This document shows, in pieces, positions 1 through 64,000 of a stretch of 64,000 bases of DNA (position 1 is its first letter; every line of letters starts with the position of its first letter). The notes under the pieces were generated by a model. That model was not told the origin of the DNA. It searched no databases and saw only the letters and a list, made by a program, of their open reading frames with translations. The translations under genes and the position numbers were made by a program. The DNA lies in the NCBI GenBank assembly GCA_036867785.1, contig CP145412.1, positions 1 through 64,000 on the forward strand. The letters run 5' to 3'. The DNA comes from Plasmodiophora brassicae (lineage: Eukaryota).

Positions 1-375
1 AACCCTAAAAACCCTAAAACCCTAAAACCCTAAACCCTAAAACCCTAAAACCCTAAAACCCTAAAACCCTAAAACCCTAAAACCCTAAAACCCTAAAACC
101 CTAAAACCCTAAAACCCTAAAACCCTAAAACCCTAAAACCCTAAAACCCTAAAACCCTAAAACCCTAAAACCCTAAAACCCTAAAACCCTAAAACCCTAA
201 AACCCTAAAACCCTAAAACCCTAAAACCCTAAAACCCTAAAACCCTAAAACCCTAACCCTAAAACCCTAAAACCCTAAAGCCCTAAAACCCTAAAAAAAC
301 CCTAAAAACCCTAAAACCCTAACCCTAAAAAACCCTAAAACCCTAAAACCCTAAAAAACCCTAAAAAACCCTAAA
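1..375 (+). repeat. Telomeric repeat array (CCCTAAAA)n, i.e. TTTTAGGG on the G-rich strand
   Basis: Near-perfect tandem CCCTAAAA from base 1. Variant units (CCCTAA, CCCTAAAG, longer A runs) occur in the proximal ~125 bp. Confidence 0.98.
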
Positions 376-1912
376 GCACCCATCCGAAGGCCGACGATGG
401 GGAATAGCCTTCGGACGGAGGCCGACTCGAAAAGCACTTTCTGGAAGCCGGCCTGGACCCAGAAGAGGCCGGCGCGTTCAGCCCCGGCGCCGTCGCGAGC
501 GTGATCGGACGGCAGGCCTGGATGAAGGGCATTGGCCCGGACAACCTGCCGCTCGACGTGTTCGAAGGCGACACGGAAGCTGCCTCGCAATGGATCTCGG
601 CCATGTTCGTCGTCTTCTACGCGCTTCAGCTGGTGCCTTCGGCGTGGAAGTCGGCCTTCATGAAGCCGTTGCTGAAGAAGGACTGCGATTCCATGGACCC
701 GGGCAGCTGGCGGGTCATCGCGCTCCAGTCGCACCTGCGGAAGACGTACGAGCGCTGCCTCGTCTGGCTGATGCAGTCGCGTGACTGGCTGCGCGTGCAC
801 CGCCTCCAGTTCGGGTTCCAGGACGGGATCGGGTGTCCGGAGGCGATCTGGGTCGCCAGCGAGCTGATCGACAAGTACCGGCGGCTGAAGCAACCGGTCA
901 CGACGATCCTCCTGGACATCCAGAAGGCGTTCGACACGACCGAGCGGCAGCTCGTCTACGAGAAGTTGCTGGCGCGCGGCGTCCCCGCTCACGTTGTCGC
1001 TGTCGTCCAGTCGCTGTTCGACGGGTGCACGTTTCAGGTGATGCTGGACGGGCAGCTGTCGAGCGCGATCGACGTGCTGGTCGGCGTCTTCCAGGGCGCC
1101 GTGCTGTCCCCGTTCCTGTTCAACATTCAGATCGACGACCTGCCGGCCGGGCTGTGCCGCACCTTCGGGCGCGTTGCACCCTCGCTGTACGGCCAGCCGG
1201 TCCCTGCGCAGATGTTCGCCGACGACACGTCTCTGTACGCGTTGTCGGACGACGTTGCACAGCGGATGCTGGACTACTGCGAGGAGTACGCCCGCCGGCA
1301 TCGGTTCGTGTTTAACGCGAGGAAGTCGCAGGTGACGAGGGACCGCCGCGGCGCGACGTTCACGATTAATGGGGACGAAATCCCAGACGAGGCCGACCTG
1401 GCGTCCCCGACCAAGTTCCTGGGCATAGTTATGCGTGGCGGTGATTCGCCCACGATGCCCAGCTCCAGGACCGGACGGGGAAGGCCAAGTCGCTGCTGAT
1501 GGCGATCGGACGGACCGGCGCCCTGGCGACCAAGCACTTGTCCCTGGCCCGCAAGCGACTGCTCATATTCTGCTGGGTTCGCGCCCGCGCCGAGTACGGC
1601 CTCGCCTTCTCGGATCATTCGAAAGCGTCGCTCGCGGGCATGGACCCGTTGATGAAGTCGTCGGTGGCCATGGCCTTCGGGAACCGCAGCACGGCACCCA
1701 ACATCCCAATCTCCATCACGACCAGCGCCATGCGACACGATCGCATCGCGCGCCGAGCACCGCACTGCCGCCGCTCGCCATATTTGGCTGAGCGGCGCAG
1801 TGTGTACAATCATCAGCTGCTCGGGCGACTGGTCCCCGCTGTCGACCCGGCATCGCTTCCGAGCGACGCCGGGCGTCGTCCAGCTTCGTTTCCCCGCCTG
1901 AACAGCGGGTGA
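376..1912 (+). mobile_element. 5'-truncated, decayed non-LTR (LINE) retrotransposon reverse transcriptase abutting the telomere
   Basis: LINE RT motifs KGIGPDNL, WRVIALQS, QFGFQ, LLDIQKAFD, GVFQGAVLSPFLFN, QMFADD, FNARKS, KFLGI. In-frame TAG at 405. Frameshift near 1441-1445, continuing FAHDAQLQDRTGKAK...VRARAEYG to the stop at 1912. No endonuclease domain seen. Confidence 0.9.
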
Positions 1913-2089
1913 ATACATGAGAATTTCCTAAAACCCAATGTCATGCACTGCCGTCAAGGGTCTGCAGACGCGGGACAACAGGATAGGTTTAGTTGTGCTT
2001 CGCTCGTCGGCGAAGTGCACCAGCCTTTAACGACGGCGGTTGCAGACTCGAAACAGGAACAGGAACAGCGCCGCGATCCCAACCGTCCC

Positions 2090-2300
2090 CGACAGGTACG
2101 GCTGCGCGCTATAATATCAAAGAACTGTTCGCGAACATTATCAGCGAAAACCAACGGCTGAGGGCGGGTGCATGTTGGCGATAACGCCGTTGAGAACTAT
2201 CAGCAGTGGACCCCAATTGTTGCCAATCCGGCCCTGGACGCCGAAATAGAGCATATACATGAGCAACCGTCTTTCTTGCAGCGACGAGAAACCAATCGCC
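2090..2300 (+). pseudogene. Possible Helitron RepHel fragment
   Basis: RYNIKELFANIISENQ...CW resembles the Helitron 'LRELFAxIL...LW' segment. Short and interrupted by stops. Confidence 0.3.
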
Positions 2301-2341
2301 TACGAGGGTCGTCGTGTCCTCTAGAAGTCCAACCAGCGTTA

Positions 2342-2584
2342 TCAAAATATAGCCACGCGTAAATCGAGGCAAGAAGTACCGGCGGGCGGGGCGGCGGGAC
2401 GTGACGCGACATAGGCGGCCAGGGCAGCGTCGCGGGCAGCACCGGCGCGGTCGGCGTCGCGCTCCATGCCGGCCAGGCGCGGGTCATCGGGGTTGGCGTC
2501 CCGCGCCTCCCTGACGGCCCTGTTCGCGGCCGCGGCGTCGGCGTCGCGCTGCTTGAATAGCTCCTCCAAAGACTGCGACATGAT
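2342..2584 (-). CDS. Short Ala/Arg/Asp-rich ORF, possibly an orphan first exon
   Basis: MMSQSLEELFKQRDADAAAANRAVREARD... with GC-rich codon usage and a possible GT donor near 2379. No homolog recognised. Confidence 0.3.
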   Translation of the reverse strand: MMSQSLEELFKQRDADAAAANRAVREARDANPDDPRLAGMERDADRAGAARDAALAAYVASRPAAPPAGTSCLDLRVAIF

Positions 2585-2784
2585 GGGCGCCCACGTCAAA
2601 CTGGAGTGAAAGTCCGTGTGGACAGACCTGGCGGCTGGCCAGGAAGGTTGTGAGCGTCGCTCCGAGGCTACCAGTCAGGCGCTCCGAGGCCACTAGTCAG
2701 GCACTTCAGGTCGCCATCATGTCCGAGGGCAGTGCCAAGCGCATGTCGGTATCGGGCACGCCAAGGCCGGACATGCAGGTTGTT

Positions 2785-2981
2785 TGTTCATCCAGAGTAC
2801 CAGTACTCAGATGATGCTGCTCAGATGCTGCTGCCACCCGGTCACATGATCATGACCGTACTCGACCCCGCAGCGGCCCTTGCTGTGACGATCCTGTCCA
2901 AATACATCAGTTCGTTATATCACCAGGCGCCGACTCTTGCGACCGACCGCCCCCGTAGTGGGCAGCGGCGGCGTTAGCACA
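2785..2981 (+). repeat. 5' LTR (197 bp)
   Basis: Read base by base as identical to 7924-8120. Confidence 0.97.
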
Positions 2982-3024
2982 GAAGCTTCTTGCGCAAAGA
3001 GCCCCAAGCAAACGAACTCACTTA

Positions 3025-6000
3025 ATGGCAGGAGGTGGCCGCAGAGCGCCCGTTCGTCTACAGATGGAGGACGACGCCAGGACCAACTCCGACGCCGAGG
3101 CCAAGGAGCATGAATCGTCGACAGATGACGAAATCGATCGAGGGCTTCAGTCAACAAACCTGCACGGTAAGAGCCCGATCTTTATGCCTTTGAAACCGCC
3201 CATCCTACGTACCCTGAGCCTTACGGCCAAGGACGGAATTAACGATTTCCTCAAGAAATATAGGAAACACGTCGAGATCGTTAACGAGCGCCGACTGATC
3301 TACAAGGAGGATATTCATCCGCCAACGGTGAAGTCATGCATTACCGAGGACGTCCTCAGAGGGATGTCGAAATATCGCCTACGTCAACCCGCCAGCACGA
3401 TCACGGATGGCGACATCATGAGCTACTTGAGGTCAGTCCAACGCAGGGAGGCTGATGTCGAGAGTTCGACAGACATCAAGGCGCTTCTCACGAAGACAGT
3501 GGTCATGAACCTGTCAATCAAGAGTATTGAGGAACGTGTCACGTCTTTCTTCGCCAAGTTCGATGAGCTAATCGACGACTATGGGCTACAAGACACATAC
3601 GCCAAAGGAACGAAAGGAACCAAGCGCAAGATCAAGGTATTACGCGGAGGTATCCGTCCCACTGACCTTGCGGTTCTAGTCGAACGCGCGATCGAGTTCG
3701 GAGGGTGCAGGGACGCTGAGAAGGACGAGCTCAAATTCTTCGACCTCGTCGACCGTCTTGCCAAAGAGCAGGACAAACACTTCCGGCTGCAAGCTGAGAA
3801 GAAGAAGTCTCCAGCGCAGACCATGTCCCCACCTGCAGGTAAGAAAGGTAAGGACGTTGTTGCTCCGAATAGGAATGGCGGCAAGCATCCGACAAATCCG
3901 ATCGGACTGAAGACAGCTCAATCGTCCACATCGCAAACGAAAGACGAATCGAGGGACATCCCCGAGCACATCCGAAAACGTTTCGAAGGTAAGGATCCTC
4001 CAAAGGCAGGTTGCCTAATCTGCAAGGAGCAGCACTGGGTCCAAGTGTGCCCGAAGGCAACTCAAGGAGAACGCAAAGCTGCCATTGAAAAGTTCCAGAA
4101 AGAGCGCAAAGAGAAGGAGGAGAGTAAGGGCAACGCAGACACGGCAAAGCGCATGGGCCCGCCGTCGCCGTCAACACCGTCCCCTATGAGACTTCGCTTC
4201 CAGAACTCGCTCGACCTTCCATTCGAAGCCGATAGTGGTGCGACGAAGACCGTCATTTCGCAATCGCAACTGCTACGGATTCAAGCCATCCAGCATGTCC
4301 CAGTCAAAGTGTTCGACCATCCAACGGAGGCGAAACTTGCAACGATCGGGGCTACGACAACAATTGTCGCCACAGCGATCGTGGACATCACCATTGTCCC
4401 ACCTTCGCATGGCAAACCTGCACATCTACGCGGGCGGGAAATCAACGTATGTCGCGAAGACCTATCTGATGACATTGTCCTTTTAGGAGCCCCGGAACTG
4501 GACGCGTTGGGTATCAATCCAGCTACACAACTGAAGGAGATGTTAATCGAGGCAAATGGTCCTATCATCATCGAAGCGGATCCGACCCCGGAACGTCACG
4601 CCCCAGGTGGTCAAGGGATCACGATGAGAGCGGTAAGACACCCGGAGGTAAGTGGAACAACTCGCGATCATGAGCCCCAATTGGACACCAATGATCCGGG
4701 TGACGACTATGATGTCGAAATCGGAGAACACTCCGATACAGACGTGGACAGGGCAATAGACCGGATGATACAACGTGCAACTGACTCCGGTTTCCCTAAC
4801 GATCAAGTCCCGCGTCTACGCACAACTGTCAATCGACACAAAGACATATGGCGAACGAAGCTTGGCCGTGATCCACCTGCGAAAGTAAGTCCACTGAAAC
4901 TACACTTCAAAGCAGATGCTCGTCCTGTTCGTTGCCGAACACGAAGGTATACCCTCGAACATCAAAAATTCATGGATGATCACGTAGGAACCTTGGCGGA
5001 AAACGATTTTGTGTACCGCAATCCGCACAGCAGGTACGCGTCGCCGTGTCTGGTCGTCGACAAGAAGGACACGGAGGTTCGCGGCCATCGGCTGACCGTC
5101 GACATCAATGAAGCCGTCAACAAACAGACCGAACGCATTGCATGGCCGATGCCTCACATCGACATCATCCTGACCTACCTACGTTCCGCGAACATCTTCA
5201 TGCTGTTCGATGCCTTTAAAGGCTATTGGCAATTTCCGTTGCACCCTGATTCGCAGGAGGCCTGCTCGTTCATGACGCACATCGCCACGTTTACACCCAG
5301 GCGCATCATCCAGGGAATCGCTGATTGCGTGTTTGCGTTCCAGGCGGGAATGCAACAGGTGTTGGGGAAACTTCTATATATCTGCGCCCTACTCTGGATC
5401 GACGATATCCTCGGCTACGTATCTGGATTCGGAGCCTACATGGACACACTCGAATCTCTTCTCAACGCTTTCGACGAGTTTGGAGTTAAACTCAACCCTG
5501 ATCGCTGCCAGTTATATCTCACTTCAGTGACATGGTGCGGTCGCGTTATATCCGCTGATGGAGTGTCGTTCGATCGCTCGTATCTCAACGCCTTGCACGA
5601 TCTATCAACTCCTATCACGGCTGCTGATCTCCAACAGTTCCTCTCGGGCCTCAATTGGGTCCGTTCTGTTATCCCTCAATTCGCGGCACATGTTCATCCG
5701 CTACAGGATCTACTTCTGTCCGCTTCTCGTTCTGTCAGCAGTCTGAAGAAATCACACCTACGTCGAGTTCGTTTAGCCGACATCGGCTGGACCACTGACC
5801 ATCTCACCAGTTTCAATTCTCTGAAGCATCGACTATCGGAGGCCATGACGCTGGCGCACCCCAAGGACGAATGGATCATGTGTCTCTTTCCGGATGCGAG
5901 TGACCGTTTCTGGTCTGTTTTCCTGTCGCAGATCCCTCCGGAAGATATTGATCTCCCGTACGGTGAGCAACACCACGAACCTTTGTCGTTCATCTCGGGG

Positions 6001-7914
6001 ACATTCCGTGGTTCTCAATTGAAGTGGGCGACCATTGAGAAGGAGGCCTACGCCATCATTGAAGGCTGCTATCGCCTCAGACACTTCATCTCTATGTCAA
6101 AGCTGGCACTTCGAATCTTCACAGACCACCGTAATTTGGTTTTCATTCTGAACCCAGCCTCGGTTGCACGAATTAGTCGGACGACCGGCGATCGCTTGGA
6201 GCGCTGGCGACTTCAGATTATCGACCTAGATTTTCACATTGAGCACATTGCTGGGGAGGACAACGTTTGGGCCGACCTCGCCACGCGGTGGGGCGTCGCC
6301 CTGCAACCACTCTCCTCATTTTCCCCTCCATCGTTCCGTTCTATTCGTCATATGGCAATTAATCTTGACTTCGACGATTACAAGATGACCGATGAGTTTA
6401 TCTGGCCGTCTGTCGACGAGATTAGTAACGCTCAGACCGACTACATTCGCCAACACGACCTATCTGCCGTTTCCGATATTCTCCAACTCGAAGGGGACAT
6501 GTCTCTCCACCTTAGCCCGGAATCTGGCTGGCGTACTCCAGACAATCAACTCTGGGTACCATCACATGCACTGCAGCTACGCATCGCAGTGATTTCACAT
6601 ATGGGACTGTCTGGTCATCAACCTGCTGCATCGACTATTTCGAGCATCGCACAACTCTTCTGGTGGCCTGATCTGGATTCCTTTGTTCGTGCATTTGTGG
6701 ACAAATGCTTACACTGCCTACGCAACAAAGATTCGATGATTCCCCGACCTTTTGGCACGGCTATGCATGCGGACAAGCCCAATAAGGTCATCCACTATGA
6801 CTTTCTGTTCTTATCCAAACCTCGTCCAGGCGATTCTCATCAACTTCGTTATGTTCTGGTTCTGAAGGACGACGCCACGGCATTCGTCGAGTTAATTCCT
6901 TGTCAATTCGCGGATCACAGCGTTGTCGCCGAATCTCTTCTGGATTGGTTCAAACGTTTCGGCATTGTTTTCCAACATGTCTCTGACCGCGGCACACACT
7001 TCAAAAACGCGGTTATCGCCGAGCTTAATAGCCGGTTACACTGCAACCATCATTTCACAACTGCCTACACACCTTGGGCGAACGGCACGGTTGAGGTTGT
7101 CAACAAGCGGCTTCTCTTTCTGCTGAAGTCCCTCCTCTCCGAGCTAAATCTTCCATTCCAGGATTGGCCGTATGTCCTTCCGCTGATCAACATGACGGTA
7201 AATCACACTGTTCGATCAAGTGTGGGCTACGCGCCTGTCACGATGTTTACGGGTTTGCCACCCTCGACACCTATCTCGATTATCTTCAACAAACGCATCG
7301 ACGCGGTTATCGACGTACCGTTGACCCCTGACCGTCTCAAGGAAATGACGACGGAACTTATCGATTCTCTCGAGGACATGCACAAAGCAGTGGCACGTAC
7401 ACGCACCCATCTACGTGATCTCAAGCAACGCGCCCGGCGTCGCCGACGCAATGTTCGCGAGATCAACTTCACGACGGGCGACTATGTTCTCGTGGCCAAC
7501 CATGGCAAGCACTCCAAGTCCGAGTACAACTGGACTGGACCTGCCCAGATTATCGACACCATCAACGACTGGGTGTATCGAGTTCGAGATCTCTTGACTG
7601 ATCATATCTCAGATGTACACGCCCAGCGCTTAATGTTCTATGCAGATGCGCACTTGAATGTCACCTCTTCCCTGAAGCACAACATCGCGCTCACCGGCGT
7701 GGCTTACCAAGTCAACGCAGTCGAGGACATTCGAGTCAACTCTACGTCAGGTGACACTGAACTACTGATCAACTGGATCGGATTCGATGCCACCGACAAT
7801 TCATGGGAACCTTACTCGGTCATGGCGGCCGATGTTCCTGATATCGTCAGGGCCTTCCTCGAACGACAAGCCGAAGGAGACCCGCTCTGCTCACGACTGT
7901 TAGCAGATTTCTAA
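3025..7914 (+). CDS. Gag-Pol polyprotein (Gag, zinc knuckle, protease, RT, RNase H, integrase, chromodomain), 1629 aa
   Basis: CLICKEQHWVQVC knuckle; ADSGA protease; FDAFKGYWQ and LWIDD RT; PDASD, EKEAYA and TDHRNL RNase H; HMGLSGH...CLHC, HYDF, SDRGTHF, NGTVE integrase; LLINWIGFDATDNSWEP chromodomain. Confidence 0.97.
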   Translation: MAGGGRRAPVRLQMEDDARTNSDAEAKEHESSTDDEIDRGLQSTNLHGKSPIFMPLKPPILRTLSLTAKDGINDFLKKYRKHVEIVNERRLIYKEDIHPPTVKSCITEDVLRGMSKYRLRQPASTITDGDIMSYLRSVQRREADVESSTDIKALLTKTVVMNLSIKSIEERVTSFFAKFDELIDDYGLQDTYAKGTKGTKRKIKVLRGGIRPTDLAVLVERAIEFGGCRDAEKDELKFFDLVDRLAKEQDKHFRLQAEKKKSPAQTMSPPAGKKGKDVVAPNRNGGKHPTNPIGLKTAQSSTSQTKDESRDIPEHIRKRFEGKDPPKAGCLICKEQHWVQVCPKATQGERKAAIEKFQKERKEKEESKGNADTAKRMGPPSPSTPSPMRLRFQNSLDLPFEADSGATKTVISQSQLLRIQAIQHVPVKVFDHPTEAKLATIGATTTIVATAIVDITIVPPSHGKPAHLRGREINVCREDLSDDIVLLGAPELDALGINPATQLKEMLIEANGPIIIEADPTPERHAPGGQGITMRAVRHPEVSGTTRDHEPQLDTNDPGDDYDVEIGEHSDTDVDRAIDRMIQRATDSGFPNDQVPRLRTTVNRHKDIWRTKLGRDPPAKVSPLKLHFKADARPVRCRTRRYTLEHQKFMDDHVGTLAENDFVYRNPHSRYASPCLVVDKKDTEVRGHRLTVDINEAVNKQTERIAWPMPHIDIILTYLRSANIFMLFDAFKGYWQFPLHPDSQEACSFMTHIATFTPRRIIQGIADCVFAFQAGMQQVLGKLLYICALLWIDDILGYVSGFGAYMDTLESLLNAFDEFGVKLNPDRCQLYLTSVTWCGRVISADGVSFDRSYLNALHDLSTPITAADLQQFLSGLNWVRSVIPQFAAHVHPLQDLLLSASRSVSSLKKSHLRRVRLADIGWTTDHLTSFNSLKHRLSEAMTLAHPKDEWIMCLFPDASDRFWSVFLSQIPPEDIDLPYGEQHHEPLSFISGTFRGSQLKWATIEKEAYAIIEGCYRLRHFISMSKLALRIFTDHRNLVFILNPASVARISRTTGDRLERWRLQIIDLDFHIEHIAGEDNVWADLATRWGVALQPLSSFSPPSFRSIRHMAINLDFDDYKMTDEFIWPSVDEISNAQTDYIRQHDLSAVSDILQLEGDMSLHLSPESGWRTPDNQLWVPSHALQLRIAVISHMGLSGHQPAASTISSIAQLFWWPDLDSFVRAFVDKCLHCLRNKDSMIPRPFGTAMHADKPNKVIHYDFLFLSKPRPGDSHQLRYVLVLKDDATAFVELIPCQFADHSVVAESLLDWFKRFGIVFQHVSDRGTHFKNAVIAELNSRLHCNHHFTTAYTPWANGTVEVVNKRLLFLLKSLLSELNLPFQDWPYVLPLINMTVNHTVRSSVGYAPVTMFTGLPPSTPISIIFNKRIDAVIDVPLTPDRLKEMTTELIDSLEDMHKAVARTRTHLRDLKQRARRRRRNVREINFTTGDYVLVANHGKHSKSEYNWTGPAQIIDTINDWVYRVRDLLTDHISDVHAQRLMFYADAHLNVTSSLKHNIALTGVAYQVNAVEDIRVNSTSGDTELLINWIGFDATDNSWEPYSVMAADVPDIVRAFLERQAEGDPLCSRLLADF

Positions 7915-7923
7915 CACGGGGAG

Positions 7924-8120
7924 TGTTCATCCAGAGTACCAGTACTCAGATGATGCTGCTCAGATGCTGCTGCCACCCGGTCACATGATCATGACCGTAC
8001 TCGACCCCGCAGCGGCCCTTGCTGTGACGATCCTGTCCAAATACATCAGTTCGTTATATCACCAGGCGCCGACTCTTGCGACCGACCGCCCCCGTAGTGG
8101 GCAGCGGCGGCGTTAGCACA
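7924..8120 (+). repeat. 3' LTR (197 bp)
   Basis: Identical to 2785-2981. Confidence 0.97.
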
Positions 8121-8479
8121 TGTTGGTCGATGACGATGGTGGCCCGTCGGCCACCACAGATGGGGCTCTGCGGCCAGATGTTGTTGGCGCAAGAACCATG
8201 GCACGATTGTCGACAATAGAGTGTACTTACTCAACCGAGAAGCCCGGGCCGCCCGCATGCGAAAATGGGCATGTCGGCGGAGGCTTGGTACGCCAGCATT
8301 ATCGTCTGTTGGTGGCGCGCGGCGCCGGCGGCGGCCAACCTTCGCACCGCATTGGGGCGTCGCCCCCCGTGACGACGGCACGTGGACGGAAGGACGATGC
8401 GTCGCCCGATCGATCCGCCATCGTGTGCCGCACGAATATGCTGGTGCCGAGGGGCGGGAGGGTGCTTGTGGCGTCGAAA

Positions 8480-9080
8480 GAGAGGATGAACGGCGAGTGA
8501 GGATTTAAGTTCATCGGAAAGGAGATGTATATTGGAAGGTCAGGGGTAAGTACTGTTGCAGGGTTGCTGGCCTATCGTGCGGCGACCAGCACAGCGAAGA
8601 ACCACGTCGTAGCTTGGTGTCCTGGTTCTGACGAACTTACAGCAGGTTCTGCTGCTCGATGCGAAGATACTGATGCACCACGACTGTGGAAACAGCTTAC
8701 GACACCGAATTAATGAGGACGTTGTCGCCAATGTCGCGTTGCTGGAGAGGTACTGCGTGTGCGCCTTCAACGTGACGCCCGTGTCTTGCTTGAATGCGAT
8801 AGGGCAGCCTTCGCGACCGTGCCAAACCATAATCAGATAGGAAAGGGCGTTGTACAGCGGGTGTGTCTCCTTAACGAAGCGCAGTCCGCCACCACGTACA
8901 TGTACATAGCACCAAGTTGCGTCCCTTGTCAAGCGCGCCCGTCGACATTGTCTGCATCGAGAACGACAGCATCGAACTTCGGAACCGTGGGCTCGTTGTA
9001 GCGCCGAACATGTTCCCTGCTGGGGCGCTGGCAATGACAACCACTCGCAGATTTGGCGACTTGCACATGCGGCCCTTCCA
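8480..9080 (-). pseudogene. Decayed Helitron Rep (Helitron_like_N region) fragment
   Basis: Motifs across shifted frames in the expected order: RRYNEPTV; GGGLRFVKETHPLYNALSYLIMVWHGREG (cf. GGLxRIxExHPxYDPLQYPLLFPxGExG); RKLFPQ; PDLPIYISFPMNLNP. Confidence 0.7.
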
Positions 9081-9132
9081 ACCGATTTCGGACCGGGCAC
9101 CAAGGTCGGATCAGCCCTGACAGCGGGGTGCA

Positions 9133-9219
9133 TTTATGCAAATTGACGGCGTTGACACAGCGCGTTGCTTGATCAAGCAACGCGCTGCGCGGTGTGTCAA
9201 TGCCGTCAAGTTGCATAAA
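9133..9219. repeat. 87-bp hairpin with a perfect 30-bp palindromic core (9158-9187)
   Basis: Core CAGCGCGTTGCTTGA|TCAAGCAACGCGCTG. Outer arms TTTATGCAAATTGACGGCGTTGACACA and TGTGTCAATGCCGTCAAGTTGCATAAA. Confidence 0.9.
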
Positions 9220-9448
9220 CCAGGCGTGGCATTCGGTCCTACTTGCGTGCTCCAATGCACGACATTCCGTTTTTCTCGTCTGGTCAGGGTCTGGCATGGT
9301 CGTATCGCAGACGGAGCCAAACCCGGTGGCCCGGAACGACGACTGGCTCCTCGCCCTTTGTCGACTCCAGCGATTGCTGCCGCTGCGAGCGGGCTGCGGC
9401 CAGGGCGACTTGCGGGGCTGGTGTGCACGAGTATAGGCCAGCTGCTGC

Positions 9449-9794
9449 ATTAGATCGACACGAGCGTCCGCCGACTCAGCATGACGTCGTCCTGCCGTCT
9501 GCCGAAGACGGCGCTGGGTGCGGCGCCCGTCGCAGGACGTACATCGGTGTCGGCAGACTATGTCGCTGGGGTCGTCCACAGCAGGCGGCGCTAGACGTCG
9601 CTGTTCTGCAGGACGACCTGCAGGACAGGGAAGAGACGCATTCTATGCTGTCGGCGAGGTCGGCAACACCCTTGGCTGGTCTGCCGATCACGACACCGAT
9701 GTACGTCCTGCGACGGGCGCCGCACCCAGCGCCGTCTTCGGCAGACGGCAGGACAACGTCATGCTGAGTCGGCGGACGCGCGTGTCGACCTAAT
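9449..9794. repeat. Inverted repeat, 104-bp arms (9449-9552 and 9691-9794), 138-bp spacer
   Basis: Arms are reverse complements with about 3 mismatches. Confidence 0.92.
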
Positions 9795-12700
9795 ATTCTT
9801 GCACTGGGCGCTTCGGATTGCTGCGATATTTCAGCAAGGAGGGCGGCGGTTCATCGACGCCAGGCAGGCATCCACATGTCGAGGCGACGGCCACGTGTGC
9901 TTGGTGGGTCTGCCCTCTCAGTGCTTGGAGCGGCGCGCGCGAGCGATTGCTGTCATCCGAGGGCGGGCCTGCAGGGCGCCGCTCAGCTGCGGATCAGGTC
10001 AGCACGACGCTTCCATGAGCAGTCTATATATGTCGGCAGGGAGGACTGCTGCCCTGCTCGTGTTCATGGTGGAAAGGCGGGAGATGTTGAGGTCATATGT
10101 ATCCAAAGCATGTTGTGCCTGGGCGCAAGTGCGAAATGCAACGACACGTTCTTCTCTTGGAGATACAGATCGTTTGCTGGCGCTGCATGTGGGGCCGCAG
10201 ACAGAAGGAGGCGCGTCCTGTCAAGCACGGGTTAGAGGGGGGCCTGGCTCTGTGCGTCAGACGACGAATTGCACCTGTCACGGCGGTGCAGGACCTTACG
10301 ACTCGGGCGCGTCGATAGGCTTTCCTGCAGGACGTGTTGTTCTTGTAGTGGGTGCGTCGTCCCGCGTCGCTGGTCGGCGCGGGCGCGGGCAGGCGCGTCT
10401 GGACGTGGATGATAGGCGATTTGCGACGCCGAACCACAACGGCATGTCGGTCGGCCGTGCACGACAATGCAGTGGCCGGCGTTCGCGACCCGCAGCGATG
10501 ACTTGTGATCGGTCGCGCCGACGGCGCACAACGGAGCCGGCGCCTCCTTCAGGTTCTTGACCGGCGTCCGCCGTCATGCGATGGTTGAATACAGTCCCCG
10601 TATCAGGCTCATGTATGGACTCGACACAATGTATATATATCGCACACATCGGCACAATCGCAAGCGACTCGTTCGCGATCGATGTCGTTCCGCACAACCA
10701 GTCGACTACGACCTGGCCTAGGGCCTGGCGAGAACGTCTGCAAACTGGGTCACTGGATGCGAGGCGTTGCTGGGAATCTGCCACGATCAACTGTACCACA
10801 TGTGTGCTGCGATGCCTGGTATGACTGCACTGCTCAGCTGGTCTGACCGGAGGTTGACACGCAGGTAGGCGCGAGGCTGGTGTCCTCGATCTGCAAAGGG
10901 TGATGCGTCCTGCACGGATGTCGGCGATCTCCTGCCGTTGAGTGCCGGTGCTGCGCGCGACTTCGACCTCATTTGATTGTATTGAACGGTTCTGGTTGTG
11001 GCAATATGCCGGCAGGGATGGTGTCGGGACGTCGTCGGTGGCAGGGCGGCGTGCGCATGTCGAGGGCTAACAACTGGCGCTGGGAACGACGGGCCTGATG
11101 TATGATACGCTCGACAGACTGGCGCTCTGTATGGAAGCAGACGTGGAGCTCAGCGACGCCCTTGGATGGTGTGCCTGCCCATCGGCGCACGGTGCAGGGC
11201 ACTGGCGCACGCCCTCGATTGCCAATGTCGACAGGGGGCCAGGACGCCGCCACAGAAGTGATGCTGGCTCCGTCCAGCCTAGGCAGGGTGACGGCTGCCT
11301 TGCGGGGACTGTTTGTCGACTTGAGACGGCGGAGGACGGCACGAGTGCCCTTTGAACATGAAGCTCCGTGCTTCAGGCGAACAAACATTCTTCTCCTGGA
11401 GGTGAAGGACGTCCTCCCAGACGAGCTTAACGCGACGGCAAGCATCCATCAGGGCGTGCTGCGGTCATAGTGGCACCGGGAACGCGACGGCAGATGTCCA
11501 GGGCGATATATGTGTTGCGTTCGAAGTGGGTGCGATGACCCGTGTCGGTGGTCGGAGAGTCGTCGCGGCGATGGACGTGAAACGTTCGCAGGAAATATGG
11601 GCTACCAGCGCTGTGCCACGTGCGTTTGACGAGGCACAAACCTGACTGGGGTTGCTCGTCTTGCCTGATCTACTATGGTTCACACACATGCGGCGCCGAT
11701 GTCGGCGACGGGCACTGCTCCCTCTCCCAGTTTCATCGAATGCTGTCGCGCGGTGCTGGCTAACGCCAGGACAACCTGCAGGCAAGACGTACGCGTGTGT
11801 CGACCTGGTCTGCTTGTAATTCAAACGGTTCTGGTTCAGGCAGATGTCGGCAGGGATGGTGGCAGGTCGTCGACGGTGGCAGACGTTTCCATGTCGGGCA
11901 GTAGTAACGGGCGAAACTGCCCTGCTGGACGACCTGCAGGACAGGAACACGCTGCTCGCTGGCATACGGGAAGCCTGGCGACGCCCTTGGTTGGCCGTCC
12001 CGTCGGCGATGCATGGTGCAGAGCACGGGCGCGTCGGACCAAATGCAACGATCGGCGGGCAGTCAGGACGCCGCCCCAGTCCTCGAGAAGGCTATGTCAC
12101 TGGTCGGCGGCGACGTCGGCCCGGGTGCAGGCAGGCGCGACGTCAGGGACGACCTGCGCCGTGTGATGCCGAACACAACGGAATGTCGGGCGGCCTTGCA
12201 GGACGACGCAGAGGACGGCTTTCGCGACTTGCAGCGACGACGCGTAGACGATCGCGCCGAGATGGGGCATGGCGCAGAGGACCATCCTGCTGATCTTCCA
12301 CGCGCGCAGCCTCGGTTGCTTGACATACGTCGGTCCGAGCAGGAACTCCGTCCGGCGGCAGGTCGACGAACACACGATCGACGTCGCGGCGTTCCTCCAG
12401 TCGCTGAACGCCGGCGCCATCGAATGGGGAGGCTTCGCGCACGAACTTTGCCTGATCGGCGCTGTCGGGGGTGATCTCAACGAGGTCGGGTGCGCGACCA
12501 AGCCCACCTTCGAGGTCGTTCGGATGGCGATCGGGCTCGCCGTTCTCACGTTTCCTCAATGCGTCTTGGTGCATTATCAGCACGTGTCCGACGATCGACA
12601 GGATCCTGTCGTCGAAGGACCTCGAAGGTGAGCTTGGTCGCGCACCCGACCTCGCTGAGATTGCCCCGACAACGCCAATCACAACGTTTGTCGTGGGCGA

Positions 12701-13450
12701 AGTCTTCCCATTCGATGATGCCGGCGTTCAGTGACTTGAGGAGCGCCGTGAGGAGAGCCGCGACGTCGACCTGCCGCCCGGCGGAATTCCTGTTCGGACC
12801 AAGATACGTCAAGGAACCAAGGCTGCGCTCATGGTAGAATCATCAGGATGATCGTCTGCTCCAGGTCCCCTTTGGACAGATCGACCGGCGACGGCCAGTG
12901 TCCGGACACGTCCTTGACCAGTTTCGTGCGGGACGGTTCACGCGTTAGATGTCGTCACGGTTGTCGGCGTACAGGGTCATTGGCTAGAAGGTATTGTGGG
13001 CAGAGTTCCGACTGAAATCTGTGTGGTCGTAGGCGGCCGCGTTGGCCCGCGGCGCCGGTCGACGACGACCACGGTGAGGACGCAAGCAGGGCAGACAGGC
13101 GCGACAGGTCGTTGGCGACACGCGAGGTGCGAGTCCTGTGCAGAACGTGTGAGGACCTGGTCCTTTGCATTAGACAACATTCCGTACCCGTGCATGGCGT
13201 TGGCCCAGAAGTGTTCGGCGCGTCGGCAGACGTCCTGCGGGATGCTTTACGATGCCGCAATAGTCGCTGGTACGGCGATCAGACGCCTCGGGACGTCGAC
13301 GACTTGCGACATGCGATGCCGAACACAACGCAGGCTGGCAGGCAGGCACCGCTCGACGCGCAGACAGGGAGGTCGGCGACAACCTTGGCTGGTCAGCCAG
13401 CCATCGTCGCATGGTGCAGGGCTGGAGCGCGTCATGCCAAATCGTAGCAA
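9600..13450 (+). repeat. Cluster of decayed copies of an unidentified subtelomeric gene/repeat family
   Basis: Recurring blocks: GACGACCTGCAGGACAGG (9612, 11928); CCTTGG(C/A/T)TGG...GGTGCAG (9670, 11160, 11985, 13383); GCCGAAC(C)ACAACG (10427, 12168, 13318); AACGGTTCTGGTT...CGGCAGGGATGGTG (10985, 11824). Confidence 0.75.
12281..12852. repeat. Diverged inverted duplication, ~240-bp arms (about 12281-12522 and 12613-12852)
   Basis: + arm reads RSLGCLTYVGPSRNS...LQSLNAGAIEWGGFAH...LNEVGCATKPTFEV; - arm reads TYLGPNRNS...LKSLNAGIIEWEDFAH...LSEVGCATKLTFEV. Confidence 0.85.
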
Positions 13451-13599
13451 ACGTCGGACGACGAGTGCGTCACCTGGCCTGCGCCACGTTGTACACGTCC
13501 CGCTTCGAGTCAGGAGACGGCAGACCTGTGACGTCCAGCGCGTCAGAGGACGCCTGGATGACTGTGCAGCAGGCGATGACTTGTACCTATCCTTGAGGT

Positions 13600-13830
13600 G
13601 CAGTGCGATCACGAAGACGTGTCGGAAACGTCGCCTGGAGTCCAGCAGACCGTATTGAGGTCGTTGTGGTCGCGTTGACCCGTGCCTCTGTTCGGCGGCG
13701 ACGTCGTCGCGAACGTACAGGGCAGGCAGGCGCATCTGGGCCAGGACGACTAATTGTGCCGACCGGGCGGCAGTGTACGTTGTCGCCGTTGGCGGCAGCG
13801 TCGTTTCTGCGGCGCTGACGACGCCCACCT
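13600..13830 (+). repeat. Left arm of a ~230-bp inverted repeat paired with 18310-18538
   Basis: GACGTGTCGGAAACGTCGCCTGG.GTCCAGCAG..CGTATTGAGGTCG and GGCAGGCAGGCGCATCTGGGCC.GGACGACT are reverse-complemented at 18310-18538. Confidence 0.85.
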
Positions 13831-14107
13831 CGGAGTGGGCACCTGCTCGGCACGGTCCCATTCACAGCAGTCCGCCGCCAGCCTCCGCAGACACGGCATG
13901 TGCCCCGGCATGGAGCGAAGCGCCAATAGAACGGTTAAACGGGGACCTTCGATCCGCGTGTTTAGGTGCCGATGGTTTCTTGTTGTCACCTGTCAGGAGG
14001 GCCAGCCGATATCATTTTATGACCGGTCGCTGTCACTCGAATCGGCCACGGGACGCTAGCCAACCGATGGCCGTGATGCTTGGCAGACACGTGCAGCTGG
14101 AGCGCCT

Positions 14108-14728
14108 GTGGACGATATAGCTCCAGGCGCTGCATGTCCAGCCGTTCAACCAGCCGCGTCCCGTGGCGCGTTGTGCTGGCGAAGACGCATACGCCGTCCT
14201 CTCGTGGATCTGCAACCGGTACCCGGGCTGCAGGGCAGCGACGGGCGTTACCCGACGTCCCGGTTCCACCTGGCGCGTTGCGTCGCGTCCATGCGCCTGC
14301 TGCACCCGCTTCTCTTCTGGCGGGTTCGGCTGATGCATCCTGGGCGGCCGGACTACCACAATGTACTCGGTTACGTTTCAATCCAACTCCAAGACTACGA
14401 CATCCTGCTAGGACATGAACCTGACGCGGCCGACTCGACGACGGTGCCATGCATCATGCCGACCTGGCGGGATCCGACCTTCCGGTTGAGTGGCCGTCAG
14501 CGTCGGTGGATGCACGTGCTGGGCACGGCGATCCGGGCAACCGTCGCCAAGTGCCTGCACGGGGCGCCGTTGTCGATTTCGGCCCAGGGCGTCGCGGCGC
14601 TGGCCGGCCCGGCTTCCATCGCGTTCGTCGAGCCCGAGAACGAGGCCGCCACCGTCGCCGCCGACGAGGACGACAACGTGCAAGACCAGGCGTTCGGGGA
14701 CGCCAGCAATGGCTGGCACCCGCCGTGA
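14108..14728 (+). CDS. Hypothetical protein or gene fragment
   Basis: 206-aa ORF with globular-looking composition and an acidic tail. No family recognised; start uncertain. Confidence 0.35.
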   Translation: MDDIAPGAACPAVQPAASRGALCWRRRIRRPLVDLQPVPGLQGSDGRYPTSRFHLARCVASMRLLHPLLFWRVRLMHPGRPDYHNVLGYVSIQLQDYDILLGHEPDAADSTTVPCIMPTWRDPTFRLSGRQRRWMHVLGTAIRATVAKCLHGAPLSISAQGVAALAGPASIAFVEPENEAATVAADEDDNVQDQAFGDASNGWHPP

Positions 14729-15241
14729 CCGGCCCGCCGCCCGCGCCGCTCTACTGAGCGCGCGCTGCCGTGTTAAAGATCTGTCCCCACGCTCCCCAAC
14801 CCGGCCGTCGTAGCGGGCGCTGTCGTTCCGGTCGAGCTGGTCGACGTCGATCGGATCTTCCCTACCAAATACGTCCTCAACTCCGAGTGCAGGATGTGGA
14901 AGCTCTCGACGATTCACACAACGATGTCGGGCGCAAGCTCGTCGAACACGTCGTACAGTAAACGGTTACGAATGCCCCACAGGGCCGGATCGACTCGACG
15001 AGGCGACCGTCAGCGAACGTTCACACTCTCCAAGATGGCAACGAGCTGCTTGCTCAGCGCTCAGGTGGACTCCAGGGTGGTCGATGGAATCCAGGACGAT
15101 AAATATCGACCGTCAGACCGTTATTATTGCTGTCGTGCGCCATGCCATCATCCCACGAGCAGGACAGGACCTGCCTCTGAACGAGCACCTTTCAAATATT
15201 CAGGTCGACGTCTGGGCGCACGTCTTGACCGGTCGAACGCG

Positions 15242-17620
15242 TTACGGCACGGGGGACCCGTCCAGGTGGGACGCCTCGTCGCGCGTCCTGGACGAGACTG
15301 GGACGCTTCCGGGTGGCCGTTCGGTGCCCTCTCCGTTCCGGGGCCATCCGGGCAGGTGCCTCTCGATCTTCCACTCCGTCAGCACCTGCACCTCGTCGTC
15401 GTGCAGGCGACGATCGCCGACTTGCAGATGGTACGCGAACACCAGCAACTGGCCGAGCAGGGCGCCGAACAGGTGTCCAACGTCGCGACGGCGCCCGTAC
15501 TCGTCCTCGGCGGCGTTGATCCAGTACAGAGCGCACGCGCCCAGGCTCCAACGGTCCGACGCGAACGTGTACCGGCGCTCGGGCGCCAGTGCCTCCGGGG
15601 CGATGAACCCGTCGGTGCCATACAGGACGCCGTCGCCGCCGTCCACCAGGTCGGACGCGCGGCAGGCGGCGTCGAAATCGGTGAGGCGCCACCGACGGTC
15701 CTCCATTGAGTACATGAGGTTGTTGACGGAGATGTCCCGGTGCACGATGCCGGCGCGTTCCATCGTCTGCAACGCGTCCAGACCGTCGACGAACAATCGA
15801 ATCAGGACGGCGGCCATGCCCGCCAGCGACAGATCGGCCAGGTTGATACGATCCAGGCGTTGCTCGACGAACACGATGCCGGCGTCGCCCCGGTCCTCGA
15901 CAAGGCGGACGACGCCCGGGCCCTGTGCCGCTCGCAGCAGGTCGATCTCGAGCTGCCTGCTCTTCGGCTTTCTTTTGACGGCGACGCGGGACCCGTCCGG
16001 CCGCCGCAGAAGGCACACCGACACGCCCGACGACGAGTCGAATTCGGCCTCAACGATGTCCCGGGTGCGAGGGCGCTTCGGCGGACTCTGTGACGACGGC
16101 CCCGAGGAACGTTGCGAGGAACGCGCCGATGAGCGCAGCGGGTCTGTGTGCCGGCAGACGCCCGGCGTCGAATGAGCATGACTGGATCTCGAGCGCGGCG
16201 GCGACCTGAACGTCTTCGGATAGGGGAACGGCGGCGACAGGTCGGCCTTGTGGTCGTCGAGCAGGCGGTCGTACTCGGCAGCGTACTGACGGACGGCGTC
16301 GGCAAAAGTGAACAGCGGGCGAAGGTACTCCAGCTTGACGGTGCCGTCTTCGGCAAAGACGCGGGCACTGGGCCCTCGGACCGAACGGCCGTCGTAGCGG
16401 GCGCTGTCGTTCCGGTCGAGCTGGTCGACGTCGATCGGATCACCGGGCGGGACGACCAGCGGAACCGGATCCTGCTCCACGTCGTTGCCGAACAGATCAA
16501 ACGACGGCAACGGGTGCAGGACGAGCGAGGCGCGCACAGTCTCGTCCGACTTGTCACGGTCGTCCTCGTCGGCGAGGTCTGGGACCAGAACATACGGCTG
16601 AGCTTGGCCACCGCCACACAGCAGACCGAAGACGCGTAGCCGGGCGCGATCGTCGCGAGGCGCTTGGCGCAGGACGCCCAGCTGAGCGATGAGGGAGGCG
16701 GCCATGTCGACAGCCATCTTCCGGAAGTCCTTGTGGTCGCAGTCTTCCATCACGTCGTGCGCGCCGATCTCGGCCAGCAATATGGGGAGACGACGGGCGC
16801 GCCGCATCGGATCATCGTTGCCGGTCACCGGCGTCGCCGACAGCGTCACCGCGTAGTCGACGAACTGGTCAGGAAACCCGTCCAGCACCTTGGCAAGCGC
16901 AAACTCGACATGCGAGAAGATGCTGGGCGATTGCGATTCGGGGACGCGCAACGCCGCGTCCAGCACGCGATCCCACACCCGGCCGTGGAATTGGAGCTCG
17001 GGGCGGCAGAGCGGGCTCGGGACGAAAGTCCTGAGCGGCAGCGCGGCCAGCAGGTACGCGATCGTGACGCTCAGGTTGCTGTTGTGGCTCGGGCGCAGGA
17101 TGTGGCTGGCAGAGAATGAGAAATCACGGTCGGGCATGGCGGCCTCGTGCAGGTCGTCGGGCATTGGTAGTTGGAGCGGGGAGAACCGCCTCTGCGAATC
17201 AAACAGGCCGGCGAGAGCAAACGCCGCCATGTGGACGACCCCGTACCCGGCTAAGGAGTGCGCTCTGGCCACCGAAACGATCTTGTAGGGTGCGCCTCGA
17301 CGGCGAGGATTCGCTGCCAGATACGTCGACGCCACATCTGTCGCGACCACGGCAATGCTGCCGCACGTGAACGGGACGGCAGGCAACGGTGCGGGCCGAT
17401 GCAGGCACGAATAGAAGTTGTCGATGAACGCGGTCCGGCCCTCGCTGGGCGCCTCGTCATCCCAGACGAAGCAATCGTGAAGGTTATCTCGTTTCTGGTC
17501 TCGAAGGAAACGGCCGCCAAGGCTGCCAATGAGACGAGCCCGCCCTTGGCTGAGGTCGCGTACGACGACGGCGACCTCCTGGGCTGTCGTCGTGTCGGTG
17601 ATGCGTCTGTTGCAGTCCAT
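15242..17620 (-). CDS. Crinkler/CR-type protein: putative PD-(D/E)xK nuclease-like domain plus protein kinase domain
   Basis: Kinase motifs VAVKRK, IVHRDISVNNLMY, LTDFD, GTDGFIAPE, SDRWSLG. Upstream FVDYAV...PILLAEIG...HKDFRKMAVDM...VFGLLCGG resembles the REase-like domain of CR effectors. Confidence 0.75.
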   Translation of the reverse strand: MDCNRRITDTTTAQEVAVVVRDLSQGRARLIGSLGGRFLRDQKRDNLHDCFVWDDEAPSEGRTAFIDNFYSCLHRPAPLPAVPFTCGSIAVVATDVASTYLAANPRRRGAPYKIVSVARAHSLAGYGVVHMAAFALAGLFDSQRRFSPLQLPMPDDLHEAAMPDRDFSFSASHILRPSHNSNLSVTIAYLLAALPLRTFVPSPLCRPELQFHGRVWDRVLDAALRVPESQSPSIFSHVEFALAKVLDGFPDQFVDYAVTLSATPVTGNDDPMRRARRLPILLAEIGAHDVMEDCDHKDFRKMAVDMAASLIAQLGVLRQAPRDDRARLRVFGLLCGGGQAQPYVLVPDLADEDDRDKSDETVRASLVLHPLPSFDLFGNDVEQDPVPLVVPPGDPIDVDQLDRNDSARYDGRSVRGPSARVFAEDGTVKLEYLRPLFTFADAVRQYAAEYDRLLDDHKADLSPPFPYPKTFRSPPRSRSSHAHSTPGVCRHTDPLRSSARSSQRSSGPSSQSPPKRPRTRDIVEAEFDSSSGVSVCLLRRPDGSRVAVKRKPKSRQLEIDLLRAAQGPGVVRLVEDRGDAGIVFVEQRLDRINLADLSLAGMAAVLIRLFVDGLDALQTMERAGIVHRDISVNNLMYSMEDRRWRLTDFDAACRASDLVDGGDGVLYGTDGFIAPEALAPERRYTFASDRWSLGACALYWINAAEDEYGRRRDVGHLFGALLGQLLVFAYHLQVGDRRLHDDEVQVLTEWKIERHLPGWPRNGEGTERPPGSVPVSSRTRDEASHLDGSPVP

Positions 17621-18309
17621 GTCGGTCGGGGTGCGGGCGGGCGGCGGCGGCGGGCGGCGGCGGGCGGCGGGCGGCGGCGGTATGCGAGTGCGGGCGGCAT
17701 CCCCGAGAGCCCCCTCCCCGAGTCCGCGTCACGCAACATCCCATGCAGCCCTCATCAAGGAACATTCCGGCACGGATCAGTCAGCACGTGCTGTTCAAGA
17801 CCGGTCGACGCACGGGCGGGCCACAGGTTGCGTCTGACCTGCACGCACTGCAGGTGCACCGGGACGGCCCAACCCGGAGGTGGCCCTGCGTGCACCAACG
17901 ATTACCGTCGAGTTGCACGTCGTTGCACCGTGTGGACATCCGGTGCGTGCGCTGACACCCAATCATACTAAATAAAGCAAGAAAAGGGCTGTTCGAGGAT
18001 GTGTTCACTTCAGACATGGCGTTGATTCTGGAGTTTTGCAAACAGGAGGCCAAAATGGGACCACGCGCGTGCTCTCGTCATGATGTTCCCAGCGGCCTAG
18101 CGCCCCCGATTACATATGCCAGAAGTATACTGGACCGAATTCGCTGCATCGTGAATGTATCGGACAGCGTTACTTTGTGGATAATGATTAATGAGTGAAT
18201 AGGCCCTTCTGACAGGTGACAACCCGTGAAGCAAGAAGAAATCGCCAATCGGCAATCGGCATCCAAAAACGCGGGTCAAAGGTCCGTGCTTCTTTTAGGC
18301 GCTGGGCTC

Positions 18310-18538
18310 CGTGGTGGGTGTCGTCTGCGCGCGGCAGACGACACGACGACGCTGCCGCCAACGCCGCCTACGGCGACACCGTACACTGCCGCCCGATCGA
18401 CACCGTACGGCACAAGTCGTCCAGGCCCAGATGCGCCTGCCTGCCCTGTCCGCTCCACGGGTCAACGCGGCCACTACGACCTCAATACGGCTGCTGGACG
18501 CCAGGCGACGTTTCCGACACGTCTGCGATATCGCAATG
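18310..18538 (-). repeat. Right arm of the inverted repeat paired with 13600-13830
   Basis: Reverse complement of 13600-13830 with indels. Confidence 0.85.
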
Positions 18539-18643
18539 TACCCAAATCCCCGTACCTTGACGTGCCGGGATCACTGAACGAAGTCGCCACACAAATGTAC
18601 TTGCCAATGCCACTCCCAGGCACGGTGATCCTCTGCAGTCGGA

Positions 18644-19480
18644 AGCGCCAGCAGGCGGCCAGCGGTCGCTTCTCCAACGGCGCTGTTGTCGATCGACATG
18701 CTGCGCGCCATCATTGTATGCATTCCGCCATTGATACCGCCGGACGCGATCGTTCCTCTGCAGTCGGACAAATCCCCGCATCTCGACGTGCCTGGATATC
18801 TAAACCAGGTCGCCAGACAAACGTACCTGCCCATGCCGCTCCCAGGCACGGTGACAGGTCGAACGAACATTAACGCCATCTTCAACACGTTGACCGCAAT
18901 CCAAGCGGTCAATCACGCCAAGCACGGGACGCTGGAGGGCAGAAAAGACCGGGTCGTCGACTGGCATTCGATGTACACCGACCCCCGTTGCTCCGTCCTT
19001 TACCAACGACCGGCTCACGACATGCTGCTCGGCCAGCGAAATGGCCGGCCTCTATGCGAACGAAGAGCCTGGCCATTTCGCTGGCCAAGCAGCACCGTGT
19101 CGTGAGTCGGTCGTTGGTACAGGACCGAGCAATGCGGGTCGGTGTACATCGAATGCCAGTCGACGACCTGGTCTTTTCTGCCCTCCAGCGTCCCGTGCTT
19201 GGCGTGATTAACCGCTTGGATTGCGGTCAACGTGTTGAAGATGATGTTGACGTTCTTCCGACCTGTCACCGTGCCGGGGAAAGGCATGGGCAGGTAGGTT
19301 GGTCTGGCGACCTGGTTTAGAGATCCAGGCACGTCGAGATGCGGGATTTCAGGTCCTGAATTGCTTGGAATCTGTCCGACTGCAGAGGAACGATCGCGTC
19401 CAGCGGTATCAATGGCGGAATGCATACAACGATGGCGCGCAGCATGTCGATCAAGCGACCGCTGGCCGCCTGCTGGCGCT
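18644..19480. repeat. ~840-bp imperfect palindrome (arms about 18644-19053 and 19064-19480, ~10-nt loop)
   Basis: Both strands give the same peptide (LDVPG.LNQVAR.TYLPMP.PGTVTGR.N.N.IFNTLTAIQAVNHAKHGTLEGRKD.VVDWHSMYTDP.CSVLYQRP). A partial direct copy lies at about 18540-18630. Confidence 0.93.
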
Positions 19481-19934
19481 CTATATCTGTAATCTGCTCC
19501 GTGCTTGGTCCAACGTTCGTGTTCACGTTTCCCCTGCGCATCGTCGGTGATTCGTATCTGGTCCACCACCAGTTCACCGTGCCACCTGCTCTCATGTTGA
19601 ACATCGTCAATGTCTTCGAAATGAAATATATTTCCGGGTTATGCTTTAGGAGAGGGTCAAGCCCAGGAATTCGATGACTGGCCAGCAATGGAAGGGGCCA
19701 CACTTGGCCGCCATGGTGCCGTGCTCGTCTCAGTCTACTATGCATGCCGTTGATCGTTGACGGAAGTCGCAACAACGGCGCCACATCTCGTGTAAGCCCC
19801 AGGGGGTGAACGCAGCAGACGACCGGATCGGCAGTTCGTCACATAGGAGGGAGCCCGTGTGACGGGCTGCACAGCTGCTTTGACGACGGAGGAACCTCAG
19901 GAACCCTCAGTAGTAGTCCCTAATAAGGGTGACG

Positions 19935-22900
19935 ATGTCGACCATCGCCGTGGACGACCCGCTGCATGCGAACCCGTCGTGCCCATGTTTCAACCAGCAC
20001 GGCATGAAGATTGGCCTGGTCCTCATGGACCCGACCTCGGATGACTTCGTCAAGACGCTGCTAACGGGAGCCCAGCGAGCCGCCGACGACAGGGACCTGG
20101 ACCTGGTGGTCTACTCGGCGGCATCGTTCGATATCGGAGCACAGCAGGCAGCGATCACTTCCATGGTCCAGCGAGGCGTGACGTCGTTGATCGTTCAGAT
20201 CCCCGTCTCGTTGTCTTCCATGGCGCCCGTTCCGATTCTCAAGGGTCTCGCCGGTCAAGGCATCCGTATCGGCAGCATTGTCGCCGGAGAGGCGTTCACG
20301 TCGTCACCCGATTTCCAACCCGCGTTTCATGTCGGAAACGACAACTACCAGGCCGGTGTGCTGGCGGCCACCAAGCTGCTGAACGCCTACCCGGCATTTG
20401 CCGCCAACACGGTCTGCTTCAACCCAATCAGCGGGTTGTCCAATTTCGACCTGCGGTGCTCCGGATGGATCACCACAATGAAGGCGGCCGGGAAGACTGC
20501 ATCCCAGATCGGCGCATATGGCAAGAGCGAGTCGCTGGCCCTGATCCAGCAGGCTGTCGATTCCGGCACGGTATGTCCATATGCGAGTCAACGCGCCGGG
20601 TCGATGTGCGCTCACTGTTGGTGGTATCAGGTGAAAGCCATGTTCATGGCGGGCGCGTTCAAGGGCCCTGCAATCGACGCAGTTAGGGGGACACCAGGGG
20701 CCATCGGTCGCTTCCTCGTCATCGGTCAGTCCTGTTAGTGTTTGTGCTGGCCAATGGATCCCTTGACCAGGTTCCGGCTGCAGCGTTCGAACTGGACTCG
20801 GTTACCGGCGCCGAACTTCAGGTCTCGGATGTCGTTCCGTTCATCGTCGACACGCAGCCGTACTTGCAAGGGTATACGGCCGTGACGCTGAGCGCCGCCT
20901 ACAACCTGACCGAAACGGATGCCATGGCGACGCGCTTCTTCCGGACGGGGCCCGTCATCGTGGACCAGACGACACCCAACTTGGCGAGGCGCGTCCAGTT
21001 GCAGTCTGCTGGGTACCCCGTCTGCCCGTCCGTTGACCACCCGACGATCTGCTTCAATCGGACCGCCGCCGTTGTCAACAACGTCATGAACGCGCAGACG
21101 TACAACGGCTTCTGGTCCATCGTTCGTTCGGGGCTTTACGAGGCGGCGGTCGACACAGGCGTTCAGGTCCATGAATGGCTGGACAACAGCGCCACCGATA
21201 CCAAGATGGCCGCATACCTGTCGACGCTGGCGCAGCAGGAGGTACAACGACGTGACGCTTCTGCGCAGCCGAACGCGACGTCGCCCATGATCGGGGTGGT
21301 CGTTGCCGCTGCTGGATCGTGGACGCATGCGGCAGCAGCAATCGACGCGCTGCATGCCGCCGTTCAGGTGCCGGTCATGGGCATCAACAAGGTCCTTGTC
21401 GGATCGCAGACTCAGCACTCGTACGATTCCTACATGTTGATGTCGAACCAGGAAGCAGGTCGCCAGGCGGCGCAGTTCGCCTGGAAACACGGATACACGA
21501 AGATGACGTCAGAGGCACATGTTCAGCTATTGTCAGGCACGGCTGCTGACAGTGCATTGCCTGACAGGTGCTTTCATGAGACGAGCGTTGTCGACTGGAC
21601 GTCCAGCGACGCCCGATGCTATGTGGCCGAATCGACGTTCAGGGCGCTGGGAGGGCAGGCCAGCTATATCCGCGTCGACCCGCAGAACGCGAATACGATC
21701 GCGCAGGCAGTGGCGCAGGCGATACAGAACGGCACCCAGATCGTGTTCTCCGAGACAAGCGCCGCGTTGAGCCCGACGATCGACGCTCTGAAGGCATCCG
21801 GTGTCTACGGCATTGGAGCGGGCAAGGTCTGGCAGCCGGTCGAAGTATCACGGGTGCTTAGTGCTGACGGCGCGTTCGAACAGGTGACGGCCGCCTCGAT
21901 TGGCGACACCAATGCGTACATGCTAGCCGAGCTGGACGCAGGCCGGTACCTATTCGGGGTTCACCAGAGCGCTTTCCTGCAAGGGTACCCTGGACGTTGC
22001 CATTGAGCTACTCACATGTGCTGATATTAACGCGTGCTTCACGTGCATGTAGGTACCTGCCGACCTGTTTGTTCTTCGCTCGCGCGGTCACTGGGGGATA
22101 CACGGACGGCAATCGCCTGCTGCCCGACCCATCCGCGACGTTCGACGGCACTTCCGTCACCTACCCGATCATCAATGCGGGCCCCGTCATCATTACCTCG
22201 GCCAGCTCGCGCTACGTTAATTGCAGTAGCGCCCTGAATGGACCAAGTACGTAGCGGCGCGGGGGATTCCCAACGCTGATGCTGACGACGATGACGACCT
22301 GTTTCAGCGATGCTGAATCCGGGCCCGAACGACATCAGAGATTTCGGTTTCCAATACGTTGCCTGGCCGCGATGCGACCTGAAACCCGTGCAGAGCGGGC
22401 AGGTGCTGCAAGTCAACACATTTTCGTTCAGCAGCGGGCATGTCGGGTCGTCCATTGCCGTCTCTGCCGTTGGCGGCATTCTGGCCGCTGGCATTCTCGC
22501 TGCAGTTGGGGTGTACCGCAAGCGTGCCGCGATGAAGTCGGGAAGCGTACGGTTCACTGCCGTGTTGGTCGCCTGCACGCTCGCCATCCTGTCCCTGGCC
22601 TTCCTATTCGCCATGCCGGCATCGCGTCAGCTGTGCTCCTGGCGCCTGGCCTTGTTCTCGATCCTGGTCACGGTCGTTCTCAGCGTTTTGTTCGCCAAGA
22701 TGCTACGCGTGTACCGCGTGTTCGCGAATGCCATGGCGAACGGCAAGAAAGCCAGTACATCGGACGTTCGTGTGCTTCGGGACGTCCTGGTCGGCACATC
22801 CATCACGGTCATCATCGTGATTCTGACGCTCGCCATCAACCCGCCGGACGCAGTCAACGTTGAGATTGCTCGCGGCAGCGACAGCGTGACCGTCGCAGCC

Positions 22901-23541
22901 ATGTGCCAGTACAACAGCACGTGGAAATGGATTCTGTACGGGTACCTGGCCCTGGTCGTCCTTCTGGGGTGCTACATCAGCTACAAATCCTGGGACATCC
23001 CTTCCAGCTTTAACGAGGTCAGCGAGTGTCAGTTGCATGCAGCACCCACCCGGAATTTAATATGCCGATGTAGGCCCGCTTCCTGACCGCTGCGTTCTAC
23101 GTCATCTTCTTCACTGGCATCGTCATCATCCCACTGACGGAACTTCTGGCTGAACAACCCCAGGCTCTCCTTCTGGTCAACATTGCCGGAATGTATATCG
23201 GGGCATCGGGGCTAGAAATGCCGCGTTTAATGTCAGATCAGGTTGTAAATCCGTTTGTCCTCAGGTTCATGGCGACAATCGCAGTTCTCCTCTGCAGTAC
23301 AGGACCGAAGCTGATAGCCGCGTATAAGAATCTGGCCGTAACCACGACGCAGATCTCGTCTGGTAGCAGCAAGCCACGCGGCCAAACTTTCCAGACGACA
23401 CTCGACAGTCGGGATCAGATCATCAAGCAGCTACAAGCGCAGATCAATGAACTTCAGCGCGAGAACGCCGCCCTCAGAACGGGCAAGACGCGAGAGACCA
23501 CGCAAGCCACTGCCGGATCCGCTGGAGCAATCGTGCTTTGA
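19935..23541 (+). CDS. Class C (GABA-B-like, 7tm_3) GPCR with tandem periplasmic sugar-binding-like ectodomains, multi-exon
   Basis: RbsB-like PBP motifs (DDFVKTLLTGAQRAADD, HVGNDNYQAGVLAA, VDTQPYLQGY) and a second copy (FWSIVRSGLYEAA, SNQEAGRQAA, VHQSAFLQGY). 7TM motifs LCSWR...LFAKMLRVYRVF, DIPSSFNEARF, GPKL, then a coiled-coil tail. GT-AG introns at about 20571-20630, 20725-20783, 21826-21883, 21985-22052, 22246-22307, 23018-23073, 23193-23265. Start uncertain. Confidence 0.88.
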
Positions 23542-23986
23542 TCTGCCGCTTGCTTTGTACCTGCCTCTTCTCCAATCGTTCATGTTCGACGCTGTCCCGT
23601 CTGCCGATCGTTGCCGCAACCTTTCGTTTCTGCCCACTCTCGCGCAACACTGAGTACTGGCAGTTACCACATGCCCATTTTCGAATAAAGCCTGGAAACC
23701 CTTGGGCAACAGACTGCAGATGGGTGTACACGTCTTACGTACACAAGCGGCCAGGGCGGTGAGGCTTATGCATCGGGCAAAGCCGAACCGCAGGGCGCCC
23801 TGAAAAGAGGGCACACCGCAAGATGACCTCTGTCGCTGCCTGCCCCGGCCTCCTTCGGCTATCTACTCCTACAAGATTTCATCGGTCGCATTCATGCACG
23901 TGGCACCCCGCATATTGTGTATTGAAAAGGAAACTAGGCAAAACCGGTATGGGGCACACGACTGCATCGTGCCGGGCGCGGGTGCC

Positions 23987-25780
23987 TCACAGGCTGCTCT
24001 CCGCCACGCTGTTCTGCAGCTTCAGGAGCATCCAGGGGCCATCGCCGTAATGCCACGTCTCCGTTGCCCAGACCGGGCGGCCGTCGTGCGTGTACATGAC
24101 CAGGTTGCCGTCGCCCTGCATGACCAGGACGGCCGGCAGCTGCGCATTGGCCGGGCCGTTCCAGGACCAGACGGTCTGGCCGGCGCCCGTCACGACAGCC
24201 ATGTTCGAGTTCGTGATCACGAAACGGCAGTCGGTGCCCCGGTTGGCCGTGTTCGTCGACCAGAACGCGTAGTCGCGCCCGCCGAGCTTGCCGAACTCGA
24301 CCAGGTTGCAGTCGGGCTGCATGACCAACCTGTATCGTACGACCAGATCACGTCAGCAACGCCGTTAGACGAACGGGGGCGACCGCGCGGCTCACTTGTA
24401 ATGCTGCGTGCCATGGTTGGGCAGGTTGATGATGTACTGTCCGGGCAGAAGCATCTGGCCCGTCTGGATCCGGTCGATGCCAGGGGCAACGGTCGCGTAC
24501 GCGGGAGCCGGGGCCGCCGTCGGTGCCGCCGTCGCTGCTGGCGCCTTGGTCGACGCGTCGTTGCAGACGCCGACCGCCGCGCACGACTGCCCTTCGTGGC
24601 ACTGCTCGTCGTACAGGCAGCGGTTGCACCCGGTCTTGGTCGGCACGCACGTGTTCGCCGTCGTCGTGCCGGCGAAGTTGGCGATGACGTAGGCGCGGGC
24701 CGCTTCGAGCGCGTCCAGGTTGTTGTGCAGCGCCTCGATCTGGGCGTTGTACGCGTTCTGGCGCGCGTTGATCCCGTCCTTGATCTTGGCGATGTACTGG
24801 TTCTGGTTGGCCAGGTCGGCGTTGGTCGACTCGAGCTTCGCCTGTAGCTGGGCGAGCTGCGCCTGCAGGTTGCGCAGGTCGACGTTGTCCTGGTCCAGCC
24901 TCTTCTGCAGAGCGGCCACGTTCGTCCCGAACTGTGCGAGGACGACACCGATCGCCTGGTCCAGCTCGGCGCAGTGTGCCTTCTCCTGTGCCATCTGCGC
25001 CTGGTGCTGCTGCATGCTGGCGGTCAGGCCATTGATCAGGGCCTGGAGCAGGTTCAGCAACTCAGTCTTGGTGGCGTTCTCCTTCGTCGGGTCCTCCGAG
25101 TCGTCCATTTCGTCGACGGCGTCGAGGATCTCGGCGACCTCGCCCGCCGCGTCCTCGTGCAACATCATGCCGCTCTCCCGGATGGCGATGAGCTCCAGCA
25201 GCGCCTCCTTGAACGTGATCTTGTCGAGCATCGCGATCAACGTCTGGATGGCCTTGATCGACGCCTGGTTGCCGCTGATCGAGTCGGCCAGCTGCTGCAG
25301 GTCGGTGGCGCACCGGGCGTCCGTCTGCTTCCGTTCGTTGTTCTTGGTGTCGATGTCCGCCTGCAGCACCTGGAGCTGGTGCTTGTCGTCGGCAAGCGCC
25401 GTCTGGGTCTTCTGCAGGCCGGCCTTGGCGGTGGCGATGTCGTTCGTCACCGCAACCTGCTGCTTCTGCAGGTCGGCGATGGAAGCCGTCGCCTTCGCGA
25501 TGAGGGCCTGCTGCTGCGCGAGGAAGTCCTTCAGGGCGGCCCTGGCGTCGATCTCATCCTGGCGCAGGTCCGTCTCGAGCTGGTCCAGCTCGGCAATGAT
25601 CTGGTTCTTGTCGCCGTCGGTGCTCGCGAGGTACTCGGCCGCTTCGCTGGACAGGTACGACGACCCGTACGTCTCGTCGAACGCGTCCAGGTCCTCCTCG
25701 TCGAAGCCGGACGCAATGGCAGTGCTAAGAAGCAGCAAGGCCAGGGCTGGCTGCAGCAGGCCGCAAGTCCACCGTCCCAT
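23987..25780 (-). CDS. Secreted coiled-coil protein with a Cys-rich module and a C-terminal bulb-type (B) lectin domain
   Basis: Signal peptide MGRWTCGLLQPALALLLLSTAIASG; long heptad region; CVPTKTGCNRCLYDEQCHEGQSC..VC; intron 24330-24395; LVMQPDCNLV and LVMQGDGNLVMY...VWAT (QxDxNxVxY). Confidence 0.85.
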
Positions 25781-26294
25781 TCTACCTAAGGCGCTCGCTC
25801 TGGACACCTCTGCCGGGCGAAGCGATTTCCGAAATGGCGGTTCGCACGCGAACCCGGGCCATTTGAAGCGGCCGCCTTCCTGTGACCTGTCACTCGCCGT
25901 GTCGTACGGGTCCGCCCGAGGCGTCGCGTCTGCGCTGATGCTCCTGTGGGCAGAAGACGGTCACAGTGCTGCATGAGCCATCACAGTGTAGTAGCTGCAT
26001 TTGGGGCGGCCGCCGGTCACACAGGCAGCAGCATCTCAGCTACTATCCGCCTCGGAGGTGCCGGGCAATCCACGCGCGTAGGGCTGGCGGGCAGTGCCCT
26101 GTTGCTCGTAGGGGTCTCCAACAACGTCTGCGTGATATCTGGACCGGCATCGTCGTCGGTGGCGTACAGACGAGCAGGCGCCGCCCGCCGCCGCACGGAC
26201 CTCGGCTCTGCGGCATTCGACGACGCCACTGCGATTGCGCTCGGCTGCACACGTTCGCGGCGCGTGACCAGCAGCTGCCCCCGTCTCCATCGCC

Positions 26295-28256
26295 ATGCTC
26301 AGCGTCGGTTGCCGGGTACGGCACACGAACGATGCCGATGCCAAGGGCACTGTCCGCTATGTCGGCCATGTTGGTCGTTCCCGGTCGCCGCCGTTCGGGC
26401 AGACGTACTCACCTGGCGTCTTCGTAGGTGGAGGGGCGCCAGGGACAATGGATTGGTGTGGAGTGGGACGATCGCGCTCGAGGGCGCCACGATGGCTGCG
26501 TTGATGGTCGTCGGTATTTCACCTGCGGGCGGTCGGCGGCCACCTTCGTGCGTCCTTCTCGGCTGTCGCCCGGGATAACGTTTGTCGACGCTCTGCGAAG
26601 GAAATATGCGTCCGGTCTGTGCTCAAGAGTCTGCTGTCTGTGTGCCCCCAGCAAGCGTCTGACACCGGGGCACGCGTCTGATCAGGCCCTGCGGCCAAGG
26701 GCGCCCCTGCGCCTGAACCTGGTTCGGGCCTTGAAGTTGAATTCGTCGGTCTGCATCGCATCGTTGCCGTCTGGAGTGTCTCATGGAGGTTCTCACGAGC
26801 TGTACGTCGTGCCAGGGGAGGCAGACGTGCTTGCGAAACAATCGCAGTTGCACCAACTGGCGTGTGTTTCGGTGCGCGCGTCGAACGTCGCCCGCGTTGA
26901 CGATGACATTGGGCAGCAGTGTCCCTGTACGTCGCTGGATTCCCACATATCGTCGTACTCGAATAACGCGCTGGTTTCGTGGTTAAGCACTGATCGAGGT
27001 CGACTTGGAGGATACGCTGCTGGACGACTGGGAGCATATCGCGCGCGTGACTCGTCAAGTGCCCGGCATTCGCGAGCTGCGCCTTAGCAAGAATGCTCTA
27101 CCGTCAACGATACCGCCCATGGGTGATGCATTCGCCCGGCTCGAGGTGCTCATGCTGAACGCCGTCGACAGCGCCTGGACGCTGGTGGGCACCACGCTCC
27201 CGATATGTCGCACACTGGAGCTGACAGAATCTGAAACAGATTCTGTCACTGACGGGAGCGAACTGCTTGCCCAATTTACGAGAGCTGTTCCTCTGCGATA
27301 ACGCCATTGACGACGCCGCGCTTGCCTCTGGCGGGCCGCTCCACCACCTACCTCGTTTGCGCAAACTGGACCTGTCCAGCAACCTCATCTCCGACTGGAA
27401 CCAGTTGCACTGCCTCACCGACCTGCCAAGGTGACCACGCACCTACGTCGTATCTAAGGCCATGCTCCAATTTCATTCCTTGCTTGCTTCTGTGCAGTCT
27501 CACCGATCTCTGTCTGGATCGGAATCGTTTGGCGCAAATACCCGTCGACAGCCGTGTCACGTTCCCGAATTTGGATACCCTGTCCATCTTCCGCAACGGA
27601 TTCGCGTCCATCGAATCGTTCGCCGGCTTGCTGACCGCAACTCCAGCGCTCGTGTCCCTAAGGACGAACGGAAACCCGTTCGAAGACGTCGTTGGTATTC
27701 GGGTGGCCCGCTCTCAGTGTCGGTCTCTGTCTCGGTCCCAAGGAATACCGGCGCTGACCTATGGGCGTGGACAGTTATTGGCCTATTACCGCGGCTGACC
27801 ACACTGAATCGGAGCGAGATCGGGTACCGGGAACGTCAGGACGCGGAGATCGCATTCGTGCAACAGGCTGTCCTTCCCGGCAGTACGCGTCATTCGGCGC
27901 TGTCGGCCAAGTACGATATCGCCCCGAAACCAAAGCCGATGCCAGCTGCCACAAAGACGCTGCAGCTGACGTTCCGATGTGTGCCGCCAACATCAACTAC
28001 GGCAAGCAACGCAGCCACGAAGAACATCCTGCCGAGCATGACCGTCCACCTGATTGCCCAGCTGTGCCGTCGCCTATTCGGTCTGAAACCGTCCGACCCG
28101 ATCGACCTGTATTACCAATCCGCGGCGTCGTCATCGTCATCCTCCGGCCCCGATCGCGTTCTCCTGGACGACCCGCGCCAGGCCATCGCCACGTATGGCA
28201 TCTGTGGACCTGGCGACATCACCGCTCACCTTCACCCTGGCCACTGTCCTAAATAA
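26295..28256 (+). CDS. TBCE: Tubulin-specific chaperone E (CAP-Gly, LRR, ubiquitin-like), multi-exon
   Basis: GTVRYVG / WIGVEWDD.ARGRHDG...YFTC CAP-Gly; several LRRs (LRLSKN, LDLSSN, LCLDRN, LRTNGNP); LTTLNRSEI...ERQDAEI; C-terminal Ubl. Confidence 0.9.
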
Positions 28257-28414
28257 CTATACTTGCGTTTCGCTCGTTCCGGACCCTCTCTTTCCGTTCA
28301 GCACCTGCGACGATATGGCGCGTCTGCTTCTGGATACCCTTTGGACATCGGACAGTGCCCCCCGACGAACAGGAGGATCCGGCGCACGTCGTCTCCGTCG
28401 CGTATGCACATAAT

Positions 28415-31324
28415 TTATCGTGACTTGGACGACCGGGAGCGCTTCGTCGCCACCTTGTTGAGGCAGGACTCCGCATCGACCAGGAGCGGGTACCTGGCCC
28501 TGGTGCCGGACGGCGCTCCGGAACGATCACCCAGCCGCTCCAGAAGTTCAGCGGTGACCAGGACGGGCACGAACGGCGCCGCTTCTGATGCGCCATTGCC
28601 ATTGTCGTCGTCATCACCCGCTCTGCGCCCGCAAGCGGCACCCCGTTCCTCTTCCAGACGCCTGCGCTCCTCCTCGGCGTCCATCTCGGCGACCATCGTG
28701 AACAGCGACGTGCCGACAAAGCCCACCTCGCCGTCCACGTCGTCGTCGTCGTCCCTCGGGCGCGCGCCCAGCAGACTGGCGTGGTCGTCGCGATCGACGA
28801 CGACAACGGTGCAGCCCAGAGTGACGCCCAGCGCGTCCAGCGCCCGCCCGTCGTCGTCAAAGACCGCGCCCGTCGCGCCCGACATGACGACCTGGCGATC
28901 GGCGGGCACGCCGAACTCCTGCTCGACGGCGCGCTTCAGCGAGACCAGCGACCAGGTCGTCGACACGGCCACCCATCGGGACGACTTCCGCCTCGGGCCA
29001 CGCCACTGCACCTGGATCAGCCCTGGTGCACACACACACATTGAGAACCGGGGACTCGCCGTCAACGCGTCAGACGCCAAACCTGTCGTGTCGTGCTGCT
29101 CGTCGTCGACAGCGGTGGACGCCGACAACGGGACGGCATCGTACCGGCACGACGCGTCGTGGCACAGGTCCGGGTCGAACGTGCAGGCCACGGCCGCCCA
29201 CTGCCGGGCGAGCCGCTCGCGCCCTTCCTCCCTGTTCGTCAGCGTCACGAACGCGGGCCGGGCCGAGCACCCGAACTGCTCGACGATGACGCCCCAGTCG
29301 TCGTCCGTCACGCCGACGACGCCGGCGTCCACCGGGTGAACGTCGGCGGCGCCGGGCGTGCGCACCCGGGGGCCCAGCAGGCCGTGCACACAGAACAGGG
29401 ACGCGTCGACAGGGCCCGGGTGCGGGGCGCCCGTCACCGGCGCGTCCCCGCGTATCCAGGCCCGCATCGTCGTCAGCCAGGCGTACGGGACCAGGTACAG
29501 GCGCGCGATCGTCGGCGGCTGCTGCGACGGGAACGCCCGCGATCGCTTGGCGATGCCGCGCAGCCGGGCGACAACGTCGTCGTCCAGCCGGGCCCGCTTC
29601 TTGTTCTGCTTGCCCGGGCCGATCGTCGGCGGGTCGGCCGCCGCCGCCGCCGCCGACACCTCGGCGGCGCACTCCAGGCAGACCTGGGCGACGCCGACGC
29701 CGGCGTCGTGCTCGTACCGTTCGGCCAGGAAGGCCCAGGCGGGCCGGGGCACGCGCAGCATGTCGCGAAGGCGTCGCGGGTCCAGGCGCCCGTGCGCGTC
29801 GCACAGCAACGACGCGTTGCGAATCGGGCGGCCGTCCTCCTGGCCGCGGACCCAGTCGTAGAGCCAGGACGCGTCCACCATCATGTCGTCGTCGCTGCCG
29901 TCGAACGACGCTTCAGGCGTTGTCGTCGTCGTCGCCGCCGCCGCCTTCTTCCCCGACTTCGACTTGGGCTTCGACGCGCGCTTAACGCACCGGCACAGGT
30001 CGAAGAAGGCGGCGATCTGGGCGCGCCGCTCGGTGATGAAGCGGACGCGTTGCGCGCGCCGCTCGGCGTCGACCTGCTTGGCCAGCAGGGCGGCGCGGTC
30101 GCCCTGGACGATCTCGTCGACGAGGCCGGGCGACGGCGTCGGGTGGCGCACGAGCGGGCGCCCCCGGCGGCTGTAGACGAGCATGTAGGCCGTGTCGGAC
30201 GAGATGCGGGTCGTCGCCGCCGACCGCACCAGCTGGCCCGGGCCGATCTCGGCGTCGTTCAGGTTGTACCAGCGGCCCGTGTGCTCGTCCCTGACCTCGG
30301 CGACGTAGTGCCCCGAGTGGGCCGACTCGCCGGCGTGCAGGATGACGGCCGTCAGGTCGTACAGGCGCACGTCGTCGTCGTCGTCGCGTTCGAACGCGAG
30401 TGCCAGGGGGATGTCGACGGCGACGTGCAGCTTGACCTTGGCGTGCGCCTTGCGGTTGTAGACGAAGCGCAGGAGCTGGATGTGGAGGATCGGCGGCAGG
30501 TCGTGCAATTGCAGGCGCCGCTCGGCGTTGCACTTGGCGTTGCAGACGGCGCAGCTGTACCGGTTGCCGCCGGACAGGCGCTCGGTGCCCAGGTACGCCG
30601 CCAGGCACGCGTCGATGGCGAACCGGGTCGGGCTGATCGGCAGGCAGATCTCGGTGAACGTCTCGCGGCGCCCCGTCTGCGTCGTGTGGCAGCGCAGGCA
30701 GCGCGTCGAGTGGGACGCGACGCCCTGGAACTGGGCGCCCACGTCGTTCATCGTCAGGCGCACGAACGTCAGCAGCAGGTGGGTGAACTCCTGCACGTCC
30801 TGTTGCCGGTCGACGCGCAGGCCAAGCGCCACGATCAGCGGGGTCGGGTCGACGCGGCCGCCCGTCGGCGTGCACTGCAGCCGGGCGAACAGGCGCTGCA
30901 TGCCGCAGAGGACGCGGTCGTCGCCCCGATAGTCGTAGAGCGTCTGGCGGAACGTCGTGTTGAAGTACAGGCACTGCATGAAGACGTTGAAGAAGCAGGT
31001 GGCGCCGAGGTTGACCAGGCCGCGCACCGGTCCCGCGAGCTGGTCGGCGGCACCGGCGCTGGTGGTGGTGGTGTCCAGGTCCGGTGCCGGCGCCTGGACG
31101 GCGATGGCGCGCCAGAACGGCGACGATTTCATGCCGTGCTTGACGCGCTCGACGCAGTTCGGGTGGTCGGTGCAGACGCGCCCCTTCCAGTTCGGGTTGC
31201 AGCGCGGCCGGTCCAGGTTGAACACGCGGCGCGCGTCGACGACCGCGAGCGGCGACGGGCGCTTGTCGCCGACGACGCTGCCCGGCGGCGCCGCCGCGTC
31301 ATCGCCGCCGTCGGTGTCGCGCAT
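28415..31324 (-). CDS. Ubiquitin-specific protease, USP48/UBP26-like
   Basis: Cys box GLVNLGATCFFN, QQDVQEF, LHIQLLRF, His box ILHAGESAHSGHYVA, WYNLND, AYMLVY; DUSP-like repeats (LLCDAHG, LFCVHG); C-terminal Ubl. A small intron near 29020-29060 is possible. Confidence 0.9.
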   Translation of the reverse strand: MRDTDGGDDAAAPPGSVVGDKRPSPLAVVDARRVFNLDRPRCNPNWKGRVCTDHPNCVERVKHGMKSSPFWRAIAVQAPAPDLDTTTTSAGAADQLAGPVRGLVNLGATCFFNVFMQCLYFNTTFRQTLYDYRGDDRVLCGMQRLFARLQCTPTGGRVDPTPLIVALGLRVDRQQDVQEFTHLLLTFVRLTMNDVGAQFQGVASHSTRCLRCHTTQTGRRETFTEICLPISPTRFAIDACLAAYLGTERLSGGNRYSCAVCNAKCNAERRLQLHDLPPILHIQLLRFVYNRKAHAKVKLHVAVDIPLALAFERDDDDDVRLYDLTAVILHAGESAHSGHYVAEVRDEHTGRWYNLNDAEIGPGQLVRSAATTRISSDTAYMLVYSRRGRPLVRHPTPSPGLVDEIVQGDRAALLAKQVDAERRAQRVRFITERRAQIAAFFDLCRCVKRASKPKSKSGKKAAAATTTTTPEASFDGSDDDMMVDASWLYDWVRGQEDGRPIRNASLLCDAHGRLDPRRLRDMLRVPRPAWAFLAERYEHDAGVGVAQVCLECAAEVSAAAAAADPPTIGPGKQNKKRARLDDDVVARLRGIAKRSRAFPSQQPPTIARLYLVPYAWLTTMRAWIRGDAPVTGAPHPGPVDASLFCVHGLLGPRVRTPGAADVHPVDAGVVGVTDDDWGVIVEQFGCSARPAFVTLTNREEGRERLARQWAAVACTFDPDLCHDASCRYDAVPLSASTAVDDEQHDTTGLASDALTASPRFSMCVCAPGLIQVQWRGPRRKSSRWVAVSTTWSLVSLKRAVEQEFGVPADRQVVMSGATGAVFDDDGRALDALGVTLGCTVVVVDRDDHASLLGARPRDDDDDVDGEVGFVGTSLFTMVAEMDAEEERRRLEEERGAACGRRAGDDDDNGNGASEAAPFVPVLVTAELLERLGDRSGAPSGTRARYPLLVDAESCLNKVATKRSRSSKSR

Positions 31325-33351
31325 TGGCGGCGGCGGCGGCGGTCGGCGTGGGGCGCACTGACGGACCAGATCGAGCTGCAGACGGAACTGCGCGGCGACG
31401 ACGCCACGACAACGCCAACCCCGCCCAGACCGGCAACACGGCGCGCACGCACTCTCTTCCGATTCGTCACGCGCCGCCGCCGCCCCCGGACGCCCCGGCG
31501 AACGTCTTAATACCACGCGAGCGGCGTGTGGTTCATGCGACGCCTCTGGAGGCGGTCGGGCGGCCCCCCGCCTTCTTGACCTTGGGGCTCCCGAATTCGA
31601 CAGCAACCGAATAAGACGGGTGCGGCGATGGTCGGCGACCTTCGGGTATTGGCGGGCAGCGCTGGGCCAGCGAGCCCTCGTCGCGGCAGCCATTGCGCGG
31701 TCGTTAACGACCAGGGTTTGGATGCAGGACCGGTATTTCGACACGGAACGTTCCTTACTCTGACATGTTCGACACACCATCCTCCCGAATGCGCCGACGA
31801 AGACGGTGGTCGGCGCAGTCGGGCAGATTGTGTGTCGGGCGTCCCAGAGCAAGCAACACGCCCCGTGGACCTGAGAAAAGGCGGCGCGTGACCATCACAG
31901 ACAGTCAATTGTATGTAGTATCGGGTTGAGATCATTTCGGAAGACGGTGCGACGGGTGCGGCGATCGCGCTCAAGGCGGAGGACGTCGGTGTGAGATCGA
32001 TCGTCCCTCACATGAAGGCCTAGAACGAGGAGAGTGTCCAGCGGAGGGAGAAGATCGGGTTCATTCGTGAATCCTTGTACGAGCGTTTGGAGGACGTAGT
32101 GTGGACTGTGGAGTCCACAGTCGGCTACACGTGCTCGAAAGCAATCCCCGCGGCGCGTGACCATCACAGACGCTGCCCGGGGCCCGCGAACGCGACGCGA
32201 CTGGACCACCTATTGCGATCTACCTTGTCAATGCCCACCTGTGCACGAACCTGCGCGCCACGTTTGCGGAGCTCGAGCGTGGTGTTGATGCGCAGGACGC
32301 GTGGAAGGCTCGGTTGCTCGCAGTACCTGTCGTGCACTCCTTCGTATATGGAACGGAGGCTCCTGTACGCGTACAGTGATGCTCGCATGACGCGTCATGT
32401 TGCTACTCTCTGACAGGCGCGGCGGTGGCCAAGCGCACCTGGACGAACCGTCAACCGTTTTGGGCCAACAGCTGAACTTGAACAACTCTGGGAACCAAAA
32501 GTGTGCATTGGCTCAGGTACGGCACACAGACACGGCGCTATCCCGTTGTGCTGGTTCGGTGCCCATGTTACCGCCCATATCTGGGCCACATATCGCCATG
32601 GAACAGCATGGAACACATTGTCCGATAATGTAAACTGTCTGTACCTGTTCAACCCGGGGTACGGGCCGCAGCGTGCACCCAGGTGTGCACCGATACGGTG
32701 GGGTGCGGTGTACGAAATCAAACGGGTAGCGGCGCTGTTCGCGCTCGCGGTCTGTCCACAGGTATCACCCTATCCTGGAGCCGGTAGAGACACGTGGGCT
32801 ATGGGTCGCCCACGCTAGTTAAGTGGCGGATGATATCACCGGGGAGGGAGGGGAGAGGGGCGCCCAAACCCCTGCGATTCCGGTCATAAAGCTGGCACGA
32901 CACTAAGGCCAGTACGGTATTCGTATGCCGGGGCCACGCTCCACTGCAATCTTATTACATGGCGCAACTGCCCCTGAAATGACTCCTGTGATGATGCTGG
33001 CCAACTCGACCGGTTCTTGTTGTCCTTTATGCAAATGATGCCCCTGTACGCGTACAGCGACAATTGTCAGTGGTGGCCTGCACACCGCTGCGTTGATTCC
33101 CAACGTCGTATATAGTACCTCGGTCTTTACTCGCGAACACCGCTACCGGGGAACTGGCGACGAATTCCACGCCGCACGTCGAGGTTGAGCATTTCGACGC
33201 GGAAGAACATCTTGCACCCGAGTTGACCACGATCAAGCATGGTATTCTTGTTTCGTTTCGGGCTACCGTTGGTTTAGCCAACATGGGGTGCGCGCGGTAC
33301 CTACCCCATCTATGGTCGAATCGACTGGTACTGATAGGACTGATAGCAGTC

Positions 33352-35721
33352 ATGCTGTCAGGTCGTCAGCAATGCCGTTCGACAGCGTCCTGGTACCCGA
33401 CAATGACGTCGCTCGGGCCTGCCAATCGACGACCCGAAACGGCAATACCTCTCCGCGTCTCTGTGCCGCCTTTACTAACGACGTCGCGCCGATGCCGTTC
33501 GTCTTCGGGAGGCCGCCGTTCCACATCGTCACGCGTATCGTCAGCACGTGATCACCACCAACGACAGGATATCGTCAGCGTGGACGACTGGTCATCCGAC
33601 ATCGTTGCCCCCAGTCGACGGAACGATGACTTCCGATCTACGTGTAGGTGTCGCAGCCCTGCTATGCCGATACCCAACGTCCTAACCTTTACTGTTGAAC
33701 GGCAGCACTGCAGGTGCGGGTCGAGCTTCAGGAACTGTGCCAGAAGCCGTTAGCGGAGATGGCCGCCGACGCATTCGATCTGCTGGACAGAACGGTCGAC
33801 ACCATCCCACTGGTCGTCCTGCGCCTGTCCCTGCAGTCGATCCTCGCCGTCGTCAGGCTTTGCTACGCGTCGCCGACCGCGAACGAACCGTTCTGCTCGT
33901 TGCACCAGCGCGCCCAGCAGCACCTGTATGTCGCCGTTATAGATTCGCACATTTCTCGGTACTGACAATGTCGAAGGGATGCCGCGAACGCCGACCTGAC
34001 GGTCCTGAAGCAGGAGCTGGTCGACCAGGTTCGCGAGCTGGATGCACTACGAACGCAGGTGGCGTTACTGTCGGGCGTGAACAGTCGCCTGGAAACGGAG
34101 CTTCAGGGGGAGCAGCGCCGCTGCAAGGTCGTCGAACGGAAAGCAATGATGGTGGCCGAGCACCTGCGATCGACCCGGGCGGAATGTAACCGCCTGACAA
34201 TGCTGGCGGACACGTTGGCAACGCGATGCGACTCGGCGGTCGCCAGCGACGATCGGCACGCGAAGGAGCACGAAGGGCGGGTCCGGGACCTGCAAGACAA
34301 ACTCCAGTCGGTCCAGGTCGAAGTGGACGCCGACAGGCGTAACGGGACGGATCAGGCGGCGCGGATCGCCGCTCTGGATAATGAAAACGCTCGCCTGGGC
34401 GTCGAGGTCGACGTTCTGCGGACGGCCATCGACGCGATGGCCAGCAGCGTTCGAGACGCCGCCCACGATGGTGATACCGACCGCCTGGCTGCCATTATCG
34501 ACGGCATCAGCGCCACCGCTAAACGCGGCCCTAAACGTGCCCTGGGCACCGGTGACGATGTTCCCGTGTTCTTACGGTACGCCCCATATGCTATTCGCGA
34601 ACGCTGCGCGCTGGTACTGAGCACACGACGAGCAGGTACGACGGATGGGTCCCGTACTGCCCTATACCGAAGGACGCTGTCAAGGCGGCCTGTAAGCGAG
34701 TCTGGGCACTGAAGACCGGATGCCCAAACACGCTTGCCGACGTGTTCCATACGTACATGATCCGGAAGGAGCCCGACACGCGCAAGGTCAGATCCGCGAA
34801 CGAACGCTGATATGCAACCGAGGTGACGACGCGTGTCGTGGGCTTATGCTGCAGAGGTGCGAGTTCGTGTACAATTTCGTCGACGAACTGGAGCGCTATG
34901 CGCCGACCGATGTCGAATGCGACCTATTCCGCCGGGTCCTGTTCCAGGAACTCTCCGAGGGTCGGGCCCCTGCCCGCACACACTCTGCACGGTCACCTGA
35001 CGCTTGCCCCAGATATCATCGAAGAGCAGGAGCTGATGGCATCCGAACGTAGGGCGCGTACATTATCTGCCTTGCCCGGAATGTGCTAACCGTCCAGTGC
35101 AGTGGAGCGATGCCTGCGCCTATGTGCGAGCAATGGCATCGTCGAGACGGATATGTTCATCGACGCGATTCGGTTGTTCTTCCCCGACAAGACGGATGCG
35201 CGCCTGGCGGATCTGCGCGAACTGGTCGAGAACGACGCCACAAAGAACGGCAGCGTCCAGATCGACCGGCTCCTGCCCAGTGATGACACTCATCAGTCGC
35301 CGTTCCTCGACCGGGCACGTTGCCAGCTCGTGTAAGCAGCGTCGAGTCCGTTCGGAATGACCTCAACTGTCTAACGCGGCATGGAAGAACGGAGGTCGTC
35401 GAGTTCCGCGCATCCATCGAGAAAGCGCTATGGGGATGTGCCGACACAGAGGGCGGCCGTGCTGCCAGACTGACCTGCGAAGACGCGCGGAAAGCGTTAC
35501 GACAAGTGGAGCCTCATTACACCGCCAAAGAGGTCGACGATATGATCGCGCGCGGGCTGGGCACCGACAACGCGGACGCCATTGACCTGCAGGCCTTCCT
35601 CAAACGGTTGTTGTCGTCGGGAAGTCTGATGGCACCCAGACGGTTGTACAAAAAGGGTGCGGCCGTCGACGAGACCGTCCAGGAAGTCCTACATCGGCAG
35701 CAAGCAGCAGAATATTCATGA
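33352..35721 (+). CDS. TSNAXIP1-like coiled-coil/EF-hand-like protein, multi-exon
   Basis: Coiled coil, then LGTGDDVPVFLRY and EFVYNFVDELERY..DVECDLFRRVL..ELSE; EF-hand-like C-terminus. Start and exon structure approximate. Confidence 0.65.
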
Positions 35722-35742
35722 CGCAGTATAACGCATAATACA

Positions 35743-36228
35743 TTACATGTCGAGGAACATCTGATTGTCCGGGTTCTGCTGCCGGTTCACCTCCTCCTTC
35801 AGTTTGTCGCGTATCGAGTCCAGCTCGCGTTTCAGGTCGCGGATCGAGTTCCGCAGCGCCTGCTTCGGCGTGATGCGACCGGTGGTTCGCAGCTGCAGGT
35901 CGAACTGATGCTTCAGGGGGTGCGGCACCCGATACCCTGCAAATATCACGTTCTCGTCTTCATGCAGTTGCCTAATCCCAAATCAGAATTGTTGTACGCG
36001 CTGCGATGCTTGAGCACGGGGCCATACATTCGCAGTAGATTGCCGAGCGTGTGGTCTTCCTTCAGCACGGTGAACGTCGCCGCGTTCGTCAGTTTCTCAT
36101 CGGTGCGCACGAACACCCTGCCAGGCGGTCAGCAGCAGCCACCACGACAGGCGGAGTAGGGACCCGGCCGACCTGCGATCATGGTCGTCGACGGCGCCGA
36201 ACAGGTCGTACTGGTCGGGACGCGACAT
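35743..36228 (-). CDS. RPB11: RNA polymerase II subunit RPB11 (3 exons)
   Basis: MSRPDQYDLF...DEKLTNAATFTVLKEDHTLGNLLRM...FAGYRVPHPL...TPKQAL. Confidence 0.93.
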
Positions 36229-36512
36229 GGCACGCCGCCGTTATGTGTTTGCGGTGCCGTGGCGGAGTCCGTGACGGACTGCGAAGTTCGGCCCGTCGCG
36301 AAGTGGGCGAAGTAACGCAGCCGTGGTCCCCGTGCTGGCACCCGCGACGTGTCACCGATCAATCGTCGACCAACCGTGATTATTGCTCAACGCGCAACCG
36401 GACCACACCACGCAGTCGACCCCACCGGCCAGGAATACCTATACGCAGCGCATAACGAACCCCCCATGAATGCATACATATTATATGTACATTAAAAATC
36501 CGTATTGATTTA

Positions 36513-37217
36513 TCATCTGATACCGTTGAAGGCAGCAGTCGTAAGTGTGTTCGATGCGGACTGGGGCGGCGCCTGCGTCGTCATCATGTGGTGGTGCATC
36601 GGTGTGACCATCGTCGGCGGCGATACCTGCTGATGTTGCTGTTGCATTGTCGAAGGCGGTATCATCGGCGGGATGCCCGGGTGGAACTTATCACGATGCG
36701 TCTTCAGGATCGATTGTCTCGTGAATGTCTTGCCGCAGACGTCGCAGGGGAACGCGCGTTCCGGATAGTGCGTCCGTTCGTGCTGGGTCAGCGTGCCTCG
36801 CTGTCGGAATCGACGCCCGCAGACAGTGCACTCGAACGGTCGCTCGCCGGAATGCACGAGGATATGCGATTCGAGCTTGCCGATGCGTCCGAAGACGTGG
36901 CCGCAGATCTCGCAGGTGAACGTAGACCCGCCGCCTGCCGATGAGGATGGCGTCCGGGCGCGCACGGGGAAGAATTGGGGCATGAGGCCCGATCCGCGAT
37001 GGGTGACGACGAAGAAGGCCGACGTCGGCGACGGGTATAGCGTGCGGGGCGCGGCCGGCTTGCCCGTCATCAGCCGGTCGGAGACGTCGGACCTCGGGAA
37101 GGGGAGGTCGGCGTCGTGCGGCGGCGGCGCGTGGCAGCCTTCGGCGGTGCCGCGCGCCAGGCGCTCTGGGTAGACAGCGGCGATCCGGCGTGGCCCGGCC
37201 TGCATCGTCATGGTCAT
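36513..37217 (-). CDS. C2H2 zinc-finger transcription factor (3 fingers)
   Basis: CEICGHVF...H...HSGERPFECTVCGRRF...HERTH...FPCDVCGKTF...HRDKFH. Confidence 0.9.
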   Translation of the reverse strand: MTMTMQAGPRRIAAVYPERLARGTAEGCHAPPPHDADLPFPRSDVSDRLMTGKPAAPRTLYPSPTSAFFVVTHRGSGLMPQFFPVRARTPSSSAGGGSTFTCEICGHVFGRIGKLESHILVHSGERPFECTVCGRRFRQRGTLTQHERTHYPERAFPCDVCGKTFTRQSILKTHRDKFHPGIPPMIPPSTMQQQHQQVSPPTMVTPMHHHMMTTQAPPQSASNTLTTAAFNGIR

Positions 37218-37458
37218 CGGCGGTCTGGCCCGGCGCGTACGGAGTGGGCGGACGGGGCGTGGCGGGCGCGTTCTGCCTTCCGGCTTGCAGCGGTTTGTTC
37301 GCGGACGATGTGCGTAGGCCGCGCCTTCTCGAACCGATGCTTCGTTCCCCGGCCGGAACCTAGTGTCCTTAATTTAGCGCACGTGTCACGGCCGACCGCC
37401 TCGCAAGTCCGCCCGGTGTCCGTGGGATCGGATCGGAACGCTGCTTGTGAGGCGGCGA

Positions 37459-38197
37459 TAGTGATGCGGGTATTTGAAATACGTATTTGAAATACGTATT
37501 TAAAATACATTTTAAAATGCCTCCCGAAATGTGAGTCATTTTTTATATTTTAAATTCCCCAGCAGGCAGATCAGGCCTTAGGTGCCAGGCGACAATAACA
37601 GGGCATCAAAGGGTCGTGGACTCGTGGTAAGTGGTCCATAGTCCGTTCCAAGTCCACGAGGCGTGCAGTTTGCGTGCTTACGCCCGAAGAGGACATAGGT
37701 AGTCCCGACACCGATGGGTCGTAAGCGTGGATGCCCGCGAGATAGCATTTATGAGCAGTTCGAACGAATTTCGAAACCTGCCAGTTGCGCTATGGATCAA
37801 GCAGAGTACGTACAATAACTGCTCCGACCGTGTTGCATACTCCAAGCAAACTATGGATCGTCATGTGAGTACAGGACTGACGAGCGCAACCTTCTGGACG
37901 ACGCAGATCCAAAAGACGACGACGATTCCATCGACGAGGACAACTTCCGGATTGTTGGCAACCCATCGAGCATTCTCGACCAGTACCTGGGCAACTTCGG
38001 CGACTTCGAGGAAGTTGTCGAATTAGAGGGAATGGCCGGCCGCAACTAACGTGGCTGGAGTGCTATCGGCGTCGCTATGTGCCGCTGTGTAGTGGTAATG
38101 GTAATTCCGAATAAAAAATATTCGAGTACATTTTAAAATGCATTTTAAAATATTTAAAATATTCGAAATTCCCAAAATATTTTAAAATACAACACTA
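37459..38197. mobile_element. Non-autonomous hAT-type DNA transposon (MITE), 739 bp
   Basis: 8-bp TSD GGCGGCGA at 37451-37458 and 38198-38205. Ends TAGTGATG... and ...CAACACTA (7/8 inverted match). AT-rich subterminal repeats (GTATTTGAAATAC, ATTTTAAAAT). Confidence 0.85.
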
Positions 38198-38667
38198 GGC
38201 GGCGACGACCAGGGACCGCGCGGGTGTGCCCACAGTCCCAGACCGGGCTCGTATAAGTACTGTCTGTTGTATATAGGCCGGGTACGTCCTAGTAGTCGTG
38301 GCCCGAACACCTGGCTCTACTACCTTCTTAATCCTTCGCAGTCTGGGACGGGCCCGCACACACACAGTGCTGGCATAGACGGTCATCGTCCAGGGCCCCG
38401 GGGCTCCTGGACGCTTGCATATCTGACCAGCCTCGATCCGCGTCCGGGAGTGATCTCTGTGACGAACCGTTCATGTTGTATACAACGCGTTATAATTTAT
38501 GGTCCTGCACCCGGTATTCGTAGTTTTTTATATCTCTAGGCTCGGTGGGTCGACGTACACCGATTCGTCGAACGACGCGAAAAAGTTGGCGTGGCCTTCG
38601 ACGGAGAACAGCGATGCTGGCTACGCGGGCATCCGCTCAGTTCGGTCTGCCAAACCAATTGTTGCCG

Positions 38668-39009
38668 TTACATGGTGGGATTCGTGTTACGTACCGGATC
38701 GGTGTCTGAATGCGGTTTCTGGCGGCCGAGCGTCAGCAGCGCGTTGATCCTGTTCCGTGCCGCCTTCTCGACGTTCGTCACAAACGAGGAGGCGGCGATT
38801 TTCTTGCTCTTGAGTGTATCGGACAGCACGTCGCTGCTCTTCCTCGCGCGCGCCGGCCCCGTCGGGAACGGCTTCCCGGTTGCCAATGGTGGCATGGCCG
38901 TCGTTGGCGACGCCGGCTTGCAGTCTTCCGGTCGCCATGCGCTCTTGTGATCTGCCGACAGGGACGCGTCGTCAATGTCGTCCCCGCTGTCGCTGCTGTC
39001 CGCCTGCAT
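38668..39009 (-). CDS. Hypothetical protein (3' end uncertain)
   Basis: ATG-started 113-aa ORF with host-like codon usage. No domain recognised. Confidence 0.4.
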   Translation of the reverse strand: MQADSSDSGDDIDDASLSADHKSAWRPEDCKPASPTTAMPPLATGKPFPTGPARARKSSDVLSDTLKSKKIAASSFVTNVEKAARNRINALLTLGRQKPHSDTDPVRNTNPTM

Positions 39010-39289
39010 CGTGATCCAGCGGATTTGACCTGGCGATGGGCGCGTGCCTCATCGTTCCGGCAACGAATCACCAAGGTCCTGCACCTGGATGCGGACGCGT
39101 CGACTGGCGCTGACGAATGGAGCGTCCTGCCCGAGCCTGCCGTTCGGTGCGTGTCGCCGCATGCCGTCATAGGCTGGCTGGCTCGAGATCTTTCTGGATC
39201 ACCCGGCACCCTGGCACTGAGCGGCACGCGGGCTGTCGTCGTGGGTTCGCCACACGCGCGGCAACATTCAGACCCGATCGGGCGGCGAT

Positions 39290-39535
39290 ATGTCAACGTC
39301 GACGACGCGCGTGCGACGCGTGATGAACACGCTGGAGACCGTCGTGCAACTATCCGACCAGATTCGCGACGCGCAATCGCAATGTCTCCAGCAGATCAAC
39401 GACATCCTCGCCAGGACCGGCGCACAACAGTCGACCGTCGCAAGCCTCGCCATGGACGACCCCGACGACCTGTTCGACCGCTACATGCCCGTCTGCCCTG
39501 ACTACTTCCTCGACGACGATACGTCCAGGCAGTAA
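39290..39535 (+). CDS. Small hypothetical protein (probably the last exon of a larger gene)
   Basis: Short coiled-coil plus acidic ORF with GC-rich third positions. Confidence 0.4.
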   Translation: MSTSTTRVRRVMNTLETVVQLSDQIRDAQSQCLQQINDILARTGAQQSTVASLAMDDPDDLFDRYMPVCPDYFLDDDTSRQ

Positions 39536-39972
39536 CCGGCGGTGACCTCGTTCTTATATATTAAAGCGCAGATTATTCCCTTCCGCGTCGGTTGGTTCCG
39601 TCGGGACGTCGTTCGTCCGCGTTGGTCTGTATGCCCCATGTCTACTCGTTCGGCGGGCTTCGCTCATGTTTGCTGCAAGTTCTGCGCTTCATCGTGCTCA
39701 TCTGTTTTACGGGCACAGTTCACCTGCCGGCGCTTGCGCGTCTGCAGGCTGTGGCTGTGACAGGTGTGTGTGGGAAGATGCGGCCGAGAGACGATCCGCC
39801 GGCCTGCTCAAGAGCTGTACAACATAACGTCGGGGCACGAATCGCTGGGACAGCGGCAGTGCACCGGGCGAAATTGTGCGGGCCCGCTGACGCTGCCCGG
39901 CGGGAAGTTGCCGCGGCGGCGGCGCGTCACCCCGCACCCGCGCAGCACGGGTGCAGTTGCCGCGTGGCGGTA

Positions 39973-41244
39973 ATGGTCGGTGGCCGTCGCAACCTGCTGC
40001 GCTTCGTGAGCGGGGGGTGGCGCCGCCGCCCGACCAGACGGTACGGGGCGTCGTTCGTGCCGCGCGGTGCGAAGCAGGACGCGCTGCTGATCAACCGGGA
40101 CATTGTGCAGTGCGCCACCGTCGACGACCTGGTCGCCGTCCTCGACAAGGAGATGGGTGCGGGCACCAGGCCGGACCTGTCGCACCTGAACCAGGTGAAC
40201 GTCTGTACGGCGTTCCATCGCCTCGCGAAACTGCACCTGGCGTCGTGGACGTCGCTTCGCACCGAGGTGCGCGGCGCGCTGATCGCGCGCCTGACCGATT
40301 GCGTGCCGCAGTTCGACGCCCGACACTTCCCCAACCTGCTCTGGGCGTTCGCCGTCCTGCGCGGGTCGATCTTCGCCGACCCGGAGGCGGAAGGCCTCTT
40401 CGAGGGCGTCCTGCGCCGCGCCGAGTCCGTCTACGCCGACCCGCAGGTCAGCGTCCAGCCGCAATTCCTCAGCAACATGCTCTGGGCGCTGTCCCTCCTC
40501 GAGCGCCGCCAGCAGGCCCTGCTGGAATGCCTGGGCAGCCGCGCCCAGGCGCTCTTCACGTCCGACAACGCCACCGGCGGGTTCCGATCGCAGGAGTTCG
40601 CCAACATCGTCTGGGGGTTCGGACGCCTGCACGCCGGCACGCCCGAACTGTTCGACACGTTCGCCAACGCGGTCGGCCCCGTCTTCGACAGCGTCGCCGA
40701 GGAGGAATCCCTGCGAGGCCTACCGCAGACCATCTCGAACGTATCGCTAGGTTGTATTCGCGTTGGACCCGTGCGCTTCGTCCGCCTGTGCTGACACGTC
40801 AACCTTTCAGGGTTTGCACATTCTGCACACGCGTCCGAACCGGCCAGGCGGGCAGCGCTGGAGGCGTGCGAGTCGAAGGCGATCCTGTCGCAGTTCACCG
40901 AGCAGGGCCTGTGCAACGTGGCCTGGTCGATGGGGTTGCCCAAGATCTGCCTGCCGAACTTCCTGGGCGGGATCGCCGTCGAGCTCGAATCGCGACGCAC
41001 GATCCAGCGGCCCGTGCACTGGCTGATTGTCCTCTGGAGCATGATCCGCTGCGAGTTCATGCGCGAGTCGCTGTTCGTCACGTTCGGCAACCGGGTCACG
41101 CCGCACGTCAAGCGCCTCGGCGACCGCGACCTGCAGAGCTGCCTGAGCCTGTACCGACGCGCGGACGTGCATTCGCCACGTTTCGTCAACGCCGTCATCC
41201 AGGAGGCCGAACGACGACAACTGGTCCTCCTGGGCAACGCATAG
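39973..41244 (+). CDS. Organellar helical-repeat RNA-binding protein (FASTK/OPR/RAP-family-like), 2 exons
   Basis: Arg-rich presequence; LNQVNVCTAFHRLAK; repeats FDARHFPNLLWAFA, QFLSNMLWAL, FRSQEFANIVWGFG, FTEQGLCNVAWSM; intron ending at 40810. Confidence 0.8.
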
Positions 41245-41316
41245 CCCCCGCCCCACCCGCATAACGTCCAGTAAACGATCGATCGGCCGAGCGCGCGGCG
41301 TACCCATTGCCCCCCG

Positions 41317-42453
41317 ATGGCGCATCCGTGCGGGCACAAGAACGGCAGATGTCGACGCGACGCCGAACAGCGGTGCCGGCAATGTCGTCGTTGCTGCCCG
41401 TTCGCCGATGCGTTCCCACATCCGCCGGCGCTAGACGATCCGCCCTGCCCGAAATGCCACGCCGGATCCGGCAACCTGGCAGGGCATCGTGGGCGGCACC
41501 TCGGCAACGTGCAGGTCGCCGCCATGCGTGCCGACCTGATCCGGGGCGCGGTGGACCTCGGCGCGATCACCGACGCCTCCGATCTGGAGTGGATGGTAGG
41601 CAGGGCGGCGGCGGGTCGCCGTTGCGCGGCACACGTCGATCGTCCGGTCGTGGTCAACGTTCGCCCCAGGTGCACTCCATATCGCAGTTCGTGTACCTGT
41701 TCGCGGGCGTGCTGCGGATGCCACCGATGACGTCCGACCAGGTGCGGGCCGGCCTCTACCAGCACTCCCACGACCTGCAAGGTGCCCCCCCCCCCGTTTC
41801 GCGTCACGCGACGTACGCTGACGGTGCTGTTTGCCCGTTCAGTGCTGCTGACCCGGTTGCTGCTGAACGACGACGATGCCGAATTCCTGGAGCCGGACGA
41901 GTACCTGTCCATGTCCACCATCAACGTGCTGCTGAAGCGGCATGTCGTCATGAGACGAGGCCCGGATCAGGAGCTCGTGACGCCGCTTGACGTCGACTAC
42001 CTGTCGTACGACGCGCACGTGAAGGCGGCCATCGTCTGGTCGCTGTGCGACAAGGTGGCGCACACGAACCCGGCGTACATGGAGCACGCCGGCCTGTACG
42101 ACGCCGGCGAGCTCCGCATCGAGCCGCTGGCCACCGACTCGTCCGGCGGCCGGTTCTACTATTTCGCCGGCAACGCCGACTGCAAGGTGTACAGGCAGAC
42201 GCCCGATGGTGCCGAGTTCGTCCTCGTGGCCGACGGCGTCGCCGACGTTCGCAGCCTGAAACGTGCACTGTCGGGCAGGCAGGGCGCGCGCGTGGCCGCC
42301 GCTCTCGATCGACTCCTGCCGCAACTGGTGGCCAACGAGCGCACGCCGCGTCCGGCCCCCATCGACACCCGTACGCGCCGCCCGAATCGTCACCGGGCGC
42401 GACAGCTCGGCGAGTTCGAAGACGGGATCGTCGCTAAATCCCAGCGATACTGA
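41317..42453 (+). CDS. DDT/WHIM-domain chromatin protein (RSF1/DDR-like) with a Cys-rich N-terminus, multi-exon
   Basis: QFVYLFAGVL (DDT-like); LRIEPLATDSSGGRFYYF...DCKVYRQ (WHIM-like). Confidence 0.65.
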
Positions 42454-43189
42454 CCGTGGCCGCCCACTGAGCGCTAATAGACTGGTGCTGTCCCACGATC
42501 CGCCTCGCTCGTGGCACGTCTTGGAGACAGGGGCAGACGGCGGCGTCCAGGAGCTCAGCACCTCGTCGTCGTGGATCCTGCTGCGCCGAAGCAGACCCGT
42601 TCGCATCTGCGTGGGCTGCATCCGGTCTATGATGCGCGCCCTAATGTAGGGACTGGAGTGTTCGCGGACGTCACCATTGCCCCGACGATGCGCTGGATCG
42701 ACGCCTTGAACGCAGCCAGCGTGGCGCCGTCCGCGTGGGCGCCGACGACAGCGACGTCCATAACGACAGCGGCAACAAAGGCCGACGTGCAAGCCGTCCG
42801 AATGTACGCAAGTGACATCCACAAACGAACCGATGACACCCGATGCTAATTGCAACTCCTCCAGCGTCGTAGCCCTTACACGAATTGCTGGTTGTTGTCA
42901 TCATGTACGACACGTTCAGGTTGCGATGGTGTTAGATGGAACCATGCTGGGGTTGGGCAGACCAGCTGAGGCACACACCTGACAGTGTTGCTCCCGATGA
43001 CGAACTGCGTTGCCTAACGAACGCAGGATACGTTCGTTCCTCTCGGGCACCGTCCTGGCCTGGACGTGCATCGAACGAGGGACGCGCTAGTTGGTCGATG
43101 GTCGGCCAGTGGCGAGTTCATTCGTCGACGCCGCGTGCTGCGAACGGCAACGTGAAATGCCATGCGAGCGCAATTCGTCGTGGTGTATT

Positions 43190-43648
43190 CTAGTCGTGGC
43201 TTGGCTCGGAAAGCCGCATCACAGAGACACGCTTCGCAGCCAGATAGACAGCTGCGGCTGCTAGGAATGAATCCGCCTTGCCAACCTGCAGGCCCTCCGA
43301 CAGGAGTCGATAGACAGCATGCGCCGCCATGCCCGTCAGAAACCCACGAAGCGGGCGCGTCACCGAAAACGCAGTGCAGACACGCTTCATCTTTCGCACG
43401 GCCGCCTCGATATGCTCCTGGCTGATGCGGCCAGCCCCGTTGCCAGCGCGGCGCTCCACACATTCCTCGACGTCTTCCATCGCGCGGCGACATTCGTCCG
43501 TGATCGTCCCGATATGGTAGTCGACGGCACCCGCCAGCCCAGCAACGCTAACGTCAAGTAGACGACCCGTTTCACCCATTGCGGCATCAGTGCGCACGAC
43601 CTGGTGGCTGATAGCCAGCATCACTCCAATGACGTACAGGTGCAACAT
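43190..43648 (-). CDS. Putative secreted protein with a cyclin/TFIIB-fold-like helix (3' end uncertain)
   Basis: Hydrophobic N-terminus MLHLYVIGVMLAISHQVVRTDA; motif FLAAAAVYLAAK. Confidence 0.45.
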   Translation of the reverse strand: MLHLYVIGVMLAISHQVVRTDAAMGETGRLLDVSVAGLAGAVDYHIGTITDECRRAMEDVEECVERRAGNGAGRISQEHIEAAVRKMKRVCTAFSVTRPLRGFLTGMAAHAVYRLLSEGLQVGKADSFLAAAAVYLAAKRVSVMRLSEPSHD

Positions 43649-44163
43649 ATGCTGCCGTCGAGGAGGACGCGCGCGCGCCAGGAACCTTGGCGATGCGAAC
43701 GAACGTCAGGAATTGATGCCGTTACGCAGTCCGCGAGAGGCTCGCACGTTGGCATCACCAGAAATAGACCTCTGGTGGTCGTCCAGACACTGACGGATCA
43801 CCTATTAATAGCAGTGGCGAGGCCCTGCCTACATACCTAGCAACAGATGCGACCCGGAACAGGTTTACCGGTCGATGAGGAGGGCTTCCCCCTGTTGCGA
43901 TCGCGAAAGTTCAGTCTCCATGTTGGAGCAACGCAGCCTTTGTCGAGACCGTGCCTAGTAGGTCGACGATCCGCGCGAGGGGCATCCTGATCATCTTTCG
44001 GGTGCTACAGATGTTTCCGAGACGCAAATGCCCGGGCCTGGCTCTGCAGCAACGTCTTCAAGGCGGGGGACGGATGCCGCAGCGGACAAGACGCTGCGGA
44101 TCCAAATCCGCCTGGGCTCGCATTCCATCGGCGAGAGCGTACCGGTAGAGCGGCAACGCGACG

Positions 44164-45074
44164 ATGATCAGCGGCACGCTTGCCCTGATTATATTCCAGT
44201 TGCTGGGAACACCGATGTCAGGCGCAACCACGACGGGAGGCCGGTTCGTTGAACTTCAATCGGCGACAGGCGCTCGTGGCGATGGGCACCCGGCCACGTT
44301 TCCAGGCGCATCGTCGTTCATCGGTGATACGGTCCCGATTGACGGGTTCGTGCTCGGCAGGGTATGTTCAGATATGAATCTGCAATCCCAGACTGGTGCT
44401 GACCGACCGACGTCGCTGCAGATTGTGTCGTACTTGAAGAGCGAAGGACCCGAAGAGGTCGAAGCGTGGCTGGGTTCCCTGTACCGGCACGGCGTCACCC
44501 TGCGCTGCATGGCGCACGTCGCCCGCAAGCTGGATATGCCCGACCTGCAGGAGATCGTCGTCGCGCAGACCATCGCCCAGACGTCCCATGTCCGATACGA
44601 CGACGTCCTGCGATGCTGGAGCGAACAGGGCCTCGGGTAACCCGCGCGCGCGCGCGCGTTTAGTTCGAGTGACAATGAACCGCGCGCAGGTCGATTACGA
44701 AGACGCTGATGCCGCCGTTGTGCGAACGACCTGACGAAGATGGGTGCCCGGACACCATCGATGGCGTCATGCGGATGTGCAGGGCGCAGAAGCGCTTCAT
44801 CTCCAGTCGGGTGCTTAGCGACGTCGCCCCAGCGGAGCCGCCCGCTTTGCAGCGGCTCGCCCGAGGCGACGGCCCGCTCCAGGCGATGGCGGCGGCGGTG
44901 ACGTGCGGCGCGAACCCGTACGCGGCCGACGACGGCCTGACTCCATTGCACACGGCCGTTCAGCACCGGAACGAAGGCGCCGTCGCGTACCTCGCGACGG
45001 TGACCGACGTCAACGTTGATGACGACGACGACAGCGGCGTCGCCGTCAACGTTGACGAACAGCGCCTTGCATGA
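44164..45074 (+). CDS. Putative secreted BTB/SKP1-like plus ankyrin-repeat protein (candidate effector)
   Basis: Signal peptide MISGTLALIIFQLLGTPMSG; MAHVARKLDMPDL (SKP1/BTB-like helix); intron about 44637-44688; GANPYAADDGLTPLHTAVQHRNEGAVAYL ankyrin. Confidence 0.7.
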
Positions 45075-45240
45075 GTGGTGAGCGTCGCGCCGCTTGGTAG
45101 CATCGTTCGCCATCGGATACCCAACGTGGCGATTCCAATACAGACCGTCCTGATTGTCGAGACGCGATGAACGGTCAGCGCGCCAAAACGCATCAGCGGG
45201 GGCGGCCGCGAACGACGACGACGACGACGACGTCGGGGTG

Positions 45241-45606
45241 ATGGTGCGGATCACCAGTCACGTGCTGGACCTGGGCCTGGGGCGGCCCGCGTCAGGGGTC
45301 CCGGTCCGCCTGGAGCGGAAGGCGGGCAACGGATGGGAGCCGGTGGGCGCCGACGGCCTGACGACGGACGGGGACGGGCGCGTGCCGGACCTGACGGCCG
45401 GCCAGGTCGGCGGCGGCGACGCCGTCGGCGCGTTCCGCCTGACGTTCGCGACGGGCGGGTACCTGGCCGAGCAGCACCACCAGACGGAGCCGTTCTATCC
45501 CGAGGTCGTCATCACGTTCTCGGTCGGGCGGCAACAGGCCGACCAGCACTTCCACATCCCGTTGCTCCTGTCGCCGTACGGCTACTCGTCGTACCGTGGC
45601 AGCTGA
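45241..45606 (+). CDS. uraH: 5-hydroxyisourate hydrolase (transthyretin-like)
   Basis: ITSHVLD...GRPASGVPV, TDGDGR, FYPEV, HFHIPLLLSPYGYSSYRGS (terminal YRGS). Confidence 0.95.
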   Translation: MVRITSHVLDLGLGRPASGVPVRLERKAGNGWEPVGADGLTTDGDGRVPDLTAGQVGGGDAVGAFRLTFATGGYLAEQHHQTEPFYPEVVITFSVGRQQADQHFHIPLLLSPYGYSSYRGS

Positions 45607-45719
45607 CGACGTCGACCGCCGCCAATACATCGACCGTGTTGTTCCTGCGCGTGCCAGCGATCGTTATTCGGTCGAGGTGCCGGCCGTCGTCGTGTGCGCT
45701 GGCGACGGCGCACGTCCAG

Positions 45720-46367
45720 ATGACGACGGCCGCGGACGCGTTCGCGAAGAATGCGTCGCGCGGCGCCTGGTGCGGGCGGATGGGCCTGGTGCGCGTCCTG
45801 GCGATGCGCGGCGGCCTGCTGCAGACGATGGGCGTGTCGGACGCCGGGTCGACGTACCTGTACCCGGAGGAGGCCCTGTTCCTGTACGACCGCGGGTCGC
45901 TGGCCCTCGCCGACGACGACGTCGCGCACGCGCACGCGTCGCTCGCGTCGCAGCCCTTCATCGTCCCGGTCTACGCCGCGCTGAAGCACAACGGGTACGT
46001 CGTCATGCGCGCGCGTCAGTTCGCGCGGCAACGCCATGTGCAACGGGCCAGATCAGGCGACGCGGGCGCAGGCGCGGTCCCCGCGTTGCAGGTGCACCTC
46101 GAGCAGCACCGCGACGAGGCGGTGCGGTTCCAGGTCTGGCGCCCGGACCAGGCGTTCGGGTTCAGGCGGAGCGCGCCGCCCGCGCCCGAGTTCGCCGTCG
46201 TGCCCTGGCGCGTTGCCGACCGCGTCCCGGCCGACGCCGACCTGGCCGGGATCGCCGCCCAGCTGCCCGCGGGCGCCCGCCTGCTCGTCGCCGCCGTCGA
46301 CGTCGCCTCGGTCCTGTTCCTCGAGTTCCACGACGGGGCGATCCCCGCCCCGGATCCGTCCACCTAA
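45720..46367 (+). CDS. SEN54: tRNA-splicing endonuclease subunit Sen54-like
   Basis: GGLLQTMG...YLYPEEALFLYDRGSL...VYAALKHNGYVVMR. Confidence 0.8.
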   Translation: MTTAADAFAKNASRGAWCGRMGLVRVLAMRGGLLQTMGVSDAGSTYLYPEEALFLYDRGSLALADDDVAHAHASLASQPFIVPVYAALKHNGYVVMRARQFARQRHVQRARSGDAGAGAVPALQVHLEQHRDEAVRFQVWRPDQAFGFRRSAPPAPEFAVVPWRVADRVPADADLAGIAAQLPAGARLLVAAVDVASVLFLEFHDGAIPAPDPST

Positions 46368-46399
46368 CACACACGTGTATCGCTATGCGAATGCCGCTG

Positions 46400-47563
46400 T
46401 CACGCGCTCGACTTGCTCTTCGCCTTCGCCTTGCCGCCCTTCTGCTGCCTCTTCTTCTTCCGCTTCAGGTCCTCGGCGTGGCGCACGGCGTACGACTTGG
46501 CGCCGGCGCCCTTCTTGACCAGGCGGCCGTCGCGACGCCGCACGATCAGGCGCATCGACTTCTTCGGCGACCGCGTCTTGTAGCCCTTGGCCAGCTGGCC
46601 GGTCGGCGACACGGACGGGCGCCCGCCGCTCGTCTTGCCTTCGCCGCCGCCCATCGGGTGGTCGACCGGGTTCATGGCGACGCCGCGCACGTGCGGGCGC
46701 CGTCCCATCCACCGGGAGCGCCCCGCCTTCCCGATCTTGACGAACTTGTGCTCGGCGTTGCCGACGACGCCGACCGTGGCCAGGCAGTCCAGGCGGAACA
46801 TGCGCTCCTCCTTGGAGGGCATGCGGACGACGGCGTACCCGGCGTCCACGTCCTTCTCCAGCAGGACGCAGGAGGCGCCGGCGGTGCGCACCATCTGGGC
46901 GCCGCGCCCCGGGTACACCTCCAGGTTGTGGATCTCGGTGCCCAGCGGGATGTGGCGCAGCGCCATGGCGTTCCCGGGGACGATGTCCAGCGCCTGCGTG
47001 CGCGACGCCTGCACGGGCGACCCGGCCTGGACGCCGTGCGGCGCCACGATGTACGCCAGGCGCGACTCCTTCTCCGCCGCCGCGTCGTACCGCACCAGGG
47101 CAATGTAGGCGGTGCGGTTCGGGTCGTACTCGAGGCGCTCGACGATGCCCTCCATCTGCGCGGTACACGGGTCAGCACACGCAGACGGGAGCGCGCGCGA
47201 CGCCCACACGTACGTCGACGATCCTGCGCTTGAAGTCGATGATCCGGTAGCGACGTTTGTGGCCGCCGCCGCGATGCCGGACCGTGATGCGCCCGTGGTT
47301 GTTGCGACCGCCCGTCGAGCGCAGGCCGACCGACAGCGCGCGCACCGGGCGCCCTTTCCACAGGTGCGACGTGTCGGCGAGCACCTGCACAACGAATTCG
47401 TCATCGGGTGCGCGTCCGTCCGTCCGGGCGGGCAGCAGCGTCGTACGGTGCCGCGCATGGCGTTCGTCAGCGGCTTGAGCACCTTCAGGCGCGCCGACTG
47501 CGACGCCGACTCCGACGCCGACGACGACAGCGCCCGGCGGATCCAGGCGAACGCGGCGGCCAT
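46400..47563 (-). CDS. MRPL2: Mitochondrial ribosomal protein uL2 (nucleus-encoded, 3 exons)
   Basis: Presequence [20 protein letters not shown]...[71 protein letters not shown]; two short introns. Confidence 0.93.
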
Positions 47564-47761
47564 TGGACGGGAACGGCGGCGGCGCGTCGCCCCCCTCGCC
47601 AACGCCAACAACAACAATCGAAATAGCGGCGCCGCGGTCCGTCAATCGGGGACCGCAGCGCACGTCCGTCCCCGGAGACGTCGTCGTCATCGTCACACGC
47701 GACTGCTGCGACGACGACGACGACGACAGCATCTTCCTCGAGTCGTTGTATAACGGTGCGC

Positions 47762-48340
47762 CTACGTGCTGGGGACGACGACGCAGGTGTCGGGCGGCGC
47801 GCCTTGCGTGCTGGGTCTGACTTTCCGGCTGGACGGGTCGTCGTCGTCGTCGTCGTCGTCGTCTCCGGGGGACAGCAGCAGCGTTCCCGACGTCGTCGTT
47901 GCCGTGTCCAGACGGCCGCCCGTCCCGTCCTTGTCGTCGAACGGGGACCCATGGTCGTCGTGCCACGATTGCAATTCGACCAGGAGGTCGTAGACGCTGC
48001 GGGGCAGGTGCCTGCGCTCGGCAGGCGCCGGGTCGACGCTGTACGACGATCGCCCGGCGGCGTCACGTACGACGCGCTCCGTCGCGGTCTGGTAGTCCTG
48101 CGACGCCACCGCCCGTTCGTAGTCGGCGTCGTCGCGGTCGACGCTCGCCGCCCATCGGCGGAACGCACGCTGGATGACGACCGCCGCCGCCCGCTGCCGC
48201 TCGTCGGGCAGTGTCGTCGCCAGGCTGCCGCACGTGCTGGCCTGCAATGACGACAGGGCCCGCTCCAGCTGATCAGCGGCGCGCTCGAGCCGGCCCACCA
48301 GATCGACGGCGCGCCTAACGTCACATAACCGGGGCATCAT
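47762..48340 (-). CDS. Hypothetical IQ-motif protein
   Basis: [17 protein letters not shown] motif. 3' structure uncertain. Confidence 0.5.
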
Positions 48341-48544
48341 CGCTGGATGTCCCGCGCGCTTGCTGAAGGGAACCCTACAGCTATGACGCGCGCGCGTGAC
48401 TCACGACCCGACCAAGGGGGGCGATCTCGGAACACGCCTGTCGACCGTCATTGCCGATATCGTCAACGGGTGGTGGTTAGCCGTACTGTACACGTGTTCT
48501 GACGCGACGATGGGCGCATCCTGCACAAAGGTACGGCAGCGTTG

Positions 48545-49066
48545 ATGAACGCGGCAACCCTGGCCTCAATGTCGTCCGTGAAGGGGACCGGCGTGCAAAC
48601 CAGGGTCAGGGAGCAGCTGGCCAAGCCGCAGACGAACACGATGGCGCACAAGGCCGTTGACAAGGCCGTCCCCGAGCAGTACCGTCAGCAAGCTCACAGC
48701 ACGGTCGACAAGGCGTTGCAGGCGGCCGTGCCGTCGAACGCGCAGGCAGGCGGCGCTACGCAGGCGCCACCACCGAACGGGCAGACGCAAGGCTACGGCA
48801 TGCAGGCTGGTCAGCAGCAGTACACGACGAACGCTGCGGGCATGGCTGGCCGGCCGTTCGGCGACGACGACGCGCAGCGGTATGCGACTCCCGGGCAACC
48901 ATCGTATGGACAAGGTCGCCCGGTCGTGCACGGTGGTGGTGGTGGTGGTGGTCAGCAGTACGTCCAGCAGACTCCGGGACTGCACTACGGACAATACGGG
49001 CAGGGCGGGCAGCAGCAGCGGTACGCGCAGCAGCAGCAGCACGACGCGTACCAGGGCATGCGTTGA
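48545..49066 (+). CDS. Gln/Gly/Tyr-rich low-complexity protein
   Basis: Internal repeat AHKAVDKAV / AHSTVDKAL followed by a QGY-rich tail. Confidence 0.65.
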   Translation: MNAATLASMSSVKGTGVQTRVREQLAKPQTNTMAHKAVDKAVPEQYRQQAHSTVDKALQAAVPSNAQAGGATQAPPPNGQTQGYGMQAGQQQYTTNAAGMAGRPFGDDDAQRYATPGQPSYGQGRPVVHGGGGGGGQQYVQQTPGLHYGQYGQGGQQQRYAQQQQHDAYQGMR

Positions 49067-49076
49067 AATACAACGT

Positions 49077-50214
49077 TCATTGGTCGGCGGCGGACGCCGT
49101 TGCCGTGTCACAGGGCGGACGCTGCTGCTTCATCGGCTCGAACCCGGGCGCTGTCCGGCACTTTGGTCGGCTCTGCCCGGCCAGCTGCTCCTGGAACGCG
49201 CGCAGGGTCTTCTCCTGCGCGAACAGGCGCGCCATGACGGCGCTGCGTTCCGCCTTGTTGAACTCGGACGACGACAGGTTGTCGAGGTCGGCGGTCCTGC
49301 CGCCGCCGCGCTGGAGGATCTCCTCCCTGATGTCGTCGACGCACGACCTGAGGAAGGCCTGCAACTCCTGTCGCCCGTGCAGCTGCTCGTTCAGGCGCGC
49401 CTGCAACGACGCGATCTGCGTCTGCGCCATCTTCATCTCGTGGCGCATGTGCCGGACCGTGTTCTGGAACCGTTTCTCCAGGTCGGCGGGCGCCCTGGGC
49501 GCGCTCGACACCATCCTGGACGCGTGCACCGTTGCTGCTGCCCGACCTGCCTCCGCCGCCGCCGCGCTGTTAGGACGCATCGCCAACGTCGACTGCGGCA
49601 GCGTTGGCAGCGACTTGTACGACGGGGATTCGACGGCGCCGGCGTCGCGAAGGCGCGCGTAATCCTTCTTGATGACGAGGATCTGCTTGATGAGGAACTC
49701 GCGGTCCTCCTCCTGCGTCTTCAGCTGGCTCTTCAGCCGTTTGTTGTCTTTCGCCAGTTGCTTGTTCTGCTCCTCGAGGCGGTACGTCATGTCCTTCATC
49801 CACTCGAGCTCCTCCGTCAGCTTGTGGCACCGCTGGACCCATTCCGACGACCCGGACTCGTTCTTGCGGCGCTCCCGATCGAGCTCGTCGTTCACGTCGC
49901 ACATGCGCGTCTTGAACGCGCGCAGCAGGTCGCGCTCCTGGTCCTTCAGCACCTGCGACGTCCGGTTCTGCAGCAGCAGGATGTTGTCCTGGATCGTGGT
50001 GTGCAGCGACCGGATGCGTTTGATGCTCTCCTGCGAATCCGCCTGCTGCGTCTGCGTCTGCGAGTACCCGTCCAGCTTCTGCTGCAACTTCTGGATCTGC
50101 TCCCGGAACCGTGCCTCCCGACGCAGCACGAGCTCCTGTTGATGTGGAATCAGATCGTGGCGGCTGCCGGGCACGCTCCCGTCGTACGTCTTTCCGTTTC
50201 GCTTCCTGCATCAT
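49077..50214 (-). CDS. Coiled-coil protein of unknown function
   Basis: Long heptad-rich ORF (QERDLLRAF...EELEW...QEEDREFLIKQ) with strong codon bias. 5' exon uncertain. Confidence 0.75.
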
Positions 50215-50603
50215 GGCCGTCTTCGACTTGACCTCCTCTCGGTACCTGGCCGCTATGGATCAGCGCGGGCTGGATAGTGACCCGCCCGAGAGAGGACCCA
50301 CTTCTGCAGGACGTCGGTGTAGAGCGACTGTAGATCGGCATAGGCGACGTTCTGCTTGTTGACGGGCCCGCTCGGTCGTTTGCCGCTCTGCGACTGCGCC
50401 CCCATCCGTCGTTAGCCGCTGGCGGCGAACGAACGCGTCGTTCACGTACCCGTTTGCCTGGGGAAGGCGACCGGGACGGTGCCTGGGTGGCGCCCGTCTG
50501 ACTGGCCGCCGATGACGCCGCCCCGTCCGTCAGCCTACGCCACCCATCATCAGGGCCCGGTGGAAACACACACATACACACGCCGCCCGCCGCCGGGACG
50601 TAC

Positions 50604-52413
50604 ATGTCCATCCCGCTGACGACCGACATGGCGTCGTCGACCAGCGCCGGACGACGTCTATACAATAGCACGAGTCGATCCCGGGTACCACCAGCTCACA
50701 GTGCCGTCGGGGGCATCAGAGTACCCAATGCCCTGACGCTACATCGGCCCTCGCAGGACAGTCCTGCATCGCCCTCGCGTTCGTTTCGCGTCGTCCCACT
50801 GTACACGACCGCTGGTTGTCGCAGGGTAGTACCCGACCCTGCTGGGACCGATATCGCGCCCAGATATCTCGACGATGGCAACGTCGCTCGTCGACACCCA
50901 TGTCGCCCTGCGGCAGTCGTTCACCTTCTTCAGCAACGTACGGGGCGGGCCGTTGTACGCCCCATCGCGACGACGTCGGTGACCGGTCCAACAGGAATTG
51001 TCGGCGGCGGTGGAGGCGCTGGGCATCGACCCGAACGAGGAGCGCGACCTGATGTGGATCGCCGAGATGGCGCTGACGCTGCCGCTGCCGCTGCCCTGGA
51101 TGCTCTGCAGCGATGGGCACAACAAGTGCTACCACAACCCGGAGACGGGCGCCACCACCGGGCACCACCCGCTGTTCAACCGCCTGCTCGACATGGTCCA
51201 CGCGCACCGGTCCCGTTCGAACCCGACGGCGCTGACGCCGGGCGCCACGACCAGCTGGCGCATCGCCGACGCGTTCGACCGGAACCAGGCGGCCGCACAG
51301 CAGTGCGCCCTGAACTTCATCGTCGAGCGCCGCACCATGCAGGTCGACAAGCAGGCGCAGCGCCGCCTGGGCGTCAGTCGGCGTCGGAAGGCGGCCCGGG
51401 ACGAGGCGCAGCGCCAGCAGGTGCGCGCCGCGCAGTCCGTGATGTCTGCACAGGCGCCACGCGCCGCGGACGTGCGCGCCCGCACCGTCGCGTTCCGCGC
51501 CACGTGCCGGGACCTGTACGCCGACGAGTGCGACGACTACCTGGCGCTGCTGAACCGCAACGCGGAGGCGCTGGCGATGGCCGACGTCCGCGCCCGCCTC
51601 CTACTTGCCGACATTGACGCGGGGTCCCCGGTTGGGGATACCGACGCGGAACGGTTCCAGCAGGACGTGCAGGCGGCGGTGCGCGCGTCGTGCACGGCGC
51701 TGGTGGAGACGGAGAGGTGGATGGGGCGGGTGCGCGAAGAGGTCCGCGAGACGACGAAGCGCGACGGGATCCTGGAACGGAAACGGCGGGACGCGAAGGC
51801 GCGCGCCGTGCCACAGGAAGCGCTGGCCGCGAAGCAGACCGCGATTCAGATCCGGCGGCTGAAGCAGAGCGCGAGGCGCCTGGGGATGCTGTCGGCGGCG
51901 GCGCTGTCGGCTAGGGACGCCGCCCTGGTGCAGGGCAGGACGACGCACGACCCCGACTGTGCGCTGGCGGCCCGCGTCGCATCGGGTGCCTACGCGGACA
52001 CAGCGGCGACGCTGTCCAGGAACCTGAAGCGGACGCGCCTGCACCAGAAGACGATCGAGGCGGCGTCGCAGGCGGCAGCGGAGGCGAAGTCGGCGGCGAC
52101 GACGATCAGGACGAAGGAGGACGACGTCGTGGACGTGCAGGTGCTGACGACGCCGCCGGACGACGAATCGGACGAACCGGAGCCGAACGCAGAGGACGAC
52201 GTTGCCGAGCCGGAACCCGATGCGGCCAGCACAGCGACGCGGTCGCCCCTGTTCAACATCAGCGTCATGAGCACGCTGTCGAAAGGATGGGCGCCCAAGG
52301 CGCTGTTCGGACGGCTCCAGTCAACGTCGCCGCAGAACTCGGCCGAGAAGTCGTTCGAGCGCGAGAAGTCCTTCTCCAAGACCGAGAAGTCGGCCTCGTT
52401 CTTCAACTTCTAG
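50604..52413 (+). CDS. Protein with a CEP164-type N-terminal WW-like module and coiled coil
   Basis: LGIDPNEERDLMWIAEMALTLPLPLPW...YHNPETGATTGHHP matches the CEP164-like WW pattern. 5' exons uncertain. Confidence 0.6.
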
Positions 52414-52453
52414 GCGGCACACACACACACATCATAAAGGCGACGACGTACAT

Positions 52454-53411
52454 TCACGTAGATGCGGTTGCCGGCGGCCGTGCAGCATCGACGTCGTCGT
52501 CGTCGTCGTCCTCGTCGACCGGGAAGAACGTGTACGACAGCGTGATGCGCTTGACGTCGTTCATGCGGCGATCGTCGACGAGGTCCGGGTCCAGGAAGAA
52601 GAAGACGGGCAGTTCGATCTCCTCGTGGGGCCGCAGGCGCTGCTCCTCGAAGCAGAAGCACTGACACGTGGGACAATATATGGCCATCCGGGTCTGTGGG
52701 GTCACACGCGGCACGTTACCTGGATCTTGTTGAAGTACAGGCCGGCCTTCATCGGCGTCACGTTATACGACGACACGCCCGCTGTCCACGGAACGTCACG
52801 ACGACGACGACGACGGAAGCGGAACGGCAGCAGCGCCGAACGTACTGATGGCACGGTCGGTCAGGTTGGTCGCCTTGTAGAACGCCAGAGCCGTCTCCCC
52901 GACCTGGACCTGCATTCTGCACGGGGGGCGTTGGGAACGGACGCACACACACACACACACGAGATCGGCGCGTACCTCTGCTGGCAGGGCACGAACTTCC
53001 AGCGCATGTTGGCGCCCAGGTCAGAATTGAACTCGACCGTGACGAACCGGGCCGGTTTCTCCTTCCTGTCCGCCAGCTTCCTGATCTTGGATTCGACGCG
53101 TTCCTGGACGGTGCCGCCGAACCCGGTCGCCTGGCAGAACGCCCTGTACAGCGGCACGGACGCGTACGACAGGCCGAGCTGGGAGCGCGCGCACCACCGT
53201 TCGGGCACAGACAACCAATGGGGAACGCGCGACGACGTACCGTGCCAAGGGCCATGGCCGCCGCGTACATCGCCGTGGAGCGGCGACGCGCGCTCCCCGT
53301 CATATCGTCCTCGTCGACGTCGACTGCGGCGGGGGCGGACCTGTCGGAGCGACGACGACGAAGACGTCCGCTGACCCAAAAGACGTGCGTCCGCACCCGC
53401 CCAACGGACAC
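52454..53411 (-). CDS. COX11: Cytochrome c oxidase copper chaperone COX11, multi-exon (start uncertain)
   Basis: LSYASVPLYRAFCQATGFGGT, GETALAFY, YNVTP.KAGLYFNKIQ|CFCFEEQRL, LPVFFFLDP, ITLSYTFF. Confidence 0.95.
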
Positions 53412-53783
53412 GAACGCCGATGCGTCTCAGCGAAGACGTACCTCAAACCGGCCAACAACCTGCCCGCAGCTGTACGTCAATGGCGCGCGCTTCTAGGCGG
53501 CGGTCTCGACATCGTCACCGACCTTTCCGGGCTTCGGCCCTATCTTGGGACCGCCGAACCGAACGCTGGCGCTAGTCCCCTGGACGGCAACGGCATCGGT
53601 ACATACGATAGCTCTTGCTTGCGGGAGGGGGAGGGGGCGTCAGCGTGAACCTGCGTACCGGTCGGCAACATCTGGGGCGGGTCGCCGTCGGTGTGCTCGT
53701 TGCGTTCCGCAATAGTGCGCCGCCCGCAGCATCATATGGCGCGCGTCAATGCCCAACAACGTAATACAGTACCCGAACAGGAC

Positions 53784-53854
53784 GCGGAAATCGTCTAGTG
53801 GCAGGACCCCAGCTTGTGGCGCTGTTAACCTCGGTTCGATTCCGAGTTTCCGCA
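53784..53854 (+). tRNA. tRNA-His(GUG)
   Basis: 71-nt cloverleaf: acceptor GCGGAAA/TTTCCGC, anticodon loop TTGTGGC, T arm CTCGG-TTCGATT-CCGAG, discriminator A. Confidence 0.95.
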
Positions 53855-53926
53855 TCTGACGTTTTGGTCCGTTTTGTCCTTTGTATTGTCCTTTGTAGAA
53901 GAACTGGCCTATGTCTCCAGATGCGG

Positions 53927-54017
53927 GTTCGAGCCGCTTGTACAAATTGTCCTTGGTCTTTACCAACAAGTTGTTCGAGCCGCTTGTACAAATTGTCCTT
54001 GGTCTTACCCACACAAG
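53927..54017 (+). repeat. Two-copy ~46-bp tandem repeat downstream of the first tRNA-His
   Basis: GTTCGAGCCGCTTGTACAAATTGTCCTTGGTCTT at 53927 and 53973. Confidence 0.85.
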
Positions 54018-54760
54018 TGCTCGTTGCAACACGGCCCGGTGCAGCAGGTGTTGCTGATACCGCGCGCACATCGCGAATGCTCACGGATTAGATTTCAGCG
54101 TCTCGACGCTTTCGAACTTAAACTGATGTATCACTACGCGTTCACGGGGTATGACGCGTACAAACGCTCGCGTCGACATGTACGTACGCTGCACGTTCGC
54201 GTCAATGGTGACGATACATCAGGTTGAGTTCGAATCATCGAGACTCAGGGTAGTTCCTCCGATGAGATGCGCGACGCCATGCCGCTGACGGCTCCCCATG
54301 TGATACATACAGCACATGAACGTGGGTTGATCCGGCTTCCAGTGAAAGTACCGCAACACACATACGATACCGACGCTACGATTACTGGATTGGCTTGGCA
54401 TGAGCTGATGATGCTTTCGTGACTGGCGATTGAGGCCGTGCAGCAACTCGGCTTCCGCGACCGGGTGCCGTGGCTGCAGGCTGTCTCGAGATAACCGAAA
54501 GTGACAGCCAATGCCAGGTCTACTCGAATTTTACGACGAGTCGACGTTAGTTAGTTCCGTATATAAAACTCGGCGCGATCCCGTTGGCGTTTCTCCATGT
54601 GGCCGGGGTCCCGATATCACGAACGCGGCGAGCATCCAGGAAATACCCACCAGAATTGCATAGTCTCCCATAGCAAATGGATACGGCCAGCACGTCCACT
54701 GTTTGGCAGAGTTGCGACTTGGTTGTGGTATCGATGGTGGAACCGGGCATCAACCGTGGC

Positions 54761-54831
54761 GCGGAAATCGTCTAGTGGCAGGACCCCAGCTTGTGGCGCT
54801 GTTAACCTCGGTTCGATTCCGAGTTTCCGCA
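54761..54831 (+). tRNA. tRNA-His(GUG)
   Basis: Identical to 53784-53854; T-rich tract downstream. Confidence 0.95.
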
Positions 54832-55030
54832 GGTGAAGTTTTGTTTTTCGCGCGGGCTGCAAGCACCCACAGTCCACAAGCGTCGTGCAGTCGCGCGAAC
54901 GTGCTGCCACGAGTCCACGACTGTGCCCAAAGGCAAACCGACATGTACGTCAGCCGGAGATCGGACAAGGTAAATACACTGGAAATGGTGTCGTGTAGCA
55001 CGATCATTGGCGCGCGAATCCCGCACGGAC

Positions 55031-55101
55031 GCGGAAATCGTCTAGTGGCAGGACCCCAGCTTGTGGCGCTGTTAACCTCGGTTCGATTCCGAGTTTCCGC
55101 A
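55031..55101 (+). tRNA. tRNA-His(GUG)
   Basis: Identical to 53784-53854; TTTT terminator immediately downstream. Confidence 0.95.
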
Positions 55102-55416
55102 TTTTGTCCTTTTGCAACGGACTGATCCCGCGATCTGATGGGCTCCGGACGTTGAAAGTTCGACCCTCAGCCAGTATTCACATATTTGTTTGTCATCGCA
55201 GACATGTAATGATACGCGCCGTTCCACCAGTGCGCCGCCTATTGACGGTTGAATCGGGAGGCATATTACAGTGCCCGGGCAACAGATGTTCGACGCTACG
55301 AAGCGACGCAGCCCGCAGAGTACGGGATGGGACACGCTTTGCTACCTGCAGTGTGTCGCCCATTCGCTCGGTACTGAATCAGGATATAATTTCGACAATT
55401 GGTTTGCCCGAATAGG

Positions 55417-58400
55417 TTAGGTGAGGTGGTCGCCTCTAGTTGCCAGGCTCTGAGCGGTGCTGAAGATTCGGAAGACACGCTGGGCGGTGGCCGCGTCTGG
55501 CATCTTGGGGACCTGGACGGTGCGCGAGTACGTATGCAGGAGAATATCGTTGTCTTGAATGTCGACCGTCAGCTGCCCCCAGGGGACCTCCTCGACCAGG
55601 TCGGGATTCATCAGGTTCGACAGGTCGACGATCAGTATGGACGTATCCAGGAACACGAACAGGCGACGCCCGACGACGACGTGATCGAGGTAGGCGCTAC
55701 GGGCGTACCGTCCCTGCTCGACGGTGCGAAGGATCCTGCGGACGGCGGCGTGCTTGGCGTTGTAATCGCGAACGGCCCGTTCGTACCCGTAGAACATACG
55801 CGAGTTGCGAACCTGCTGTCGGCGACGACTCGGCACGTTCGCCGTGTTTCGGACGCCCTGAGACACGGACGAGACGGCGTCCAGGACGCCCGTCAGCGGC
55901 TTCGTCACCAGGCCGATCGTCCCGTATGCAACCCCTGAACAGGACCGTCAGTGGGAACCACAACGGGCGAACGTGGCAACGTCGAACCCTTGAAGAAGCC
56001 GCCAACGCCACTCGTGGTTGCTCCTTTCAGCGGATCCATGAAGACGCCCGAGATGCCGTCGGCGATCCCAGTGGCCAGGTTGCGTGTCCCGTAGACAAGG
56101 CCTTCCAGAACGTCGTCCGGGTTCTCACGGGCACGGGCCTGCGCTCGCCTCGACCGATACTCTTCGTTCGTGCCGATGGCGGCGACACCGCTGCCCAGGT
56201 TGCCGGAGATGCCGGCCAGCGAGTTGCCCACGCCGTACAGCGACTGGTTCAGCAACGACTGCGAGCCCTTCTTCAGGCCCTGGCCGAATCCGAGCAGGTT
56301 GCCTTCGACGAGGCCTTCCATGGGGTCGTTGAAGAAGTCGGACAGGCCGCTGCCGAGGTTGTGCAGCAGGCCGATCGGATTGCCGAGAACGGAGACGGAG
56401 CCGAGGATCAGGAACACGCGATCCATGACGCTGGCGTGATAGTGGGCGGCCAGATGGCTGAGCAGGACGTCGAACGTCACGAACACGTTCTTCATCAGCT
56501 TCCCCTCCAGGCGGATGGGCGCGTCGTCGACGTTCTTGAACGCCGTCCCGAACCGGTTGCCGCCGCTCGACGACGAGGACGCGAAGCTGAACCGGATGTG
56601 GATCGGGGCCAGCTCCAGCGTGTTGAAGTACATCAGGGAGCCAGCAGCGCCGCGAATCTCGCTCAGCTCCTCCGTTCGATGCAGGCGCTGGAGCCTCAGA
56701 ACGACGGCCAGGGCCGTTTCGTCCGGTTCCCGCGCCGTGACGGTGATCGCCCCGGCGGAAGCGGTGGCCTCGTCCATGTCCCAAGTCTTCAGCTGCGTCG
56801 AGCGCGTTGCGAAATCCGAAACAAGAGACAGGAAGTCCTCGTCGACGTCAACGATGGTCTCCTGGACCAGGACGCCGAAATATTTCAGGAAGCGGATCGA
56901 GGCACGATCCAGAAGGATACAGGAACGAACCAGTATGTGGGGTGGGCGTGCCGCCGTGCTGGACGTCGACGATGTCGACTGCTTCAGCGTGGCAGGCGAC
57001 ACCGCAACCGGGAACCGGTACGGCGCCTCGCCGTCGTCCAAGTTATCGAGCTGGGCGCTGACGACTTGCAATTCAAGATGGCACTCCGCTGCAGTCTTCT
57101 GCACGAAGAACTCCATCCCGTCCATCGTCAGCAGGGCGATTTCGGCCGGCCGATCGTCGATGACGCTGACGCAGATGCGAGGGACAATGAGCATGAAGTC
57201 CAGGTCAACGAATCGTTGTTCGAACTGGTGCCGCCGCCGATACTGTTGCTGTCGGGCCTCGGTCATGTCCTGCAGTTGCAGGACCTTGGCTTGCCGTCTC
57301 GTGACCATCCGAACGCGCAGCATCGCAGTCGGTGGCCCAACACACGTGTCGAGCCCTAGATCGTCCATTTCGACCGTGCCGAACCAGACATCGGTGCGAA
57401 GTTCCAGACGAAGCGGGCGCGGTGCCGCCAAGCAGTCCCAGGCAAACGGTACGGACGCGCCGGGCTCCACAAAGATCAACGGCCCAGGCGTAAACGGCGA
57501 GACTAGATGCTGGCGGAAAACAACGCCATACGACGACTGATTCTGGATGACATAAGGCGGGCGAGCCGGGTCCCGCTTGGCGATGAATGCGAATATGGTC
57601 GCACGAACAGCCTGAATGTGCAAATCGAACAGGTCTGCAGTGGGGAGGTTCGCGGAGGGGACCGCCTGGTGCGACGACTGCGAGCCCGATGCTCTTCTAT
57701 CGGACGGGACGACCTTCAGCACCGCTTCGGAGACCTCGTGAATGTAGAAATACCCGGACCAGTACACTAAATCTGTGGAAATCGATACCAAACGCTGTGT
57801 AGCGTTGGATGGCGCCCAGATCAGAGGTTCGCAAGTGTGAGGTGCCACGGCAAGAAGAGAGGCAGGGGACGACGGCTGAGCAACGTAGACGGTCTCGTTC
57901 GTGTTGTTCGCCACAACGTGACGAGGAACGAACTGGGCCAACTTCGACAATCGGAACGGCGCGGGGCCGACATCGAATTGCACACCGAGGTCGATGCGGC
58001 GCCCGGTCGGGTCAATCACATGGATGGCGCCATCATCAACGGAAGCAGTCAGGTTGAACGGCGGCGACCACTGAGACGAACCGTTCGCTCGGACGACAAG
58101 GTCGCAGACGCGGCCCGGTAATAGGCCGAACACGCAGAGGGGGAGCGTAGACGGAGCCGTTCGACGTCGGAACCATCGTCGTCGACGGGCCAGGTCAAGC
58201 GACGTGCATTGCCGATGTGGCGTCTTCAACAGATCCGCCCGCCCGACAGCATACACCCAGCCTTCGGCATCGTTCAGGGACGACTCCTTGTCGCAATTCC
58301 AGTCAGCGTCCAGCCAGGTCCACTTCTGGAAGCTATCAGGCAGGTGGGCGCGATCGTCGTCCTTGCGCAGCGGAAAACGGATGGCGACATCCGACCAAGG

Positions 58401-61400
58401 CAGATCTTGCGCAGGCATCCACCTCGACGTCGGTGACGTCCGAACCTGATTCTCGTAGACTTCAGCAACCAACGGCAAAGCGACTTGTGCAGGAATGCGG
58501 TGTGGTGCCGTGTCCGGCGAGCTAACCCAGCCGAATTCCAGGCCGAAACCGGTCGAGTCAGCGAGGATGAACGATGCGCTGATGGAGACAACGACGCGCG
58601 CGGCAGGCCCTGATGACCTCGATATTGCGGTGGAGCCGGATAGACAGTCTATCCGAGCGCGCATTGGCGACCCAGTTACGTCCGTCAGGATAACGTGTTC
58701 TTCGCAGGTCTCTTTCCAGGAGGTTGAATCAGTCGACCCACTAGCAAGGTACGCCGGAGCGGCGTCATCAGGACTGCCAGCGCCGGGACAGATTCGAACC
58801 CAGCGAAGCGGCTGGAAGTGATCAACCGTGATCGCGATGAATGGGTCACGTGATGAATCAAAATCGCAGAAATGGGCGATACTTCCAGGCTGGACACTGC
58901 CGGCGGAGACGACGCCACCCTCACGGTACTTGATTGCATACGACAAACGCTTGCCAAGCAGGTTCTCGAATACGAATGGGGAGAGGAGTGTGATAGTTGC
59001 ACCTCGCAGCGGATTGTGATATCTTTCGAAGTAGCCATGCACGAAGAGACGGAAGCGCCCAGCAGGACCGCAAACGAGTTCGTCAGTATGGGTCTTGTTT
59101 TCGGCAGATGCAAGAGACGAAACAGAAAGCGGTTTCCGGCTCCAACTTTGGTCGTCTGAGAGAGGTCGAACGAAGAAGTGTTCGCAATGAAGATGACGTA
59201 AAGGAACGGGAAGCGATTGCCCAGGGCGTATCGGTCCGAAACGGTTTGATGACAGAATCTCGTTCGCGCCGACGCCGCCTTGATCGCAGGCAACCACGTC
59301 AACGTCTACGTTCAGCTTGTTCACGATGACGATGGGAGACCTCAATAGTAGAGATTTGAACCCGTTACGAAGACGGCATTCGCTAATTAGATAAATGGGG
59401 CGCGAAGAAGGTGTTGTGGTCGATGAACCACGTTTCGATGGCCGCAGCGCGAATCGGGATATGCCGACGCGATCGAACTTGACTTGGAAAATCGGCTGAT
59501 ATGGACCACTGACTTGAAGGGTAAGTGACCACGAAACACGTGCGGACGAATGCAGCAATTCCTGTGGAATGATTTCAACAGGCGCCTCGCAGCCGTCGGC
59601 AACCGTGCCCCGAATGGAAGAGTCAGTGTCAAGCCAGAACTCAACAGTGCCGCCGGTCTCATTTCGAACGAAGTACGGAGCGAAGACGGATATGGCGTCG
59701 TTACCAGGCACCATCGACGGACGTTGTCGTTGTTGCTGCCATAATTGCCAGGTACCAAGCAGAGTTTCGATCACAGCCGAGCTCACATTAATGTTAAGGA
59801 ATTCATCCGTATTGGAAGCTGAAGCAACCTCGACTGCTATTGCGGTTGTAACATGACGGTTCGGATCAGTTGACGTTCGACGCTGCGACGAAACGCTGCC
59901 TTTGCGGCCGACACTAGATGTACGACGCCTTGATGTGGCAGAGCCACTGCGCATCAGGGACTTGCTACCTGTCTCGGAACTTGCCGGCGCAGGTTGGGTC
60001 GCAGGCGCAGCAAGCATGTGCTGCATATTGACCTCAAACGCGCATGGTTCTAGGACAGGCTCCCAAGTCGTTATAGATGGATTGAAAGCATAAACAGACA
60101 CAGCCAACGAGGCCAGCGCACGTACGTGAGTGGCACCCCCAGAGACAAGAAGTTTGAAAGGAGTCGTGCGTGCAGATAGCAGCGGCATATAACGCTGACG
60201 GCAATCGTTCACAGCGATGCATTTGACTTGATCGAAAGAGACGTTTGCTGCATACGTCACGGGCGCGACGTTGTTGAGGACAACGTCCGAACCGCGAACG
60301 TCAACGGTGTCGACACCCGACTTGATTTCGTCATCAGTGGCAACCTCTGATATAGACGAAGTCGAGTCCAGGGAGGAGCGCGCAGAGGATATCCTCGAAG
60401 CGGTAACGGAAGAACGACCTCGAGAAGCGGCTCGAGTTATGGACGCGATCACATGGCCAAGCAGACAAAAGTCCTCGTAGCTTACAACGAGTGAAACGGG
60501 ATCGAATTGCACGCGAAGGTCTCGAGACCGAAGAGCCGGACCGGTATCTCGTGCAATATTCGCACGTGTAAAGATGTCGTTCAAGTGCAATGCGAAATTT
60601 GTCGGTTCAAGCATGGGCAGGCGCGTTGTCTTCTGCTGAAGAGACAGCGAAGGTTCTTGACCAATGAACGATTCGATCCCAGACAGAAGTAGCTTTGTAT
60701 CGCGTTGCCCGCCACTCTCATCTTCGGACACTTCATCTGAAATCGTGAACGAGAAACTGCTTCGAGTGACAATCAAGCGCGAATCGGTTCGTACGATATC
60801 TTCGACGAAAACGATACGGGACTCCGACACGCTGATGACAAACCGTGTCGACGACGAAGGCGCTGCTGGTTGAGCAGATACTTGGGAACCAGAAGCACGG
60901 GCGCCATTTGTGGCCGGAGAATAAACGCTTTCCGAAGAGTCGAAGAAACGCACCAAATCAAATGCAAGCTGAGGAAGAAAGAATATGGATGGGTGCAGAA
61001 TTGTTAAACTGGTGGTCGTACTGTCCATGTCGAAATTGACAACCGAACTCGTAGCGTCGTCAGCTGTTGTGGTTAGCATTTTCCGAAACGCAGCATGCGA
61101 TAAGCGAGATCTCGAATCCTGAATTTCAATCGATCGCATGGTAAGCTTCAGGTGAAATGACGAATCCCGATTATACGAAAACCGCGTTTCCCCGATCACC
61201 AACGTTGCAAGCGAGGCATCGTTGAATTTGTCGAGCGAGGAGAGACGAGACGTGGCGCCAACGCAACGCAGACAAATGTTACTAACTTCAAGTAAAATCG
61301 TCATGGGACGTGAAGGTGCGTCCTGTTGCTCAAACGCATAGGACACAGGGACGGTTGTCGAGACGGATTCGACAATACGAGGAACCTCCATAGAGAGGTC

Positions 61401-64000
61401 GTCATCGAAGACAGTCGACATGGAGCTGAAGTTGTGTGCGAATACGGCTAAAATGAGAAGATACTGATCGTGTGAAAGTGAGCACTCGATCGAGGGTATG
61501 GAGCACTGAACTGTCATTCGACTGTTGTCCACTGGGATACAAATATCCACATGAAAGTCCACAGATCCGATCTCAAGTTCGTCGTCTAATACGACGGAAC
61601 GAATGTTCATACGCTGGACAGCGACATTGAATTTTTCAGGAGACGAAGAAGAAAACGAGAGTGCACTCGCGTTTGCCAGCAGGAAGTCGCGCGAGCCAGC
61701 AATAACGGGGACGACGACGGTCGGAGACTCGGCGTCCACAGTGATTGCAACGGCAACTGAGACGACGTCTGCAGTCTTGGCAACAGCATGGCTAAGCACA
61801 GCGCCGAGGACTCCCGCAGTCAGGTAATCCACAGCCTCCAGAATTGTTTGTTGCAGATAGACCAAACGCAATGGCGCCAGAGTAATCGTCAGCGAACTGT
61901 TGCCCAGAGAATCAACCGTCCCGTAGCAAACGCTGAGAGCAGGACGTGACGAATCAGGTTGCGAAAGGTCCAGAATGGGAATTGGCGAAGAGGCACGACG
62001 AGTGACTCGGGCAGAGAGACTTGATAGGGACACCGTCGTGCCCAGCTGAGCATCACATGATTCCATTTTGATTGCCAAGTTATCAAGCTGAGCTTGGAAC
62101 AGTGCGATTCCTTTGCGCTCCTTGTTGAACGTCACAACGACACGGCGCAGCTGCGACGTTAACTGGAACTTCGATGATGCGCTGTCGTTGGATGCGTTTG
62201 GCACGGGAACGGGGACTTCAGATCGATGGGAAGGCGAAGACACGGCCTCCGTTGAATCGGCTTCCAGGATTTGCATAACTGTCGACACTGTATCAGGGTT
62301 CCACTGGATATAAAGGCTCGAAAACGAGATATCCAAGTGGGTTCCTTCGGCGCCGACATCGCGAACAATGCGAATCAAATCGTTCGAGTTGTCGCCATCG
62401 CTGATGTCAGACCGCGCAAGGTCAGCGAAAGCATCGCCGGACGGCTGCAGTAGATCGCGAATGTGCAAACTTCGTAGCCGAGCAATCTGTTTGGTCTCAG
62501 TTTTCGCGTGATGCATCTCGAAGGAAAATTCGGACGCAAGAATATTGACGATTGGGAGGGATGTGGACATTTGCCGAAACATGACGTCAACCCCAGCCAC
62601 GTTGACAGTACAGTCAAACGCGTAGTCGTCGTCACCGGCTACAGAAGCAATTGCATCAGACTGACCGCCCTGGGCAACTGGCAACGAATAGTAGAAATCC
62701 ATCCAAGATGACAATAACGAAACAGATCGACGAACAAACGACTTGTACAGGACGAGGCGCAACACGTGTCCTGACGAAACACATAGTTCCTGGCGTCCAG
62801 GAAGCATGGGCATCACGAGTTGAAGAGACAGTGGCCATGGCTCAATCACTTCGTTCCAGGCGCCGCCTACATAGTGCTGAATGATGACAGTGCTGCTAGC
62901 CGAAATGCGGTTCGTATTGCTCTGCTGATCGGCTACTTTCCTAAATGCGAGGTTGGACAGGCGGGCATCAAGCAGATGTTTCTTTGAATGTTCATCCAAG
63001 AACAGAAGAATAATGTCATCAATGTTGACGGCAAGGTCACCCTTTGTCGTAGGGGTCCCAACGGCAGGGTCAGGGCCGGCAGAAACGGGAATAACGTTAG
63101 GCTTATAATTCTCCAGAAAGCAAAACAGAATGTTGGAGAATAGCCTCGCGATTTCAACGGAGATGTGCAACCGAACAGGCTGCAGGCGCACTGTCGTCGT
63201 CCCGTCAGCGCTAAACACGACATTGACGTTGAACGGAGACATGACAGAGTTGTCTCCGTCTTTAGAGACGATAGGGCGGTCCGCAGTGCACGAAAACATT
63301 TGCAATCCCAGCACATCAATCGACGTAGACACATACGACGGGCCTTCATAGAGTACCTCAAGGACGAAATCGCAAGAAGTCGCAATGGCGCGCGAATCGC
63401 TTGCTTTGAGATCTTCCAGGAACACCATACGACTTTGTTCGATGCGGATGACGGTGGAGGAACTCGATGTGGTCGACGGGTCCTCTTGAAGCACTGCATG
63501 GTCGGCAGTAACAGAAGGGGCAATTCCGTCCAAGGAGAAGAATGATCCCAGATCGTACAAAAACGAAGAAACGGCATAGCCACAAGGGCTATGAAGCACA
63601 ACAGATAGAGTCGTCGGTTCAGATGCACTCCTCGGCTGGACCCACTCAACGGCGACATGTGAAACTGCAGTCTTAGCTTCGTCGATTTGCACGCTGTCAT
63701 CTGTCTTGGCAGCGCTGAAATCCCCGATGAGAGTCCGAAAAGGGGAATCGCATGACGCCACGCGTTCATCCTCCATTGTGACGGTGCTCAGCGAAACGCC
63801 AAACTCCATGTGCCGCGGAGGAACCGAGAGAAATCGGATGCAGATGTCTCGGGCAGAAAGAAGCGCTAGTCGGCTCCCTGAATCGGAAACCCAGTCCACA
63901 GAGCACCCAGCTAGCAGCAGGAATCGAACTTCCGGGACGTCAAACTTGACGTTGAGTCGAGATCCGAGAACGTTTACGTCATCGTAAGAAAAGGCGACGA
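55417..64000 (-). CDS. VPS13: VPS13-family lipid-transfer protein, 3' portion (frame open to the window edge)
   Basis: WEPVLEP, PYFVRNETG, VAB repeats (PRHVVANNT, PPYVIQNQS), YFNTLELAPIHIRFSF, ILGSVSVLGNPIGLL...GLSDFFNDP, ATG2_C-like Gly-rich helices and PH-like end; intron about 55927-55985. Confidence 0.95.

Follow-up and report, generated by a model that had tools for sequence, protein, structure and literature searches.

The question raised by nucleotides 19935-23541 of the 64,000-nt stretch of Plasmodiophora brassicae DNA analysed here (the window) is whether two bacterial-type sugar-binding domains and the membrane domain of a G protein-coupled receptor (GPCR) are encoded by one gene, and what kind of receptor such a gene would specify. 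A preliminary description had proposed this fusion, built from spliced exons that begin at 19935 and end at 23541. In our reading, the nine-exon gene probably encodes a 1037-aa class C (7tm_3) receptor with two tandem CUT2/Peripla_BP_4 sensors, followed by a flexible ~50-residue stalk that lacks a cysteine-rich domain, then by seven helices and a short cytoplasmic tail resembling a leucine zipper, and for this protein we propose a sugar-sensing mechanism.

Both proposed ends were exact. The nine exons join into a CDS of 3114 nt (1037 codons plus TGA), and the eight GT..AG introns between them (60, 59, 60, 57, 68, 61, 56, and 72 nt) are absent from contigs assembled from public sequencing runs. 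Every splice joint was found in two to four of the four runs. We used only these intron-less joints, and not read depth or expression, because the RNA label of the runs is a guess and their RNA status is presumed. The proposal of a single transcript held as well: one contig (X1, 3325 nt) spans 19884-23701 over the eight joints and differs at no letter in the listed pieces, so that the two halves do not lie on separate transcripts. The joint that connects the second periplasmic binding protein (PBP) domain to the seven-transmembrane (7TM) domain (22246/22308) is present in X1, X6, and X12, i.e. in three of the four runs, from three studies. Introns 21508-21567 and 21827-21883 are in frame within a long ORF. 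The fused gene is a real, expressed P. brassicae gene, and its features are as follows.

19884..19934, + strand: 5′ UTR (minimum), from the start of X1 at 19884; X12, from a divergent strain, is colinear from 19778 with no joint
19914-19916, + strand: in-frame stop TAA, 18 nt upstream of the ATG, read from the sequence
19935..20570, + strand: exon 1, with the ATG, aa 1-212; contig joints, Peripla_BP_4 at 1.7e-14
19956..21019, + strand: PBP domain 1, aa 8-322, introns 1-2 included; HMM 155.9 bits, AF2 pLDDT mostly >90
20631..20724, + strand: exon 2, aa 213-244, with a split codon; joints 20569/20630 and 20723/20783 in contigs
20784..21507, + strand: exon 3, end of PBP1 (motif QPYLQGY, 20855-20875), inter-domain linker, and PBP2 N-lobe; contig joints, family HMM
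21053..22233, + strand: PBP domain 2, aa 334-665, introns 3-5 included; HMM 86.2 bits, AF2
21568..21826, + strand: exon 4, PBP2 C-lobe, preceded by the in-frame 60-nt intron 21508-21567; joint 21507/21568 in X1 and X5
21884..21984, + strand: exon 5, PBP2, preceded by the in-frame 57-nt intron 21827-21883; joint in X1 and X6
22053..22246, + strand: exon 6, end of PBP2 (to ~22233); contig joints
22308..23017, + strand: exon 7, low-complexity stalk to ~22450, then TM1-TM5 with Cys779 and Cys869; Pfam 7tm_3, hydropathy, joint 22246/22308
22451..23313, + strand: seven-helix class C domain, aa 718-962, introns 7-8 included; Pfam, hydropathy, PDB matches, family 7TM HMM
23074..23192, + strand: exon 8, TM6 and the first half of TM7; contig joints, hydropathy
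23265..23541, + strand: exon 9, end of TM7 (GPK motif, to ~23313) and cytoplasmic tail; contig joints
23392-23475, + strand: heptad/leucine-zipper-like segment in the exon 9 tail
23539-23541, + strand: stop codon TGA, at the end of exon 9
23542..23701, + strand: 3′ UTR; contigs end at 23690-23759

Exon 1 starts with fifteen residues that lack a hydrophobic core, followed by a CPC motif and the bulk of PBP domain 1. The motif QSAFLQGY (21965-22056) is interrupted by intron 5. Against contigs of a 95-99%-identical strain, the twenty-six listed coding differences comprise twenty synonymous and six conservative changes, which occur in both halves of the gene, and the changes in the 7TM half are biased to synonymous. 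The 1037-aa gene is under purifying selection.

The public annotation holds only the first part of this protein. The NCBI model (P0001, 671 aa) reads into intron 6 (AGT ACG TAG) and stops there, so the 7TM half is missing from the public protein. The 7TM exon matched no predicted protein (129-2000 aa) in the protein collection that we searched; within that collection, the 7TM half is not present as a predicted protein. A further entry (P0002, 422 aa, 93% identity) was considered as a second allele and rejected, being an unspliced ORF of the same locus (20687-22006) that reads through introns 3 and 4.

Two Peripla_BP_4-like modules, each ending in a Q.(Y/F)LQGY motif, had been described from the sequence, and both parts of that description were borne out. 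Pfam matched the ectodomain (P0001) to Peripla_BP_4 in two stretches (5.6e-29, 101.9 bits), and this was the sole Pfam family even at E ≤ 10. The alternative that had been named, an ordinary ANF_receptor or Bmp ectodomain, was not found: Pfam scans (ectodomain at E ≤ 10) matched neither of these families, nor NCD3G. An HMM built from fifty-nine single-domain relatives placed the two domains at the positions listed above, with motif copies DTQPYLQGY at aa 266-274 and HQSAFLQGY at aa 598-606. The motif is kept across the family, bacterial relatives included (Q in 84%, G in 94%, and Y in 89% of single-domain rows). In domain-alignment numbering, both domains retain the ligand-site-type columns R151, C138/C152, G121, D/E226, and QGY251-253. 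The protein also retains the family-conserved cysteines (CxC, C161/C175, C486/C502). Other family-conserved residues, in the first binding loop, are lost in P. brassicae (H16/G17 in both domains and W24 in domain 1, domain-alignment numbering), so one PBP domain may not bind ligand.

The AF2 model of the ectodomain (mean pLDDT 85.9, pTM 0.90) was matched by Foldseek, throughout the top forty-nine PDB ranks, to binding proteins from bacteria that share this fold, almost all of them from sugar ABC systems. The best was 4RU1 (TM 0.89), with others including the T. maritima glucose-binding protein, GanP, and RbsB, and no ANF flytrap appeared among these forty-nine. Sequence searches of the PDB returned sugar binding proteins for six of six ectodomain matches. 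The best NCBIfam match, a rhizopine SBP, was weak (35.6 bits vs a cut-off of 420). No ABC components were identified by Pfam scan in the neighbouring ORFs at 8-36 kb. Profile matches and the predicted structure identify the sensor as a Peripla_BP_4/CUT2-sugar-type periplasmic binding fold and not as ANF_receptor or Bmp.

For the membrane half, exon 7 alone matches Pfam 7tm_3 (6.1e-30, 105.1 bits vs a cut-off of 33.5), and the region scores 138 bits to an HMM of eleven family 7TM regions. Hydropathy shows seven hydrophobic segments, and the PDB sequence matches are mGlu6, GABA-B2/B1, CaSR, and mGlu2. Class C GPCRs are marked by a conserved Cys atop TM3, another in ECL2, and a PK motif ending TM7. 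Here, C779 and C869 fall in nearly invariant columns (at least 90% conserved in the family 7TM alignment, whose consensus also shows FxPK), and GPK stands at aa 959-961, at the end of TM7; we take Cys779/Cys869 to correspond to the class C TM3-ECL2 disulfide. The full-length AF2 model of a P. brassicae paralogue (pLDDT 76.9; see below) has seven helices plus an ECL2 beta-hairpin and is colinear with full-length mGlu, GABA-B, and CaSR chains over 760-865 columns. These profile and model results identify the 7TM domain as class C. The GABA-B-like character given to it earlier is not specific: mGlu matches score about as well as GABA-B matches, both in this gene (mGlu6 3.4e-5 vs GABA-B2 7e-5) and in the paralogue (mGlu2 1e-10 vs GABA-B2 2.5e-9), and a GABA-B-specific affinity was dropped. 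The coiled-coil tail was recovered as a heptad-patterned stretch of twenty-eight residues after TM7, with L/I/V/M at six of eight a/d positions and no P/G; the tail has weak TSC22/DivIC-type Pfam matches. A complex prediction for two copies of the 72-aa tail (score 0.19, mark 0.32) bears neither way on dimerisation.

The paralogue (SPR01500.1 / A0A3P3YNX4, here P0003; 1043 aa) is 40% identical over aa 3-668. Two Peripla_BP_4 domains plus 7tm_3 were also found by Pfam scan in thirteen of the sixty top relatives, and among the 150 cluster representatives with the highest scores a custom 7TM HMM found the tandem plus 7TM in twenty-nine, some of them transcripts labelled Mayorella, Rhizosolenia, and Pseudo-nitzschia. 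The gene belongs to a widespread protist family. The preliminary interpretation implied a unique architecture, and sharing on this scale leaves it only partly right. After the paralogue, the best matches are tandem-PBP proteins of eukaryotes, several of which carry a 7TM domain (E 3e-22 to 1e-14), and bacterial-length proteins follow from 9e-14. The term ‘bacterial-type’ is correct, since outside the receptors the closest relatives are CUT2 sugar-binding proteins of bacteria; proteins related to the best single-domain match are encoded at 537 of 600 candidate bacterial loci.

We also built an exploratory domain tree (FastTree, midpoint rooting) from 152 domains of 108 of 151 proteins, leaving out the forty-three without exactly one or two near-complete domains. 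In it, the first domains of eukaryotic receptors cluster apart from the second domains (clade support 0.965 and 0.843), which implies an old duplication, and prokaryote-type tandem proteins pair with themselves. The P. brassicae domains are long branches with weak placement (domain 2 with the domain-2 clade at 0.39; 0.03-0.88 around domain 1).

Taken together, the profiles and models point to a small-carbohydrate-sensing class C receptor as the most likely candidate function, and putative sugar chemoreception by the tandem sensor is plausible. In the proposed mechanism, a small carbohydrate or polyol would induce cleft closure in one binding domain or in both, and the rigidly packed domain pair would then shift its pose relative to the 7TM domain, in the manner of the paired flytraps of animal class C receptors. 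The 7TM domain would signal to a heterotrimeric G protein, and the cytoplasmic tail may aid pairing, as in GABA-B.

Other readings differ in what the gene produces and in what the product does. The gene might yield chiefly a truncated, soluble 671-aa tandem binding protein through retention of intron 6, with the fused receptor as a minor form. The public model ends within that intron, and one contig (X5, 22103-22596, one run) is colinear through it, but unspliced contigs may be DNA or pre-mRNA, intron 6 is removed in contigs of three of the four runs, and X1 and X6 connect to all downstream exons. With the synonymous-biased change in the 7TM half and a fusion kept in the paralogue and twenty-eight other relatives, we regard a mainly truncated product as quite unlikely. 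The fused protein could also be a nutrient transporter whose binding domains capture sugar and deliver it to the seven helices, which would import it. Rolfe et al. (2016, BMC Genomics 17:272, PMC4815078) published this reading for sister fusions of the same organism, and the nearest non-receptor relatives of our sensor do serve ABC transporters. Against it, the only matches of the membrane part are to 7tm_3 and to class C GPCRs of solved structure, a Pfam scan at E ≤ 1 returned no transporter family, and this protein contains neither the ABC permease nor the ATPase on which binding proteins of this type depend. We know of no transport activity for the 7tm_3 fold, and import by this protein seems very improbable.

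The origin and the orientation of the sensor can be weighed in the same way. It has the fold and the motifs of the CUT2 binding proteins of bacteria, their relatives are common among the bacterial loci counted above, and Rolfe et al. (2016, PMC4815078) proposed horizontal transfer for their own P. brassicae fusions. A recent, Plasmodiophora-specific acquisition from soil bacteria is nevertheless hard to credit, given that eukaryotic tandem proteins outrank bacterial-length ones, that first and second domains form separate clades while prokaryote-type tandems pair with themselves, and that the gene carries eight spliceosomal introns. The earlier suggestion of a bacterially derived sensor appears to hold in a deep sense only: the CUT2 fold stood, and recent derivation did not, eukaryotic tandem receptors being the best matches. 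As for orientation, the preliminary description had identified no signal-peptide exon, and we agree. The first 60 aa reach a maximum hydropathy of 0.71, with no signal peptide found, and the contigs are colinear upstream of the ATG and contain no further exon. A hydrophobic N-terminus stands directly ahead of the conserved CxxC motif in ten of thirteen receptor homologues and in neither P. brassicae copy. A 715-aa N-terminal domain that lacks a signal peptide would not be expected to pass through a membrane. For want of one, the tandem sensor could face the parasite cytosol or be located on an internal membrane, and the sugars it reports would then be internal ones and not those of the host or soil. 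This is unlikely in our view, as the loop charges (K/R: four after TM1, four after TM3, and two after TM5, with 0-1 in the alternate loops) fit a predicted N-terminus-out topology and the family cysteines are kept; moreover, the paralogue start is a predicted model only, and the 5′ ends of short-read contigs are unreliable. P. brassicae lives naked in the host cytoplasm. We consider doubtful, if worth stating, a broader scenario in which tandem Peripla_BP_4 plus 7tm_3 is a widespread protist receptor class that we found described in none of the papers searched, two domains per chain replace the animal flytrap dimer as an intramolecular sensor pair, and both P. brassicae copies have dropped the signal peptide, either reaching the surface unconventionally to read host cytosolic sugars or reading the parasite's own pool.

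Under our preferred reading of a sugar-sensing class C receptor, the corrected 1037-aa model is the second tandem-PBP class C receptor in the P. brassicae repertoire and restores its signalling half. Clubroot is a major Brassica disease caused by an obligate biotroph, for which keeping track of host carbohydrate is a necessity. It is thus reasonable to regard a receptor with a sugar-type sensor as a candidate for sensing the host or its exudates. The locus had also been called the first intact core gene after the subtelomere, but the presence of an 828-aa ORF encoding a protein-kinase domain at 15245-17728 (- strand) makes this doubtful. More broadly, class C receptors of this family in Rhizaria, diatoms, and Amoebozoa have recruited CUT2 sugar-binding domains in tandem. 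Such receptors are possible natural templates for sugar biosensors and a test case for whether flytrap pairing must be intermolecular. Current understanding is not overturned by this gene.

Compared with known systems, the closest is the paralogue, which has the same order of parts (Peripla_BP_4 twice, 101.7 bits; 7tm_3, 124.3 bits; a short zipper-like tail) and likewise lacks an N-terminal hydrophobic segment. It differs in being annotated at full length, as a ‘G-protein coupled receptors family 3 profile domain-containing protein’, whereas the gene in the window was truncated to 671 aa. Animal GABA-B and metabotropic glutamate receptors share the plan of a bilobed PBP-fold sensor followed by a class C 7TM domain, and the 7TM domain in the window is about equally distant from both. 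GABA-B receptors have no cysteine-rich domain and carry a coiled-coil tail after TM7, as our protein appears to. Both animal types differ in their ANF_receptor sensor, in place of which the window gene has Peripla_BP_4, two sensors per chain, and no signal peptide; the mGlu/CaSR/T1R type combines an ANF_receptor flytrap with an NCD3G cysteine-rich domain, both of which are absent here. Bacterial CUT2 proteins (4RU1, T. maritima 2H3H, GanP, RbsB) have the same fold, the QxYLQGY hinge motif, and the Cys pair, but are soluble or lipid-anchored single domains serving ABC importers, while the window protein fuses two copies to a GPCR.

Among published fusions, Rolfe et al. (2016) list eight P. brassicae SBP-7tm3 genes (PMC4815078). 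Each is transcribed as one unit, is expressed in infection, and had been split or left without annotation in the e3 genome; the authors state that such fusions are absent from other eukaryotes. Our gene resembles these in having a prokaryote-type substrate-binding domain and 7tm3 on one transcript and in its incomplete public annotation. It appears to differ in fold class, the domains reported there being SBP_bac_1, CHB_HEX, and PBP_like_2 (PBP type II); Peripla_BP_4 is not named in the portions of that text and its eight supplementary files considered here. Port et al. (2013, PMC3727952) described diatom class C-like GPCRs with ABC-sugar-type PBP N-termini. These share the sugar-type sensor, and our searches add Rhizosolenia and Pseudo-nitzschia transcripts with the tandem form; they differ in coming from stramenopiles rather than Rhizaria, and the tandem arrangement is not described in the sections considered. 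Fungal, Dictyostelium, and Capsaspora class C receptors carry Bmp, OpuAC, LysR_substrate, SBP_bac_1, or PBP_like_2 sensors (Krishnan 2012, PMC3251606; de Mendoza 2014, PMC3971589) and similarly swap in varied periplasmic-binding-type sensors, although Peripla_BP_4 and tandem sensors are not in the sensor lists considered from those papers. Our literature search found no paper naming 7tm_3 together with Peripla_BP_4, and among the papers that a broader search listed, none carried either Pfam name. Because the same design occurs in a second P. brassicae gene, in diatoms, and in amoebae, and similar fusions have been published, the gene in the window is a useful annotation fix and not a new kind of receptor.

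The receptor gene (19935-23541, forward strand) lies in GC-rich eukaryotic DNA with short introns. Transcript evidence came from contigs of four of the twenty sequencing runs containing the stretch (one run from each of four studies). None of the twenty is on record as RNA, and their RNA status is presumed. Aligned to the window, the contigs show eight joints in the gene, every one GT..AG and each supported by two to four of the four runs; the skipped introns 1-8 measure 60, 59, 60, 57, 68, 61, 56, and 72 nt. A single 3325-nt contig from run X1 spans 19884-23701 and crosses all eight joints, with no mismatched letters in the listed pieces, so the gene yields one transcript, as the preliminary description had proposed. 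Contigs from X6 (1767 nt) and X12 (1541 nt) independently link the end of the second binding domain to the seven-transmembrane (7TM) domain and tail. The spliced coding sequence of 3114 nt comprises 1037 codons plus TGA. Two of the introns, 21508-21567 and 21827-21883, preserve the reading frame and thus lie hidden within a long ORF.

A search with exon 1 returned one protein, P0001 (671 aa), a Plasmodiophora brassicae record that NCBI names 'Periplasmic binding protein domain-containing protein'. Its first 669 residues equal those of the spliced model, after which it runs into intron 6 and ends in 'ST-stop'. In a 5.8-billion-cluster collection, no predicted protein between 129 and 2000 aa long matched the 7TM exon. 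Given the intron-6 stop and the unmatched 7TM exon, the public model is truncated, with the signalling half unannotated there; this is a concrete annotation correction.

Among exon-sized ORF translations, Pfam placed Peripla_BP_4 on exon 1 (1.7e-14) and on the long middle ORF (6.5e-9). In the spliced ectodomain it covers two stretches (5.6e-29) and, with 7tm_3, gives the predicted domain combination. It is the sole Pfam family found there even at E<=10, which excludes the ANF_receptor or Bmp ectodomain raised earlier as a counter-case. An HMM from fifty-nine single-domain relatives set the domain limits at aa 8-322 and 334-665. The 'Q.(Y/F)LQGY' motif said to close both modules is real in each; together with a Cys pair it is a family hallmark, common to bacterial proteins too. 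NCBIfam matches were sugar or polyol ABC binding proteins, all far below threshold (the top one, a rhizopine SBP, scored 35.6 bits where the cut-off is 420). The AF2 model of the ectodomain (39-row alignment) has a mean pLDDT of 85.9 and a pTM of 0.90. Among the matches listed, its PDB structural neighbours are all bacterial binding proteins of the same fold, and nearly all are sugar ABC binding proteins, including 4RU1 (TM 0.89), the T. maritima glucose-binding protein, GanP, and RbsB. All six matches in a PDB sequence search agree with a sugar binding protein identity.

The 7tm_3 match (22310-23017) reaches 6.1e-30, or 105.1 bits against the Pfam cut-off of 33.5. The domain has seven hydrophobic segments, and the loops after TM1, TM3, and TM5 are K/R-rich. 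It had been called GABA-B-like; the class C assignment holds, with no clear leaning towards GABA-B, since the closest PDB sequences are mGlu6 (3.4e-5) and GABA-B2 (7e-5), with GABA-B1, CaSR, and mGlu2 also matched. The protein has no cysteine-rich domain. Its tail carries a heptad-patterned stretch of twenty-eight residues and weak Pfam matches of leucine-zipper type. We also folded a whole receptor, the 1043-aa P. brassicae paralogue P0003 (28-row alignment; mean pLDDT 76.9, pTM 0.66). Both binding domains and all seven helices are modelled confidently and the stalk (662-715) with low confidence; an ECL2 beta-hairpin is present, and a tail helix occupies 1010-1035. In the PDB, the model best matches full-length mGlu, GABA-B, and CaSR chains, colinear over 760-865 columns, and 4RU1 matches one binding domain.

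We favour, as reasonably probable, a ligand-sensing class C receptor, which would sense a small carbohydrate or polyol; its architecture, fold, and constraint are established, and we infer its ligand, coupling, pairing, and location. The gene product could instead be mainly soluble and truncated: one X5 contig (22103-22596) is colinear through intron 6, as is one from X12 (20630-20922) through intron 2, and a transcript retaining intron 6 would encode exactly the 671-aa public model. These contigs may be DNA, pre-mRNA, or intron retention, and we consider such a product quite unlikely given the X1 contig. The gene is under constraint in both halves. X12 contigs are 95-99% identical to the window, and 26 of the 40 listed differences (there are 20 further ones) are coding, 20 of them synonymous and 6 conservative, across both halves. 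A sensor facing the cytosol is likewise unlikely, and the evidence bearing on it is at the N-terminus. In ten of thirteen receptor homologues a hydrophobic leader runs right up to a conserved CxxC motif; the window protein and P0003 start about fifteen residues ahead of this motif and lack the hydrophobic core. An in-frame TAA (19914-19916) precedes the ATG and upstream contigs are colinear as far as 19778, therefore no leader exon is visible, which bears out the earlier remark that none was identified. A missing signal peptide before a 715-aa domain is an odd feature of the favoured class C receptor, whose sensor part would have to pass through the membrane.

The gene has the following surroundings:

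1-366, tandem repeat of telomere type (45 copies of the unit AACCCTAA, 92% matches; TRF period 8)
15245-17728, reverse strand, protein-kinase ORF, 828 aa (Pkinase 3.3e-14)
18540-19452, a nest of inverted repeats, some 600 nt before the receptor ATG
24395-25960, reverse strand, 522-aa ORF, downstream of and convergent with the receptor gene
26428-27084, forward strand, CAP-Gly domain ORF, downstream
28418-31894, reverse strand, ubiquitin C-terminal hydrolase ORF, 1159 aa (UCH and weak DUSP)

The window thus starts at a chromosome end, about 19.5-20 kb from the receptor gene. With the kinase ORF in between, the receptor is probably not the first intact gene after the subtelomere, as had been supposed. 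The main inverted-repeat arms (18775-19029 and 19091-19345) are 255 nt long, 92% complementary, and 61 nt apart, with two outer arm pairs besides. ORFs of opposite strands mirror one another in this region, which has no Pfam match. Nor does the 522-aa ORF; it is Q/A/L/D-rich and coiled-coil-like in look, and close to the N-terminus it has a hydrophobic stretch. The CAP-Gly and UCH/DUSP ORFs are ordinary housekeeping neighbours, and we found no functional link of neighbouring ORFs to the receptor. Closer to the telomere, two copies of a 14-nt unit, CTCAGATGATGCTG, occur both at 2806-2834 and at 7945-7973, 5.1 kb apart, a hint that a subtelomeric segment was duplicated.

With P0001 as the query, exhaustive HMMER searching gave 209 cluster representatives at E<=1e-3. 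The first-ranked, P0002 (422 aa), was rejected as an unspliced ORF of the receptor locus itself. The closest true relative is P0003 (SPR01500.1/A0A3P3YNX4; 40% identity over aa 3-668), which has Peripla_BP_4 twice plus 7tm_3 and is already named a family 3 GPCR. Pfam found both families together in thirteen of the top sixty relatives. With our own 7TM HMM, twenty-nine of the best 150 of the 209 have a 7TM domain, twenty-three with two binding domains and six with one. These include MMETSP transcripts from Mayorella (Amoebozoa) and the diatoms Rhizosolenia setigera and Pseudo-nitzschia heimii; the rest are transcriptome or metagenome records. Among relatives that have two binding domains, no 7TM, and a length of 600-700 aa, some are named simple-sugar or ribose binding proteins by JGI. 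Two other fusions appeared: Peripla_BP_4 with a protein kinase (P0038, 824 aa), and two Peripla_BP_4 with SBP_bac_3 (P0056, 1693 aa).

Recent bacterial transfer of the sensor is very improbable. The best single-domain hit has many relatives in bacteria (537 of 600 candidates confirmed; the best eighty are from Chloroflexota, Actinomycetota, Gemmatimonadota, and others). An exploratory domain tree puts eukaryotic first domains in one clade (support 0.965) and second domains in another (0.843), and therefore the tandem sensor appears old within eukaryotic receptors. Tandem proteins of prokaryote type pair with themselves, and the P. brassicae domains have long branches and are weakly placed. Of the suggested bacterial derivation, a deep bacterial origin stands; beyond that, the sensor is old in eukaryotic receptors. 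Overall, the observation in the preliminary description is confirmed and its interpretation partly supported.

Our literature search found no paper naming both '7tm_3' and 'Peripla_BP_4'. The available portions of Rolfe et al. 2016 (PMC4815078) report seven to eight P. brassicae 7tm3 fusions with prokaryotic SBP_bac_1, CHB_HEX, or PBP_like_2, as single transcripts that the e3 genome splits or leaves unannotated; in those portions of the text and eight supplementary files Peripla_BP_4 is not mentioned. The fusions were termed transporters and thought unique to P. brassicae. Despite the ABC-type binding domains, we hold a transporter to be a most unlikely identity for a protein with this class C 7TM domain. 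For fungi, Dictyostelium, and Capsaspora, Krishnan et al. 2012 and de Mendoza et al. 2014 report class C receptors whose sensors are Bmp, OpuAC, LysR_substrate, SBP_bac_1, or PBP_like_2. In the part available, Port et al. 2013 (PMC3727952) describe class C-like receptors of Phaeodactylum whose N-termini are akin to ABC sugar binding proteins.
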